The position numbers were made by a program, and so were the translations under genes. 64,000 nt of DNA, from IMG/VR virus record IMGVR_UViG_3300000243_000001, one strand, 5' to 3'. Every line of letters starts with the position of its first letter. The stretch's first letter is position 1. This stretch comes from an uncultured virus (IMG/VR IMGVR_UViG_3300000243_000001) (Duplodnaviria > Heunggongvirae > Uroviricota > Caudoviricetes). Under the pieces are notes generated by a model, which was not told where the DNA came from, did not search any database, and saw nothing but the letters and a program-made list of their open reading frames with translations. Below, piece by piece: positions 1 to 64,000 of this stretch.

Positions 1-152
1 GTTCCAATTGAATCAATATCTGTCTTAACAGTAGTTAATACAATTTTACCAAACTGAGTTATAATATCCAATACATTCGCTTGAAAGTTGAATATATACT
101 CGATTGAAGTTATCTTGTTTTGATTTGGTGAATGTTGAGGATCTATTGACAT
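1..152 (-). CDS. hypothetical protein, partial (runs off the left edge)
   Basis: Not in ORF track. ATG at 152-150 preceded by GAGGAG (167-162) on minus strand; reads MSIDPQHSPNQNKITSIEYIFNFQANVLDII... with no stop before the edge. Confidence 0.7.
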   Translation of the reverse strand, partial: MSIDPQHSPNQNKITSIEYIFNFQANVLDIITQFGKIVLTTVKTDIDSIG

Positions 153-285
153 AGCGCAATACTCCTCGTATTTGGGTATAGTTACTTCGATACCCAAGAT
201 AAAGTGTGTATTACTTATGTTCGTAAAGAATTCAATTTCACCAGCCTTATTCGTCACATTTATGTGATGGTAAATGATTTCAGTT

Positions 286-2109
286 TCATAAGACATAAAA
301 TTCGTCGTAAGTAATGATTTGAATAGTTGGTTTACCTTTAGCTTTTGTCATCTTTCCACCAGTACCATGCACATTATTGGTAACAAGGATAGATAATTCA
401 TTAGTTACTGAATTAGTGACGGTAAAGCCTTTGTCTTCTGCCATTTTCTCTAACTCTGCTCGTTTCTTGTCAACTTTTCCAGTAAAGCATATTAGTTTGG
501 TTGGTGTAATATCCCCAGCAATCATATTAACTAAAGCTTCAAGTTCGTTAATAAACATAATATTCTTCTCGAAATATTCTGAGATTTCAATTGCTCGTTC
601 AACTCCAATAGTATCAATCAATACTAATCTATCAATATCTGCAGTCTTCAATTCTTCAAATGATAGATCTGCGAGTATCTTACGACTTACTCGTTTACCT
701 ATACCTTTAATATTTAATGAAGATAACAATTTCCAATCATCAAGTGGTTCAGTTCGGATACGTTGTATTTCATTAAATAGCTTATGAGAAGATGTTTCTG
801 CAAATCCATCCAGTTGAAAGATATCATTTAGAGTTACAGTTAGGATATCAGTTAGATTTTCAATACCAATATCAAGTAATTTTTGAACAGTGGCACCAGC
901 TAAGTATTCAAATCCAAGTCTAGCTACAGAGTCAGTTAACTGTTTAGCTAACATTCCGGAACAATTTGGATTCGGACATTTAACATTTGGATCATCATAA
1001 ATGACATTAGTGCTACAATCTGGACAAATATCAATACGAATTGGTATTCTTCCATCGCATTTGGTTACATTAACGACGTAGGGTATAATCTCGCCTGCAC
1101 GTTCAATCGTCAATTCATCATTAATATTTATATCTCTATCAATAATGTTCTTTGCGTTAGACAAAGAAACTCGACGAATAGTAGCTCCAGCTATTACAAC
1201 CGGATCTATAACACCAACAGGCGTCAATCGTCCTTTACCAGATTGCCAAATGACCTGTCTTAATATCGATTTGGCTGATGGATTAGCTGCTTTATACGCC
1301 ATTTGACCACGTGGATGGTGAGAAGTAAATCCCAAACTATCTGAATAAACTTTATCAACAAGTTTAATAACTAACCCATCCGTTGGATATTCCCAAACTT
1401 TCAATTTAGAAAGCATACTGAACCAATCTAATTCACGCAACATTGAATCAGTATACGAAATTCCAAATTTACTAAACTCAACAAAAGTCAAAACTGCCGT
1501 TAGAGACAGATCCACATCATCTTGATTGACTAAACCACTAGCCATACCTCTTGGAGTCTTATAAGGAGTTCCATCACCCTTAAGGATAACCTCCTTATAT
1601 TTTACATATGTGTCTTTCTTAACGATAATTTCACCACGTCTCGATGGAGTAGGATCATCTTTCATTGGTCCATTATAATCAAGACTCTCAACGGTAATAA
1701 TTGGAATCTTATTGGAAATATCTTCTCCGTAAGTTCCATCACCTCTTGTAGCTAATGTATCGAAATTCTTATCGGCAGATAGACCATCTAGTTTAGGTTG
1801 TAAAGAATATATCTCATCTCCATTATTGTGTGTTGCATTTCTAGATGTCTTATCCAACCACTTAAACAAATCTACATCAGAGTACACTTTATCCAACGAT
1901 AACATTAGTACGGCATGTTGTATTTTACCTAGTGTAGATTTGATACACTTATCATTAATCTTAGATAATACATAACTATTTGGATTCAATGATCTTAATT
2001 CATTAGTGAGTTTATCATAATCGATATCACTTATTGTTGGTTCATCATTTATCCAATAACTATGATCATGTTGTAGTATTAGTTTTTCTAATTCTTGAAT
2101 TCGGTTCAT
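286..2109 (-). CDS. ligA: NAD-dependent DNA ligase
   Basis: YWINDEPTISDIDYDKL, MLSLDK, adenylation motif PKLDG, TRGDG, RGE, TDGLVIK, HHPRGQMAYK, GRLTPV, IERAGEIIP, Zn finger CPDC...CPNPNC, HhH repeats, C-terminal BRCT (ICFTG). Confidence 0.97.
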   Translation of the reverse strand: MNRIQELEKLILQHDHSYWINDEPTISDIDYDKLTNELRSLNPNSYVLSKINDKCIKSTLGKIQHAVLMLSLDKVYSDVDLFKWLDKTSRNATHNNGDEIYSLQPKLDGLSADKNFDTLATRGDGTYGEDISNKIPIITVESLDYNGPMKDDPTPSRRGEIIVKKDTYVKYKEVILKGDGTPYKTPRGMASGLVNQDDVDLSLTAVLTFVEFSKFGISYTDSMLRELDWFSMLSKLKVWEYPTDGLVIKLVDKVYSDSLGFTSHHPRGQMAYKAANPSAKSILRQVIWQSGKGRLTPVGVIDPVVIAGATIRRVSLSNAKNIIDRDININDELTIERAGEIIPYVVNVTKCDGRIPIRIDICPDCSTNVIYDDPNVKCPNPNCSGMLAKQLTDSVARLGFEYLAGATVQKLLDIGIENLTDILTVTLNDIFQLDGFAETSSHKLFNEIQRIRTEPLDDWKLLSSLNIKGIGKRVSRKILADLSFEELKTADIDRLVLIDTIGVERAIEISEYFEKNIMFINELEALVNMIAGDITPTKLICFTGKVDKKRAELEKMAEDKGFTVTNSVTNELSILVTNNVHGTGGKMTKAKGKPTIQIITYDEFYVL

Positions 2110-2594
2110 TTTAAGTGTAGTTCCTTAACGAATTTATCAACATTCAATTTCTTAGGTTGTTGACTGCCTTGAACAGCCAATTTGTCAGCTAATTCGTTCT
2201 GTGGGTGACCAGAGTGCGCTTTAACATGCTTAAATGTTACACCATGACGCTTGGCCATTCGATCTAATAATAACCATAGATCTTTATTTTTCACATCCTT
2301 CTTAGCCGAGTTTTTCCAGCCATTCTTCTTCCAATTATCAATCCATTTATTATTCATTCCATTAACAACATACGCTGAATCTGAGTATAGTGTTACGAAA
2401 CAAGATTGATTTAATTCAGATAGTGCATACGCTGCGGCAAGTAATTCCATCTGGTTGTTGGTTGTATCGTTAAATCCGAGACTAAGTTCTTTATTCGTCC
2501 CATTAAATATTAACAATATACCAATTCCACCTGGACCTGGATTACCTTTACATGCTCCATCAGTGTACGCAGTGATTCTCTTCAGAGTTGTCAT
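2106..2594 (-). CDS. rnhA: ribonuclease HI
   Basis: YTDGACKGNPGPGG, TTNNQMEL, SDSAYV, WKKNGWK, KNKDLW, HVKAHSGHPQNELADKLA. Start moved to the ATG at 2594 (MTTLKRI) because the 2630 start lies deep in the upstream gene. Confidence 0.97.
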   Translation of the reverse strand: MTTLKRITAYTDGACKGNPGPGGIGILLIFNGTNKELSLGFNDTTNNQMELLAAAYALSELNQSCFVTLYSDSAYVVNGMNNKWIDNWKKNGWKNSAKKDVKNKDLWLLLDRMAKRHGVTFKHVKAHSGHPQNELADKLAVQGSQQPKKLNVDKFVKELHLK

Positions 2595-2880
2595 AATCTC
2601 TAAGTCCTGTATAATTATGATATACAACATATGCGTATATTACCATTAATCCAATAGTATACCAATCAGCAATAAATGGTGTACATGCTATTATCAGTTT
2701 AAAAATAAGTACTCCGTATATGCCACTTATGTAAAATACTCCACGGAGTATTATATTTGCTTCAGCTCTACTATTAATGTTAAATATTCGATATGTTTGT
2801 GCAGTATCTATAATCATTAATATACTTGTGATTATTTGTAGTGTAAATTGGATATAATCAAGCATCCTTGTCCTCGTCAA
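2560..2880 (-). CDS. small membrane protein, DUF5658-like
   Basis: Three hydrophobic segments with D..QT and an EAN motif (RAEANIILR). Confidence 0.55.
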   Translation of the reverse strand: MTRTRMLDYIQFTLQIITSILMIIDTAQTYRIFNINSRAEANIILRGVFYISGIYGVLIFKLIIACTPFIADWYTIGLMVIYAYVVYHNYTGLRDYDNSEENHCVH

Positions 2881-3328
2881 TATTAACCTTCATCTTTAAT
2901 AACTCAGACATATGTCCAGGTACTTTTGACTGGGAGATAAATTCATCTATATCCCATTGTGGAAAATGTGATTTTAATACATTAGCATATTCTTCTTTAA
3001 ACATTATCTCAGTAAACAGTGTTATTAAAAATGTCAGTTCGGCATTTCCTGTCATTTCATTGTTACTGAGGGCACCTAGCATTACGTGAAGTGATCCTGC
3101 TAATTCTCGTTCTTCGAATTGAAAACTATCAATTACTCTCATATTACGTTTATTTGACGGCATGATTTTGCAGTCAAAGATCTCTTCAACTTCAATAGAT
3201 ACGTAATTGATGTTTTCAATTGCGAAACAATTAACGAGTATGTATCGACTAAAGACAATTTCATCCTTAGTCGATACATTACTAAAAGGAACACTAATTT
3301 GATATATAGTGTGCTTTTGTATGTTCAT
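2858..3328 (-). CDS. hypothetical protein
   Basis: 156-aa ORF packed between ssb and the next minus-strand gene; no motif recognised. Confidence 0.75.
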   Translation of the reverse strand: MNIQKHTIYQISVPFSNVSTKDEIVFSRYILVNCFAIENINYVSIEVEEIFDCKIMPSNKRNMRVIDSFQFEERELAGSLHVMLGALSNNEMTGNAELTFLITLFTEIMFKEEYANVLKSHFPQWDIDEFISQSKVPGHMSELLKMKVNIDEDKDA

Positions 3329-3330
3329 AA

Positions 3331-4008
3331 TTAGAAGGGAACATCATCTCCTGTACCAGTTCCTGCACCACCAGCTGGACCAAAACCTTGACCTGGGCCA
3401 GGATTGTTCTGTGCAGGTGCATTACCCTGTGGTTGAAATGGTTGTTGTTGTGGAGTGTTTTGTGGTGGTGCATTACCCTGGGGTTGAAACTGCTGACCCT
3501 GGGGTGGGTTACCTGGTTGATTTGGATTAAATCCACCTTGTTGTGGTTGTGCTTGAGGTTGTCCTTGAGGTTGAAATCCACCACCTTGTTGCTGTGGTTG
3601 TTGGAATCCACCTCCACCACCTTGTTGCTGACCACCTTGCTGTTGACCACCTTGTTGGAATCCACCACCTTGTGCATTTGGATTAGGATCTAAAGCTTCC
3701 CATTGTTGAACAACAACTCGGATCTGCTTCTTCTTCTGACCAGGGTTTTGTTTGTCTTCCCATTCTTCGGTCTGAGGATACCCAGTAAACCATATTTTAC
3801 TACCTTTCTGAAGCATACTGGCAGCAGTTTCGGCAGCTTTACCAAGGAAAGTTAATTCAACCCATTCGGTCGTACCATAAGATCCATCTGCATTCTTCTT
3901 CGGGATCTTACATGCAATACCGACTTTACCAAATGCAAAGCCGGTCTGGCTGTACTGTACTTCTACTTCACGGCCTAAACGACCCCATCCGGTTTGTATC
4001 AGTCCCAT
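3331..4008 (-). CDS. ssb: single-stranded DNA-binding protein
   Basis: OB-fold motifs GRLGRE, TEW, FLGKAAE, LQKGSKI, EEWEDK; long Q/G/P-rich linker; bacterial-type acidic tip DDVPF. Confidence 0.95.
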   Translation of the reverse strand: MGLIQTGWGRLGREVEVQYSQTGFAFGKVGIACKIPKKNADGSYGTTEWVELTFLGKAAETAASMLQKGSKIWFTGYPQTEEWEDKQNPGQKKKQIRVVVQQWEALDPNPNAQGGGFQQGGQQQGGQQQGGGGGFQQPQQQGGGFQPQGQPQAQPQQGGFNPNQPGNPPQGQQFQPQGNAPPQNTPQQQPFQPQGNAPAQNNPGPGQGFGPAGGAGTGTGDDVPF

Positions 4009-4023
4009 AGTTTCTTTCCTGTG

Positions 4024-6015
4024 TTAAGTGTTAATAAATGATATCTGTGCAGCTATTATGGATTTAATTGCACTTGACGACGCTGTCTTCGATGACGGCA
4101 TGTGATATTCACCATTATTTGTCATCTGAACAATAAGATCTTTCTTTAATGATTTACTTTCATTCTTTACAGTTCTGAGTTCACGGATTGCTTTATCAAC
4201 ATTGTGTGCCAATAATGCATCAAACTCCATTTGCCCTAGCCTAGAACTGTTCGATATAACACCATTTTTACTACGGCCTTGTTGAGGTTGCTTACTACTC
4301 GATTTGTATGATCCAAAATCACGACTAGTAATTTTTGACGATGCTTCTTGCTTTAACTTCAACATATAAATAGGAACAGTTAAGATATCTTGAATTATAA
4401 TATCTTTATTTGGTAATTGTACACATGCGTTTGAATTATAGAATTGTTCCATATCTTCACGGCTCAATCCTAATTTCTCGTGCATGAATTCAATCAGTTC
4501 ACGTTTATATAGTATAGGTTCATTCGGTTTAATACCAAATGAATTTTCTACAGTTGCATTAAGCTCTGTATCATTAAATGAAGCAAAGTTCGGTGCTTCA
4601 AAATATAATCCAACATCATCTACTGATTGCATGAATTGTTTCTTTAGATTCTCATCATGATCGATACTACTGCTCAAATGTTTAATTTTCTCAGAATACT
4701 CGATGTCTCCTAGGATATTAGCTAACCCAGATAGATGAAATAGCCAGTGCGATAACGTTGAAGGATCTTTTTTGATTTGATCTTCAACGTGACATATCAC
4801 TTTAGATATGTATCCTTCTGGTATTTGACCATAATTCATTCTAGCAATAACACTGATTGGACCAACTAATATATCTATTGGTTTATTCGAATGCATTGCT
4901 ATTGGTCTAAGTTCATCTGGCAATATTAAAGAAATGATTCCTTTATTTGCATATCTATTTGCTAACTTATCACCTAGAGTTGTCGTTGATTCTTTTGCTA
5001 TTTGAACTTCAATGACGTATACAAGGTTAGTCATATCGAAATTGCTTTTGATGCCTTCTTTTTCGAAGACATAGTGCTCTTTAAGGATATTTGTAGCAAA
5101 GTCAGTATGATATTGATTTCGAATATCTCGAGCAATATCTCGCACACTATTGAAATAATGTACTAATTCATTTTCTAAAATACCTTGAAGTTTTCGATCG
5201 ATCAATGGTTGTTTTGATACTTGATGAATCTTAATATCAATAATTGTACCATTCTTGATACGACAAGGGTGATTCGTCGATTTGAAATATAATCGGTTAT
5301 TAACAAACGATGTAAAGTCTTGTAAATTCATGGACTTTAACATCTGCATAACATTCTTTTTGTCGGTCTTACTTTCTTTTGCTAGAATGTTACCATTAAT
5401 TTTCTGCCCTACTTCTGGAAGGAATCCCAATGATGATTCGGGATATATGTCCTTGAATAGGGTCGTTGTAAATATTGGAATATCTATTTTTTCCAATTTG
5501 GTTGATCTTGCCCGTTTACAAAATGATTCAGATACTACAACTGCATCTTCATGATTGAATCCAAAGAAAGGAATATAGGATGTCCAAGCGTTATACCCAT
5601 ATGATGGAAGTCCGTAGTTAAATGAATCGTATTCGTATATTATGTCACCTTGTTTAAATGGTCCACATTCTCTACGGTATCTTAATGTAGTTGAATATAG
5701 TCCACTGCATGATCTAATATGTGGTGTTTCGTATGTCTTAATGACATCACCACCTTTACTATTGTATATTACAATCATTAAATCATCATTCTGATATGTA
5801 ATATTACCATCACTTGGTGCACATGTTTTAAAGAGCATTGAATTATCGGTTAGATGTCTAAACTCAGCTCCAACAACTTTTGGGACGTCACAATTAATGT
5901 GGGTTAGTGTCTGATTAAGTTGTTTAGATGACATTTGCAGACGAGTTGAATCTGTATGTCCTAAAAATGGAACCGAACACAAGTTACAAGATGTGTACAA
6001 TTTGCTCTTCTTCAT
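4024..6015 (-). CDS. rpoB: DNA-directed RNA polymerase beta subunit, C-terminal part
   Basis: VPFLGHTDSTRLQMSSKQ, GFNHEDAVVVSE, GDKLANRYANKGII, PIDILVGPISVIARMNYGQ, YMLKLK, KQPQQGR, RLGQMEFDAL correspond to conserved RpoB C-terminal blocks. Confidence 0.93.
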   Translation of the reverse strand: MKKSKLYTSCNLCSVPFLGHTDSTRLQMSSKQLNQTLTHINCDVPKVVGAEFRHLTDNSMLFKTCAPSDGNITYQNDDLMIVIYNSKGGDVIKTYETPHIRSCSGLYSTTLRYRRECGPFKQGDIIYEYDSFNYGLPSYGYNAWTSYIPFFGFNHEDAVVVSESFCKRARSTKLEKIDIPIFTTTLFKDIYPESSLGFLPEVGQKINGNILAKESKTDKKNVMQMLKSMNLQDFTSFVNNRLYFKSTNHPCRIKNGTIIDIKIHQVSKQPLIDRKLQGILENELVHYFNSVRDIARDIRNQYHTDFATNILKEHYVFEKEGIKSNFDMTNLVYVIEVQIAKESTTTLGDKLANRYANKGIISLILPDELRPIAMHSNKPIDILVGPISVIARMNYGQIPEGYISKVICHVEDQIKKDPSTLSHWLFHLSGLANILGDIEYSEKIKHLSSSIDHDENLKKQFMQSVDDVGLYFEAPNFASFNDTELNATVENSFGIKPNEPILYKRELIEFMHEKLGLSREDMEQFYNSNACVQLPNKDIIIQDILTVPIYMLKLKQEASSKITSRDFGSYKSSSKQPQQGRSKNGVISNSSRLGQMEFDALLAHNVDKAIRELRTVKNESKSLKKDLIVQMTNNGEYHMPSSKTASSSAIKSIIAAQISFINT

Positions 6016-6022
6016 CTGATCC

Positions 6023-7189
6023 CTACGTAAAGTGTTTCAATTCATAATGATTACGTTCAAATATACCGAACCGTAGATCAATATCCTGATCTGGAACTAA
6101 TGATACCATTTGTCCAGGTTTAGTATTTCCAATCGTATTTGAACAGATTCTACACTTGTGACTATCGTGTAGTTCAGATACTGATTTAGGTAACTTACTC
6201 TTTGCTGCAGGATTTTTAAACGTAGCTTTATGCGATATAATAGAACAGAATCCATTAACCGTATCATAAAACGTTTGTCCATCCAATTCAGTATGGAAGT
6301 GTTTAGAAAATCCATTCTTTGGAAAATGCAACGATCTTATTTGCTTCTTATTTAGTAAAGATTTTGCACTACTTGATACTCGTTTGAACATTCCTTTCAT
6401 AAAATGTTCGATAAATACCAATCGTTTGAATTTTAGATCACCAAAACTAGGTGGATCATTCGTTATTAAACGATCGTATGCAATCTTAATAATCATATCT
6501 ATCGATGGTTGTAAGCCATAATAGGTTTCATATAGTTCATATGTCCAATCATCAAACATCAATTGGTTGATTCTAAGTTTGATTACTTCTGGGTTAGCTT
6601 CACACTTCAACTTATCTGCAAACAGTTCCCAGATACGAATATCATCTGCCCGGTTTAATGTAACGAACTTCTCGATTAATTTGAGATGTTTTTCCGGCCA
6701 GTCGTAAACTATCAATTGAATAAAATCACTCAATTCATAATTATCCTGCATAAATGTTGCACGCTTGTCTTCAATGTATAATGATAGTGGTTGGAACAAT
6801 GAATATATTGATATACTCTTCGTCTTTAGTACTATTGGTTCATCTGCAATTGAAAACAATGGTATGTAATAATTACCACCTAATCGGATGAAAGTTTCTT
6901 CAATCAGTTTAGGCATAAATGCATACAGTAAGTAATCTGTTGATACTGCATCATCAAATAATTTAACATTAAGTAAGTCTGCTGAATAATTAGCGACATT
7001 ACTATATGATGGGTATGATACAATATTTACTGCTTTCTCGTAAGGGTTATAGAAATTAGCGTCATATTTTAATCCAAATTGCATAAGATATGTGACACTA
7101 TTCTTGATTAATTCGGGGTATAATGCATACTGATGTACCCGAAAATGTCTAACAATACTTTCATTTGTTTCTCGAGTTAATAAATTCAT
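6023..7189 (-). CDS. rpoB: DNA-directed RNA polymerase beta subunit, N-terminal part
   Basis: MPKLIEETFIRLGGNYY (cf. PLMTDNGTFVING), DLKFKRL (cf. HLGNRRI), ELHDSHKCRIC...PGQMVSL (cf. DVHPTHYGRVC...IGLINSL); lies between the beta-prime and beta-C genes. Confidence 0.8.
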   Translation of the reverse strand: MNLLTRETNESIVRHFRVHQYALYPELIKNSVTYLMQFGLKYDANFYNPYEKAVNIVSYPSYSNVANYSADLLNVKLFDDAVSTDYLLYAFMPKLIEETFIRLGGNYYIPLFSIADEPIVLKTKSISIYSLFQPLSLYIEDKRATFMQDNYELSDFIQLIVYDWPEKHLKLIEKFVTLNRADDIRIWELFADKLKCEANPEVIKLRINQLMFDDWTYELYETYYGLQPSIDMIIKIAYDRLITNDPPSFGDLKFKRLVFIEHFMKGMFKRVSSSAKSLLNKKQIRSLHFPKNGFSKHFHTELDGQTFYDTVNGFCSIISHKATFKNPAAKSKLPKSVSELHDSHKCRICSNTIGNTKPGQMVSLVPDQDIDLRFGIFERNHYELKHFT

Positions 7190-7208
7190 ATTGTCCTATA
7201 ATTGGATA

Positions 7209-7230
7209 ATGGGACACCGGAGTGCCCCAT
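7209..7230 (-). terminator. GC-rich intergenic hairpin between beta-prime and beta-N genes (weak terminator or mRNA stabiliser)
   Basis: Minus strand ATGGGGCAC-TCCG-GTGTCCCAT, 9-bp stem; no clear U tract. Confidence 0.4.
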
Positions 7231-7232
7231 CT

Positions 7233-10200
7233 TTATAGCTCATTCCAGAAACGTTCTAAAACTGTATTAGCTGTTATTGGTAATGGATTCCCGACATCTG
7301 CGAACTTACATATTGACTGTTCGTTCGGTTCATACAGTAGTCCAAGTAATTTAGATACAATCGTATGTAATGTCTTAATATTTAACTTCTTAATAGGTAC
7401 GGCATTTACGTCTCGCTGTAAAGCTAAACGCAATAACTCCCCATCTTCAGTCACATACATATTACATAAGATTATTTCAACAAATGTTGAATATATCTCA
7501 CCAACAGATAGTGCATTCATTATGAATTTGCGATACACTTCATCAATTGGTAATAGGTCTTTTTTACCTTGAAATTGAGTTAATTTCTTAACTTCCTTAA
7601 TCTTGGTAGTTACATCCCTATTTACAACATCGTGTATATCGTCATATGTTAAACGCGTTTCTTCACCAACTTCAGTCATACCCGAATATCCTTTGATTGA
7701 ACTAAGTAAACTTATTTCACCATTCGTTAACATCGGACTAAATATCATAACTGAAAATGTTTTGTCTTTATCTACAATAATATCTAAGAGTTTATCTTGA
7801 ATAATATCTACAATTTTATCGTCTGTTGGAAGATCACAACTACCACTCGTATGAAACGTTCTCATGGTTAATTGAGTTAATCTTTCAGCAATCGATTGTC
7901 CTGCGATTATACCAACATACTTCCCTTTAACAGTATCATATTTACCAAAACATGTTTTGCAAATCTTAAAGTTCGGATTTCCACAACACATTGGTGATCT
8001 AAATGAATATATTTTTCCAACTTCACTTTCATAATGTGGAGGATCGTATAATTGAGTACTTCCATCAGGTGTAATCCAATACTTATGCAGTAATGATTTT
8101 ACATGATCGACACTTTGTATCTCAATATTAAATCCCAAGTGAGTTCCACAATCGTCCATATCTAATTCAATTGGTGATAAATTCACGACCATCGATCGTT
8201 CAATATACCCTGAATCCGGTGTTACTTCATTCTTATCAGTAATACCTTTTCTAGTACCAGATACAGTTTGAAAGAAAGTTTCTTCATCCAAGCCACTGAT
8301 AATCGACTGCGATATGGGTTGAGATTTGATTATATTATTACTATCCGCGATATATCCAATACCACATAGTAATCTAGATAACTGAGTCTTATTAACTTTA
8401 ATTGCAAGTAATGCTTTAAGTTTATAAGTGTTAGGTATCCGTTCATACACTTCATTTTGTAGATATTTATAGATGTGCTGTCCAATAAATGGATTTCTTG
8501 GTAATTTAGCTACGATATCTTTTGGTTTCTCGAGATCTAAGCTATTGAATTCATTTAGTGAAATTGTTAGTGCTAAATCTGGATGTATTGAAGCATACCA
8601 AAACATCCTTTTCGATACATTATGCATACGGTTATTGAATTCTTCAGTATTCTTACTATCTCGATAGATAGCAATAGATACATCACCAGCTCCAGAGAAG
8701 ACAGTCATTTCAATCTTCTCAAAGTCACACCATTTGTTAAATAAGCACACCCCATAAGAATAAATTTTATCATCTATTTTTATTGGAGTGCGTAGATATA
8801 GTGTATCATCAAATGAAACTGGAAGTTCTTTTAAACTATTACATTCAATAGGTACTGCATTTACATCGAGTTCAGCAGTTAATAATAGATAAACTGGATA
8901 TATTGCTTCCAGTCTAAGTTGTTGGATTAAATTACCATTGTGATCGTATTTGGTTTCATTACGAAGATATGCTTTTTCTTGCATTTCTTTTTGTGCATCT
9001 ACATCATGAATTCGATATAGTGCATGTGTATCACCATCAAAATCGGCATTATATGATTCTAATGACAGGTTAGATAATCCAATAGTATCAGTATCTGTTA
9101 CCGATACAACTTTAACTGCTAGACAACCGTATCTCCATAATGTCGGCTGTCGATTCATAAATACTATAAGGTTATATTCTTTATCATTATCAGTCAACAT
9201 CCAATTAACGAATTCATTAACATATATTAATTTATCGAGATCAACATACATGTCTGTGAATTCAACATATGGTAGTAGTTCATTATATTTATCCTTATTA
9301 TCAATAATTACATTCAAATAGTATAAATATTCAGTAAACCACAATCGTAAAAATATCTGTTTAGATACGGATATTTCATATGCTTTTAGTGCTGGGTCTG
9401 ATACAATATGCGCTCGAGCAGAGAAATCGATAGACCTACCAATGAAATCCTTTCTAATAAATCCTTGTTTAGTTCCCAATGAGGATATAGTTAGTTTATA
9501 CAGATTATTGATATGATTTTGATATCGACTGATCATTTGATCATATTGGTGCACTTGAATATCATCAAGAAATTCACCTTCTGCTTCTGGATCGTCAGTG
9601 ATGCCTTTAATCTTAGCGACAAAGTCATCTCGAGCTTGTTCTGGATCCATTACATTTGGCCAATCGAAATTTGATATCTTAAGAATGCGGCAATATTGTT
9701 CATTGATTTCGTTAGTTACCAATTCTTTCTTGCCTTTCTTAACTTGTATTCCGATATCTCTAGTTTTAGGTGGAGTCACTAACAGTTCATATGAAAAGCA
9801 TGATTCAACTATCTCTTTACATTTAGAATTGTGATATAAGTAAGCTCCAGCATATAATGCGAGATACAACGAGTATATTCCAGTTATTCGGATAGGTATG
9901 CACGATTGATAATGCGTAAACGTACTGACTATCTTAGGAACAAACGTTTTGTTTCGACTAGCTTTTAATTCGAGAAACTTATTCGGTCCAGTTAAATTAC
10001 GATCTGTTTGATGGGGATCTAATATTGATTTGTTATTGACCCCAATGATCGATTCGAACTTGGATCTATAAGTCTTTGAATTTTTGTAAAATGGGAACGG
10101 TAAACGTATTTTTCCAAATGTCGTATACCGTATTTCTGGATCAGTACATAGCACACCACATTTTTCACAACGTTTAGAATCGTGTAGAATCTTACTGTTC

Positions 10201-10346
10201 AGTAGGCCACATGCACACTTCCAAGGCTTTACTGGACCGAATAGTTTTTGACTAAAGAGCCCCTCTTCATCTATTTTATTCAATCCATGATTTAGATAAA
10301 TTTTGTCACTAGTTACAATACCTAAGTCCGCTTTATCAACAATCAT
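7233..10346 (-). CDS. rpoC: DNA-directed RNA polymerase beta-prime subunit (single polypeptide)
   Basis: GLFSQKLFGP, Zn ribbon CACG...CEKCG, GRSIDFSAR, NRQPTL, catalytic NADFDGD, bridge helix TPDSGYIER, DDCGT, RSPMCC...CKTCFG, trigger loop AGQSIAERLTQLTMRTFHTSG. Confidence 0.97.
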   Translation of the reverse strand: MIVDKADLGIVTSDKIYLNHGLNKIDEEGLFSQKLFGPVKPWKCACGLLNSKILHDSKRCEKCGVLCTDPEIRYTTFGKIRLPFPFYKNSKTYRSKFESIIGVNNKSILDPHQTDRNLTGPNKFLELKASRNKTFVPKIVSTFTHYQSCIPIRITGIYSLYLALYAGAYLYHNSKCKEIVESCFSYELLVTPPKTRDIGIQVKKGKKELVTNEINEQYCRILKISNFDWPNVMDPEQARDDFVAKIKGITDDPEAEGEFLDDIQVHQYDQMISRYQNHINNLYKLTISSLGTKQGFIRKDFIGRSIDFSARAHIVSDPALKAYEISVSKQIFLRLWFTEYLYYLNVIIDNKDKYNELLPYVEFTDMYVDLDKLIYVNEFVNWMLTDNDKEYNLIVFMNRQPTLWRYGCLAVKVVSVTDTDTIGLSNLSLESYNADFDGDTHALYRIHDVDAQKEMQEKAYLRNETKYDHNGNLIQQLRLEAIYPVYLLLTAELDVNAVPIECNSLKELPVSFDDTLYLRTPIKIDDKIYSYGVCLFNKWCDFEKIEMTVFSGAGDVSIAIYRDSKNTEEFNNRMHNVSKRMFWYASIHPDLALTISLNEFNSLDLEKPKDIVAKLPRNPFIGQHIYKYLQNEVYERIPNTYKLKALLAIKVNKTQLSRLLCGIGYIADSNNIIKSQPISQSIISGLDEETFFQTVSGTRKGITDKNEVTPDSGYIERSMVVNLSPIELDMDDCGTHLGFNIEIQSVDHVKSLLHKYWITPDGSTQLYDPPHYESEVGKIYSFRSPMCCGNPNFKICKTCFGKYDTVKGKYVGIIAGQSIAERLTQLTMRTFHTSGSCDLPTDDKIVDIIQDKLLDIIVDKDKTFSVMIFSPMLTNGEISLLSSIKGYSGMTEVGEETRLTYDDIHDVVNRDVTTKIKEVKKLTQFQGKKDLLPIDEVYRKFIMNALSVGEIYSTFVEIILCNMYVTEDGELLRLALQRDVNAVPIKKLNIKTLHTIVSKLLGLLYEPNEQSICKFADVGNPLPITANTVLERFWNEL

Positions 10347-10358
10347 TGTTTCTCCGGC

Positions 10359-10670
10359 TTATAATAGAATTCCAATTTCTTCTTCATGCTTTACTTCAAT
10401 GTTGTGAATAATAGGTTGAATAATTGCAATCCCATCTCTAATATTCCGTACTTCAAACTTCTCGGCATATGTTCCATACAACTTTACAACGTTATATGAA
10501 TCCATGTTTCCAGCGAAATTGATTGGGATCTCATACAGTCGCCCTATTGCGAGTAAAGATCTTCCATTCGTACTAACGATAGTACCTTTATCACCAGTAG
10601 CACACATTGTGTAATGCAATTTAATGCTGTGATCTAATTTAATTCTAATTACGGGGTTTGTGTTCTCCAT
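10359..10670 (-). CDS. hypothetical protein (possible degenerate dUTPase-like beta fold)
   Basis: 103-aa beta-rich ORF directly upstream of rpoC; only faint pattern similarity, no catalytic motifs. Confidence 0.6.
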   Translation of the reverse strand: MENTNPVIRIKLDHSIKLHYTMCATGDKGTIVSTNGRSLLAIGRLYEIPINFAGNMDSYNVVKLYGTYAEKFEVRNIRDGIAIIQPIIHNIEVKHEEEIGILL

Positions 10671-10672
10671 TC

Positions 10673-11095
10673 CTAATCTCCTGCGATCTGTTTAAGTGCA
10701 CTAACAGTGTTTAACTTATTAAGTAATAAAATAGCTGAGTATAGATGTTTACATACAAACGGTTTTGTTTGTTTTTTCGGTAAACGTCTATCCTCAATAT
10801 CTCCATATAAGGCTTCGTATTTCCACAATAATGATGCACATTGAAATTTAAAGTTCGGACAAGTACAGTGAACCTTAACATTCGTTGTGGATGTTATGTT
10901 TTCTATCGTCCCTAACTCAATTGTCATGGTATATATATTACCAGACTTACTTGATCTTTGCCCGAATTTTGCCAAAGAAACAATTTTGTCGGTATCTATA
11001 TCACATGAACGAATATCGCTTTTGAACAATGGACGGACATCTCGATCCTTAAAATAGTACGGTTTTGGTAAAAAATAAGATAAGGTTAAGCTCAT
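10673..11095 (-). CDS. SWIM-type zinc-finger protein
   Basis: VKVHCTCPNF ... FVCKHL (CxC...CxH); GAGGA RBS upstream; first gene of the RNAP operon. Confidence 0.8.
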   Translation of the reverse strand: MSLTLSYFLPKPYYFKDRDVRPLFKSDIRSCDIDTDKIVSLAKFGQRSSKSGNIYTMTIELGTIENITSTTNVKVHCTCPNFKFQCASLLWKYEALYGDIEDRRLPKKQTKPFVCKHLYSAILLLNKLNTVSALKQIAGD

Positions 11096-11120
11096 TTCAT
11101 CCTCATTAGTAAAAAGAATG

Positions 11121-11165
11121 AATAAAAGGTGTTAAAGAAAAAATAAAGCATTAACACCTTTTATT
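11121..11165. repeat. perfect 15-bp inverted repeat in the leader of the RNAP operon
   Basis: AATAAAAGGTGTTAA (11121-11135), 15-nt spacer, TTAACACCTTTTATT (11151-11165). Confidence 0.85.
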
Positions 11166-11186
11166 TTTTGAGAGGGGTCAATAGAA

Positions 11187-11200
11187 TTTATATCTATATA
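11187..11200 (-). promoter_or_regulatory. putative phage promoter motif TATATAGATATAAA
   Basis: Same 14-mer occurs at 15226-15239 (+); oriented toward the RNAP operon. Confidence 0.45.
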
Positions 11201-11266
11201 TAGAAGATCAAAATAAAATGGAGTAAAAGATCTCAATCTAAATCATCTTTTTTTTATCATTTATTA

Positions 11267-11279
11267 CATACATATATAA
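11267..11279 (+). promoter_or_regulatory. putative phage promoter motif CATACATATATAA
   Basis: Same 13-mer occurs at 16027-16039 (+); 47 nt upstream of the 11327 ATG. Confidence 0.45.
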
Positions 11280-11326
11280 TAAATACTAGGGGATTTTCTT
11301 TTAACCAATCTATTAAGGATATATTT

Positions 11327-13015
11327 ATGCTACCTTGTCGTTACATTTTAATTAACCAACAGGTTTTTAAAGGCGTGTTAGAGTTGGATGTAATTCCACT
11401 CAATAACACATTACAATTGCATATTAGCATTCATCAATTTAAAGCGAATTTAACAGAAAGCATCATATCTTCATTTGATGTTAATTCAGCTAATCGAAAT
11501 TTCTTTTCCGCTTTAGCAATTGAGAAGATTGCAACTATTGCTCTGTCTTTAAATCAGTCTGAGGAGTTATTTCTATACATTCAAGGTATGTTGAGTAAAC
11601 TGACAATGAACGAACAATTACATGAGTTAAATCTGATGAATCAGATGACACTTTATTTATTGTACGATCAGTTATTTAAGATGAACAACTTTGTTCAGCA
11701 GTTTATAACGACTTATGAAATGTGTAAAATGCAACTTGCTCAGATTCAAAATCAAACTCAACAACAGACGTATCAATCTGATATTGCTACTACTGTTCAG
11801 AACGATGGAGTTCCAGTAGAACCAGTTGTTGAAGAACAAACAACGATCGAATTCGAAAATCCAGACAATTCGTCTGAGATTACTCTATTGAATGATTGTT
11901 TATTAATGAGTCCAACGATGTTAACTACGTATTATATAAGTAGACACGTCTTGTACATTCTTAATCAACCAAAGAAAGAGAAAATTCATTTTGAATTCAA
12001 CAAAGAAACTGTGGTAATTCATTTATCGCCTCTAGTACAACAAGAATTGATCGAAATGTCAGATGATCACTATACTGATTTAATCAATATAGCATCATCA
12101 TTCGACTATTCACCAGAAGAGTATATAACTAAATTAAGATTATTGGTTAGACATTTGTTATTTATCATAAATAACTATACTAAATCAAATAATGTATATT
12201 TTATTACTGTAAAAATAATAGAATTCTTGATCTTATTGTATACAATCAAGTTGTCTCCAGCAAGTTTCCTTGAAAAAGTGAAGCTTCATGACAATGATGT
12301 AACATTATTTAAGGACAATGTTGATTCTTTGGTAAATTATGCGTTAGACTTCATTTTGAAGCACCATATTGCTCAAGGACAAGTGTCTCACACATCAATT
12401 ACCTTCAAACATTACCCAAGAGTTGAGTATTTTGAAGATGATTTCGATGGAGCTGAGTTAAGACAACTGCTGTCTAAAGAATTGTATTTAATTGACGTAG
12501 ATAAAGAATTCTTTATCAACCAAGTTATAACGAAAGTTGATAAAGAAGCCGTTAATGATCACAATTTACGAGCAAAGGTTGTATTTAATAAGCCAATAAC
12601 CATCAATATTGCAACCAAATTAAGCACAGCGCCGTTAAATAATGCATCCTGGCTAGATTACCAAACAGTAATACCAGAACAGAAGCAATTTAGTAAACAT
12701 ACCATTATAACACCGGACTATTTGCAGTTACTGCAAGTAACGAATCTACCGAACATATCGAAAAACCTGTTGAAGGATTTACATCCCATACTGTCAAAGT
12801 ATGCTAATATCATAGTTAATCAGATATTTAAGGAATTATCGGTATGTGACACTAAGCATTCTATTTCAACTCTGTATTTATTGAATACACATGTACGTCC
12901 TTACCTACATGCGGACGCTACAATGAAGATTGAAATGTATATTTTGTATAGAATCGTTATTCCGCATCTACATGATGTTTATAATGCTAACTTGTTTATT
13001 GATTATTTTCATTAA
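11327..13015 (+). CDS. hypothetical protein (562 aa, largely helical, Q-rich linker)
   Basis: Long ORF with AAGGA RBS, divergent from the RNAP operon; no motif recognised. Confidence 0.8.
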   Translation: MLPCRYILINQQVFKGVLELDVIPLNNTLQLHISIHQFKANLTESIISSFDVNSANRNFFSALAIEKIATIALSLNQSEELFLYIQGMLSKLTMNEQLHELNLMNQMTLYLLYDQLFKMNNFVQQFITTYEMCKMQLAQIQNQTQQQTYQSDIATTVQNDGVPVEPVVEEQTTIEFENPDNSSEITLLNDCLLMSPTMLTTYYISRHVLYILNQPKKEKIHFEFNKETVVIHLSPLVQQELIEMSDDHYTDLINIASSFDYSPEEYITKLRLLVRHLLFIINNYTKSNNVYFITVKIIEFLILLYTIKLSPASFLEKVKLHDNDVTLFKDNVDSLVNYALDFILKHHIAQGQVSHTSITFKHYPRVEYFEDDFDGAELRQLLSKELYLIDVDKEFFINQVITKVDKEAVNDHNLRAKVVFNKPITINIATKLSTAPLNNASWLDYQTVIPEQKQFSKHTIITPDYLQLLQVTNLPNISKNLLKDLHPILSKYANIIVNQIFKELSVCDTKHSISTLYLLNTHVRPYLHADATMKIEMYILYRIVIPHLHDVYNANLFIDYFH

Positions 13016-13037
13016 TTTGGAGGGAAGTTAAATAAAT

Positions 13038-13370
13038 ATGGGTGACCCTACAAACCAAGACGTAATTGATGAAGTTGAACAACTGAGGGACGAAATTACC
13101 TCAGTTGTATCAAATATTGAGAATGTTGTAGATAGATTTGACACATTAGAAAACAATATGGCAAAATTATACGACAGAATTGATGAATTAAATGGTGATA
13201 TTAGTACGATTTCCATGAATAATGAGTCAATTTATAAAGAGTCTCAAGAAATCAACAAACGTTCAGAAGAATTGAACACAAACGTATTTTTGCTCGATGG
13301 AAATGTCAAAGATTTACTGAACGATGTTCGAAATTTACTCAAAACAGGTGGTGAAGATGACTCCGGATGA
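13038..13370 (+). CDS. coiled-coil hypothetical protein
   Basis: Heptad pattern throughout; GGAGGG RBS. Confidence 0.75.
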   Translation: MGDPTNQDVIDEVEQLRDEITSVVSNIENVVDRFDTLENNMAKLYDRIDELNGDISTISMNNESIYKESQEINKRSEELNTNVFLLDGNVKDLLNDVRNLLKTGGEDDSG

Positions 13371-13608
13371 CGTAAATCGAAGACTTGTAACATTATTTCA
13401 TTTAACGAGGGCACTGTATGCAACAACAGAATTAATATGGGATCACTTACAAGGTGATGTACCATATTCGATGAATACATATACGCATAAACACATCGAA
13501 ATGATCCAATATTTCAAACGATATGACAATAAGACTGATATTTTCAATAAATTACTTGAATTTCGTCTTGAACACAATATCGGATTATTTAAACCCGGGA
13601 GAGATTGA
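13357..13608 (+). CDS. hypothetical protein
   Basis: Likely start ATG 13357 (MTPDDVN) after AGGTGG; its TGA overlaps the next gene's ATG. Confidence 0.6.
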   Translation: MTPDDVNRRLVTLFHLTRALYATTELIWDHLQGDVPYSMNTYTHKHIEMIQYFKRYDNKTDIFNKLLEFRLEHNIGLFKPGRD

Positions 13609-14168
13609 TGTTTGAAACTGATACTGATATGATTAGAGCAGCGTATAACTTTGCGAGAGCAGTTCATGCAAAGAAACGCAGGAAATTCACAAAGGAACTG
13701 TATTTTGTACACCCAATATCGGTGGCAGCACTAGTTTCTAATGTAAATAAAGATGAAAGTGTCATTTGTGCAGCGATATTACACGATGTTATCGAAGATA
13801 GTTGGATTGAAACTCAAACAATCCGAACATTATTCAATAATCATGTTGCGAATCTAGTTGCTGAAGTAACAAATCGTGCTCGAGCATCAGATGGTAACCG
13901 AGAAGTTCAATTTAAACTGAATTTCGATCATTTGAAGAGTGCATCTTCTGAAGCACAAACGATAAAACTGGCAGATATTATAGATAATACTAAATCTGTC
14001 GCATTATTTGACCCTACATATGCTGAAATATACATGGCTGAGAAAAAACAAATGTTGGACATTTTAACTGAAGGTGATTCACATTTGTATGATATGGCAA
14101 ATATAATTATGGACAATTATTATCGATTCATGAGTAATGAATCTAAAGAAGGTGGTAAATTAATATGA
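13605..14168 (+). CDS. RelA/SpoT-type HD-domain hydrolase (small alarmone hydrolase / Mesh1-like)
   Basis: AYNFARAVHAKKRRK, YFVHPISVA, AAILHDVIEDS, VAEVT, IKLADIIDN; no synthetase domain. Confidence 0.88.
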   Translation: MMFETDTDMIRAAYNFARAVHAKKRRKFTKELYFVHPISVAALVSNVNKDESVICAAILHDVIEDSWIETQTIRTLFNNHVANLVAEVTNRARASDGNREVQFKLNFDHLKSASSEAQTIKLADIIDNTKSVALFDPTYAEIYMAEKKQMLDILTEGDSHLYDMANIIMDNYYRFMSNESKEGGKLI

Positions 14169-14380
14169 GTAAGCATGAAAATATTACAATTATGACCACA
14201 ACTGCTAGTGTTAAAGGTGGAAAAGACATAATGGAAGGCATTGTAGATGCAATTCGACTATGTTTAGACACTAAAACTAACGTTGTTCTTCGAGGTGGCG
14301 ATAGTAACGAAGTCACGATCAGTTATAATGAATTGATCGATCCAATTTATTCACAATTAGTACCCAGGGATGAAGACTAA
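14165..14380 (+). CDS. hypothetical protein
   Basis: 71-aa ORF translationally coupled on both sides; AAGGTGG RBS. Confidence 0.7.
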   Translation: MSKHENITIMTTTASVKGGKDIMEGIVDAIRLCLDTKTNVVLRGGDSNEVTISYNELIDPIYSQLVPRDED

Positions 14381-14724
14381 TGGGATTTGACGCAACGAAA
14401 GATAAAATATTGTGGCAATCTGAACCTTCATCTGAAGGATTTACAGTTAGAGTCATGAAGTATGGTGATAAAGGTAAACCTAAGATCGCATTTGTACGAT
14501 TGTACGAAGATTTTGAAGGTGAAACTAAAGAAAAGAATGGTGGAAGATTGTTTCTTGAAGATGTTGACTATTTTGGACTAGTATGGGCTGAAGCTCGTAA
14601 AGTTATGAAACAAATACTCACATCTGATCCATCATTTAAACCAGTTTATGCTGATGAAGTCGATATGGATGAAGAATATTCTAATCAAGGACGATCAGTA
14701 TACGATGATGAGGAGCAATCATGA
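14380..14724 (+). CDS. PC4/YdbC-like nucleic-acid-binding protein (tentative)
   Basis: Pattern FD..KD..L ... TVRVMKY ... PKIAFVR ... GGRLFLED plus acidic tail resembles small PC4-fold proteins. Confidence 0.45.
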   Translation: MGFDATKDKILWQSEPSSEGFTVRVMKYGDKGKPKIAFVRLYEDFEGETKEKNGGRLFLEDVDYFGLVWAEARKVMKQILTSDPSFKPVYADEVDMDEEYSNQGRSVYDDEEQS

Positions 14725-15212
14725 GTAGAATGACTGATGAAAACTGGGAAAAACTCGAAACTGCTAAAAAAGACAGTAAAGAGCGGTACGATCTGAAAAT
14801 TAAACAATTATTTGAAGAAAAGAAGACGATTGAGAAGGCAGATCTTCAATATCGTTACTTCAGAAACGACAGAAGAAATACCAGAAATAACCGTGCTCAC
14901 AGAGGTGTGATCTGTATAGGTTATAAAATCATAAGTGAATCTGAACAAGGAATTAAAGTCGCATTTTCAGTGGCATTTTGTTCACCGAAAGACGCATTTT
15001 CACGATACCATGCTAAGAAAGTATTGGCGAGACGGTATACAGATGGTCAGTGTGTTTCGATTCACATAGATTATGGTAGTAATAAATACATTACAAACTT
15101 CATTCGTGACATTTGGAACGGTGGTAAAGTTCCAATCGAAAAGCTAGGTATCAAGAATATACTTCCTGGTGTACCTATAATGCTTAAACCATGGATGAAG
15201 ATTATCCGCTAA
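14721..15212 (+). CDS. basic phage hypothetical protein
   Basis: 163 aa, GAGGAG RBS; motif AFCSPKDAFSR...KKVLARR is of a type seen in small phage proteins. Confidence 0.75.
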   Translation: MSRMTDENWEKLETAKKDSKERYDLKIKQLFEEKKTIEKADLQYRYFRNDRRNTRNNRAHRGVICIGYKIISESEQGIKVAFSVAFCSPKDAFSRYHAKKVLARRYTDGQCVSIHIDYGSNKYITNFIRDIWNGGKVPIEKLGIKNILPGVPIMLKPWMKIIR

Positions 15213-15225
15213 TTATCTAAGTTTT

Positions 15226-15239
15226 TATATAGATATAAA
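15226..15239 (+). promoter_or_regulatory. putative phage promoter motif TATATAGATATAAA
   Basis: Identical to 11200-11187 (-); directly precedes the hairpin/minigene unit. Confidence 0.45.
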
Positions 15240-15242
15240 CAA

Positions 15243-15441
15243 TAATGGAAGATATACTTCTTCCATTAATATTCCATAGTTGGGGAGGTGTCGATGTTTA
15301 TAATTGACATGTGGTAATAACTCAATGATGGGGTAGCGTTGTATATTAAATTATATTAAATTCAACGTGCTGTGTGATGCTTTGCCTCATTGGATGTGGA
15401 TGGTGGCGATAAGAGACTTTATCGTTCACCATTCATTTTTT
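15243..15441 (+). ncRNA. candidate ~200-nt small RNA carrying a 7-codon minigene (MFIIDMW, 15294-15317)
   Basis: 10-bp 5' hairpin (15243-52/15259-68), strong SD GGGGAGGTG (15282-90), long imperfect hairpin 15323-15392, terminator 15396-15441. Confidence 0.45.
15396..15441 (+). terminator. intrinsic terminator
   Basis: GTGGATGGTG-GCGATAA / TTATCGT-T-CACCATTCAT stem followed by a T run. Confidence 0.7.
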
Positions 15442-15525
15442 ATTCGACAGAGAAATGACACGTTCTCACTTAGATTACTATGAATGAAAAAATACATCTT
15501 AGTCTCAGTAAAATTCAGTACGAAA

Positions 15526-15553
15526 ATAGGTCCGAAAATAGGTTCGGACCTAT
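15526..15553. repeat. 11-bp perfect inverted repeat with overlapping direct repeat
   Basis: ATAGGTCCGAA (15526-36) / TTCGGACCTAT (15543-53); CGAAAATAGGT occurs at 15521 and 15533. Confidence 0.75.
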
Positions 15554-15581
15554 ATCAAAACTAAATTTTTTTTCAAAACCG

Positions 15582-15609
15582 TTGACAGAGATATTAATTA
15601 ATATATTAT
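15582..15609 (+). promoter_or_regulatory. possible sigma70-type promoter
   Basis: TTGACA (15582-87), 16-nt spacer, TATTAT (15604-09); AT-rich background lowers specificity. Confidence 0.35.
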
Positions 15610-16026
15610 TGTAGTCTAAAGTAACGAGAGTAGTGTATACTTTTAGTAAATTCTTTGAGAAAAGTCTTTTAGTTTCTCTATTAAATAGTTCTCTCTGTTA
15701 TGTTTTCTAAAGTCTATTAAATTGAAGTCAAATGTAAAAAGTAACATGTGTAACATATTGAATAGTATATGAGAATAGAAAGAGTTAAGAGTGTTTCCAT
15801 GAATTTCATTGAAGTTAATGGTATTCATCTTCAGATTATCTTGAGCTCAGCTTAGAGTCACTGTAGTGATAGGGTTAAGTTGAGTATCGTATTCTGTTAA
15901 GTGGGGAATTTGCTTCCAAATAACAACGTTAAACCATTAAAAAATGATAGGTTAATTAAATCATTCTTTAATAAGAGCCACAGCCACATCCTTTTTACAA
16001 CTTCTTTTTTAAAAGACATTCAGTTT

Positions 16027-16039
16027 CATACATATATAA
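16027..16039 (+). promoter_or_regulatory. putative phage promoter motif CATACATATATAA
   Basis: Identical to 11267-11279; ends 5 nt before the first paired segment of the candidate ncRNA. Confidence 0.45.
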
Positions 16040-16043
16040 ATCT

Positions 16044-16886
16044 AATGATGGTGGATTAATAAAAGTTATATGAACATACTTTGAACCTATTATTATGAAC
16101 GAATTGTTACGGTAATTCAAGTAAGAAAGTCTGAAACATTGATCGATTATATTGAACTTATATATATTATAATGACCGCCGTGCTACGCACACAGAGACT
16201 TATGGTATATTGAGGGTTAACTGATTAATACTCGGTCGGAGATGGTACTTACCGTGCTTCGTAAAGATATCAAAGGGTTATCCCGAATGAAAAGTTATCT
16301 TCCGAGTGAGACATTAGTATGTTACTGTATTTTCACATGATGATTATTAATGAAGCCGTATTATTCTAGGAATGGTATTATTTGTAAAACTATTTGTGTT
16401 TAAGTTACACGATTCAATATGAATGAAACAGCAACAGCTGGATTAAGATGCCGTCGATGACGGGTTATTGAAGAGTTAATGGTATATACATTTAGTTTCT
16501 GATGTACATTAATAGGTGCCAGATATGTGCAATAATAATATTCCAATTGTGATATAATACGTCTGTTGAGTAAGTGATGACGTTAATGAGACTGTTTGGC
16601 GTTCTTGTCAATCAGGATAAGTTTTCATTGAGACACTTTATCCTCTCGCACTTACATTATTCTAAGTTATTATATATGCGCGGAACTAAGTCGGGTCTAT
16701 TGGGTACTATACATATGCACTCCATCTATTACGTATTGAAGTTGATACAATATTATTCGTGGTCTAGGATGATTGGTGGTAAAAATTGATCTAAAGATTT
16801 GAGATTCCGGTTTCGATCTTTAGACTTTTTTACCGCCACATTGGTACTTTTATTTTTTTTGTTCTAAATCTAGGACAGCCATCATT
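16044..16886 (+). ncRNA. candidate large structured non-coding RNA (~840 nt), family unassigned
   Basis: No credible ORF; terminal helices 16044-52/16878-86 and 16058-66/16846-54; more than a dozen internal helices with G-U pairs favouring the + strand; putative pseudoknots. Confidence 0.6.
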
Positions 16887-16978
16887 TAACAAAAGTCAAA
16901 AATAAATAGATATGAATAATTATAAAACAATGTTGGTGGAGAGTATTTTTTAACGATTAAGACATAGGAGGGTTATCA

Positions 16979-17527
16979 TTGAAACAGTTAGTATCCGATA
17001 TCAAGTTTTTTTTAAATGACAATCTAGATACACACAGCGCACCAGAAACGAGTTTGATTCATCGTAGCATAATTAATAACCCTGCTGCACATAATTCTGG
17101 TAACATTGGGTTGCATTCGGACAACTTCAAAAGCTATGATCTAGGCGCATTTAATTATGTATTTATTGTCGCAGATAAACGATTTTCGATTGTAATTGAT
17201 GAGAAGTTAGCATTATATACATCTCAATTCAGTTACATTAATCCACGAGCTTTGTTAACTGCGAAGATATTTCCATACACACCTGGTGAAACTAAGGTTA
17301 AGTTTCTATATGGTGTATTTCAAACTGGAGATGTTGAAGATGGGTCGACTTCACCTGAAGATTGTGGTAAGGATATGGATTTCGATGCTCAAATCGATTC
17401 ATTGATCTACGATACAAACCCTTGTGGAAATCCTTTAACTTCATCTATTGTTGAAGAGTTATCTGGATTGTGTGAATTAGATTTCACATGGGATGAAGCT
17501 CTACAGAAACTAATTTTAGAAGAATAA
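16979..17527 (+). CDS. hypothetical protein, probably virion-associated (paralogue of next gene)
   Basis: TTG start after AGGAGG; shares NY.FI.A...F.IVI...SYIN...LYG pattern with 17538-17894. Confidence 0.75.
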   Translation: MKQLVSDIKFFLNDNLDTHSAPETSLIHRSIINNPAAHNSGNIGLHSDNFKSYDLGAFNYVFIVADKRFSIVIDEKLALYTSQFSYINPRALLTAKIFPYTPGETKVKFLYGVFQTGDVEDGSTSPEDCGKDMDFDAQIDSLIYDTNPCGNPLTSSIVEELSGLCELDFTWDEALQKLILEE

Positions 17528-17537
17528 GAGGATACCG

Positions 17538-17894
17538 ATGAGACAATTATCTCACGATGTTCGTATTGTTTATATTGATAATACTGATGATACTGTACAA
17601 AACTGCTACAATCATCAATTTCAAGTAGATAATCCGAATACTTACAGTTCACACAGTCTCAATTTAGTGGGACCACAAGTTGACCGATATAATGACCTGA
17701 ATTATATCTACATTTCAGCACAACATCCAATTCGTGTAGTCATCAATGGAACGAATGAATTGATTGTTGAGCACCTATCTTATATTAATACCAAAGCGAC
17801 ATTTGATGTATTTTTAGAGAACGTTGATACTGGAATCTTAGAGAATAACATTCAGGTGTTGTATGGTCGAGTTGAAATTCAACCGACAGCCTAA
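17538..17894 (+). CDS. hypothetical protein, probably virion-associated
   Basis: GAGGA RBS; NYIYISAQHPIRVVIN...LSYIN...VLYG, paralogous to the preceding gene. Confidence 0.75.
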   Translation: MRQLSHDVRIVYIDNTDDTVQNCYNHQFQVDNPNTYSSHSLNLVGPQVDRYNDLNYIYISAQHPIRVVINGTNELIVEHLSYINTKATFDVFLENVDTGILENNIQVLYGRVEIQPTA

Positions 17895-17906
17895 TTGAGG
17901 TCAAAC

Positions 17907-18833
17907 ATGTATATGAGTCAGCCGCACAATTACAAAGCTTTAATAACACCATTTCAACAGAGAATGTTGCAATTTGGTGTAGATGATTCGAAAATATTCT
18001 TAAGTGAAGCAGCAAATGCGGTGTTTAATTCGTTTACTAATGGCTATACTCCAGATGAAACGGATAGATCGTATGAAAGTCGAAATCATGCAATTCTCGA
18101 TGGTGGATATGTTGAAGCAACGTTAGATGGAACATCTTTAATAAAAGTTACATTGAAACCAACAACATTGGTTGCGGATAATGTATTATTAGTGTTTCCA
18201 GAAGATACTACTGTTGATTGTGATGTTGAAGAATTGGGAGATGATGGTGAAATACTGGTTTTCTTAAACTACCGTTATATACAAACAGTTTATGAGAATC
18301 GCCCGTTCATAAAGGCATTATATTACGACAATATATCATTTACTCCAGATGAATTCGAACCAGCATTAGATTCTATTGTGCTAACACGGATTTCGTTCGA
18401 GAAAACAGATGGTGTCGTTACAAAAATAACGTCATCGATAACAGATCCATATAAACAAATAAAGAAAAATTTTATTACTATCAATGGTGAAGATATTGAA
18501 ATTGCGCCGTTAGCTGGTCTATGGTATCGAATAATTGAAGGTTATCAAAATATACATGCAAGAAAACAAACCTTCACTATAGAAGACCCAAATGAATGGC
18601 AACAGGAGGTACCTACATTTGATATTGGTTCCCCAGGTATATTTCATTCGGTTATTTTACCTATCGATATCGTAAATACAAAGCTATGTCATGTTCAATG
18701 TTTTATTGATAATTTGATGATTAATCCAACGGCAATTCAACATGTTAGTGATGATGAAGTTAAGATTTGGATGCCTGCTGAATGGGCTATTCAGGAAAAT
18801 TTACCAACAATGTCAATTATTGTTACAGGATAA
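17907..18833 (+). CDS. putative fibre-anchor protein
   Basis: N-terminal domain resembles the N-terminus of the 5429-aa protein (ILDG/IVDG ... [22 protein letters not shown] ... [20 protein letters not shown]); ends in one type-A-like bead (VQCFID...P..I...DDEVKI). Start 17907 or 17913 after GAGG. Confidence 0.7.
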   Translation: MYMSQPHNYKALITPFQQRMLQFGVDDSKIFLSEAANAVFNSFTNGYTPDETDRSYESRNHAILDGGYVEATLDGTSLIKVTLKPTTLVADNVLLVFPEDTTVDCDVEELGDDGEILVFLNYRYIQTVYENRPFIKALYYDNISFTPDEFEPALDSIVLTRISFEKTDGVVTKITSSITDPYKQIKKNFITINGEDIEIAPLAGLWYRIIEGYQNIHARKQTFTIEDPNEWQQEVPTFDIGSPGIFHSVILPIDIVNTKLCHVQCFIDNLMINPTAIQHVSDDEVKIWMPAEWAIQENLPTMSIIVTG

Positions 18834-18836
18834 GAT

Positions 18837-19565
18837 ATGAAGTCCTATGGTTTACAGATGGATGGTGAATTTGTAATTGAAGCTATTGATACAAAACCAC
18901 CATGGACTGAAGCATATATTGGTAGATTCATTTATACAGAAGATACTGATTCTTATTGGTTGGGTGGATTAACTAAATGGTTACAGCTTGGGTATGGTAA
19001 AGATTCAGTCGATGAATTCAGCGTTAACTTCGGGTTCGGTTATCGACAAATTAATTCTAGATCCGTACCATTTGACCATCCGCAAATCTCTGGAGATAAT
19101 ATCTTTGAAGGGATGGTTTCGTTAGCTGCAGGTCGAGGGCTTTATGATTCATGTATTTCATCTAGACACTTTAAAACTGGACAGATTAAATCTGCTCATA
19201 TTAATTGGGGTGTAACTGATGGTTTCGTTAACGCGGACATTATACCAATCGAAAGTCTTTTTGTAGATTCAACTACACCTGAAGTTATCACAGTTCAACA
19301 AGCAATCAACCAATTGGAATTAAGTTCTATCAAGATTGCTAGGGTTACAGTTCAATCAACAGCATGGACCTTCGCTCCAGCTGAAAATTTATATCGTACA
19401 ACTGTAGTTGCATTGCCAATTACATCATTTCCATTATCTGTTCAATGTTATAAAGATACTGGTGAGTTAGTAACACCAGAAAGAGTTGAATTAGATAGTG
19501 GTACAAATCGTGTTCATATTTGGCATGAAGTTGCACTTGTACTAAACGTCGTTATGGTAGGATAA
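18837..19565 (+). CDS. putative virion fibre-associated protein (MKSYG family)
   Basis: N-terminal MKSYGLQMDG...W...GRFIY...YWLG module; C-terminal type-A-like bead (VQCYKD). Confidence 0.7.
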   Translation: MKSYGLQMDGEFVIEAIDTKPPWTEAYIGRFIYTEDTDSYWLGGLTKWLQLGYGKDSVDEFSVNFGFGYRQINSRSVPFDHPQISGDNIFEGMVSLAAGRGLYDSCISSRHFKTGQIKSAHINWGVTDGFVNADIIPIESLFVDSTTPEVITVQQAINQLELSSIKIARVTVQSTAWTFAPAENLYRTTVVALPITSFPLSVQCYKDTGELVTPERVELDSGTNRVHIWHEVALVLNVVMVG

Positions 19566-19566
19566 T

Positions 19567-21054
19567 ATGAAAAGTTTCGGTATAAGCATGGATGGTCCAC
19601 TCGTCATTGAACGGGTGGATATTTTACCGACTTGGACTTCTTCGCTCGTTGGGCGAATGGTGTATGAACGGGCTTCATCTACGTATTGGATAGCTGGAGA
19701 TACAGCAGATGATGGTATTGCTGGATGGATTCAATTTGGATTAAACAGTCGTGGTATAATTTCAGATTATATGCGGTGGGATGTTGATCTTGTTGATTCA
19801 ACGGCAATATCGTCTGAAGATATGCCTACTTATTACCTCGATTCAACGAGCAATGTTCAAGTTGCATTAAACTCAATCACCGACAATATCTCTGGTATAA
19901 TTGAAGGATCCTTATTAGGTCCAAAATCAGTTACCTATGATAACGTCGGATTCACATCAGCTGATGTTCCATTTGCGAATAGTCAAGGTAAATTTGATGT
20001 TGCATATGAGACAGTTGAACAAGTTTTAAATTTCTTACGTTATTCAACTGCCGATCAGATTTTGTTCCTAGAACCACATGATTTCGGATTAGGGATTACA
20101 TCTAATGCAGATAACGTACAACAAGCTTTACTTGATATAGATAAATATTTTGAGAATTTAAATGCCGATAAAGTAAAGGCATTGATACCATCAACTAGTG
20201 TCTGGTCATCTGTACAAAGTATCTTAGATATGTTGAATAGTAATATTGCAAATATATCTTATGTTGGCCTAGTTGGAACTCCTGAAAATTATGGATTAGA
20301 TAAACAATTTCTTCGAACCAATGGGGAAGATTCTGTTTATTATTCAGATGTATATGCTAGTGATATTATATGCCAATATCCCGGGACAGTTGCAAATACG
20401 GTTCAAGGTGCATTAGCTATAATTGATAGTCGCATTAATGAACTTAGTGGTGGAAACTTGCGACTTGACTCTAGTGATATTAGCTACGACGATAGTCCTT
20501 CTATTGGGTTAAATAACGTTGATGATGTTCTTGATTATTTGATTCGAGAATGCTTTACTGCAGCGAATCTACCAGAAGCATCACAAGTATCATCCGTTAG
20601 TATTGGAAATACAAATAATGTTCAAGCGTCTCTTGAGTTTATACAAATTGAGGTTGAGGCATTACAAGCAAGTGGTGGTACTGAGCTTTGTGAAGCATCT
20701 ATATCTCCATTATCATTATCTGCAAATTCACTAGTCACTTTAGCAATCCCTAGACAAGATTATCTATTGTTGACTCACACTTATGGTGGAACAACTGAAA
20801 CTAATGTATTCATTTCTGCGAGAATTGTTGTTCATTCATCTTCATTAGATCAAGATTTGGTTGCGAGTATTGAAGGTAACGATTCAGTAACTATTGCTAA
20901 AGAATTACTTTATCCTGGTTATACTATTACATTGATGGCTAAGGCAACATTATCTCCGAATGAAACAATCAATCTAACTGTATCTAGCACCAGTGACGGG
21001 TGTGATAGTATCGTAATTAAAGATTATCGAATGTTGATACAACCATCGTTATAG
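19567..21054 (+). CDS. putative virion fibre protein (MKSYG family)
   Basis: Shared N-terminal module; repeated (S/D)NVQ.AL helical units; C-terminal beta domain. Confidence 0.7.
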   Translation: MKSFGISMDGPLVIERVDILPTWTSSLVGRMVYERASSTYWIAGDTADDGIAGWIQFGLNSRGIISDYMRWDVDLVDSTAISSEDMPTYYLDSTSNVQVALNSITDNISGIIEGSLLGPKSVTYDNVGFTSADVPFANSQGKFDVAYETVEQVLNFLRYSTADQILFLEPHDFGLGITSNADNVQQALLDIDKYFENLNADKVKALIPSTSVWSSVQSILDMLNSNIANISYVGLVGTPENYGLDKQFLRTNGEDSVYYSDVYASDIICQYPGTVANTVQGALAIIDSRINELSGGNLRLDSSDISYDDSPSIGLNNVDDVLDYLIRECFTAANLPEASQVSSVSIGNTNNVQASLEFIQIEVEALQASGGTELCEASISPLSLSANSLVTLAIPRQDYLLLTHTYGGTTETNVFISARIVVHSSSLDQDLVASIEGNDSVTIAKELLYPGYTITLMAKATLSPNETINLTVSSTSDGCDSIVIKDYRMLIQPSL

Positions 21055-21062
21055 GTTAAAAT

Positions 21063-24035
21063 ATGGAATCGTATGGATTAGCGTTTAGTCAAGAGTTGGT
21101 CGTTGAGAAGGTTTTATTAGTACCAACATGGACAGAATCTGATCAAGGTCGAATCATTTATAGTTTGCGGAATAAACGATGTTATATAGGTCGGTTAAAT
21201 GATTGGGAAATCTTAGGAATCTATGAGTATATGATTAAAGACCATCATTTATTCACAGATGATCAAATTACTGGATCTAAACATGCGATTTCCGCATTAC
21301 GTGTTCCGATTGAATTTAGTTCGGATACTGTTTCAATAACAAATCCAATTGCAACTCAATATGATTCAGATAAAGAGTTTTTTGGATTCGATAGCACATC
21401 TAATGTTCAATTCGTATTAGATGGAATACATCACAACTTAAACAACACTCAATTTAAATTCAGCGACGAATCACTTACGATCGATATGTTTAGTGACTCT
21501 GTAACTGCAATGGCGTTTGGTGTTCAGCAAGATATAAATAAATTAGCGTCTGCTACAACAGCCGATTGGAATTTAGTTGACATTATTATCGATGATCCAA
21601 ACGCTAACTTTGGGCATGTCTTAGGACTTAGTCCAACTTCATTGCAAGATGCTTTGGTTGATTTGGCTAAATATCTAGAGACAATATCTGCATCTAATAT
21701 TCCAGCCACATTATCTTCTAGTCCTGAATCGATAATGATACAGTTTGCGTTTGATGAAATTCAATCTAAACAGTATGATTTACATTTCACGGATATTGAA
21801 GACGGTCCACAAATGTATGATGAGAATGAACTGTCTCTTCTCCATACAACAAGTAATGCTCCAATGGATTGGATTGAGCCTGGCTCATTTAATATTAACG
21901 TTCGTTTACCAAATGTTCATAATTCTATTGTTGAAATGGATACTATTGTTGTTAGTTCGGAAAAGTATTTCCCTAAGGGTGAATGCTTAACTACATCTAT
22001 TCAAAATACAGTTGTCTTTGATAGAATAACAAATAGTCCTGCAGATTATTATTCAACTGGACTTCAACAAGGACTGGAAATAATCCGAGACTTACAGTGT
22101 GCTCCTCCAGATCGTGCTTTGGAGTGTAGTCCAATGTTAATTGTTGCGTCTCAAGAAGAATTTGATACAACTACTCGAGTTGAACAACGCAAAGATGATT
22201 CTTTATGTTGTCCTCTTACAAAGAATGACAATGATGAAGACTGGGGTTTAATATTTTCTACTTGGCATCGATTCTCTCATGAGAAAGGATACAATTATCA
22301 ACCGGCGATAACATCTCACTTGGGATCGTATGCATTAACTGCAGATGGTATTAAAACTACTGCTGATTCTCATTCACATAATGGTACAGTTAGTTTCAAT
22401 GCATATGATTGTTTTGAATTTGAAGTTACAATTACTTCAGATACAACAGATAATGATATGATTGGTATTGTTGCTGCATTTCATGTCGATAGTAGTGGTT
22501 GGGAACATACATTAACCGCTGTTCGTATTCATGGATCTGAAGAAGATTATATGGCTATTGGTGGTGATGGATCTGAAGCTAATCCTGGAACACATGTTCA
22601 GTGGGCATTAGTCTATAATTACCGTCAAGATACCGAATGGTTGATTCTAGATGGTACTGGCGGTACTGCAAAGTGCCCAAGTTCATATCAAGGCGATCCG
22701 TGGAGTGAAGAAACTGGTTGGTTTAATCATTTCTCTAGAATTAAAGTAACTCGTAAATTAGATTCATTGTCTGTATCTTGTACTAATTGGGATACGGAAG
22801 AACCATTTCGAGCAACATTAAGCATTAATCTAGATTCTGATCCTAGATTAGCTAAGTTTAAAGGGCCACAACGATATGGTTATTCAGCACATTCGACAAT
22901 GAATGCTACTTGGGAACGTCAAGTAATTGATTGTTTAGATTGTGGATCTACCAACTGTAGAGACATGGTCCTCTCTCATGAGGGTGGGTGCATACATACA
23001 TCAGATCCATCTGAAATTGCAGGATTAAAAGCAACTTTAGGTGATACAGATTCAACGTGTTGGCCTTGTTCGAGATTGGAGACTGTTGGTGAAAACTTAA
23101 TTGATTTTGAAGAAGTTTGGTCTACTTGGTTACGATATGCATCTCCTGGCGAATCAACTGATACTTGGACATTTATTAATGGGTCAATTCATTCAACAGA
23201 TAATTGGCAATATGTATCTTATTTTTATTCAAGTCAACGATACTCTAAATATCGATTTGAATTAACAGTTAGATCCGGCAATTCAGACGACGATGGTATA
23301 TTTTTAGTTGCAGCACATTCATCTAATTCGAATTTGATTGTCATGAGAACACAAGGTGGTCTTGGTAGTTCTATTGGTTCATTTTCTGTAATATATAATT
23401 ATGGATTATCTGGAATGGTGGTTCTTGGTAAGATGTCATATAATGATTCTAGTGGTTCTTGGAGTGGACGATTTTCCAGACTATCTGTATGTCGTTATGA
23501 TGATATATTAACAATCATGTGTTCTAACTTTAATTCAACATCACTTAATCCAAATACAATGGTTACAGTCGATCTTAAAGATTATCCATTATTATCTGGA
23601 CCCAAATCTATTGGTTTTGGTTGTATATCTCAAGCTGATTCTTGGTTTAGTGACCCTGGGTTATATGCTGTTGAATCTCCACCTCCACCTGAACCTATAC
23701 CACATATTTACGATTATCATGAACAAACATTGTGGGTATGGGCAGATTGTGCATGGAGTCCAGTTGAACTTGAATACCCATGTGGTGGATATATTGATGA
23801 ACCTAGTCCTTGTAGTTTGGTTAAACAATCGTGTTCTGCGTTAGATACTACAGTACGTAAAATTTATGATATTGCAAATCTATATATGTATGAATGGGAT
23901 CCAGAAGAATGTATATGGGTTGCTGAACACTGTCCAGATTGGAGTGAATTAAATCGAAATACTATATTTTACAATGATATTACATGTCGTGTATTTTATC
24001 ATGACTGTGATCGACAATGGAGCCCACTAGTATGA
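21063..24035 (+). CDS. putative fibre protein with two lectin-like domains, Cys-rich
   Basis: MESYGL module; two homologous beta domains with DNDMIGIVAA / DDDGIFLVAA (thrombospondin C-terminal-like acidic motif), FSRI.V.R and GP...G. Confidence 0.65.
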   Translation: MESYGLAFSQELVVEKVLLVPTWTESDQGRIIYSLRNKRCYIGRLNDWEILGIYEYMIKDHHLFTDDQITGSKHAISALRVPIEFSSDTVSITNPIATQYDSDKEFFGFDSTSNVQFVLDGIHHNLNNTQFKFSDESLTIDMFSDSVTAMAFGVQQDINKLASATTADWNLVDIIIDDPNANFGHVLGLSPTSLQDALVDLAKYLETISASNIPATLSSSPESIMIQFAFDEIQSKQYDLHFTDIEDGPQMYDENELSLLHTTSNAPMDWIEPGSFNINVRLPNVHNSIVEMDTIVVSSEKYFPKGECLTTSIQNTVVFDRITNSPADYYSTGLQQGLEIIRDLQCAPPDRALECSPMLIVASQEEFDTTTRVEQRKDDSLCCPLTKNDNDEDWGLIFSTWHRFSHEKGYNYQPAITSHLGSYALTADGIKTTADSHSHNGTVSFNAYDCFEFEVTITSDTTDNDMIGIVAAFHVDSSGWEHTLTAVRIHGSEEDYMAIGGDGSEANPGTHVQWALVYNYRQDTEWLILDGTGGTAKCPSSYQGDPWSEETGWFNHFSRIKVTRKLDSLSVSCTNWDTEEPFRATLSINLDSDPRLAKFKGPQRYGYSAHSTMNATWERQVIDCLDCGSTNCRDMVLSHEGGCIHTSDPSEIAGLKATLGDTDSTCWPCSRLETVGENLIDFEEVWSTWLRYASPGESTDTWTFINGSIHSTDNWQYVSYFYSSQRYSKYRFELTVRSGNSDDDGIFLVAAHSSNSNLIVMRTQGGLGSSIGSFSVIYNYGLSGMVVLGKMSYNDSSGSWSGRFSRLSVCRYDDILTIMCSNFNSTSLNPNTMVTVDLKDYPLLSGPKSIGFGCISQADSWFSDPGLYAVESPPPPEPIPHIYDYHEQTLWVWADCAWSPVELEYPCGGYIDEPSPCSLVKQSCSALDTTVRKIYDIANLYMYEWDPEECIWVAEHCPDWSELNRNTIFYNDITCRVFYHDCDRQWSPLV

Positions 24036-25366
24036 AATTACATGGACTAGAAATGATTGGTCCATTGATGATTGAACAAATAAAAAGACGTAGTGTATGG
24101 ACAATTGATGACTGTGGAAGAATGTTATATGAAAAATCTACCGAATCGTATTGGTTGGGTGGAGTCGTAGGTTGGTTACCGTTTACACTATCTAGTGGAT
24201 CTGTGAAATTAAGACATGTTCGTATTGGTGACGATGGAACTGAAGTATCTGCTGATGATATTCCATGTGAATTGAATGGATTGAATACAACGATTCAAGG
24301 TGCAGTACTGAACCTTGGTAATCTTGAAATTAATGAAGAAATCACCATTGGTGAAAACGCATTGATCGATAGATATGTTGGATTTAATGCTAATACATTA
24401 CCGATGGATACTACTAGTTTTGGACAAGTTCTGGAATCGTTAGTATCACAAGGAGATGTTAATATTTACATGGATAGTACATCATTACCGATTGTAAAAC
24501 ACTATCTTGATACGACATCATTGTTCGATACGACATCATTGTTCGATACGACATCATTATTTGATACGACATCTCAATTCGATACGACATCTCAATTCGA
24601 TACGACATCATTGTTAACAATTCATGATGGACTAATTTGTATTGAACGATATTGCGATGATATATATGCAGAAAATGTAACGTCATATGATTCAACGTCT
24701 AATGTTCAATTTAATTTGGAACATCTGTTTGAAACACAACGATCACCTGGCAAATTTAACGATCTTAAAGATACTGGTCAATGGGACGACTGTGCAATTG
24801 ATATCCCAGGATATGCTGAAACTCAAACTAAAATGTATAGAGATCCAGAAACTGGAGTCTTAGTAATTATTGAACCTGGAAACTGGATTCGAACATTTAA
24901 AACAACTGTTTTTGGAACAACGTGGGGATGTATAGGTGCAGAATATCTTAGTGTTACAGATTGGCACGGTTCTCCTCAAGGTGATTCTTGTCAAATACCA
25001 TATGATAATATACAAGCTTTTATAGATACATGTGGTGCAGATTTTAAGAAATGTATGCCTCACACTGTTACCGATATGTTGATTATTGACGATCAAGAAG
25101 ATTATGATGAGTTATATGAACATTATCGACACAATCATGTTCCAGGTGAACCTAATATAATGTATGATTTACGAAATGATAAAGTATATCGATATTATAA
25201 TGGTGAATGGCCAGATGCAGATCCGGAATGTAATGTGATGGACGATATTACTGAAAATCGAATATATGTTGTTCCACTTACAAATACGATGTTTTATTTT
25301 GATTGCGATAAAGTGCCGTTAAAGATCTTTGATAAAAAACGATTTATAATTGAAGAAGAGGGTTAA
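24032..25366 (+). CDS. putative fibre protein (MKSYG family) with DTTS tandem repeat
   Basis: Start moved to ATG 24032 (MKLHGLEM; ATGA overlap with upstream stop, GGAG upstream); shared N- and C-terminal modules. Confidence 0.7.
   Translation: MKLHGLEMIGPLMIEQIKRRSVWTIDDCGRMLYEKSTESYWLGGVVGWLPFTLSSGSVKLRHVRIGDDGTEVSADDIPCELNGLNTTIQGAVLNLGNLEINEEITIGENALIDRYVGFNANTLPMDTTSFGQVLESLVSQGDVNIYMDSTSLPIVKHYLDTTSLFDTTSLFDTTSLFDTTSQFDTTSQFDTTSLLTIHDGLICIERYCDDIYAENVTSYDSTSNVQFNLEHLFETQRSPGKFNDLKDTGQWDDCAIDIPGYAETQTKMYRDPETGVLVIIEPGNWIRTFKTTVFGTTWGCIGAEYLSVTDWHGSPQGDSCQIPYDNIQAFIDTCGADFKKCMPHTVTDMLIIDDQEDYDELYEHYRHNHVPGEPNIMYDLRNDKVYRYYNGEWPDADPECNVMDDITENRIYVVPLTNTMFYFDCDKVPLKIFDKKRFIIEEEG
24509..24616 (+). 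repeat. 6 x 18-bp in-frame tandem repeat encoding DTTS(L/Q)(F/L)
   Basis: GATACGACATCATTGTTC-type units at 24509, 24527, 24545, 24563, 24581, 24599. Confidence 0.95.
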
Positions 25367-25369
25367 ATT

Positions 25370-27340
25370 ATGACCATGAAATCATGTTCTCGTTTAAGCC
25401 AATTTGACCCATTATACGAAATTCTTGATGAATTACCAGATGTAGATGTACATCATCATGGAAGATATGTTTATATAACTCCAGATGACACATTTTATGT
25501 ATTAAGTCATGGTGGATGGTTGCCGTTAGGTGTAAAACTACCGGTAAACCAACAACATGTCCAATTAAAATTAACAGATGATATTTCTGCCGTTAAATCG
25601 GAGAATATACCATGTTGGTCAGATGACTATGTATCGAATGTACAATTGACGATATATGACTTTCAATTAGATATAAGAAGTGCGAAGAAAGCCGAACAAT
25701 TGGGTAATACCTCTATTGATAATTTCCATATTGATATCTATGGTTTCAATAAAGTATCTTCTACAACCTTATTGTTAACTGATACAATAGGTGCCAATAT
25801 ACCCGCTAATAGTACATCTAGTAAGGCGTTAAATTATTTAGCTGACAAATCAGATACTAAGTTATTCCTTAATGAAGATACTATATCTGGTAAGTATTTA
25901 GGTGATCCGTGTTTTACCGTTGCAGATAGCCTGGTATTGGATGCTAATTTTTTATCTATCTTATCTGGTGATGATATTCAAGCTTCTTTTTTTGATTCGT
26001 CATCTAATATTCAATTTGTAATTGACAATATTGATTATAAATGGAACAATAGTGGGTTTACAACGTTAACTGGAGCTCCAAGAATGTTTACGAACATTCA
26101 GTCTGGAGAAGGTATCAGTTCAACTGAACCTGTTGATTTTCTTCGTATTGGTAGTGATGATGATGAGTATGAGTATATTGAGTTTAATTCAATATATGAT
26201 ATCTGGGAGCAATATGTACCAGATACTATCGATAGATGGGAGATTGATTGTGGTGAGTTTGTTTGGAAAAAGCTAAATGATGAAATTCAAGCTGAATCAT
26301 TCTCTCATTGTCCAGCACATATGGTATCCGTCGATCTATATGATGAATTCGTATTGGATATTATAATTGGATCTCCAGATGAAGAAGGTGAACCAATATA
26401 TACAGTTATCGCTCATACTGAATATCTTGGAGTTATTCATACATTAAGTGCGGTTCGACATGTTGGTGCAGTAGTTAAACGATGGCATGATGATTTAAGT
26501 ACTACGGATATGTTTTCCATAGTCTATGATATTGGTCTTACTACACAACAGGTCTTAGTTCAAACAGATAATGTTAATTCTCTTAATCCTGGATGGAATG
26601 GTCAATATTCTCGAATCTATGTAAAGCGAACTGGTAATGAAATAATTGCAATAACTTCAGTTCTCGATAAGTATGGTCTTAATTATGGAACGTCATTATC
26701 GATTAATATTAATTCATATCAAGTACTTCAAAAGTTTAAAGGTCCACAACGAATTGGTTTTGGTACACAATCTCAGGCTTCTGCTTGGGTTAAAGATCCT
26801 GCTGTGTTTCTTCGAGATGCTGCCGGTCATGCCGCGAGTCCATATCTTCGTGGTAATGGTGTTGATTGGACCAAGTTTAATATGGTTACTGCAGATGAGA
26901 TCTATGCTCCATTAACATCGTGTTTTGATGATTGTGAATGTGAAGATCCCGATGCAAATACCACGGCATTACAACAAACAATATGTCAATTATTTAAGAA
27001 TGTATTTAGTTGTAAAGATTATATTCGATTTGAACATTTTATTGATACTGATGAAGAAGTTAATATGTTGATGCCAATGGGTCTAGAAGATCCAGATGAT
27101 CCTGAATCACCAATGGTTCCCGTTGATCCAGTTGCTAGGATCATTTATGATATTCGAACAGATGATGTTTGGGTATATAATTGTGGAGTATGGATGATTG
27201 ATGAATGTCGAACTGTATGTAAGTTAGAAAAAAATAGAATGTATTTTAATACGGTAACTAGAAAATTATTTTATTTAGCTTGTGATTGTTCTGTATATGC
27301 GTTACTTACATTTACGTTACCAGAAGGTTCATGTGCTTAA
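25370..27340 (+). CDS. putative fibre protein with one lectin-like domain
   Basis: Divergent family N-terminus (GRYVY...GGW); HTLSAVR...YSRIYVKR...KFKGPQRIGFG homologous to the 21063 domains; shared IYDIR...CD C-terminal module. Confidence 0.65.
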   Translation: MTMKSCSRLSQFDPLYEILDELPDVDVHHHGRYVYITPDDTFYVLSHGGWLPLGVKLPVNQQHVQLKLTDDISAVKSENIPCWSDDYVSNVQLTIYDFQLDIRSAKKAEQLGNTSIDNFHIDIYGFNKVSSTTLLLTDTIGANIPANSTSSKALNYLADKSDTKLFLNEDTISGKYLGDPCFTVADSLVLDANFLSILSGDDIQASFFDSSSNIQFVIDNIDYKWNNSGFTTLTGAPRMFTNIQSGEGISSTEPVDFLRIGSDDDEYEYIEFNSIYDIWEQYVPDTIDRWEIDCGEFVWKKLNDEIQAESFSHCPAHMVSVDLYDEFVLDIIIGSPDEEGEPIYTVIAHTEYLGVIHTLSAVRHVGAVVKRWHDDLSTTDMFSIVYDIGLTTQQVLVQTDNVNSLNPGWNGQYSRIYVKRTGNEIIAITSVLDKYGLNYGTSLSININSYQVLQKFKGPQRIGFGTQSQASAWVKDPAVFLRDAAGHAASPYLRGNGVDWTKFNMVTADEIYAPLTSCFDDCECEDPDANTTALQQTICQLFKNVFSCKDYIRFEHFIDTDEEVNMLMPMGLEDPDDPESPMVPVDPVARIIYDIRTDDVWVYNCGVWMIDECRTVCKLEKNRMYFNTVTRKLFYLACDCSVYALLTFTLPEGSCA

Positions 27341-27356
27341 TAAATGAGGACACGAT

Positions 27357-28550
27357 ATGAAAAGTTATGGGATGGCCATGCAAGGTCAGATTGTCATCGA
27401 AAAAGTTGAAGAACGCCCAGACTGGTCATCTCACGATATTGGAAGATTTATTTACGAGACCAGTACTGGAATGTATTGGTTAGGAGCATATACCAATACA
27501 GTTGGGTATGCTGGTTGGGTTCCAATCGGATTATCGGATGGAATCATTAAATCTCAATTTATCGATTGGGATGTTGATTTGATTGGGCACCCGGACAAAG
27601 TTAGCGCGAAATCCATTCCGTGTTGGTATGGTGACTCAACGTCAAATGTCCAACTTGCGATAGATACGATCATAGCGGATATTAAATCTGTATCTAGTGG
27701 CGATTTAATTGAACCAGGTAGTATTAAAGATTTTCATTTAGATACTACTGGACCAAATGCAATTACGTCATCAACGATACCTATTGATAACACTATGGGT
27801 TATTTTTCAACTGGAATTGAGACAATTGAAGATGCTCTTAATTTCTTGTATGATCGAAGAGCAGATTCAGTAGCAGTTACCAGTGGGTTTGGGTCCATAC
27901 TTGGACTAACGTCATCTAATGTACAACAAGCATTGGAAGATTTAGAAGTATATATTGCAGGGTTATCCGCTGATAGAGTTAAAGCAACATACCCTGCTAC
28001 TGGTGAATCGAGTAATGTGCAATATATATTAGATGCATATTATAACTTATTGGTTACGTTAAATTTTACAGACTTACTAGGAACTCCTGATGATTACGGA
28101 ATAGAAGGACAATATCTAAGATCAAATGGTGTAGACGCAGCATGTTGGGCAACTATAGATGCTAGTGAGGTAACATGTTTGTGGCCAGGTTGTTCTGGCG
28201 AGGCTTCAATTGACATTACAGTCCAAGATGCTATATGTCAATTATATGAACTGTATGGTAGTTGTAGACCTATTGTTGAAGTATTGTTGTTTTGTATGGA
28301 CGATGGTGAAATCGCTGCTAGTAAAGCTGGATATCAAGACAGCGGAACATCTAAAGCCTATGTTTTTGATATCCGAGACAATACAGTTCATCATTGGGAT
28401 GGTAGTGCTTGGACAACGAATTGTGAATTTTCAATTTACGATAATGCTCATGGTGCATTGATCTATAACGATGTGACACAGAATATGTTTACAATAACTT
28501 GCGATCAGCGAATAGTTACAGTTTTCAATGTTGCGAATTTTTCACAATAA
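27357..28550 (+). CDS. putative fibre protein (MKSYG family)
   Basis: Close paralogue of 19567 (WDVDL, DSTSNVQ, NVQQAL, GTP..YG...Q.LR.NG.D) with a different C-terminal module. Confidence 0.7.
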   Translation: MKSYGMAMQGQIVIEKVEERPDWSSHDIGRFIYETSTGMYWLGAYTNTVGYAGWVPIGLSDGIIKSQFIDWDVDLIGHPDKVSAKSIPCWYGDSTSNVQLAIDTIIADIKSVSSGDLIEPGSIKDFHLDTTGPNAITSSTIPIDNTMGYFSTGIETIEDALNFLYDRRADSVAVTSGFGSILGLTSSNVQQALEDLEVYIAGLSADRVKATYPATGESSNVQYILDAYYNLLVTLNFTDLLGTPDDYGIEGQYLRSNGVDAACWATIDASEVTCLWPGCSGEASIDITVQDAICQLYELYGSCRPIVEVLLFCMDDGEIAASKAGYQDSGTSKAYVFDIRDNTVHHWDGSAWTTNCEFSIYDNAHGALIYNDVTQNMFTITCDQRIVTVFNVANFSQ

Positions 28551-28578
28551 ATTTTGATGTTAGGTAGGAGGAAATACA

Positions 28579-44868
<16,290 letters not shown>

Positions 44869-44880
44869 GTAACCTGGGAT

Positions 44881-44908
44881 ATGGGAGAGTAGAAACTTGC
44901 TCTCCCAT
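44881..44908 (+). terminator. strong hairpin after the giant gene
   Basis: ATGGGAGAGTA-GAAACT-TGCTCTCCCAT, 11-bp stem; poor U tract, so partial terminator or 3' stabiliser. Confidence 0.55.
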
Positions 44909-44931
44909 TCCTAATCTTTAAGAGAGTAATA

Positions 44932-45957
44932 ATGGAATATGATAATAAACAACTAATTAGAGAATGTAAAGAATTTTGGCAAATAACTGATTTTGAAACT
45001 GAAATACTTAATTGGGAATGGAATGTTAGTGCACCAAGTAATTTACACTTTAATGTTGGGCATCCACAAGGTTCCCATAAAGGTGAATCATTAGGTGATA
45101 TGTTACCATACACATTATTACCAGAAGTAATTAAAACGAAGTATCCAACAGCAAGAGTATCTGTACCACCATGGTTCAAGCCAGTATTTAAACTGAATCC
45201 ATATGTTGATGATTATGACTGGATGCCGCAACGTTGGGGTAGTTTAGGTACATGGGGAACCTCTGTTCAAAGAACTGCAAATGTATGGGGAATCAAGACC
45301 TTTGATTTTACTCCCAAACTATATTGTGAAAAAAATAACAAGAATAAAAAATTATTATTATTTTGTGTTAATTCAAAAACCGGTGGACAGATTTCTAATA
45401 TCGAATTATTTGAGACGATAATTGAAGAACTGAAATCTGAATATTATTGTGTTCAACTAGGAATGAAATCTGATCCAATTGTTAGAACTGCGAATGAATA
45501 TGCATTTAATATTGGAAGTGAAAATATAGTATCATTTGTATCACAATTTGATACATATATCGGGTCACAAAATAGCATTTATCACTTATCAAAAGCTTTA
45601 AAGTTAAATGTAATCGGCATATTACCAATGAATGTATATCCAGAATTGGTAGTTTTACCATTATTAACACAGATTAATTGGTTAGAAGTAGAAATGTTGA
45701 CTGGTGAAGATCGACATCGACGAGATAAATGGATGGCATTTATATTGAATAAAGGAATACATCCAGATGAATCTCATCATATTGGTTGGTTATATCCAGA
45801 TTGTGTGCATATAACTGAACGTAAAGATGGTACTCTCAGATGTCCAACGTTATCTGTTAATAATATAAAGATGGCTCTAAATAACGAAATTTATCCTTTT
45901 AATGATGATACATTATGGAATATCGATAAATATCGATCATTATGGATGGAGGCTTAA
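44932..45957 (+). CDS. GT9-like (GT-B fold) glycosyltransferase
   Basis: SLGDML...IKTKYP, LNPYVD, and YIGSQNSIYHLSKAL (cf. GNDSGPMHLAAAL of heptosyltransferase-type enzymes). Confidence 0.7.
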   Translation: MEYDNKQLIRECKEFWQITDFETEILNWEWNVSAPSNLHFNVGHPQGSHKGESLGDMLPYTLLPEVIKTKYPTARVSVPPWFKPVFKLNPYVDDYDWMPQRWGSLGTWGTSVQRTANVWGIKTFDFTPKLYCEKNNKNKKLLLFCVNSKTGGQISNIELFETIIEELKSEYYCVQLGMKSDPIVRTANEYAFNIGSENIVSFVSQFDTYIGSQNSIYHLSKALKLNVIGILPMNVYPELVVLPLLTQINWLEVEMLTGEDRHRRDKWMAFILNKGIHPDESHHIGWLYPDCVHITERKDGTLRCPTLSVNNIKMALNNEIYPFNDDTLWNIDKYRSLWMEA

Positions 45958-47187
45958 ATGAAAATTTATGGGGATTTAGATCTTCGTACTGGTGATTTGT
46001 ATGAAGATGATGTAAAAACTTACGGTATAGTTACCGTAGCGAACGATGTTGATCGTGATGCACTGGCTGATGTTGAAGATGGTCAACTATCTGTCACATT
46101 ACATGATTACTCAATGAATATGTATGATACAACATCTCTACTCTGGAAGAAATTCAATATTGCAGATCCAGTTCAATCTGTTACTGAATATGATGACTCT
46201 ACAGCGAATATTACATTGAATACTGGACATGTTAATGTTCCATTAAATAATGTGATCTATTCCGATCGAGCATCTACAGATATGTTGATGGACTTTTATT
46301 TCAAAGGTGCATTTGATAACTGGGATGTTATATCCAGACTGACTGGTGCTGACGTAGATGGTCATTCATTAAGTTTAACCTGGAATGAATACTATGGATT
46401 ATGTATTCATGTTGCCGATCAAGACTTTCATGATACACGTATTTTTCCAACTGAGACCGATTGGCATCATTTCACATGTCGTCAAGATTATGTAAATGGT
46501 AATTTAGACTTTAGTTTAGATGGATTCCGAATCTATCAAACTCCAGTTGTGCCGTTACCGAGTCCAACTCAATTGCGTTTAGGACAAAGTGATGTCCAAG
46601 ATAGTTACGATACTACATCTCTTTGGATAAATGGTTATCAAGGTAAGATAGCACAATTCCGATTAGCTAATGAAATTAATCGTACATATGTTGACAATAG
46701 TTTCTCAATATATCCATATCGTGAGATTCCAGATGAACTCACGGAAATATTTATTCAACCACAAAAAGATGTAATCACTGACGATTCTCCGAATTTTGCT
46801 GTACCTGAAGTAGTCGCTCCGGCAGTATATGCAACTGGTGATTCGCCGTTCACTCAAGAAATTACATATGAAATCACAGATGAAGAACACCGTACATTCT
46901 TTCATAATGATGAAGCAGCTACAGATATCATATTCTTGCTACCAAATGTTGTAGATCAAAGAATATTCGCATTTGTACACTTTAATAATGGTAAGAATAT
47001 CAAGATTAGATCGAGATATACGGAATCCATTGTGGGTATTAATGGCGATGCATCTAATATTAATTGGAATTACATTAAAAATGATGAGACTACAGATAAC
47101 TCTGCACTCATTATTAAAGGGAACGATGCCGGTCAGTGGGAAATTACAACTGTTAAAGGTATTTGGAAAGAAGGTAATCAATATTAA
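45958..47187 (+). CDS. LamG/ConA-like domain fibre-associated protein
   Basis: MKIYG N-terminus; WHHFT, LRLG, YQGKIAQFR LamG pattern; C-terminal FLLP...W domain like the giant protein's tip. Confidence 0.65.
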   Translation: MKIYGDLDLRTGDLYEDDVKTYGIVTVANDVDRDALADVEDGQLSVTLHDYSMNMYDTTSLLWKKFNIADPVQSVTEYDDSTANITLNTGHVNVPLNNVIYSDRASTDMLMDFYFKGAFDNWDVISRLTGADVDGHSLSLTWNEYYGLCIHVADQDFHDTRIFPTETDWHHFTCRQDYVNGNLDFSLDGFRIYQTPVVPLPSPTQLRLGQSDVQDSYDTTSLWINGYQGKIAQFRLANEINRTYVDNSFSIYPYREIPDELTEIFIQPQKDVITDDSPNFAVPEVVAPAVYATGDSPFTQEITYEITDEEHRTFFHNDEAATDIIFLLPNVVDQRIFAFVHFNNGKNIKIRSRYTESIVGINGDASNINWNYIKNDETTDNSALIIKGNDAGQWEITTVKGIWKEGNQY

Positions 47188-47214
47188 TAATTAGTATGTT
47201 CATGGAGATAGTTT

Positions 47215-47736
47215 ATGGATACCTATGGAGATATAGAATTCCAATCTGGTCGTTTACTGCAGAATGGTAAAAACTTCGGTATTGAAGTCGTGGCAAATTC
47301 AACTGAACGTGATAATTTAATTGATGTCAAAGATGGCACAATTATTATGACTGCTGATGATCATGTTCTTAATATATATAATTCAACTGCCAATCGTTGG
47401 AATAAGATTAGAAACTTTACAGTATCTGAGGTTAATAGTCCAACCAGTGATCCTACACAGTTGTATACATCCGATAATCGTAGTATGTTAACGGATATCA
47501 ATAACTGCAATAACTTCAATCTTCCTCAAGCTGTTATTGGATTGGAGTTATCGTTTTATAAGACCCAAACCACAGCATATACCATTACAGCTAATGGTGC
47601 TGATAAGATTGATGGTTATTCTAAATTCAGAAATTCTTCTACCGAACTTTACGTTTCTTGTTTATTGAAATGCATATCTGCTAACAAATGGATAGTTGTT
47701 CAAGAACAAGGATCTGGTTGGGTTGCAACAAATTAA
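47215..47736 (+). CDS. short fibre-associated protein
   Basis: Paralogue of 45958 without the LamG domain (YGD....G ... VAN...RD.L.DV.DG); FNLPQA...KIDG...W tip domain. Confidence 0.65.
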   Translation: MDTYGDIEFQSGRLLQNGKNFGIEVVANSTERDNLIDVKDGTIIMTADDHVLNIYNSTANRWNKIRNFTVSEVNSPTSDPTQLYTSDNRSMLTDINNCNNFNLPQAVIGLELSFYKTQTTAYTITANGADKIDGYSKFRNSSTELYVSCLLKCISANKWIVVQEQGSGWVATN

Positions 47737-47746
47737 GGGTTAATTC

Positions 47747-50470
47747 ATGAAACGATATGGTAATCCAAAATTAAGGACGGGAGAGATTCAATCAAATGTC
47801 TTTGCTAGTCCCGAAGCTTTCAATAAATTGGTTGTTAATGATATTTCTGAAGTTGACCAAGGATCTCTTGATCAAGAAGTTATTATATTCAATAAGGCTG
47901 ACGATCAGGTATATGTATACCATCCTGAGTTCGATTCGTGGAAAGCTGTTGATGATAAACATCTTCACCCACATATGAAAACCAGTTCATTTCCTGATTT
48001 GGTTATTGATGAGGTGAATGATGTATATAACGCTATCCATTTTGATCGTATAGAATCAAACTACATTTCAGTTGAACCAGATCTGTTTGACTTCGGTCCA
48101 ATAGGTTCACCGATAGATTTTGTAATTGATTTTTGGATTACTTCATATTATAAGTCTGTGACTGAACCTGGATATGGTACTATTCTGTATAATGGGTTGA
48201 ATACCGGTCAAGTTGATCTTGAAAATAATAAGAATCTTCTTATTACAACTTCAGATATGCAACTACTTAAAAATCCTAATTATCAAGATGAACCAATACG
48301 TAATTTTGATACGTACAGTAATCGTGATAATTATATACACGTTATGAGACCCGAGTTGCATGCTCGTAGGCCTTTACCTATGATTCGGGATCTCATAACT
48401 CATGTTGCACTAATTCGATCTGGTGACACTACATATCTTGCTGTTAATGGTAAGATTGAAGACTCAGCACCATCTGTCGAATACTTTCATTACGATGATG
48501 TTTTATTTGGTGCTGGTTATGTTGAAGCATTTAATGGTCAATTGATTAACTTCAGAGTATCTAAGAATACAGATCGTGGATGGACTACAGATTTCACTCC
48601 ACCTAATTTGAATCCAGTTATTGATGTAAATACTGATTTCTTGTTGGGTAGTGATACTGTTACTGATACTACTGGTAAGTATACCGTTAATGTTAATGGT
48701 ACTGTACCAGAAGTTAGTCAAAATCGATTTTATCATCAGTTAACTGAAGAAGATGTTGGTAAAAGCATTACAACAAATCTAGTTCAAGATAAGTTAGTTT
48801 TACGTTTACCTGATATATCTAAATCGTATTCATTTGAGGTTCATGCTGCGATTCCAATTGAAATTCTATCTGTTGACGAGCATCATTCGATCATTGGTGA
48901 TAAATTTAATAAACAAATGTATCTTGATTTTAAGCCAAATCAAATACATTTCTTTACCGTTCAGCGGGCAATAGATGATGGGTATTCAACTATATTGCAT
49001 CATGACGATTATAGATTTCCGGAAGCTCATTTAATTTACAGGTTACTTGATTCACCTAATGTTGGTGGTTCATTTTCATTTCTGTGGATACCAATTGACG
49101 ATACTTCATATAATACATATAGTCGAATTGCAGCCGCTGAAATAACTGCTCCAACGATTGTAGAAAAGTCACTAGTTGATGGGTGTTCGCTTGCGATCGA
49201 TTGTGAAGTTAGTTCAACATTTACTTGCTGGCATACTACGATAGAAGGTTATGATCGAAATTTAGTTTTTGATTTCGTGATGCAACTTAAGTCTAATCCT
49301 CCAGATACTCGAGTTCTTGTTGGTCAAGCAAATGCGGCAACAACAGCATACGATCCATCTTTAGTTATTAATGCAAATAATGCTATATATTATCGTAATT
49401 ATTTTTTTCCATGGGATAGCACAGGTAATCCATTAGAATATCTGTTTACTATGGAGGTAGGTGTATCGTATCATATAATGATGGCGAGATCTAAAGTTAC
49501 AGATTCATTTCAAATTCTTTGGAAGAAGCTTGATGCTGATGAATATGAGATGCGATCATTTCGTTCTCCAAACAATAGCACTTATGATCGTGTATATCCA
49601 TATTTTTATACTGGACCATGGTATGTATCTCATATTCGTTATCAATATGATATGGGTACTGCAGAATTAACAGAACATGCCGATTATAACTTTAAGTTAT
49701 ATCGTCATTCGAAAAACTTGACTCATCAACATTATCTTAATCAACATGTTCGAACTTTAAATCACTCTCACATGAGATTTGACGATATTCGATTAATTGA
49801 TGATACTGCATTTTGGAGCGCGAGTTTTAATATCGATGATGAAGTGATTCATGTTTGTGAGTCTAAAGAACGAAAGGATTTCACAGATATGGCACCTTAT
49901 GTTATTGATGAACCTGGGCCAGCTATTGGGATCAATAAAGTTGTTGATTGTCGAAAGACTGGAACTCGCGACATTGCATCAGCAGGAACTAGCTTTAATT
50001 CAAGTAGTTGGAGTTTTGATTTTTTCATTAAGCCTAAACCTGGAGCCGCTGGGTATTTGTATAATAGTGCTTATACCCATGGAGCGATTTATTTGGATAG
50101 CCACCCATTAGATTCTACATTTCGACTATATGCTGGTGGTTGGAGGTATCCACCAAATAATGAACTCATTCACGATGAATGGTATCATATGATTATATAT
50201 CGTGCAAAAGGTGTTAACATTGGGGTTCATTGGAAACACATTGACGCAGATGATTATTTTAATCTTCACTATAATTATACTGGTACTGAATTTGATAGTG
50301 GAAGATTTTCGTATCATTCTGGATCGTGGTTGATGTCTAATCTTCGATGTTGGAGAAAGCCTGCTGCAGTTACCGATGTACACTTCGAACATCTTAAGTA
50401 TCCAAAAGCAGTTACTCAAAATCGTATGCTAAATCATACAATAGGTAAAGTAAATGAAACGATATGGTGA
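47747..50470 (+). CDS. LamG-domain fibre/receptor-binding protein, paralogue 1
   Basis: FDFGPIGSPIDFVIDFW, HVALIRSG, FNGQLINFRVSK; two divergent C-terminal beta domains. Confidence 0.7.
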   Translation: MKRYGNPKLRTGEIQSNVFASPEAFNKLVVNDISEVDQGSLDQEVIIFNKADDQVYVYHPEFDSWKAVDDKHLHPHMKTSSFPDLVIDEVNDVYNAIHFDRIESNYISVEPDLFDFGPIGSPIDFVIDFWITSYYKSVTEPGYGTILYNGLNTGQVDLENNKNLLITTSDMQLLKNPNYQDEPIRNFDTYSNRDNYIHVMRPELHARRPLPMIRDLITHVALIRSGDTTYLAVNGKIEDSAPSVEYFHYDDVLFGAGYVEAFNGQLINFRVSKNTDRGWTTDFTPPNLNPVIDVNTDFLLGSDTVTDTTGKYTVNVNGTVPEVSQNRFYHQLTEEDVGKSITTNLVQDKLVLRLPDISKSYSFEVHAAIPIEILSVDEHHSIIGDKFNKQMYLDFKPNQIHFFTVQRAIDDGYSTILHHDDYRFPEAHLIYRLLDSPNVGGSFSFLWIPIDDTSYNTYSRIAAAEITAPTIVEKSLVDGCSLAIDCEVSSTFTCWHTTIEGYDRNLVFDFVMQLKSNPPDTRVLVGQANAATTAYDPSLVINANNAIYYRNYFFPWDSTGNPLEYLFTMEVGVSYHIMMARSKVTDSFQILWKKLDADEYEMRSFRSPNNSTYDRVYPYFYTGPWYVSHIRYQYDMGTAELTEHADYNFKLYRHSKNLTHQHYLNQHVRTLNHSHMRFDDIRLIDDTAFWSASFNIDDEVIHVCESKERKDFTDMAPYVIDEPGPAIGINKVVDCRKTGTRDIASAGTSFNSSSWSFDFFIKPKPGAAGYLYNSAYTHGAIYLDSHPLDSTFRLYAGGWRYPPNNELIHDEWYHMIIYRAKGVNIGVHWKHIDADDYFNLHYNYTGTEFDSGRFSYHSGSWLMSNLRCWRKPAAVTDVHFEHLKYPKAVTQNRMLNHTIGKVNETIW

Positions 50471-52487
50471 TTCTAATGTAATTCAATCGGAAGTAAAATC
50501 CGATGGTTTTGCAAGTACACAAGAATTCAACAAATTAATCGTTAATGATCTTTCCGAGGTTGATCAGTCAACATTAGACCACGATGTTATTATATTTAAT
50601 AAAGCAGATGATCATGTTTATACATATGACACTGGTTCAGATTCGTGGATTTCACCGTGGAATGTCAGATATGATGGTCCATCTAGAGTTAATGATCATT
50701 CGGTTATATATGTAGATGATGTGAAGGAACAATATAATGAGTATCGCGTTTCTTCACAATCTAATATACTTGTTGATAAAGAGTTATTTAATTTCGGTCC
50801 AGCTGGTGCTCCAATTGATTTCGTTATAGATTTTTGGTTAGTTCATGATGAAATCTCTGTTGAGAATGGTACGTTGTTGTATAATGGATTGGGTAGTGGT
50901 CAAGTTGATCTTGAACGAAATATGAATCTGTTAATGACAACTCATGGTGCTGAACTTGTTAAAAGCCCAGAGTATCAGTTACCACCAACTGTTGTAGAAC
51001 ACCCTGAAGATGATGGGTTTCTCAATGTACTTCGTCCACGGTTAAAATCAAATTTTAAAGTAGACCAATACCACCTATGTCATGTCGCTTTGATTCGATC
51101 TGGTGACACTACATATCTAGCTATTGATGGTATTATTCATGATTCTGCACCGTCTGTAAGATATTTTTATTATGATGATGTTATGATTGGTTCTGAATAT
51201 CATGGTAATTTTGATGGTGGGATTGTTAATCTTAGAGTATCTAAGAATACAGATCGTGGGTGGACCACAGACTTTACTCCACCAAATTTTAACCCAGTAG
51301 TTGATGCTAATACCGATTTATTATTGACCGATGGTACATTAACTGATTCTACTGGTAATTATTCATTAACATCTAATGGTATTGTTGATTCTATACAACA
51401 ACGATTTCCAGTAATGTTGGATGATTCTCATAATAACTGTGTGATAAAAACCAATCTTACCCAAGACTTATTAGTGTTACAACCACCTCGTGATGTAGTA
51501 TTCAATTATTATTTTAGTCCAAGTATTAAGTTCAGAATTATTTGGCCAACCAATATACGATATGCGGCGGATGGTGTTAAAGAGAGCATTTATGTATCCG
51601 ATATTGTTAGTGACACCAATGTGTTTTGTAATGATCGTGAATTGATATATTTGGATCATTTTGGTGGAATGGCATTTGAGTATACTTGGATGAGAGGTAT
51701 CGTTGAACGTGGGTTACGAATTGCTCAAACTGATACGTTTGGTGATACTACTGTGCGTCAAGATAATATGGCAATGATAGTTCCAACAATATCTCGTCAT
51801 GACTTTACGGTGGTTGGTGATACTGACTTTGGTGATATATCCGATCATTATTATGAGGTATTAGACCATCCACAACGTGGTTTTCGAGCCGCTTTGGATA
51901 TGCGAGTCGGTGATCTAATATATGATGTTGGTGCAACTCGATTTGGAATTGATGGGTATCTGGACTACGGTTCATATCGCCCTGAGTGGATATCGTTACA
52001 ATTCGATATTAAATTGTTATCTACTATAGGATTAATCCATCAACTTGCACAATTCGAAGCACCTTCTATACCAAACATGAGTGTTAATATTCTTAATAAT
52101 GCTTTAGTTGCCCCTGGTACGTTTATATCTGAAAAGGTATTCGATGTTGATAAATGGTATCGAGTATTAGTTGGGCCGAGTTTATCGTATAGATCAACAT
52201 CATATATTGATTTTGGGTATTGGTTATATATCGTCGACTTGCATACTGGTGAGACATATAAATCTTATAACATTAATGTTGGGTATGTTGGTAGTCGCAG
52301 TTATAGTGCTCATTTTCAAAGATTCAATTCTGGTAATTACTTACTCGGTAACATTATTATTAGTAAAAGCGCAAATATATCTGGTGCAACCACTAGTAGT
52401 GGCACAACTGTTATCCGATATCCAGAAAGGCAGCTTAAAAATCAATTGTTCTATGATGATTTTCTTAGAACGGTTCTAAATACATAG
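50454..52487 (+). CDS. LamG-domain fibre/receptor-binding protein, paralogue 2
   Basis: Same N-terminal ~330 aa as 47747; divergent C-terminus. Confidence 0.7.
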   Translation: MKRYGDSNVIQSEVKSDGFASTQEFNKLIVNDLSEVDQSTLDHDVIIFNKADDHVYTYDTGSDSWISPWNVRYDGPSRVNDHSVIYVDDVKEQYNEYRVSSQSNILVDKELFNFGPAGAPIDFVIDFWLVHDEISVENGTLLYNGLGSGQVDLERNMNLLMTTHGAELVKSPEYQLPPTVVEHPEDDGFLNVLRPRLKSNFKVDQYHLCHVALIRSGDTTYLAIDGIIHDSAPSVRYFYYDDVMIGSEYHGNFDGGIVNLRVSKNTDRGWTTDFTPPNFNPVVDANTDLLLTDGTLTDSTGNYSLTSNGIVDSIQQRFPVMLDDSHNNCVIKTNLTQDLLVLQPPRDVVFNYYFSPSIKFRIIWPTNIRYAADGVKESIYVSDIVSDTNVFCNDRELIYLDHFGGMAFEYTWMRGIVERGLRIAQTDTFGDTTVRQDNMAMIVPTISRHDFTVVGDTDFGDISDHYYEVLDHPQRGFRAALDMRVGDLIYDVGATRFGIDGYLDYGSYRPEWISLQFDIKLLSTIGLIHQLAQFEAPSIPNMSVNILNNALVAPGTFISEKVFDVDKWYRVLVGPSLSYRSTSYIDFGYWLYIVDLHTGETYKSYNINVGYVGSRSYSAHFQRFNSGNYLLGNIIISKSANISGATTSSGTTVIRYPERQLKNQLFYDDFLRTVLNT

Positions 52488-52497
52488 GGTTAGTCTT

Positions 52498-54369
52498 ATG
52501 AAATTACTTGGAGACGAAATGTTAAACTCGGGTGAGGTTCTATCATCCGAGTTTTCCGATAATACTGTTAAGTTCAATCGATTAACAGTTAATTCAATGT
52601 CTGAAGTAGATCTCCAATCTGTTAATAAGAATGTAATTATAACACCTTTAGATAGTAAAGATGTTTATTTTAATGATAAAGTTTCAGATGTTTGGAATAA
52701 TTGGGAACAAGATGTTGGTGTTAAACAACGAATAAATATCAGTTCTCCGAATAACTTTAACTATATCCATTTTTTAAGTAGTATTGGAAGAAACTTCAGT
52801 ATTGATAATTCAGCTCTATCTGGATTACCTAGCGATGCATCGTTTGTTATTGATTGGTGGATGTTTCAATATGATGCAAATGTTGACGGTTGTTTAATGT
52901 ATAACGGATCGACATTGTCTCCAAACCCTGTAGAGAATAAAGAACTATGTATTTCTACATCTGGAGATATAGTAGATCCAACGACATTAGATGTGACCGC
53001 AAATCCAGGTAATGACGGATATCTAAACATATTATATCCGCCGTTAAAATCCTTAAATAAAATCAACGATGATTTCTGGCATCACTTCGCGCTAGTTGCA
53101 CAGGATGGACAAATTCAACTAATAGTAGACTCGAAAGTTAACGATCAAACACAATTTGATGGTATTAATTCTATAGAGGATCTTTTCTTTGGTTTTGGTT
53201 ATTCTTCTGGCATTGAAGCTTATGTTAGTTCTTTAAGGATTACGAAAAATAGTGATTTAAATTGGTTTGATGGTAATTTCGATTTACCAGTCAATGATTA
53301 TAATGTAGATGCTAATACCGAATTCTTAATGGATTCAACATCTCTCGTTGATACTACAGCCAATAATGCTGTAACTGTGTTTGGTGATGCGTTGAATATA
53401 TATCAAGAAGATCATTACATATATCTTCAAAAATCATATCGCCATGCTATTGTATCATTCAATTTTGATGCCGATGCGACAGTATATTTACCATATTCCA
53501 ATTCACCTATTGGACTTGAATTAATAAATAAATCTAATCATAAGGTTATACTTAAGTCTTTAGATTTCAAAGACAGTAATGAATTTCATTTTTATCCAGT
53601 TGCACATGGTGTAACCATGTTTAACATCAATGATAAATGGGTACCGCATGAAAGTCATTATGATGGAGTTATACCTAAAGAACAACACGATTATCCGATA
53701 ACACAGAGTGTAGTGATATCGTCGTATGATGGTGGTGCAACATTAAATCAGCACGGTCATGACATTCGTGTGATTGATCCAGCATCTCCCCCAGCATTGA
53801 TTTACGATAGAACATGTCCAGTAAGATTCAATAACAATGTTATTGACATGCGTGTTGGTAGCTGGCCGTTCGCTGCACCTTTAATCCTTCCTGATGCTTG
53901 GGTTAATACAGCTACGATTGATAGATCTCAATGTTCATTTTATATAAAGCTCCTTGCTGATTTGCCGAACGATTTTAAATTATTGACTGGTAATGGTGAT
54001 ATTTTTGGTTTTGATTACATGACTGCAACACGTGCATATCCTTGTACCTGGTTGAGGTATCGCGCTAGTGGTACATTGCAGCGCACTGGGTACCCATCAT
54101 TTGTGTGGAATCCCGATACTTGGTTTCATATTAAACTGGAATATCGTAGTGTCTGCTGGACTTGGGGTACTGGTACTACACCAATATGGAGATATGGTCG
54201 TATAACCGTTTCTAATTGGGATAAAACTCAGACACTTGTTAATTCCGAACTTAGAGACTCTCGAGTTCAATCGGATAGTAGTACATATTACTGGGGATGG
54301 TCAGCTATGCCTCACTCATTCACTCAAGGTAACTATTTGATTGCTGGACTTCAGCTTGATAATACATAG
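52498..54369 (+). CDS. LamG-domain fibre/receptor-binding protein, paralogue 3 (most diverged)
   Basis: FVIDWW, WHHFALV, SSLRITK, VDANTEFL. Confidence 0.7.
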   Translation: MKLLGDEMLNSGEVLSSEFSDNTVKFNRLTVNSMSEVDLQSVNKNVIITPLDSKDVYFNDKVSDVWNNWEQDVGVKQRINISSPNNFNYIHFLSSIGRNFSIDNSALSGLPSDASFVIDWWMFQYDANVDGCLMYNGSTLSPNPVENKELCISTSGDIVDPTTLDVTANPGNDGYLNILYPPLKSLNKINDDFWHHFALVAQDGQIQLIVDSKVNDQTQFDGINSIEDLFFGFGYSSGIEAYVSSLRITKNSDLNWFDGNFDLPVNDYNVDANTEFLMDSTSLVDTTANNAVTVFGDALNIYQEDHYIYLQKSYRHAIVSFNFDADATVYLPYSNSPIGLELINKSNHKVILKSLDFKDSNEFHFYPVAHGVTMFNINDKWVPHESHYDGVIPKEQHDYPITQSVVISSYDGGATLNQHGHDIRVIDPASPPALIYDRTCPVRFNNNVIDMRVGSWPFAAPLILPDAWVNTATIDRSQCSFYIKLLADLPNDFKLLTGNGDIFGFDYMTATRAYPCTWLRYRASGTLQRTGYPSFVWNPDTWFHIKLEYRSVCWTWGTGTTPIWRYGRITVSNWDKTQTLVNSELRDSRVQSDSSTYYWGWSAMPHSFTQGNYLIAGLQLDNT

Positions 54370-54380
54370 AGGTTTAACTT

Positions 54381-56270
54381 ATGGAAATGCATGGCAAATT
54401 AAACCTTGTAGATTCACAAGTTAAGTCTGATGAATTTGCAAGTACAAATCAGTTTAATAAGTTAGTCGTTAATAATCTTTCTGAGATTGATCAGGGAACA
54501 CTCGATCGAGATACGATCGTTATTAATAAGGATGATGATCGAATTTATACATTTAATCTTGGTGCAAATGCTTGGGTTTCAACTGAGTTTGAGATTAATT
54601 CTAAATTCGATTTGAAGTATATTGAAGCAATTGATATTACTGAAGTACAAGATGTGTATAATGAAATACATCTTGATAGATTAACAGATTTATCTGTTGA
54701 ACCAGATCTGTTTGACTTCGGTCCAATAGGTTCACCGATAGATTTTGTGATTGATTTTTGGTTAAAGCCAGCTGCTGCGTCTACCAATGGTACAATTTTA
54801 TATAATGGAATCAACACAGGACAGGTTGATCTTGAAATCAATAAGAATCTACTTCTTAGCACTAATGGTACAACATTAATTAAAGATCCTAATTATCAAA
54901 ACGATCCAACATATGATCTTGATCCCTTGATTAATTTTAAGGTAAATTCATTTAGGCCAATGCTATCGTCTAATATTGACGTTGTGTATTATCATATGGT
55001 TCATGTTGCTATGATTCGTTCTGGTGATACAACGTATCTAGCGATTAATGGTGAGATTGCGGATTCTGCACCATCTGTTGAATACTTTCATTATGATGAT
55101 GTTCTTATTGGTTCCGGTTATGTTAATGATGTTAATTACGGTATAGTTAATCTTAGGATATCTAAGAATACAGACCGTGGGTGGACCGAAGGTTTTATTC
55201 CACCCAATTTTAATCATATTGTTGATGATAATACTGATTTCTTAATGGATTCTACATCGAATGTTGTGGTTGATTTAACTAATAACTATGCAATTGTTGA
55301 ATCTGGTGAACCCACAGTTATTACACAAGATAGATTCTATTATGAAATACCACAAGAATACAATGGTAGTATAATTAGAACTAGTTTAGTTCAAGATAAA
55401 TTAGTTTTGAAATTACCAACTGAAAATCTTCCGTTTAATTGCCATTTCGATATTGATAATACACCGATTGAAGTAATTACATTGGAAGATCACAAACGGT
55501 ATGGTAGAGTTCAATCGACATTGTATCCAATAAATAGTAGTGGTATTTATAATTTTCTTCAAACATCGAAAAATATTATTGTTGATCCACATGTTGAAAC
55601 TATATTTCGTAGTCGTAGTTCAATCATATTGGATGGATTCCAAGATGCAATATATGCTGAAGATGGTATGATGATACATTCTATGCGTGATGAATCGGTA
55701 CAATTGGCAAACTATGCTGTTGTTAATCGAGTTAATCATGATGTAGATGGTGCGTTAGGTTCAATAAATCAAGATTTTTATTGTAACACTACAGCGTATT
55801 ATGGATATGGTGAATATGCTAATACTCAACGTGCTGGAAATAACTTATATATGTTTGATGCTGTTTATTATCTGAATGGAAATCACTGGACACCATTACA
55901 TAATATTTATGCATCTGGATATGGTTGGTTACTTCATGGATATTCGAGTAGTTATGGTATACGAATGTATTATTATAATTCAGTATATTATCAATTTAGA
56001 AATTATGATGGAAGTCATATTGGGGATTATCTACATGTAATTTTTTCGTTTTATCGTGGACAAATCCAGATTCATCATATTAATCTTAATAAAGAATCTA
56101 CATATACGATTTATACGGCTAATACATCTGCATCATATGATTTATATCGAAGATATCAAGAAGCGCATGGTGGTAATGCACAATTTTCATTTATTCGACA
56201 TCGTTTGATTGATGGTGACGTTAGTGCTGACCAAATCAGTAGTTATATTCAACAATCATATCTTAAATAG
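54381..56270 (+). CDS. LamG-domain fibre/receptor-binding protein, paralogue 4
   Basis: Conserved LamG block; Tyr-rich divergent C-terminus. Confidence 0.7.
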   Translation: MEMHGKLNLVDSQVKSDEFASTNQFNKLVVNNLSEIDQGTLDRDTIVINKDDDRIYTFNLGANAWVSTEFEINSKFDLKYIEAIDITEVQDVYNEIHLDRLTDLSVEPDLFDFGPIGSPIDFVIDFWLKPAAASTNGTILYNGINTGQVDLEINKNLLLSTNGTTLIKDPNYQNDPTYDLDPLINFKVNSFRPMLSSNIDVVYYHMVHVAMIRSGDTTYLAINGEIADSAPSVEYFHYDDVLIGSGYVNDVNYGIVNLRISKNTDRGWTEGFIPPNFNHIVDDNTDFLMDSTSNVVVDLTNNYAIVESGEPTVITQDRFYYEIPQEYNGSIIRTSLVQDKLVLKLPTENLPFNCHFDIDNTPIEVITLEDHKRYGRVQSTLYPINSSGIYNFLQTSKNIIVDPHVETIFRSRSSIILDGFQDAIYAEDGMMIHSMRDESVQLANYAVVNRVNHDVDGALGSINQDFYCNTTAYYGYGEYANTQRAGNNLYMFDAVYYLNGNHWTPLHNIYASGYGWLLHGYSSSYGIRMYYYNSVYYQFRNYDGSHIGDYLHVIFSFYRGQIQIHHINLNKESTYTIYTANTSASYDLYRRYQEAHGGNAQFSFIRHRLIDGDVSADQISSYIQQSYLK

Positions 56271-56278
56271 GAGGGTAT

Positions 56279-58315
56279 ATGAAAGTATATGGTAAAACTA
56301 ATATATTCTCTGGGAATATTAGTTCAAACGTTGCAGAAGAGTCTGATAAAGCTCAGAATATATTGGCTACTGATAAGTTATCTGAATTCGATATATCTGG
56401 GCTTGATTCTGAGGTATCAATTATTGATAAAGATACACATTCATTAACAACATTTAATCCGAATGAGTCCCGATGGGATGATACAATTGATACTGGTGAG
56501 CCTGATGATACTGTATTTGTTCGAGATATTAATATTCGATTGAAAAGTATGCGTCACTTTGCTGCATCTGCTATTGATTCTCATTTGTCTATCGACAAAA
56601 CATTATTTGATTTCGGTCCAATAGGTTCACCAGAAGATTTCGTTATTGACTTCTTAATATATAAGCCAGATGTCGATACTTTTGGGACGTTATTGTATAA
56701 TGGTCAGTATACCGGTCAAGTTGATCTTGAACAGAATAAGAATTTTCTTCTTACAACTTCCGGTACAACCTTGGTTAAAGTTCCTAATTATCAAGATGAT
56801 CCAAATGTATCCCATAATTCTGCTGATAATGGGTATGTTGTTTGTCGTAGACCATATTTAAAATCTAATATTAAATTAGATGCCTATAGTAATTATCACA
56901 TAGCAATCATTCGATCTGGTGATACAACATACCTTGCAATAAATGGTGAAATTAATGATTCTGCACCATCTGTTGAATATTTTTCGTATGATGATGTTAA
57001 GTTTGGAACCGGTTATTATAACTCTGGTCAAGTAACTAACATTATGTCTCGGTTACGGGTTACTAAAGGTACTGATCGAGGGTGGAATAAGAATTTCACA
57101 CCACCAGATTATGAAGATACTGATGGTTGTGATTTTGTTTTACATGATACTAATCTTGAAGATATGATGGGTAATTATACATTATCGTCTGGTGGAACCA
57201 CACATTCGATAGTTAATAATATTTGTTGCACTGAATACATTTATGATAAGTATCGTAAGACAATAGTGAACTTAACCAATACTGATTTTGCTGCAGTTGC
57301 TCCTAATGCAGCTGTTCCAGTTAGTTTGGTATTATCGAATAATGAAAATCTTCGTGAGGTTGAAATTAATCACACTTCAGATATTGATTATATATCGATT
57401 CAAAGTTCAAATGAAAAGGGATATATTAATCCAAACATACCTGGTTATCTCAATACACCATCTGCAATGTATCAATGTGCTGATGTATTGGAATTGTTTA
57501 AGTTTAAAAATCATTGGGTTCAATCTAATGGTCATGTTAGTCGACCTATGACACCACATATTGCTAGACGAATAACAATGCCTGGGTATGATAGTAGTGC
57601 TAATGATTCTAATCATTATAAAGCTCCAATGGTATTGGATGCAACTGCGTTGAATAATAAGACTACGACAGGGTATACTTTTGTTAATCAAGATATATTG
57701 CCAAAATCTGATATTCATGCGGTATCGTTATCTGGTTCAGTACCAATTTATCAGGCAGCAGATTCTCAATATCAAGATTGTCGAATAGATATGATTCTTC
57801 GATTTACTGCGAATCCTACATCTAATCGATCTTGGGCATACTGCTATAACCCTGGTGTCGGTTGGGCTTGGAACGTAATAACTACTACCAGACAACTTGA
57901 ATTCAGTTTGGGTCAATATGGTGGAAATCAAACTGCGGTTCGTAGAAGTGCTTACACTGCATCGTTGCCGTTAAATGAATGGTGTTTTGTATCTATTCGA
58001 TTTGACTGTAGTGCTCCTGCTAATACTACATCTGCAAGTATATATTCATATATTCGTAGTTTAGAAACTGATGTTGTTCATCAGAATAACGTTCGAATTG
58101 GATCTTGGACATTTAGTGCAGGTGGATACTGGTATCGTTACTACTATTACAATCGCACTTATAAACTTTACATGGGATATGCATATTCTCGCGGAATAAC
58201 TCAATTCAATAGTGGTAATCCAATAGATCTTCTCGCATATCGTCGCGATGGCAATAGTGGTTATCCAACAAGAAATAGTGGATTTGAGTCAATTGAAGAT
58301 TTTATGAATATTTAG
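56279..58315 (+). CDS. LamG-domain fibre/receptor-binding protein, paralogue 5
   Basis: Conserved LamG block; aromatic-rich C-terminus (GGYWYRYYYYNR). Confidence 0.7.
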   Translation: MKVYGKTNIFSGNISSNVAEESDKAQNILATDKLSEFDISGLDSEVSIIDKDTHSLTTFNPNESRWDDTIDTGEPDDTVFVRDINIRLKSMRHFAASAIDSHLSIDKTLFDFGPIGSPEDFVIDFLIYKPDVDTFGTLLYNGQYTGQVDLEQNKNFLLTTSGTTLVKVPNYQDDPNVSHNSADNGYVVCRRPYLKSNIKLDAYSNYHIAIIRSGDTTYLAINGEINDSAPSVEYFSYDDVKFGTGYYNSGQVTNIMSRLRVTKGTDRGWNKNFTPPDYEDTDGCDFVLHDTNLEDMMGNYTLSSGGTTHSIVNNICCTEYIYDKYRKTIVNLTNTDFAAVAPNAAVPVSLVLSNNENLREVEINHTSDIDYISIQSSNEKGYINPNIPGYLNTPSAMYQCADVLELFKFKNHWVQSNGHVSRPMTPHIARRITMPGYDSSANDSNHYKAPMVLDATALNNKTTTGYTFVNQDILPKSDIHAVSLSGSVPIYQAADSQYQDCRIDMILRFTANPTSNRSWAYCYNPGVGWAWNVITTTRQLEFSLGQYGGNQTAVRRSAYTASLPLNEWCFVSIRFDCSAPANTTSASIYSYIRSLETDVVHQNNVRIGSWTFSAGGYWYRYYYYNRTYKLYMGYAYSRGITQFNSGNPIDLLAYRRDGNSGYPTRNSGFESIEDFMNI

Positions 58316-58323
58316 GAATTATA

Positions 58324-59331
58324 ATGGGACAACTTAATTTTAGTATGCCAAGCATTTGGGAGTATCTCCCGATATATAAGCAACTGTTGGGCGATAAGCG
58401 CGATTATATCAAAGATAATATTAACTTCGATTCAGTATTCGGTGTCTTTGCTGGAGCTGATAAAATTGCTGGTGGTAGATTTCTATGTTATCAACCAGAG
58501 TTATATCCATCTCAACAAGATATGATCGATACTGTTAAATTTTACAATGACAATAATGTATCTGTTCGATATACATTTAGTAATCTCGTTGCAACAGAAA
58601 AGCATCTTGACGACCCAATGGTTAATTTTGCTTTAGATATTGCACATAATGAGATGAATGGAATTATTGTTGGGAATCCGGTTATTGAAAACTATATTCG
58701 AACCACATTCCCGAAGTATAAAATCATATCATCTATTACTAATTGGAATACAACAAAAGATTATGCTAGATCTGAATTGGATCGTGGTGTTGACATGTTG
58801 GTGTTAAATTCTGCATTAATTAGAGATTATGATTTTATTAAGACTTTAGATCTATCTAGAGTTGAGATAATGATTAATGATGGTTGTGTACGAAAGTGTG
58901 CCAATCGATTTGAACATTATTCGATGGAAAGTCATATGAATTTGAACTATGACGCCGCGACCATGTATAATGATACTGACGTCTTTTCGCAATATCATGA
59001 ATGGGCACAAGCTTTTTGTACATCTCGACCGATCCCAGACGTTAATTCTTTACCTCCTGTAATTTTACCAAACGAAGTACCTTATGATTATGTTATTCCA
59101 GATGAAGAACTGGAAATGTTTGTTGATATGGATCCTGAGATTGTTTGGGAACTATTGCCTGAAGAATTTGATACGCTTGTTGATCTTGGTGTCGTTAACT
59201 TCAAAATAGCTGGTCGCGAGTTACAGGTTCCACCTATGGTTTATCTATTTTTGTTAAAGACTGATGAACAGAATAGTGAGATGTTTGATATTCATAAACT
59301 TGCAATTGAGAAATACAATCTCAGAACATAA
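58324..59331 (+). CDS. peptidase U32 family-like (putative Fe-S) protein
   Basis: GGRF, RYTFSN, NGIIVGN, KIISSIT, EIMINDGCVRKC..R..HY, NFKIAGR (cf. U32 SLKIEGR). Confidence 0.6.
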   Translation: MGQLNFSMPSIWEYLPIYKQLLGDKRDYIKDNINFDSVFGVFAGADKIAGGRFLCYQPELYPSQQDMIDTVKFYNDNNVSVRYTFSNLVATEKHLDDPMVNFALDIAHNEMNGIIVGNPVIENYIRTTFPKYKIISSITNWNTTKDYARSELDRGVDMLVLNSALIRDYDFIKTLDLSRVEIMINDGCVRKCANRFEHYSMESHMNLNYDAATMYNDTDVFSQYHEWAQAFCTSRPIPDVNSLPPVILPNEVPYDYVIPDEELEMFVDMDPEIVWELLPEEFDTLVDLGVVNFKIAGRELQVPPMVYLFLLKTDEQNSEMFDIHKLAIEKYNLRT

Positions 59332-59370
59332 ATGTTAATTTATTAGGAACAAAAACATAGAGATATAAAA

Positions 59371-60222
59371 ATGGAAAGACAAATAGCGAACATAATCGAC
59401 AATGAAACCCAGTTACTAGAACTATTTTCACGAATTGATAATGGAAAATTCTCAACGATTAACTCTGACAATTTGTCCATGATTATATCTGGTTTAGATG
59501 AAGTGAATCGTGCTACTAAATCGTTCGGTAAGAAAGATTCACAAACATTCTCTAAACTAACATCGTTAACAATGGTTGCTTCTTCCCCTTATGGTCGACT
59601 GAAACAATGTCTGGCTATAATTGAGAAGAAGCGGTCTGCGTTACGAGATAATCTATTCTTGATGAAGAAGCAGTTAAACATTTTGTCTAGATTAAACGTT
59701 GAAAAACAAAACGTAAAAGATGATGTTTTTAAGGATGTTGAGCGACAAAGACTTGATATCGAGACTGATGAAATTACATGTAAGATGTCAGACGCAATCC
59801 TATATGTTGAAGGTGCGATCAAAGAACTCGGATCATATCAAGATGCTTACTTCCAAATTAAAGAAAAACATAATATTCCAGATGACTGGAGTGAATCCCA
59901 CTATGAAGAATGTGAAGTTGAAGAACATATCAAGTTAGCATTCCATCATGCCGTTCGTGATGTAACTATGACTGGTCGGATTAACGTTGGAACTCAAGAA
60001 TATTTAGAACAATTTGGAATACATCCGTTAGAAGCAGATAAAATTGTAAATCACTATATAGCTGATTTAAGAAAAATTGAAAAACGTATTGATATTGACT
60101 CATTATACGTATTTTTAGATGATGTCGCCGTTCGATATAGAAATGAACACAAAAAATGCATAGAACGTATAGGAATAACTAATCTAGTAACCAAAGGGTT
60201 ATTGTATGGTGGTAAATCTTAA
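59371..60222 (+). CDS. helical/coiled-coil phage hypothetical protein
   Basis: 283 aa; SPYGRLKQCLA.IE.KR.AL, EYLEQFGIHP; function unknown. Confidence 0.75.
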   Translation: MERQIANIIDNETQLLELFSRIDNGKFSTINSDNLSMIISGLDEVNRATKSFGKKDSQTFSKLTSLTMVASSPYGRLKQCLAIIEKKRSALRDNLFLMKKQLNILSRLNVEKQNVKDDVFKDVERQRLDIETDEITCKMSDAILYVEGAIKELGSYQDAYFQIKEKHNIPDDWSESHYEECEVEEHIKLAFHHAVRDVTMTGRINVGTQEYLEQFGIHPLEADKIVNHYIADLRKIEKRIDIDSLYVFLDDVAVRYRNEHKKCIERIGITNLVTKGLLYGGKS

Positions 60223-60244
60223 TGTTATTGAATAGAGGGATATA

Positions 60245-63200
60245 ATGGATTATCGAATTGGAATTCAAATTCTTAGTTACAATAAGCCTAAATACTTAGC
60301 ACAGACCTTAGCTTCATTAATCGAACATAAAGGTCCTAAGGATAAGATTATAGTTTTTGAACAATCTACAGATAAAGACGTTAGACAAGAAGGGTTAGCT
60401 ATATGTAAAGAATATGATGATATTCAAGTTATTCTTTCAACCGATAACCTAGGTCAACGTGGTGCTACCAATAAAGTTATTGAGACTGGTTTCTTTGATA
60501 ACTGCGAATATGTTATGCTAACAGATCACGATAACCTATTCCATCAATCATTGGATATTTATGTAGATGTATTGAAGGCAAAACCTTTAATATGGGTTGC
60601 TACTGGGTATAACTCTCCGGAGCATGATATTGAGAATAAAGATGGTGCGTGGTTATTAAAGACTACTGCCAGAGCTGGACATATGGTTCTTCGTCAAGTG
60701 GATTTTATGTCATTAACTCCACTAGATGAGAAAGCTGGCCTTGATAACGGATGTGCTTGGTTTGCTGGATTGGATTGGTTAATTACTCATTGGCACGTTA
60801 ACTCACCTGGTCTTAAACGATTTGAGACTATCGCTTCGTATCCAGGTGGTGTTGAACATATTGGTCGTGAGAGTACATGGCAAGGTAAGTATGACGATGA
60901 GTATACCGTTGAGGAGAATCTTAAGTTTAGAAACTCTTCTATGGAGGATATTGTAAAATGGTACATACCTCGACATACATATCAAGAAGGGAAGTATTGG
61001 TATGAGAAAGTTATACCTACAATTGTTGAATCTACTCCAACTGGTGATGATTCTATTATCAAAGCTTTATTTAAGTCTACGTTTAATAAAGATGTATCTG
61101 ATTCTGATTTGAATGTTATATCGAAGTTTATCGATGCGTCAGAAACATTGATTCCGATAGTTGTTTCATGCTCCCATTATTATTCACCAGATCTTGAAGA
61201 AGACGATTATATGTATTCTCGAGATATACTTGGTCTGGAACGATGGCGCCAACGTATTCGTAAGAATATCGGTAACCATCCTATCATTGTGTTCGATGAT
61301 GGTACAGATCCCAAGCATCTTGATCGTATATTGAATAATATTGATGAACCTGCTGATATTCGGTATATTGATAATGATACTGATGATGCTGACTATGTTC
61401 CATTTGATAATAATTTTGTTATATATAGCTTCACGAAACATCTTGGTCGTATTGTTGGTGGTCATTTTAAAGGATGGTATCGTAGTTATAAAGCTGCATT
61501 AAGTATTGAATGTAGACAATTATTTTATATTGAGAAGGATTTGTTATTGAATATCAGTGATGATACTATCAATACTAATTTCGATAGATTTATTACTGGT
61601 TCACATCCACAAGGTATTGAATCTTGTTTACAGATAATGTCTCATGTTCATCGTGAACTGTTGCTTGATAAATATAACGATGAGAATGCATTCAATCCAG
61701 AGAACGACATTGAGTATATTATTGGTGAGAATGATTTATACATCATCCCTGGTATTCGTGCTGATGAATCTGATGTTAAATTCGAAATGAGTGACAATAG
61801 TTTCATCGCGAACCCATCTAATAATCATGTTGCTAAGTTCGATGGTGTCCTTGGATCCGGTATAGTTGCATTTAACTATATCTGGCCTAGTTATGGTGAT
61901 GTCTTCTTGGAACAAAGTATTCGGAGTATAATCGAATATGTTGATGAGTACATTATATTTTTAACTAAGTATTCATATATTGGTACCGAATGTGACCCGA
62001 ACCTATATCAACGAGTTAAAGATGTATGTGCATCGATTGGTGTTAAGAACATTCGTGTTGTTGAGATTACTGATCCGGAAACATGTGCTCTAGCCAAATC
62101 TAAGAATGTTGAACATTATTTTCGTAAAGTTGTTGATTTTTATATGGATAATGATCACATTAAATATGTTTGGATGGTACAATCCGACGAAGTATATGAT
62201 GATGTTGCATGTAATGAGATCATTAATTGGTGTAGGTCTGGAGATATTGAGCATTGTTTAGCAATACAAGCCAAGTGTTATTTTGGATCACCACAGTGGG
62301 CAGTACATCCGATGGAACGTTTCGATCGACCTACTGTAGTTCGTAAACGTAAAGATCTAAGTTTTCATGATCGTATAGTTAGAACAGATGTACATTTTAA
62401 TCATTATTCGTACGTATTAACTCCAGCTGAGCTTGACATTAAGCTATCTAACTGGGGTCATCGTAATGATATTGATAAGAATGAGTTCATGGAGACATTC
62501 GATGACTTAAAGTCGAATAAGCATACTCGTGATCTACATCCGATCCATCCACCAACATATGAAAGTGTTGTGTTCGACGATAGTGAGTTAGCTAAAGCAA
62601 ACTTTCGATTTTGGTTACAGTCTAATTGTAGTACTATTAAAGGGGTTGTTCACTTCATTCAAGATAACTTAATGTCTGATATTGAGACAACTTATTATTA
62701 TACCAATACAGATCCATTAGGACTATCGACTGTTAATACCGGTAATATGGTTGCCATCGTTGATGATTATGATACGTATCTTGATATCTATAAGTATAGT
62801 GATCACAATGTTCATTTTGGATCATTGAATCATGGATTGCAGTTTATTGAACAAGAGTCCATTGGGTTGTTTATATATCATTTAGATGTTGAAGGTGATG
62901 CTCGATCAATTCAAGATGACCTTGTTAATATATACAGTAAGCTTATTAATTTTGGTTGGGGTTGTGTTATTTATAAAACGGATAGCACTATTCTTGATCA
63001 ACTTCGAATTATACTTAAAGATCGACAGATAGCCGATAAGTTTGATCAGAAATTCGGTTTTAAGTTTCGTGAACTTGATTACAATGTCATTGATATTGGT
63101 GAGTATTCTGTATGTTTATTCAATGTTAACTTGAATAATCCAGTTCTCGATTCAATTATCGACGAACGAGTTATATTTGGACCATTTGTTGGTGAATTCG

Positions 63201-64000
63201 GTTGGGAATTAACTCGCTGGGCACCGATGGTTAATATGTTTAAGCAACGCAATCCTGATGTCGATGTATGTATTGCTACAGATAAAGATAGTTTCGGATT
63301 ATACACTAGTGCCGATCATACATATGCTATATCTGTACCCGACGATACTCGAGATGGGTTTCGTAATACTGGACTTACACAAAAGGTAGTTAATCGAATT
63401 ATCGAGGATATGAAGTCCGTATTTCCTGGATATCGAGTTGTATCTCCAGATGACTTTGATCCGGTACTTAATGTATTCTCATGGGAAGATAGATATGTTC
63501 ATTTTAATACCAATCATTCTCTTGAAGAGCGTATTTCTGTTAACTCTGAATTGATATCGATAGCGATATCTTCAAGATATATTGAGAATAAAGCTCGTAA
63601 CTGGTCGCGGGATAACTGGGAAACGTTTTATCAACTCATCAACAGTTCTAATAAGTATTTTGCATATGTTGTCGGTAAATCTCCAACGATCGTTAAGTTC
63701 GAAGCCGGTCGATTTAAAAGAATTGTATATGTTGAGGATCTGGTTACTCCAGATCATACTTTGATTGATGTTACGATAGCCGCATTACGTCTCAGTTGTG
63801 TAACAATTGGGCAGCAGTCTTCTTTACCAATCTTATCTCAATTTGTTGAAACTCCAACAATCATGTTTGGGCACCGTAAATATCGAAATATGAACTTCGA
63901 TAACCCTAGAAATGTACGAAAAGGATTTATCGAGAGTCCAAATTATGATATTGACCCAGTGAAACTGTATACCTACATGGATAACTTTATATCGAAACTA
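60245..64000 (+). CDS. multidomain glycosyltransferase, partial (>=1252 aa, runs off the right edge)
   Basis: Not in ORF track. ATG 60245 after GAGGGA; same frame open wherever I translated it, up to 64000. GT2 N-terminus (IQILSYNKPKYLAQTLASL, LTDHD, HIG), further GT-A-like domains (VFDDG/YIEKD; FLEQSIRSI/VQSDE/HYSY) and a GT9-like C-terminus (GPFVGEFGWEL, RNW...NW, IGQQS). Confidence 0.85.
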   Translation, partial: MDYRIGIQILSYNKPKYLAQTLASLIEHKGPKDKIIVFEQSTDKDVRQEGLAICKEYDDIQVILSTDNLGQRGATNKVIETGFFDNCEYVMLTDHDNLFHQSLDIYVDVLKAKPLIWVATGYNSPEHDIENKDGAWLLKTTARAGHMVLRQVDFMSLTPLDEKAGLDNGCAWFAGLDWLITHWHVNSPGLKRFETIASYPGGVEHIGRESTWQGKYDDEYTVEENLKFRNSSMEDIVKWYIPRHTYQEGKYWYEKVIPTIVESTPTGDDSIIKALFKSTFNKDVSDSDLNVISKFIDASETLIPIVVSCSHYYSPDLEEDDYMYSRDILGLERWRQRIRKNIGNHPIIVFDDGTDPKHLDRILNNIDEPADIRYIDNDTDDADYVPFDNNFVIYSFTKHLGRIVGGHFKGWYRSYKAALSIECRQLFYIEKDLLLNISDDTINTNFDRFITGSHPQGIESCLQIMSHVHRELLLDKYNDENAFNPENDIEYIIGENDLYIIPGIRADESDVKFEMSDNSFIANPSNNHVAKFDGVLGSGIVAFNYIWPSYGDVFLEQSIRSIIEYVDEYIIFLTKYSYIGTECDPNLYQRVKDVCASIGVKNIRVVEITDPETCALAKSKNVEHYFRKVVDFYMDNDHIKYVWMVQSDEVYDDVACNEIINWCRSGDIEHCLAIQAKCYFGSPQWAVHPMERFDRPTVVRKRKDLSFHDRIVRTDVHFNHYSYVLTPAELDIKLSNWGHRNDIDKNEFMETFDDLKSNKHTRDLHPIHPPTYESVVFDDSELAKANFRFWLQSNCSTIKGVVHFIQDNLMSDIETTYYYTNTDPLGLSTVNTGNMVAIVDDYDTYLDIYKYSDHNVHFGSLNHGLQFIEQESIGLFIYHLDVEGDARSIQDDLVNIYSKLINFGWGCVIYKTDSTILDQLRIILKDRQIADKFDQKFGFKFRELDYNVIDIGEYSVCLFNVNLNNPVLDSIIDERVIFGPFVGEFGWELTRWAPMVNMFKQRNPDVDVCIATDKDSFGLYTSADHTYAISVPDDTRDGFRNTGLTQKVVNRIIEDMKSVFPGYRVVSPDDFDPVLNVFSWEDRYVHFNTNHSLEERISVNSELISIAISSRYIENKARNWSRDNWETFYQLINSSNKYFAYVVGKSPTIVKFEAGRFKRIVYVEDLVTPDHTLIDVTIAALRLSCVTIGQQSSLPILSQFVETPTIMFGHRKYRNMNFDNPRNVRKGFIESPNYDIDPVKLYTYMDNFISKL

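What the first reader, a model, noticed from the sequence alone, without database searches (positions are those of the whole stretch)
16044..16886. Candidate ~840-nt ornate non-coding RNA between the accessory and virion gene blocks
Seen in sequence: an ORF-free stretch starting 5 nt after a repeated promoter-like motif, with ends that pair (AATGATGGT 16044-52 / GCCATCATT 16878-86; AATAAAAGT 16058-66 / ACTTTTATT 16846-54). Internal helices: 16090-98/16167-75; 16101-18 hairpin with UACG loop; 16242-51/16701-10; 16256-62/16350-56; 16264-69/16296-301; 16432-37/16563-68; 16451-63; 16570-76/16649-55; 16579-86/16596-603; 16614-20/16638-44; long hairpin 16775-16837. G-U pairs consistently favour the + strand. 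Crossing pairings: GACTTA 16197-202 / TAAGTC 16687-92, and a possible loop-loop kiss GTTAACT 16216-22 / AGTTGAT 16740-46. Established: phages carry large structured RNAs in this size range (ROOL, GOLLD). Inference: a member of such a family or a new class; I cannot assign it by eye.
Basis: partly seen in the sequence, partly recalled or inferred. Interest (0 to 1): 0.82.

Follow-up and report, generated by a model that had tools for sequence, protein, structure and literature searches.

The report
New large structured RNA in jumbo phage
A tightly packed jumbo-phage genome keeps an ~0.8-kb stretch with no gene in it that is conserved in three related phages and mutates so as to preserve base-pairing, which marks it as a large folded RNA of a family not yet described.

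Summary
Window 15213-16978 is one of only two gaps longer than 63 nt in a densely coding, very divergent jumbo-phage window. Its 3' half, about 16042-16862 on the + strand, is a conserved structured RNA.

- **Relatives:** three metagenomic contigs keep the same ORF-free gap between the same genes. The element aligns at 58-63% nucleotide identity; the 5' half of the gap is barely alignable.
- **Covariation:** the RNAalifold consensus has 217 pairs, 68 with compensatory changes. Re-folded column shuffles give 33±6, coding flanks 8-23, and the gap's 5' half no excess over its shuffles.
- **Long-range closure:** helices 300-400 nt apart covary. One (16360-78/16750-73) has 7 compensatory columns and pairs in all four sequences.
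- **Strand:** G-U cells outnumber A-C cells 109 to 8, favouring the + strand.
- **Ends:** a promoter-like box precedes the element; a conserved hairpin and U-tract end it.
- **Known families:** Rfam 15 gives no match in the window or the relatives, and no tRNA lies nearby, so it is not GOLLD or ROOL.
about a third are supported.
- **Weak points:** single-sequence folding z-scores are modest (-1.5 to -3.5), there are only four sequences, no RNA data exist and the function is unknown.

Verdict: a candidate new family of large phage ncRNA.

The parts
15213..16978 (.). ORF-free gap between the 163-aa gene and the 182-aa gene. The same gap lies between the same genes in L002 (6178-8148) and L006 (2352-4433).
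16018..16041 (+). Conserved promoter-like box just upstream of the RNA. It holds the 13-mer CATACATATATAA (16027-16039), also found at 11267-11279 upstream of the 562-aa gene, and a TATAAA/TATAAT-like hexamer.
   Evidence: Conserved in 3 of 3 sequences that reach it. Exact repeat. The transcription start is inferred, not measured.
16042..16862 (+). The candidate ncRNA, about 0.8 kb. Both ends are uncertain: the 5' end may lie around 16042-16048, the 3' end in the U-tract.
16042..16047 (+). P1 5' strand, pairing with 16839-16844 (tentative closing helix). Pairs formed: 6/6, 6/6 and 5/6; no covariation.
16048..16359 (+). 5' domain (about 310 nt). It is closed by 16048-52/16355-59 (2 compensatory columns), 16055-70/16336-51 and 16082-92/16315-25. 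Inside lie hairpin 16101-18, helix 16138-49/16218-29, and a well-supported sub-domain made of 16230-35/16302-07, 16237-46/16251-61 and 16264-69/16296-301.
   Evidence: At 16233/16304 three different Watson-Crick pairs occur (C-G, A-U, G-C).
16360..16773 (+). 3' domain (about 415 nt). It is closed by the long-range helix 16360-69/16764-73 plus 16371-78/16750-57 (7 compensatory columns; every cell with letters is a standard pair in all 4 sequences). Inside lie 16451-55/16459-63, 16464-71/16476-83, 16511-18/16723-30, 16570-76/16649-55 and 16620-25/16630-35. The interior fold is not settled.
16774..16838 (+). Terminal hairpin P6 (16774-85/16827-38 invariant; 16790-99/16815-24 with one-sided and compensatory changes).
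16846..16862 (+). U-rich tract after P6 and the 3' strand of P1, conserved in all 4 sequences. Probable transcript end.
   Evidence: The simple terminator scan did not call it, because 6-9 nt separate the hairpin from the U-run.
16882..16916 (+). Box of 35 nt that is nearly invariant (one variable position, 16890) in all four sequences. It lies between the RNA and the 182-aa gene and includes ATAGATATG. Probably that gene block's own promoter; not part of the RNA.

Best explanation
Window about 16042-16862 (+ strand) encodes a discrete structured non-coding RNA of about 0.8 kb. It belongs to a family not in Rfam and is conserved in a lineage of jumbo phages that carry their own multisubunit RNA polymerase.

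**Shown**
- The element is ORF-free and syntenic in three relatives.
- It keeps its base pairs through compensatory substitutions. These include helices that close two domains of about 310 and 415 nt over distances of 300-400 nt.
- The + strand is the folding strand.

**Inferred from sequence**
- The RNA is made from its own promoter-like box (16018-16041).
- It ends at a conserved hairpin followed by a U-tract.
- The two domains, the hairpin and a short 5'/3' helix meet at a four-way junction with no unpaired linker nucleotides.

**Inferred by analogy (about 0.4 given that the RNA is real)**
- It acts in trans during infection as a folded scaffold or decoy RNA, as is suspected for GOLLD and ROOL. 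It may self-associate or bind a host or phage macromolecule.
- It is less likely to be a cis-regulator, because the next gene has its own nearly invariant promoter-like box and a Shine-Dalgarno sequence.
For: **Context**
- The window is a phage with split RNA polymerase beta/beta' genes, an NAD ligase and virion-like genes.
- Coding density is very high.

**Homologues**
- The 495-aa neighbour has 7 relatives at 53-67% identity.
- Of the 6 loci fetched, 3 reach the element.
- blastn gives 64-66% identity over 781-1057 nt, with nhmmer E-values of 7e-38, 2e-28 and 3e-18.
- The gaps are ORF-free in the relatives.
- Six-frame peptides give only short hits in several frames on both strands.

**Structure**
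- RNAalifold gives -108.5 kcal/mol with a covariation term of -11.5. There are 217 pairs, 68 of them compensatory.
- 76 column shuffles that were re-folded give -41.0 +/- 5.6 kcal/mol and 33.1 +/- 5.9 compensatory pairs (largest 47).
- Four coding-flank alignments from the same genomes give 8-23 compensatory pairs, SCI 0.15-0.46 against 0.60 here, and covariation terms that are unfavourable or near zero.
- The 5' half of the same gap gives 18 against 14.5 +/- 4.1 and 12 against 16.2 +/- 5.3.
- The count of structure pairs: 90.8% of cells paired against 81.2% shuffled; 68 against 29 +/- 3.9 (0 of 500 shuffles reach it); slid partners give 6-12.
- The held-out sequence L001 pairs at 121 of 137 positions, against 42-49% when the partners are slid.
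- Strict scan for perfect helices: 20 with at least 2 compensatory columns, against 2-9 in 20 shuffles.

**Strand**
- The - strand consensus is weaker: -61 kcal/mol and SCI 0.46.
- G-U cells number 109 against 8 A-C cells, out of 778.

**Independent folds.** The MFE of L006 and the centroid of L002 recover the same two-domain-plus-hairpin layout.
Against: - There are only 4 sequences, one of them truncated. L001 is 77% identical to L006, so no formal covariation statistics such as R-scape are possible.
- Of the 34 pairs where L001 differs from L006, only 21 stay canonical.
- The shuffle background is not zero: 2-9 false 'covarying' helices per alignment.
- The interior of the 3' domain changes with the alignment used.
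- Single-sequence folding z-scores are modest (-1.5 to -3.5). For 16042-16862, 2 of 20 shuffles fold as well, and the - strand scores -2.29.
- P1 and the exact ends rest on invariant sequence only. If transcription starts about 7 nt after the TATAAA hexamer, P1 would be shortened or absent.
- The hairpin is separated from the U-run by 6-9 nt, and the terminator scan did not call it.
- There is no expression evidence of any kind, and nothing indicates the function.
Confidence: 0.75

Rival explanations
1. The element is a cis-acting leader or folding-dependent terminator for the virion gene block. Completing the fold (P1/P6 next to the U-tract) stops transcription. Misfolding, or a bound factor, lets the polymerase read into the 182-aa gene and the genes beyond it.
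For: - It lies directly upstream of the virion-like block and on the same strand.
- The U-tract follows the junction-closing strands directly.
- One segment (16294-16301) covaries with two alternative partners, 16264-69 and 16576-81. That would suit a conformational switch.
Against: - A 35-nt box, invariant apart from one position, plus a Shine-Dalgarno sequence lie between the U-tract and the 182-aa gene, so that gene probably has its own promoter.
- Known processive antitermination and attenuator RNAs are, as I recall, several-fold smaller.
- One chance helix with 3 compensatory columns is expected per shuffled alignment. The 'two partners' observation may therefore be noise.
Confidence: 0.13
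2. The region is not one RNA but a cluster of separate smaller structured RNAs or regulatory hairpins (promoters, terminators, sRNAs) that happen to be adjacent.
For: - The best-supported pieces include local hairpins (16237-61, 16451-63, 16774-16838).
- The helix joining the two ends (P1) shows no covariation.
- The 5' half of the gap does hold small separate elements.
Against: - Long-range helices with compensatory changes close 310-nt and 415-nt domains.
- The two domains abut without a linker.
- No promoter-like or terminator-like box separates them.
Confidence: 0.06
3. The element acts at the DNA level (replication origin, packaging site or recombination site), and its conservation and hairpins act in DNA rather than RNA. 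Alternatively it is decaying coding sequence.
For: - It is AT-rich, non-coding and conserved.
- Watson-Crick compensatory changes are symmetric between the strands: the - strand consensus also shows 60 such pairs.
Against: - G-U against A-C asymmetry of 109 to 8. The - strand consensus is much weaker.
- No iteron-like direct repeats.
- Cumulative GC skew shows no turn here.
- No conserved reading frame.
- A decaying gene would not keep pairings across 400 nt.
Confidence: 0.04

Closest known systems
[quoted passage not shown]
   Same: Both are phage-encoded, about 800 nt, multi-domain and extensively paired, with no known function. GOLLD was first seen partly in aquatic metagenomes (passages of PMC12286853 read).
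   Different: - No match to any Rfam family, GOLLD's model included, in the window or the relatives.
- No tRNA genes in 64 kb or in the 6 loci, whereas GOLLD is 'often near tRNA islands'.
- No pattern of a conserved 3' region and a variable 5' region: three-way identity is 44% in the 5' domain and 36% in the 3' domain.
- Oligomeric state is unknown.
ROOL RNA (Rumen-Originating, Ornate, Large)
   Same: Both are large structured RNAs of phages and prophages with unknown function. ROOL has no identified protein partner and is thought to act as an RNA-only complex.
   Different: - No Rfam match.
- No tRNA neighbourhood.
- The size I recall for ROOL is smaller (about 580 nt; not from a call).
- The candidate loop-loop contact here has no compensatory support.
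OLE, HEARO and raiA-motif RNAs; group I and II introns; RNase P RNA; tmRNA
   Same: All are large bacterial or phage structured RNAs.
   Different: - No family reaches even E<=10 at this locus.
- No flanking exons: the downstream gene has its own Shine-Dalgarno sequence and start codon.
- No tmRNA by ARAGORN.

Membership tests
GOLLD | Match to the Rfam covariance model of the family | tested here: not met
   cmscan of the whole window at gathering thresholds gave 0 matches. At the locus with E<=10 there were 9 chance-level hits to unrelated small families. The three relatives at E<=5 gave nothing in the element.
GOLLD | Encoded in phages or prophages | tested here: met
   The window carries phage RNA polymerase subunits, a ligase and tail-fibre/virion-like proteins.
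GOLLD | Often next to tRNA islands | tested here: not met
   ARAGORN found 0 tRNA genes in the 64-kb window and 0 in the 6 loci. The feature is frequent rather than obligatory.
GOLLD | Universally conserved 3' region and less conserved 5' region | tested here: not met
   Three-way invariant columns: 44% in the 5' domain, 36% in the 3' domain.
GOLLD / ROOL | Homo-oligomeric RNA-only nanocage | not testable with these tools
   This needs native gels, mass photometry or cryo-EM of an in vitro transcript.
ROOL | Match to the Rfam covariance model of the family | tested here: not met
Group I / group II intron | Intron core model match and flanking exons of one gene | tested here: not met
   No Rfam match. 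The flanking ORFs are separate genes in all relatives, and the downstream one has its own ribosome-binding site.
Structured ncRNA gene (generic) | Conserved secondary structure with compensatory changes above controls, on one strand, without a reading frame | tested here: met
Structured ncRNA gene (generic) | A discrete transcript with defined ends | not testable with these tools
   No RNA run was listed. The promoter-like box and the hairpin with U-tract are sequence inferences.

The most novel reading that the evidence does not exclude
This would be a third, unrelated lineage of giant self-organising phage RNAs. The roughly 0.8-kb two-domain RNA closes on a linker-free four-way junction. It would either assemble into an RNA-only higher-order particle, as GOLLD and ROOL do, or use completion of its global fold next to the U-tract as a folding checkpoint that times expression of the virion genes. 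Either way it would occur in jumbo phages that transcribe with their own RNA polymerase.
Probability: 0.15. Interest if true: 0.88.

Novelty: new variant of a known kind. Interest (0 to 1): 0.7.

Why it matters
Very few classes of bacterial or phage RNA longer than 500 nt with elaborate conserved structure are known, and GOLLD, ROOL and OLE turned out to form unprecedented RNA-only assemblies (PMC12286853, passages read).

A further, unrelated class would be a new test case for what such RNAs do during infection. It sits in a sparsely sampled jumbo-phage lineage that otherwise leaves almost no non-coding DNA. It would also be a ready target for structure determination.

The locus also offers conserved promoter-like boxes for a poorly known phage transcription system.

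Tried and rejected
**Alternative genetic codes.** TAG=Q, table 4 and TAA=Q give no credible ORF in the gap.
- Table 4 gives at most 97 aa, absent from the relatives.
- TAA=Q gives a 168-aa frame on the - strand that needs 12 recoded stops.

**Searches for more homologues**
- blastn of 15200-17000 against 50,697 phage records: no match.
- Protein-guided scans of viral contigs with five queries: no relatives.
- Protein-guided scan of genome contigs: no relatives.
- DNA-pattern scans of viral contigs and genome contigs: 0 matches.

**Other blanks**
- Whole-genome search: no genome is held for this window.
- Sequencing runs: no RNA holder was listed.
- Flanking proteins for RNA-related domains: nothing informative from Pfam at E<=1 or from the ESM Atlas for the 182-aa and 163-aa proteins.

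**Promoter and repeat checks**
- A first guess at a shared promoter pattern was no more frequent than chance: 4 matches against 5.9 expected.
- A tRNA-like reading of the hairpin at 15527-15553 was rejected: no tRNA by ARAGORN. My first alignment of it used wrong coordinates.
- Direct repeats inside the RNA: only short two-copy families.

**Literature.** Four full-text searches found no description of a comparable jumbo-phage RNA. Those listings were seen as titles and abstract starts only.

Full report
**What the window is**

The 64-kb window is a densely coding phage genome segment.
- It carries an NAD-dependent DNA ligase and split multisubunit RNA polymerase beta and beta' genes on the - strand.
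- On the + strand it carries an HD phosphohydrolase, tail-fibre/virion-like proteins and a 5429-aa ORF.
- The RNA polymerase beta' protein finds only distant relatives (under 36% identity, partial coverage) among 50,697 deposited phages.
- Between the main ORFs, gaps are 22-63 nt. The two exceptions are the divergent region 11096-11326 and the gap 15213-16978.
- ARAGORN finds no tRNA or tmRNA gene in the window.

**Is the stretch really non-coding?**

- No ORF of 80 aa or more lies between 15212 and 16979. The longest ORF inside the element is 71 aa.
- Recoding TAG, TGA or TAA opens no credible frame.
- In two relatives the same gap is ORF-free at 50 aa or more. The exception is four 53-57-aa ORFs in L006, upstream of the conserved part.
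- Six-frame peptides of 16000-16980 hit the relatives only as short segments (12-21 aa) in several frames on both strands. That is what nucleotide conservation without a reading frame looks like.

**Relatives**

- Close-relative scans of IMG/VR with four neighbouring proteins found nothing.
- The 495-aa protein (19567-21054) has 7 relatives at 53-67% identity in the large protein collection.
- An alignment of these (A1) retrieved 6 metagenomic loci.
- Three loci reach the gap. L002 and L006 cover it whole. L001 starts inside the element because its contig ends there.
- Gene order is the same: an upstream gene of 163/211/202 aa, the gap, then genes of 182, 118, about 310 and about 245 aa.

Conservation of window about 15992-17000:

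| Locus | blastn identity | Aligned length (nt) | nhmmer E-value |
|---|---|---|---|
| L002 | 64% | 1057 | 7e-38 |
| L006 | 66% | 1023 | 2e-28 |
| L001 | 64% | 781 | 3e-18 |

- The 5' half of the gap (15213-15990) is alignable only in patches.
- Pairwise identity inside the element is 58-63%. The neighbouring virion genes are at 65-74%, and the upstream gene at 55-61%.
- Further scans of viral and genome collections found no more copies.

**Conserved structure**

RNAalifold on the three full-length sequences (A3) gives -108.5 kcal/mol with a favourable covariation term of -11.5. It predicts 217 pairs, 68 of which keep pairing through changes on both sides. Because the structure is chosen on the same alignment, I ran controls that repeat the choice.

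| Control | Result | This element |
|---|---|---|
| 76 column shuffles (gap and conservation classes kept), re-folded | -41.0 ± 5.6 kcal/mol; 33.1 ± 5.9 compensatory pairs (largest 47); 19.3 ± 4.3 clean ones | -108.5 kcal/mol; 68; 46 clean |
| Four coding-gene alignments from the same three genomes, both strands | 8-23 compensatory pairs; SCI 0.15-0.46; covariation terms unfavourable or near zero | 68; SCI 0.60; favourable term |
| 5' half of the same gap, same pipeline | 18 against 14.5 ± 4.1, and 12 against 16.2 ± 5.3: no excess | - |
| count of structure pairs: 3'-letter shuffles | 81.2% cells paired; 29 ± 3.9 compensatory pairs (0 of 500 reach the observed) | 90.8%; 68 |
| count of structure pairs: partners slid 1-3 columns | 6-12 compensatory pairs | 68 |
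| Held-out L001 on the three-sequence structure | 42-49% canonical with slid partners | 121 of 137 pairs canonical (88%) |

L001 is 77% identical to L006. Of the 34 pairs where the two differ, 21 stay canonical, so this last test adds less than it seems.

A strict scan for helices of at least 5 bp that are perfect in every sequence finds 20 with at least 2 compensatory columns. Twenty shuffles give 2-9. So most of these helices are real, but not all.

**Which helices are solid**

- **16360-69/16764-73 plus 16371-78/16750-57.** The strands lie about 400 nt apart. Every cell with letters is a standard pair in all four sequences, and 7 columns are compensatory.
- **16048-52/16355-59.** About 300 nt apart, with 2 compensatory columns.
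- **16230-35/16302-07.** One position shows C-G, A-U and G-C in different phages.
- **16237-46/16251-61.**
- **16264-69/16296-301.**
- **16451-55/16459-63.**
- **16511-18/16723-30.**
- **The terminal hairpin 16774-16838.**

In the consensus, the strands of P1 (16042-47/16839-44), the closing helix of the 5' domain, the closing helix of the 3' domain and the terminal hairpin follow one another without any unpaired nucleotide. That is a four-way junction. The same two-domain-plus-hairpin layout appears independently in the single-sequence MFE of L006 and the centroid of L002.

Uncertain points:
- The interior of the 3' domain changes with the alignment and is not settled.
- P1 has no covariation.
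- Segment 16294-16301 pairs perfectly with two different partners, 16264-69 and 16576-81. Both show compensatory changes. This may be a switch, or one of the roughly one-to-two chance helices expected per alignment.

**Strand, start and end**

- The - strand consensus is much weaker: -61 kcal/mol, SCI 0.46 and covariation term 2.9.
- Of 778 paired cells, 109 are G-U or U-G and 8 are A-C or C-A. The count leans towards the strand that was folded, but the energy difference does not.
- A conserved box lies upstream (16018-16041). Its 13-mer occurs exactly twice in the window. The second copy lies 47 nt before the start codon of the 562-aa gene, the first + strand gene after the divergent region.
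- The box contains a TATAAA/TATAAT-like hexamer. Which polymerase uses it is unknown.
- After the terminal hairpin and the 3' strand of P1 comes a U-rich tract that is conserved in all four sequences. The simple terminator scan did not call it, because 6-9 nt separate the hairpin from the U-run.
- Further on lies a 35-nt box (16882-16916), invariant apart from one position. A Shine-Dalgarno sequence and the TTG start of the 182-aa gene follow it. That gene block therefore probably has its own promoter.

**Thermodynamics alone**

| Sequence folded | z-score (20 shuffles each) |
|---|---|
| Window 16044-16886, + strand | -2.41 |
| Window 16044-16886, - strand | -2.29 |
| Window 16042-16862, + strand | -1.49 (2 of 20 shuffles fold as well) |
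| L002, + strand | -1.92 |
| L006, + strand | -3.51 |

The case rests on comparative evidence.

I checked 15 proposed pairings.
- Five are supported by the relatives.
- Three are ambiguous.
- Seven are not conserved.
- The outer pairing 16044-52/16878-86 is largely conserved (9/9, 8/9 and 7/9 pairs). But it involves only conserved sequence, lies beyond the U-tract, and overlaps the nearly invariant downstream box.
- The proposed kiss 16216-22/16740-46 stays pairable through one-sided changes only. Its 5' strand is part of a helix (16138-49/16218-29) that has 4 compensatory columns.

**Known families**

- Rfam 15 gives no match at gathering thresholds in 64 kb.
- In 15100-17100 at E<=10, and in the three relatives at E<=5, it gives only scattered chance-level matches to small unrelated families.
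- From passages of PMC12286853: GOLLD and ROOL are large RNAs of phages and prophages, often near tRNA islands and of unknown function, and they form RNA-only nanocages. GOLLD has a conserved 3' region and a variable 5' region.
- Here there are no tRNA genes, and conservation is 44% in the 5' domain against 36% in the 3' domain.
- The element therefore resembles these RNAs in kind (phage-borne, about 0.8 kb, multi-domain), but it fails the membership tests that could be run.
- Four literature searches found no description of such an RNA in jumbo phages (listings only, apart from the passages named above).

**How it probably works**

- *Shown:* a conserved, strand-specific, long-range-paired, non-coding element.
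- *Inferred:* a discrete transcript running from the box at 16018-16041 to the U-tract.
- *By analogy only:* a trans-acting folded RNA made during infection, acting as a scaffold, a decoy or a self-assembling particle.

Arguments for trans over cis are the separate promoter-like box and ribosome-binding site of the next gene, and the closed two-domain architecture. The neighbouring proteins gave no hint of an RNA partner. No RNA run was listed, so expression is untested.

**Verdict**

This is a real and unusual feature: a candidate new family of large structured phage RNA. It currently rests on four sequences, and its function is unknown.

Noticed in passing
window 15281-15318 (L002 and L006 homologous positions in alignment A4): A strong Shine-Dalgarno sequence (GGGAGG) is followed by a 7-codon mini-ORF. 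It is conserved in three phages with synonymous and conservative changes (MFIIDMW, MFIIEMW, MFIIEMY). It sits between a promoter-like box at 15226 and a terminator-like hairpin at 15527-15553, so it may be a leader peptide or micro-protein.
   Followed up: partly
window 15226-15237 (+), 11189-11200 (-), 16902-16914 (+): A second promoter-like box (TATATAGATATA / AAATAGATATG) occurs in intergenic DNA at three places. The copy at 15226 is invariant in L002 and L006, and the copy at 16902 is invariant in all four sequences. WATAGATATR has 6 matches in the window against 2.5 expected, three of them intergenic.
   Followed up: partly
window 15527-15575; L006 homologous region: A 10-bp hairpin with a T-run downstream is conserved in position in the relatives. 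The L006 version contains a GGTTCGAACC palindrome reminiscent of a tRNA T-arm, but ARAGORN calls no tRNA in any sequence. It probably ends a short transcript from the 15226 box.
   Followed up: partly
window 15223-15991: The 5' half of the gap shows no conserved secondary structure above column shuffles. It is alignable to the relatives only in patches, for example the block CTGTTAAGTGGGGAATTTGCTTCC at 15896-15919. What keeps about 800 nt of poorly conserved non-coding DNA in so compact a genome is unexplained.
   Followed up: partly
window 16294-16301 with 16264-69 and with 16576-81: One variable 8-nt segment stays complementary to two different partners in all four phages, with compensatory changes in both pairings. 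This is either alternative conformations or one chance helix.
   Followed up: partly
window 18837-19565 and 19567-21054: The adjacent 242-aa and 495-aa proteins share an N-terminal module of about 58 aa (41% identity, E 4e-14). This looks like a shared attachment domain on different distal parts, as in tail-fibre sets.
   Followed up: partly
L006 4433-4895: The homologue of the 182-aa gene is split into two ORFs of 90 and 51 aa in L006. This is either a frameshift or an assembly error in that contig.
   Followed up: no
window 28579-44868: A single 5429-aa ORF lies in the virion-like block. It was not analysed.
   Followed up: no
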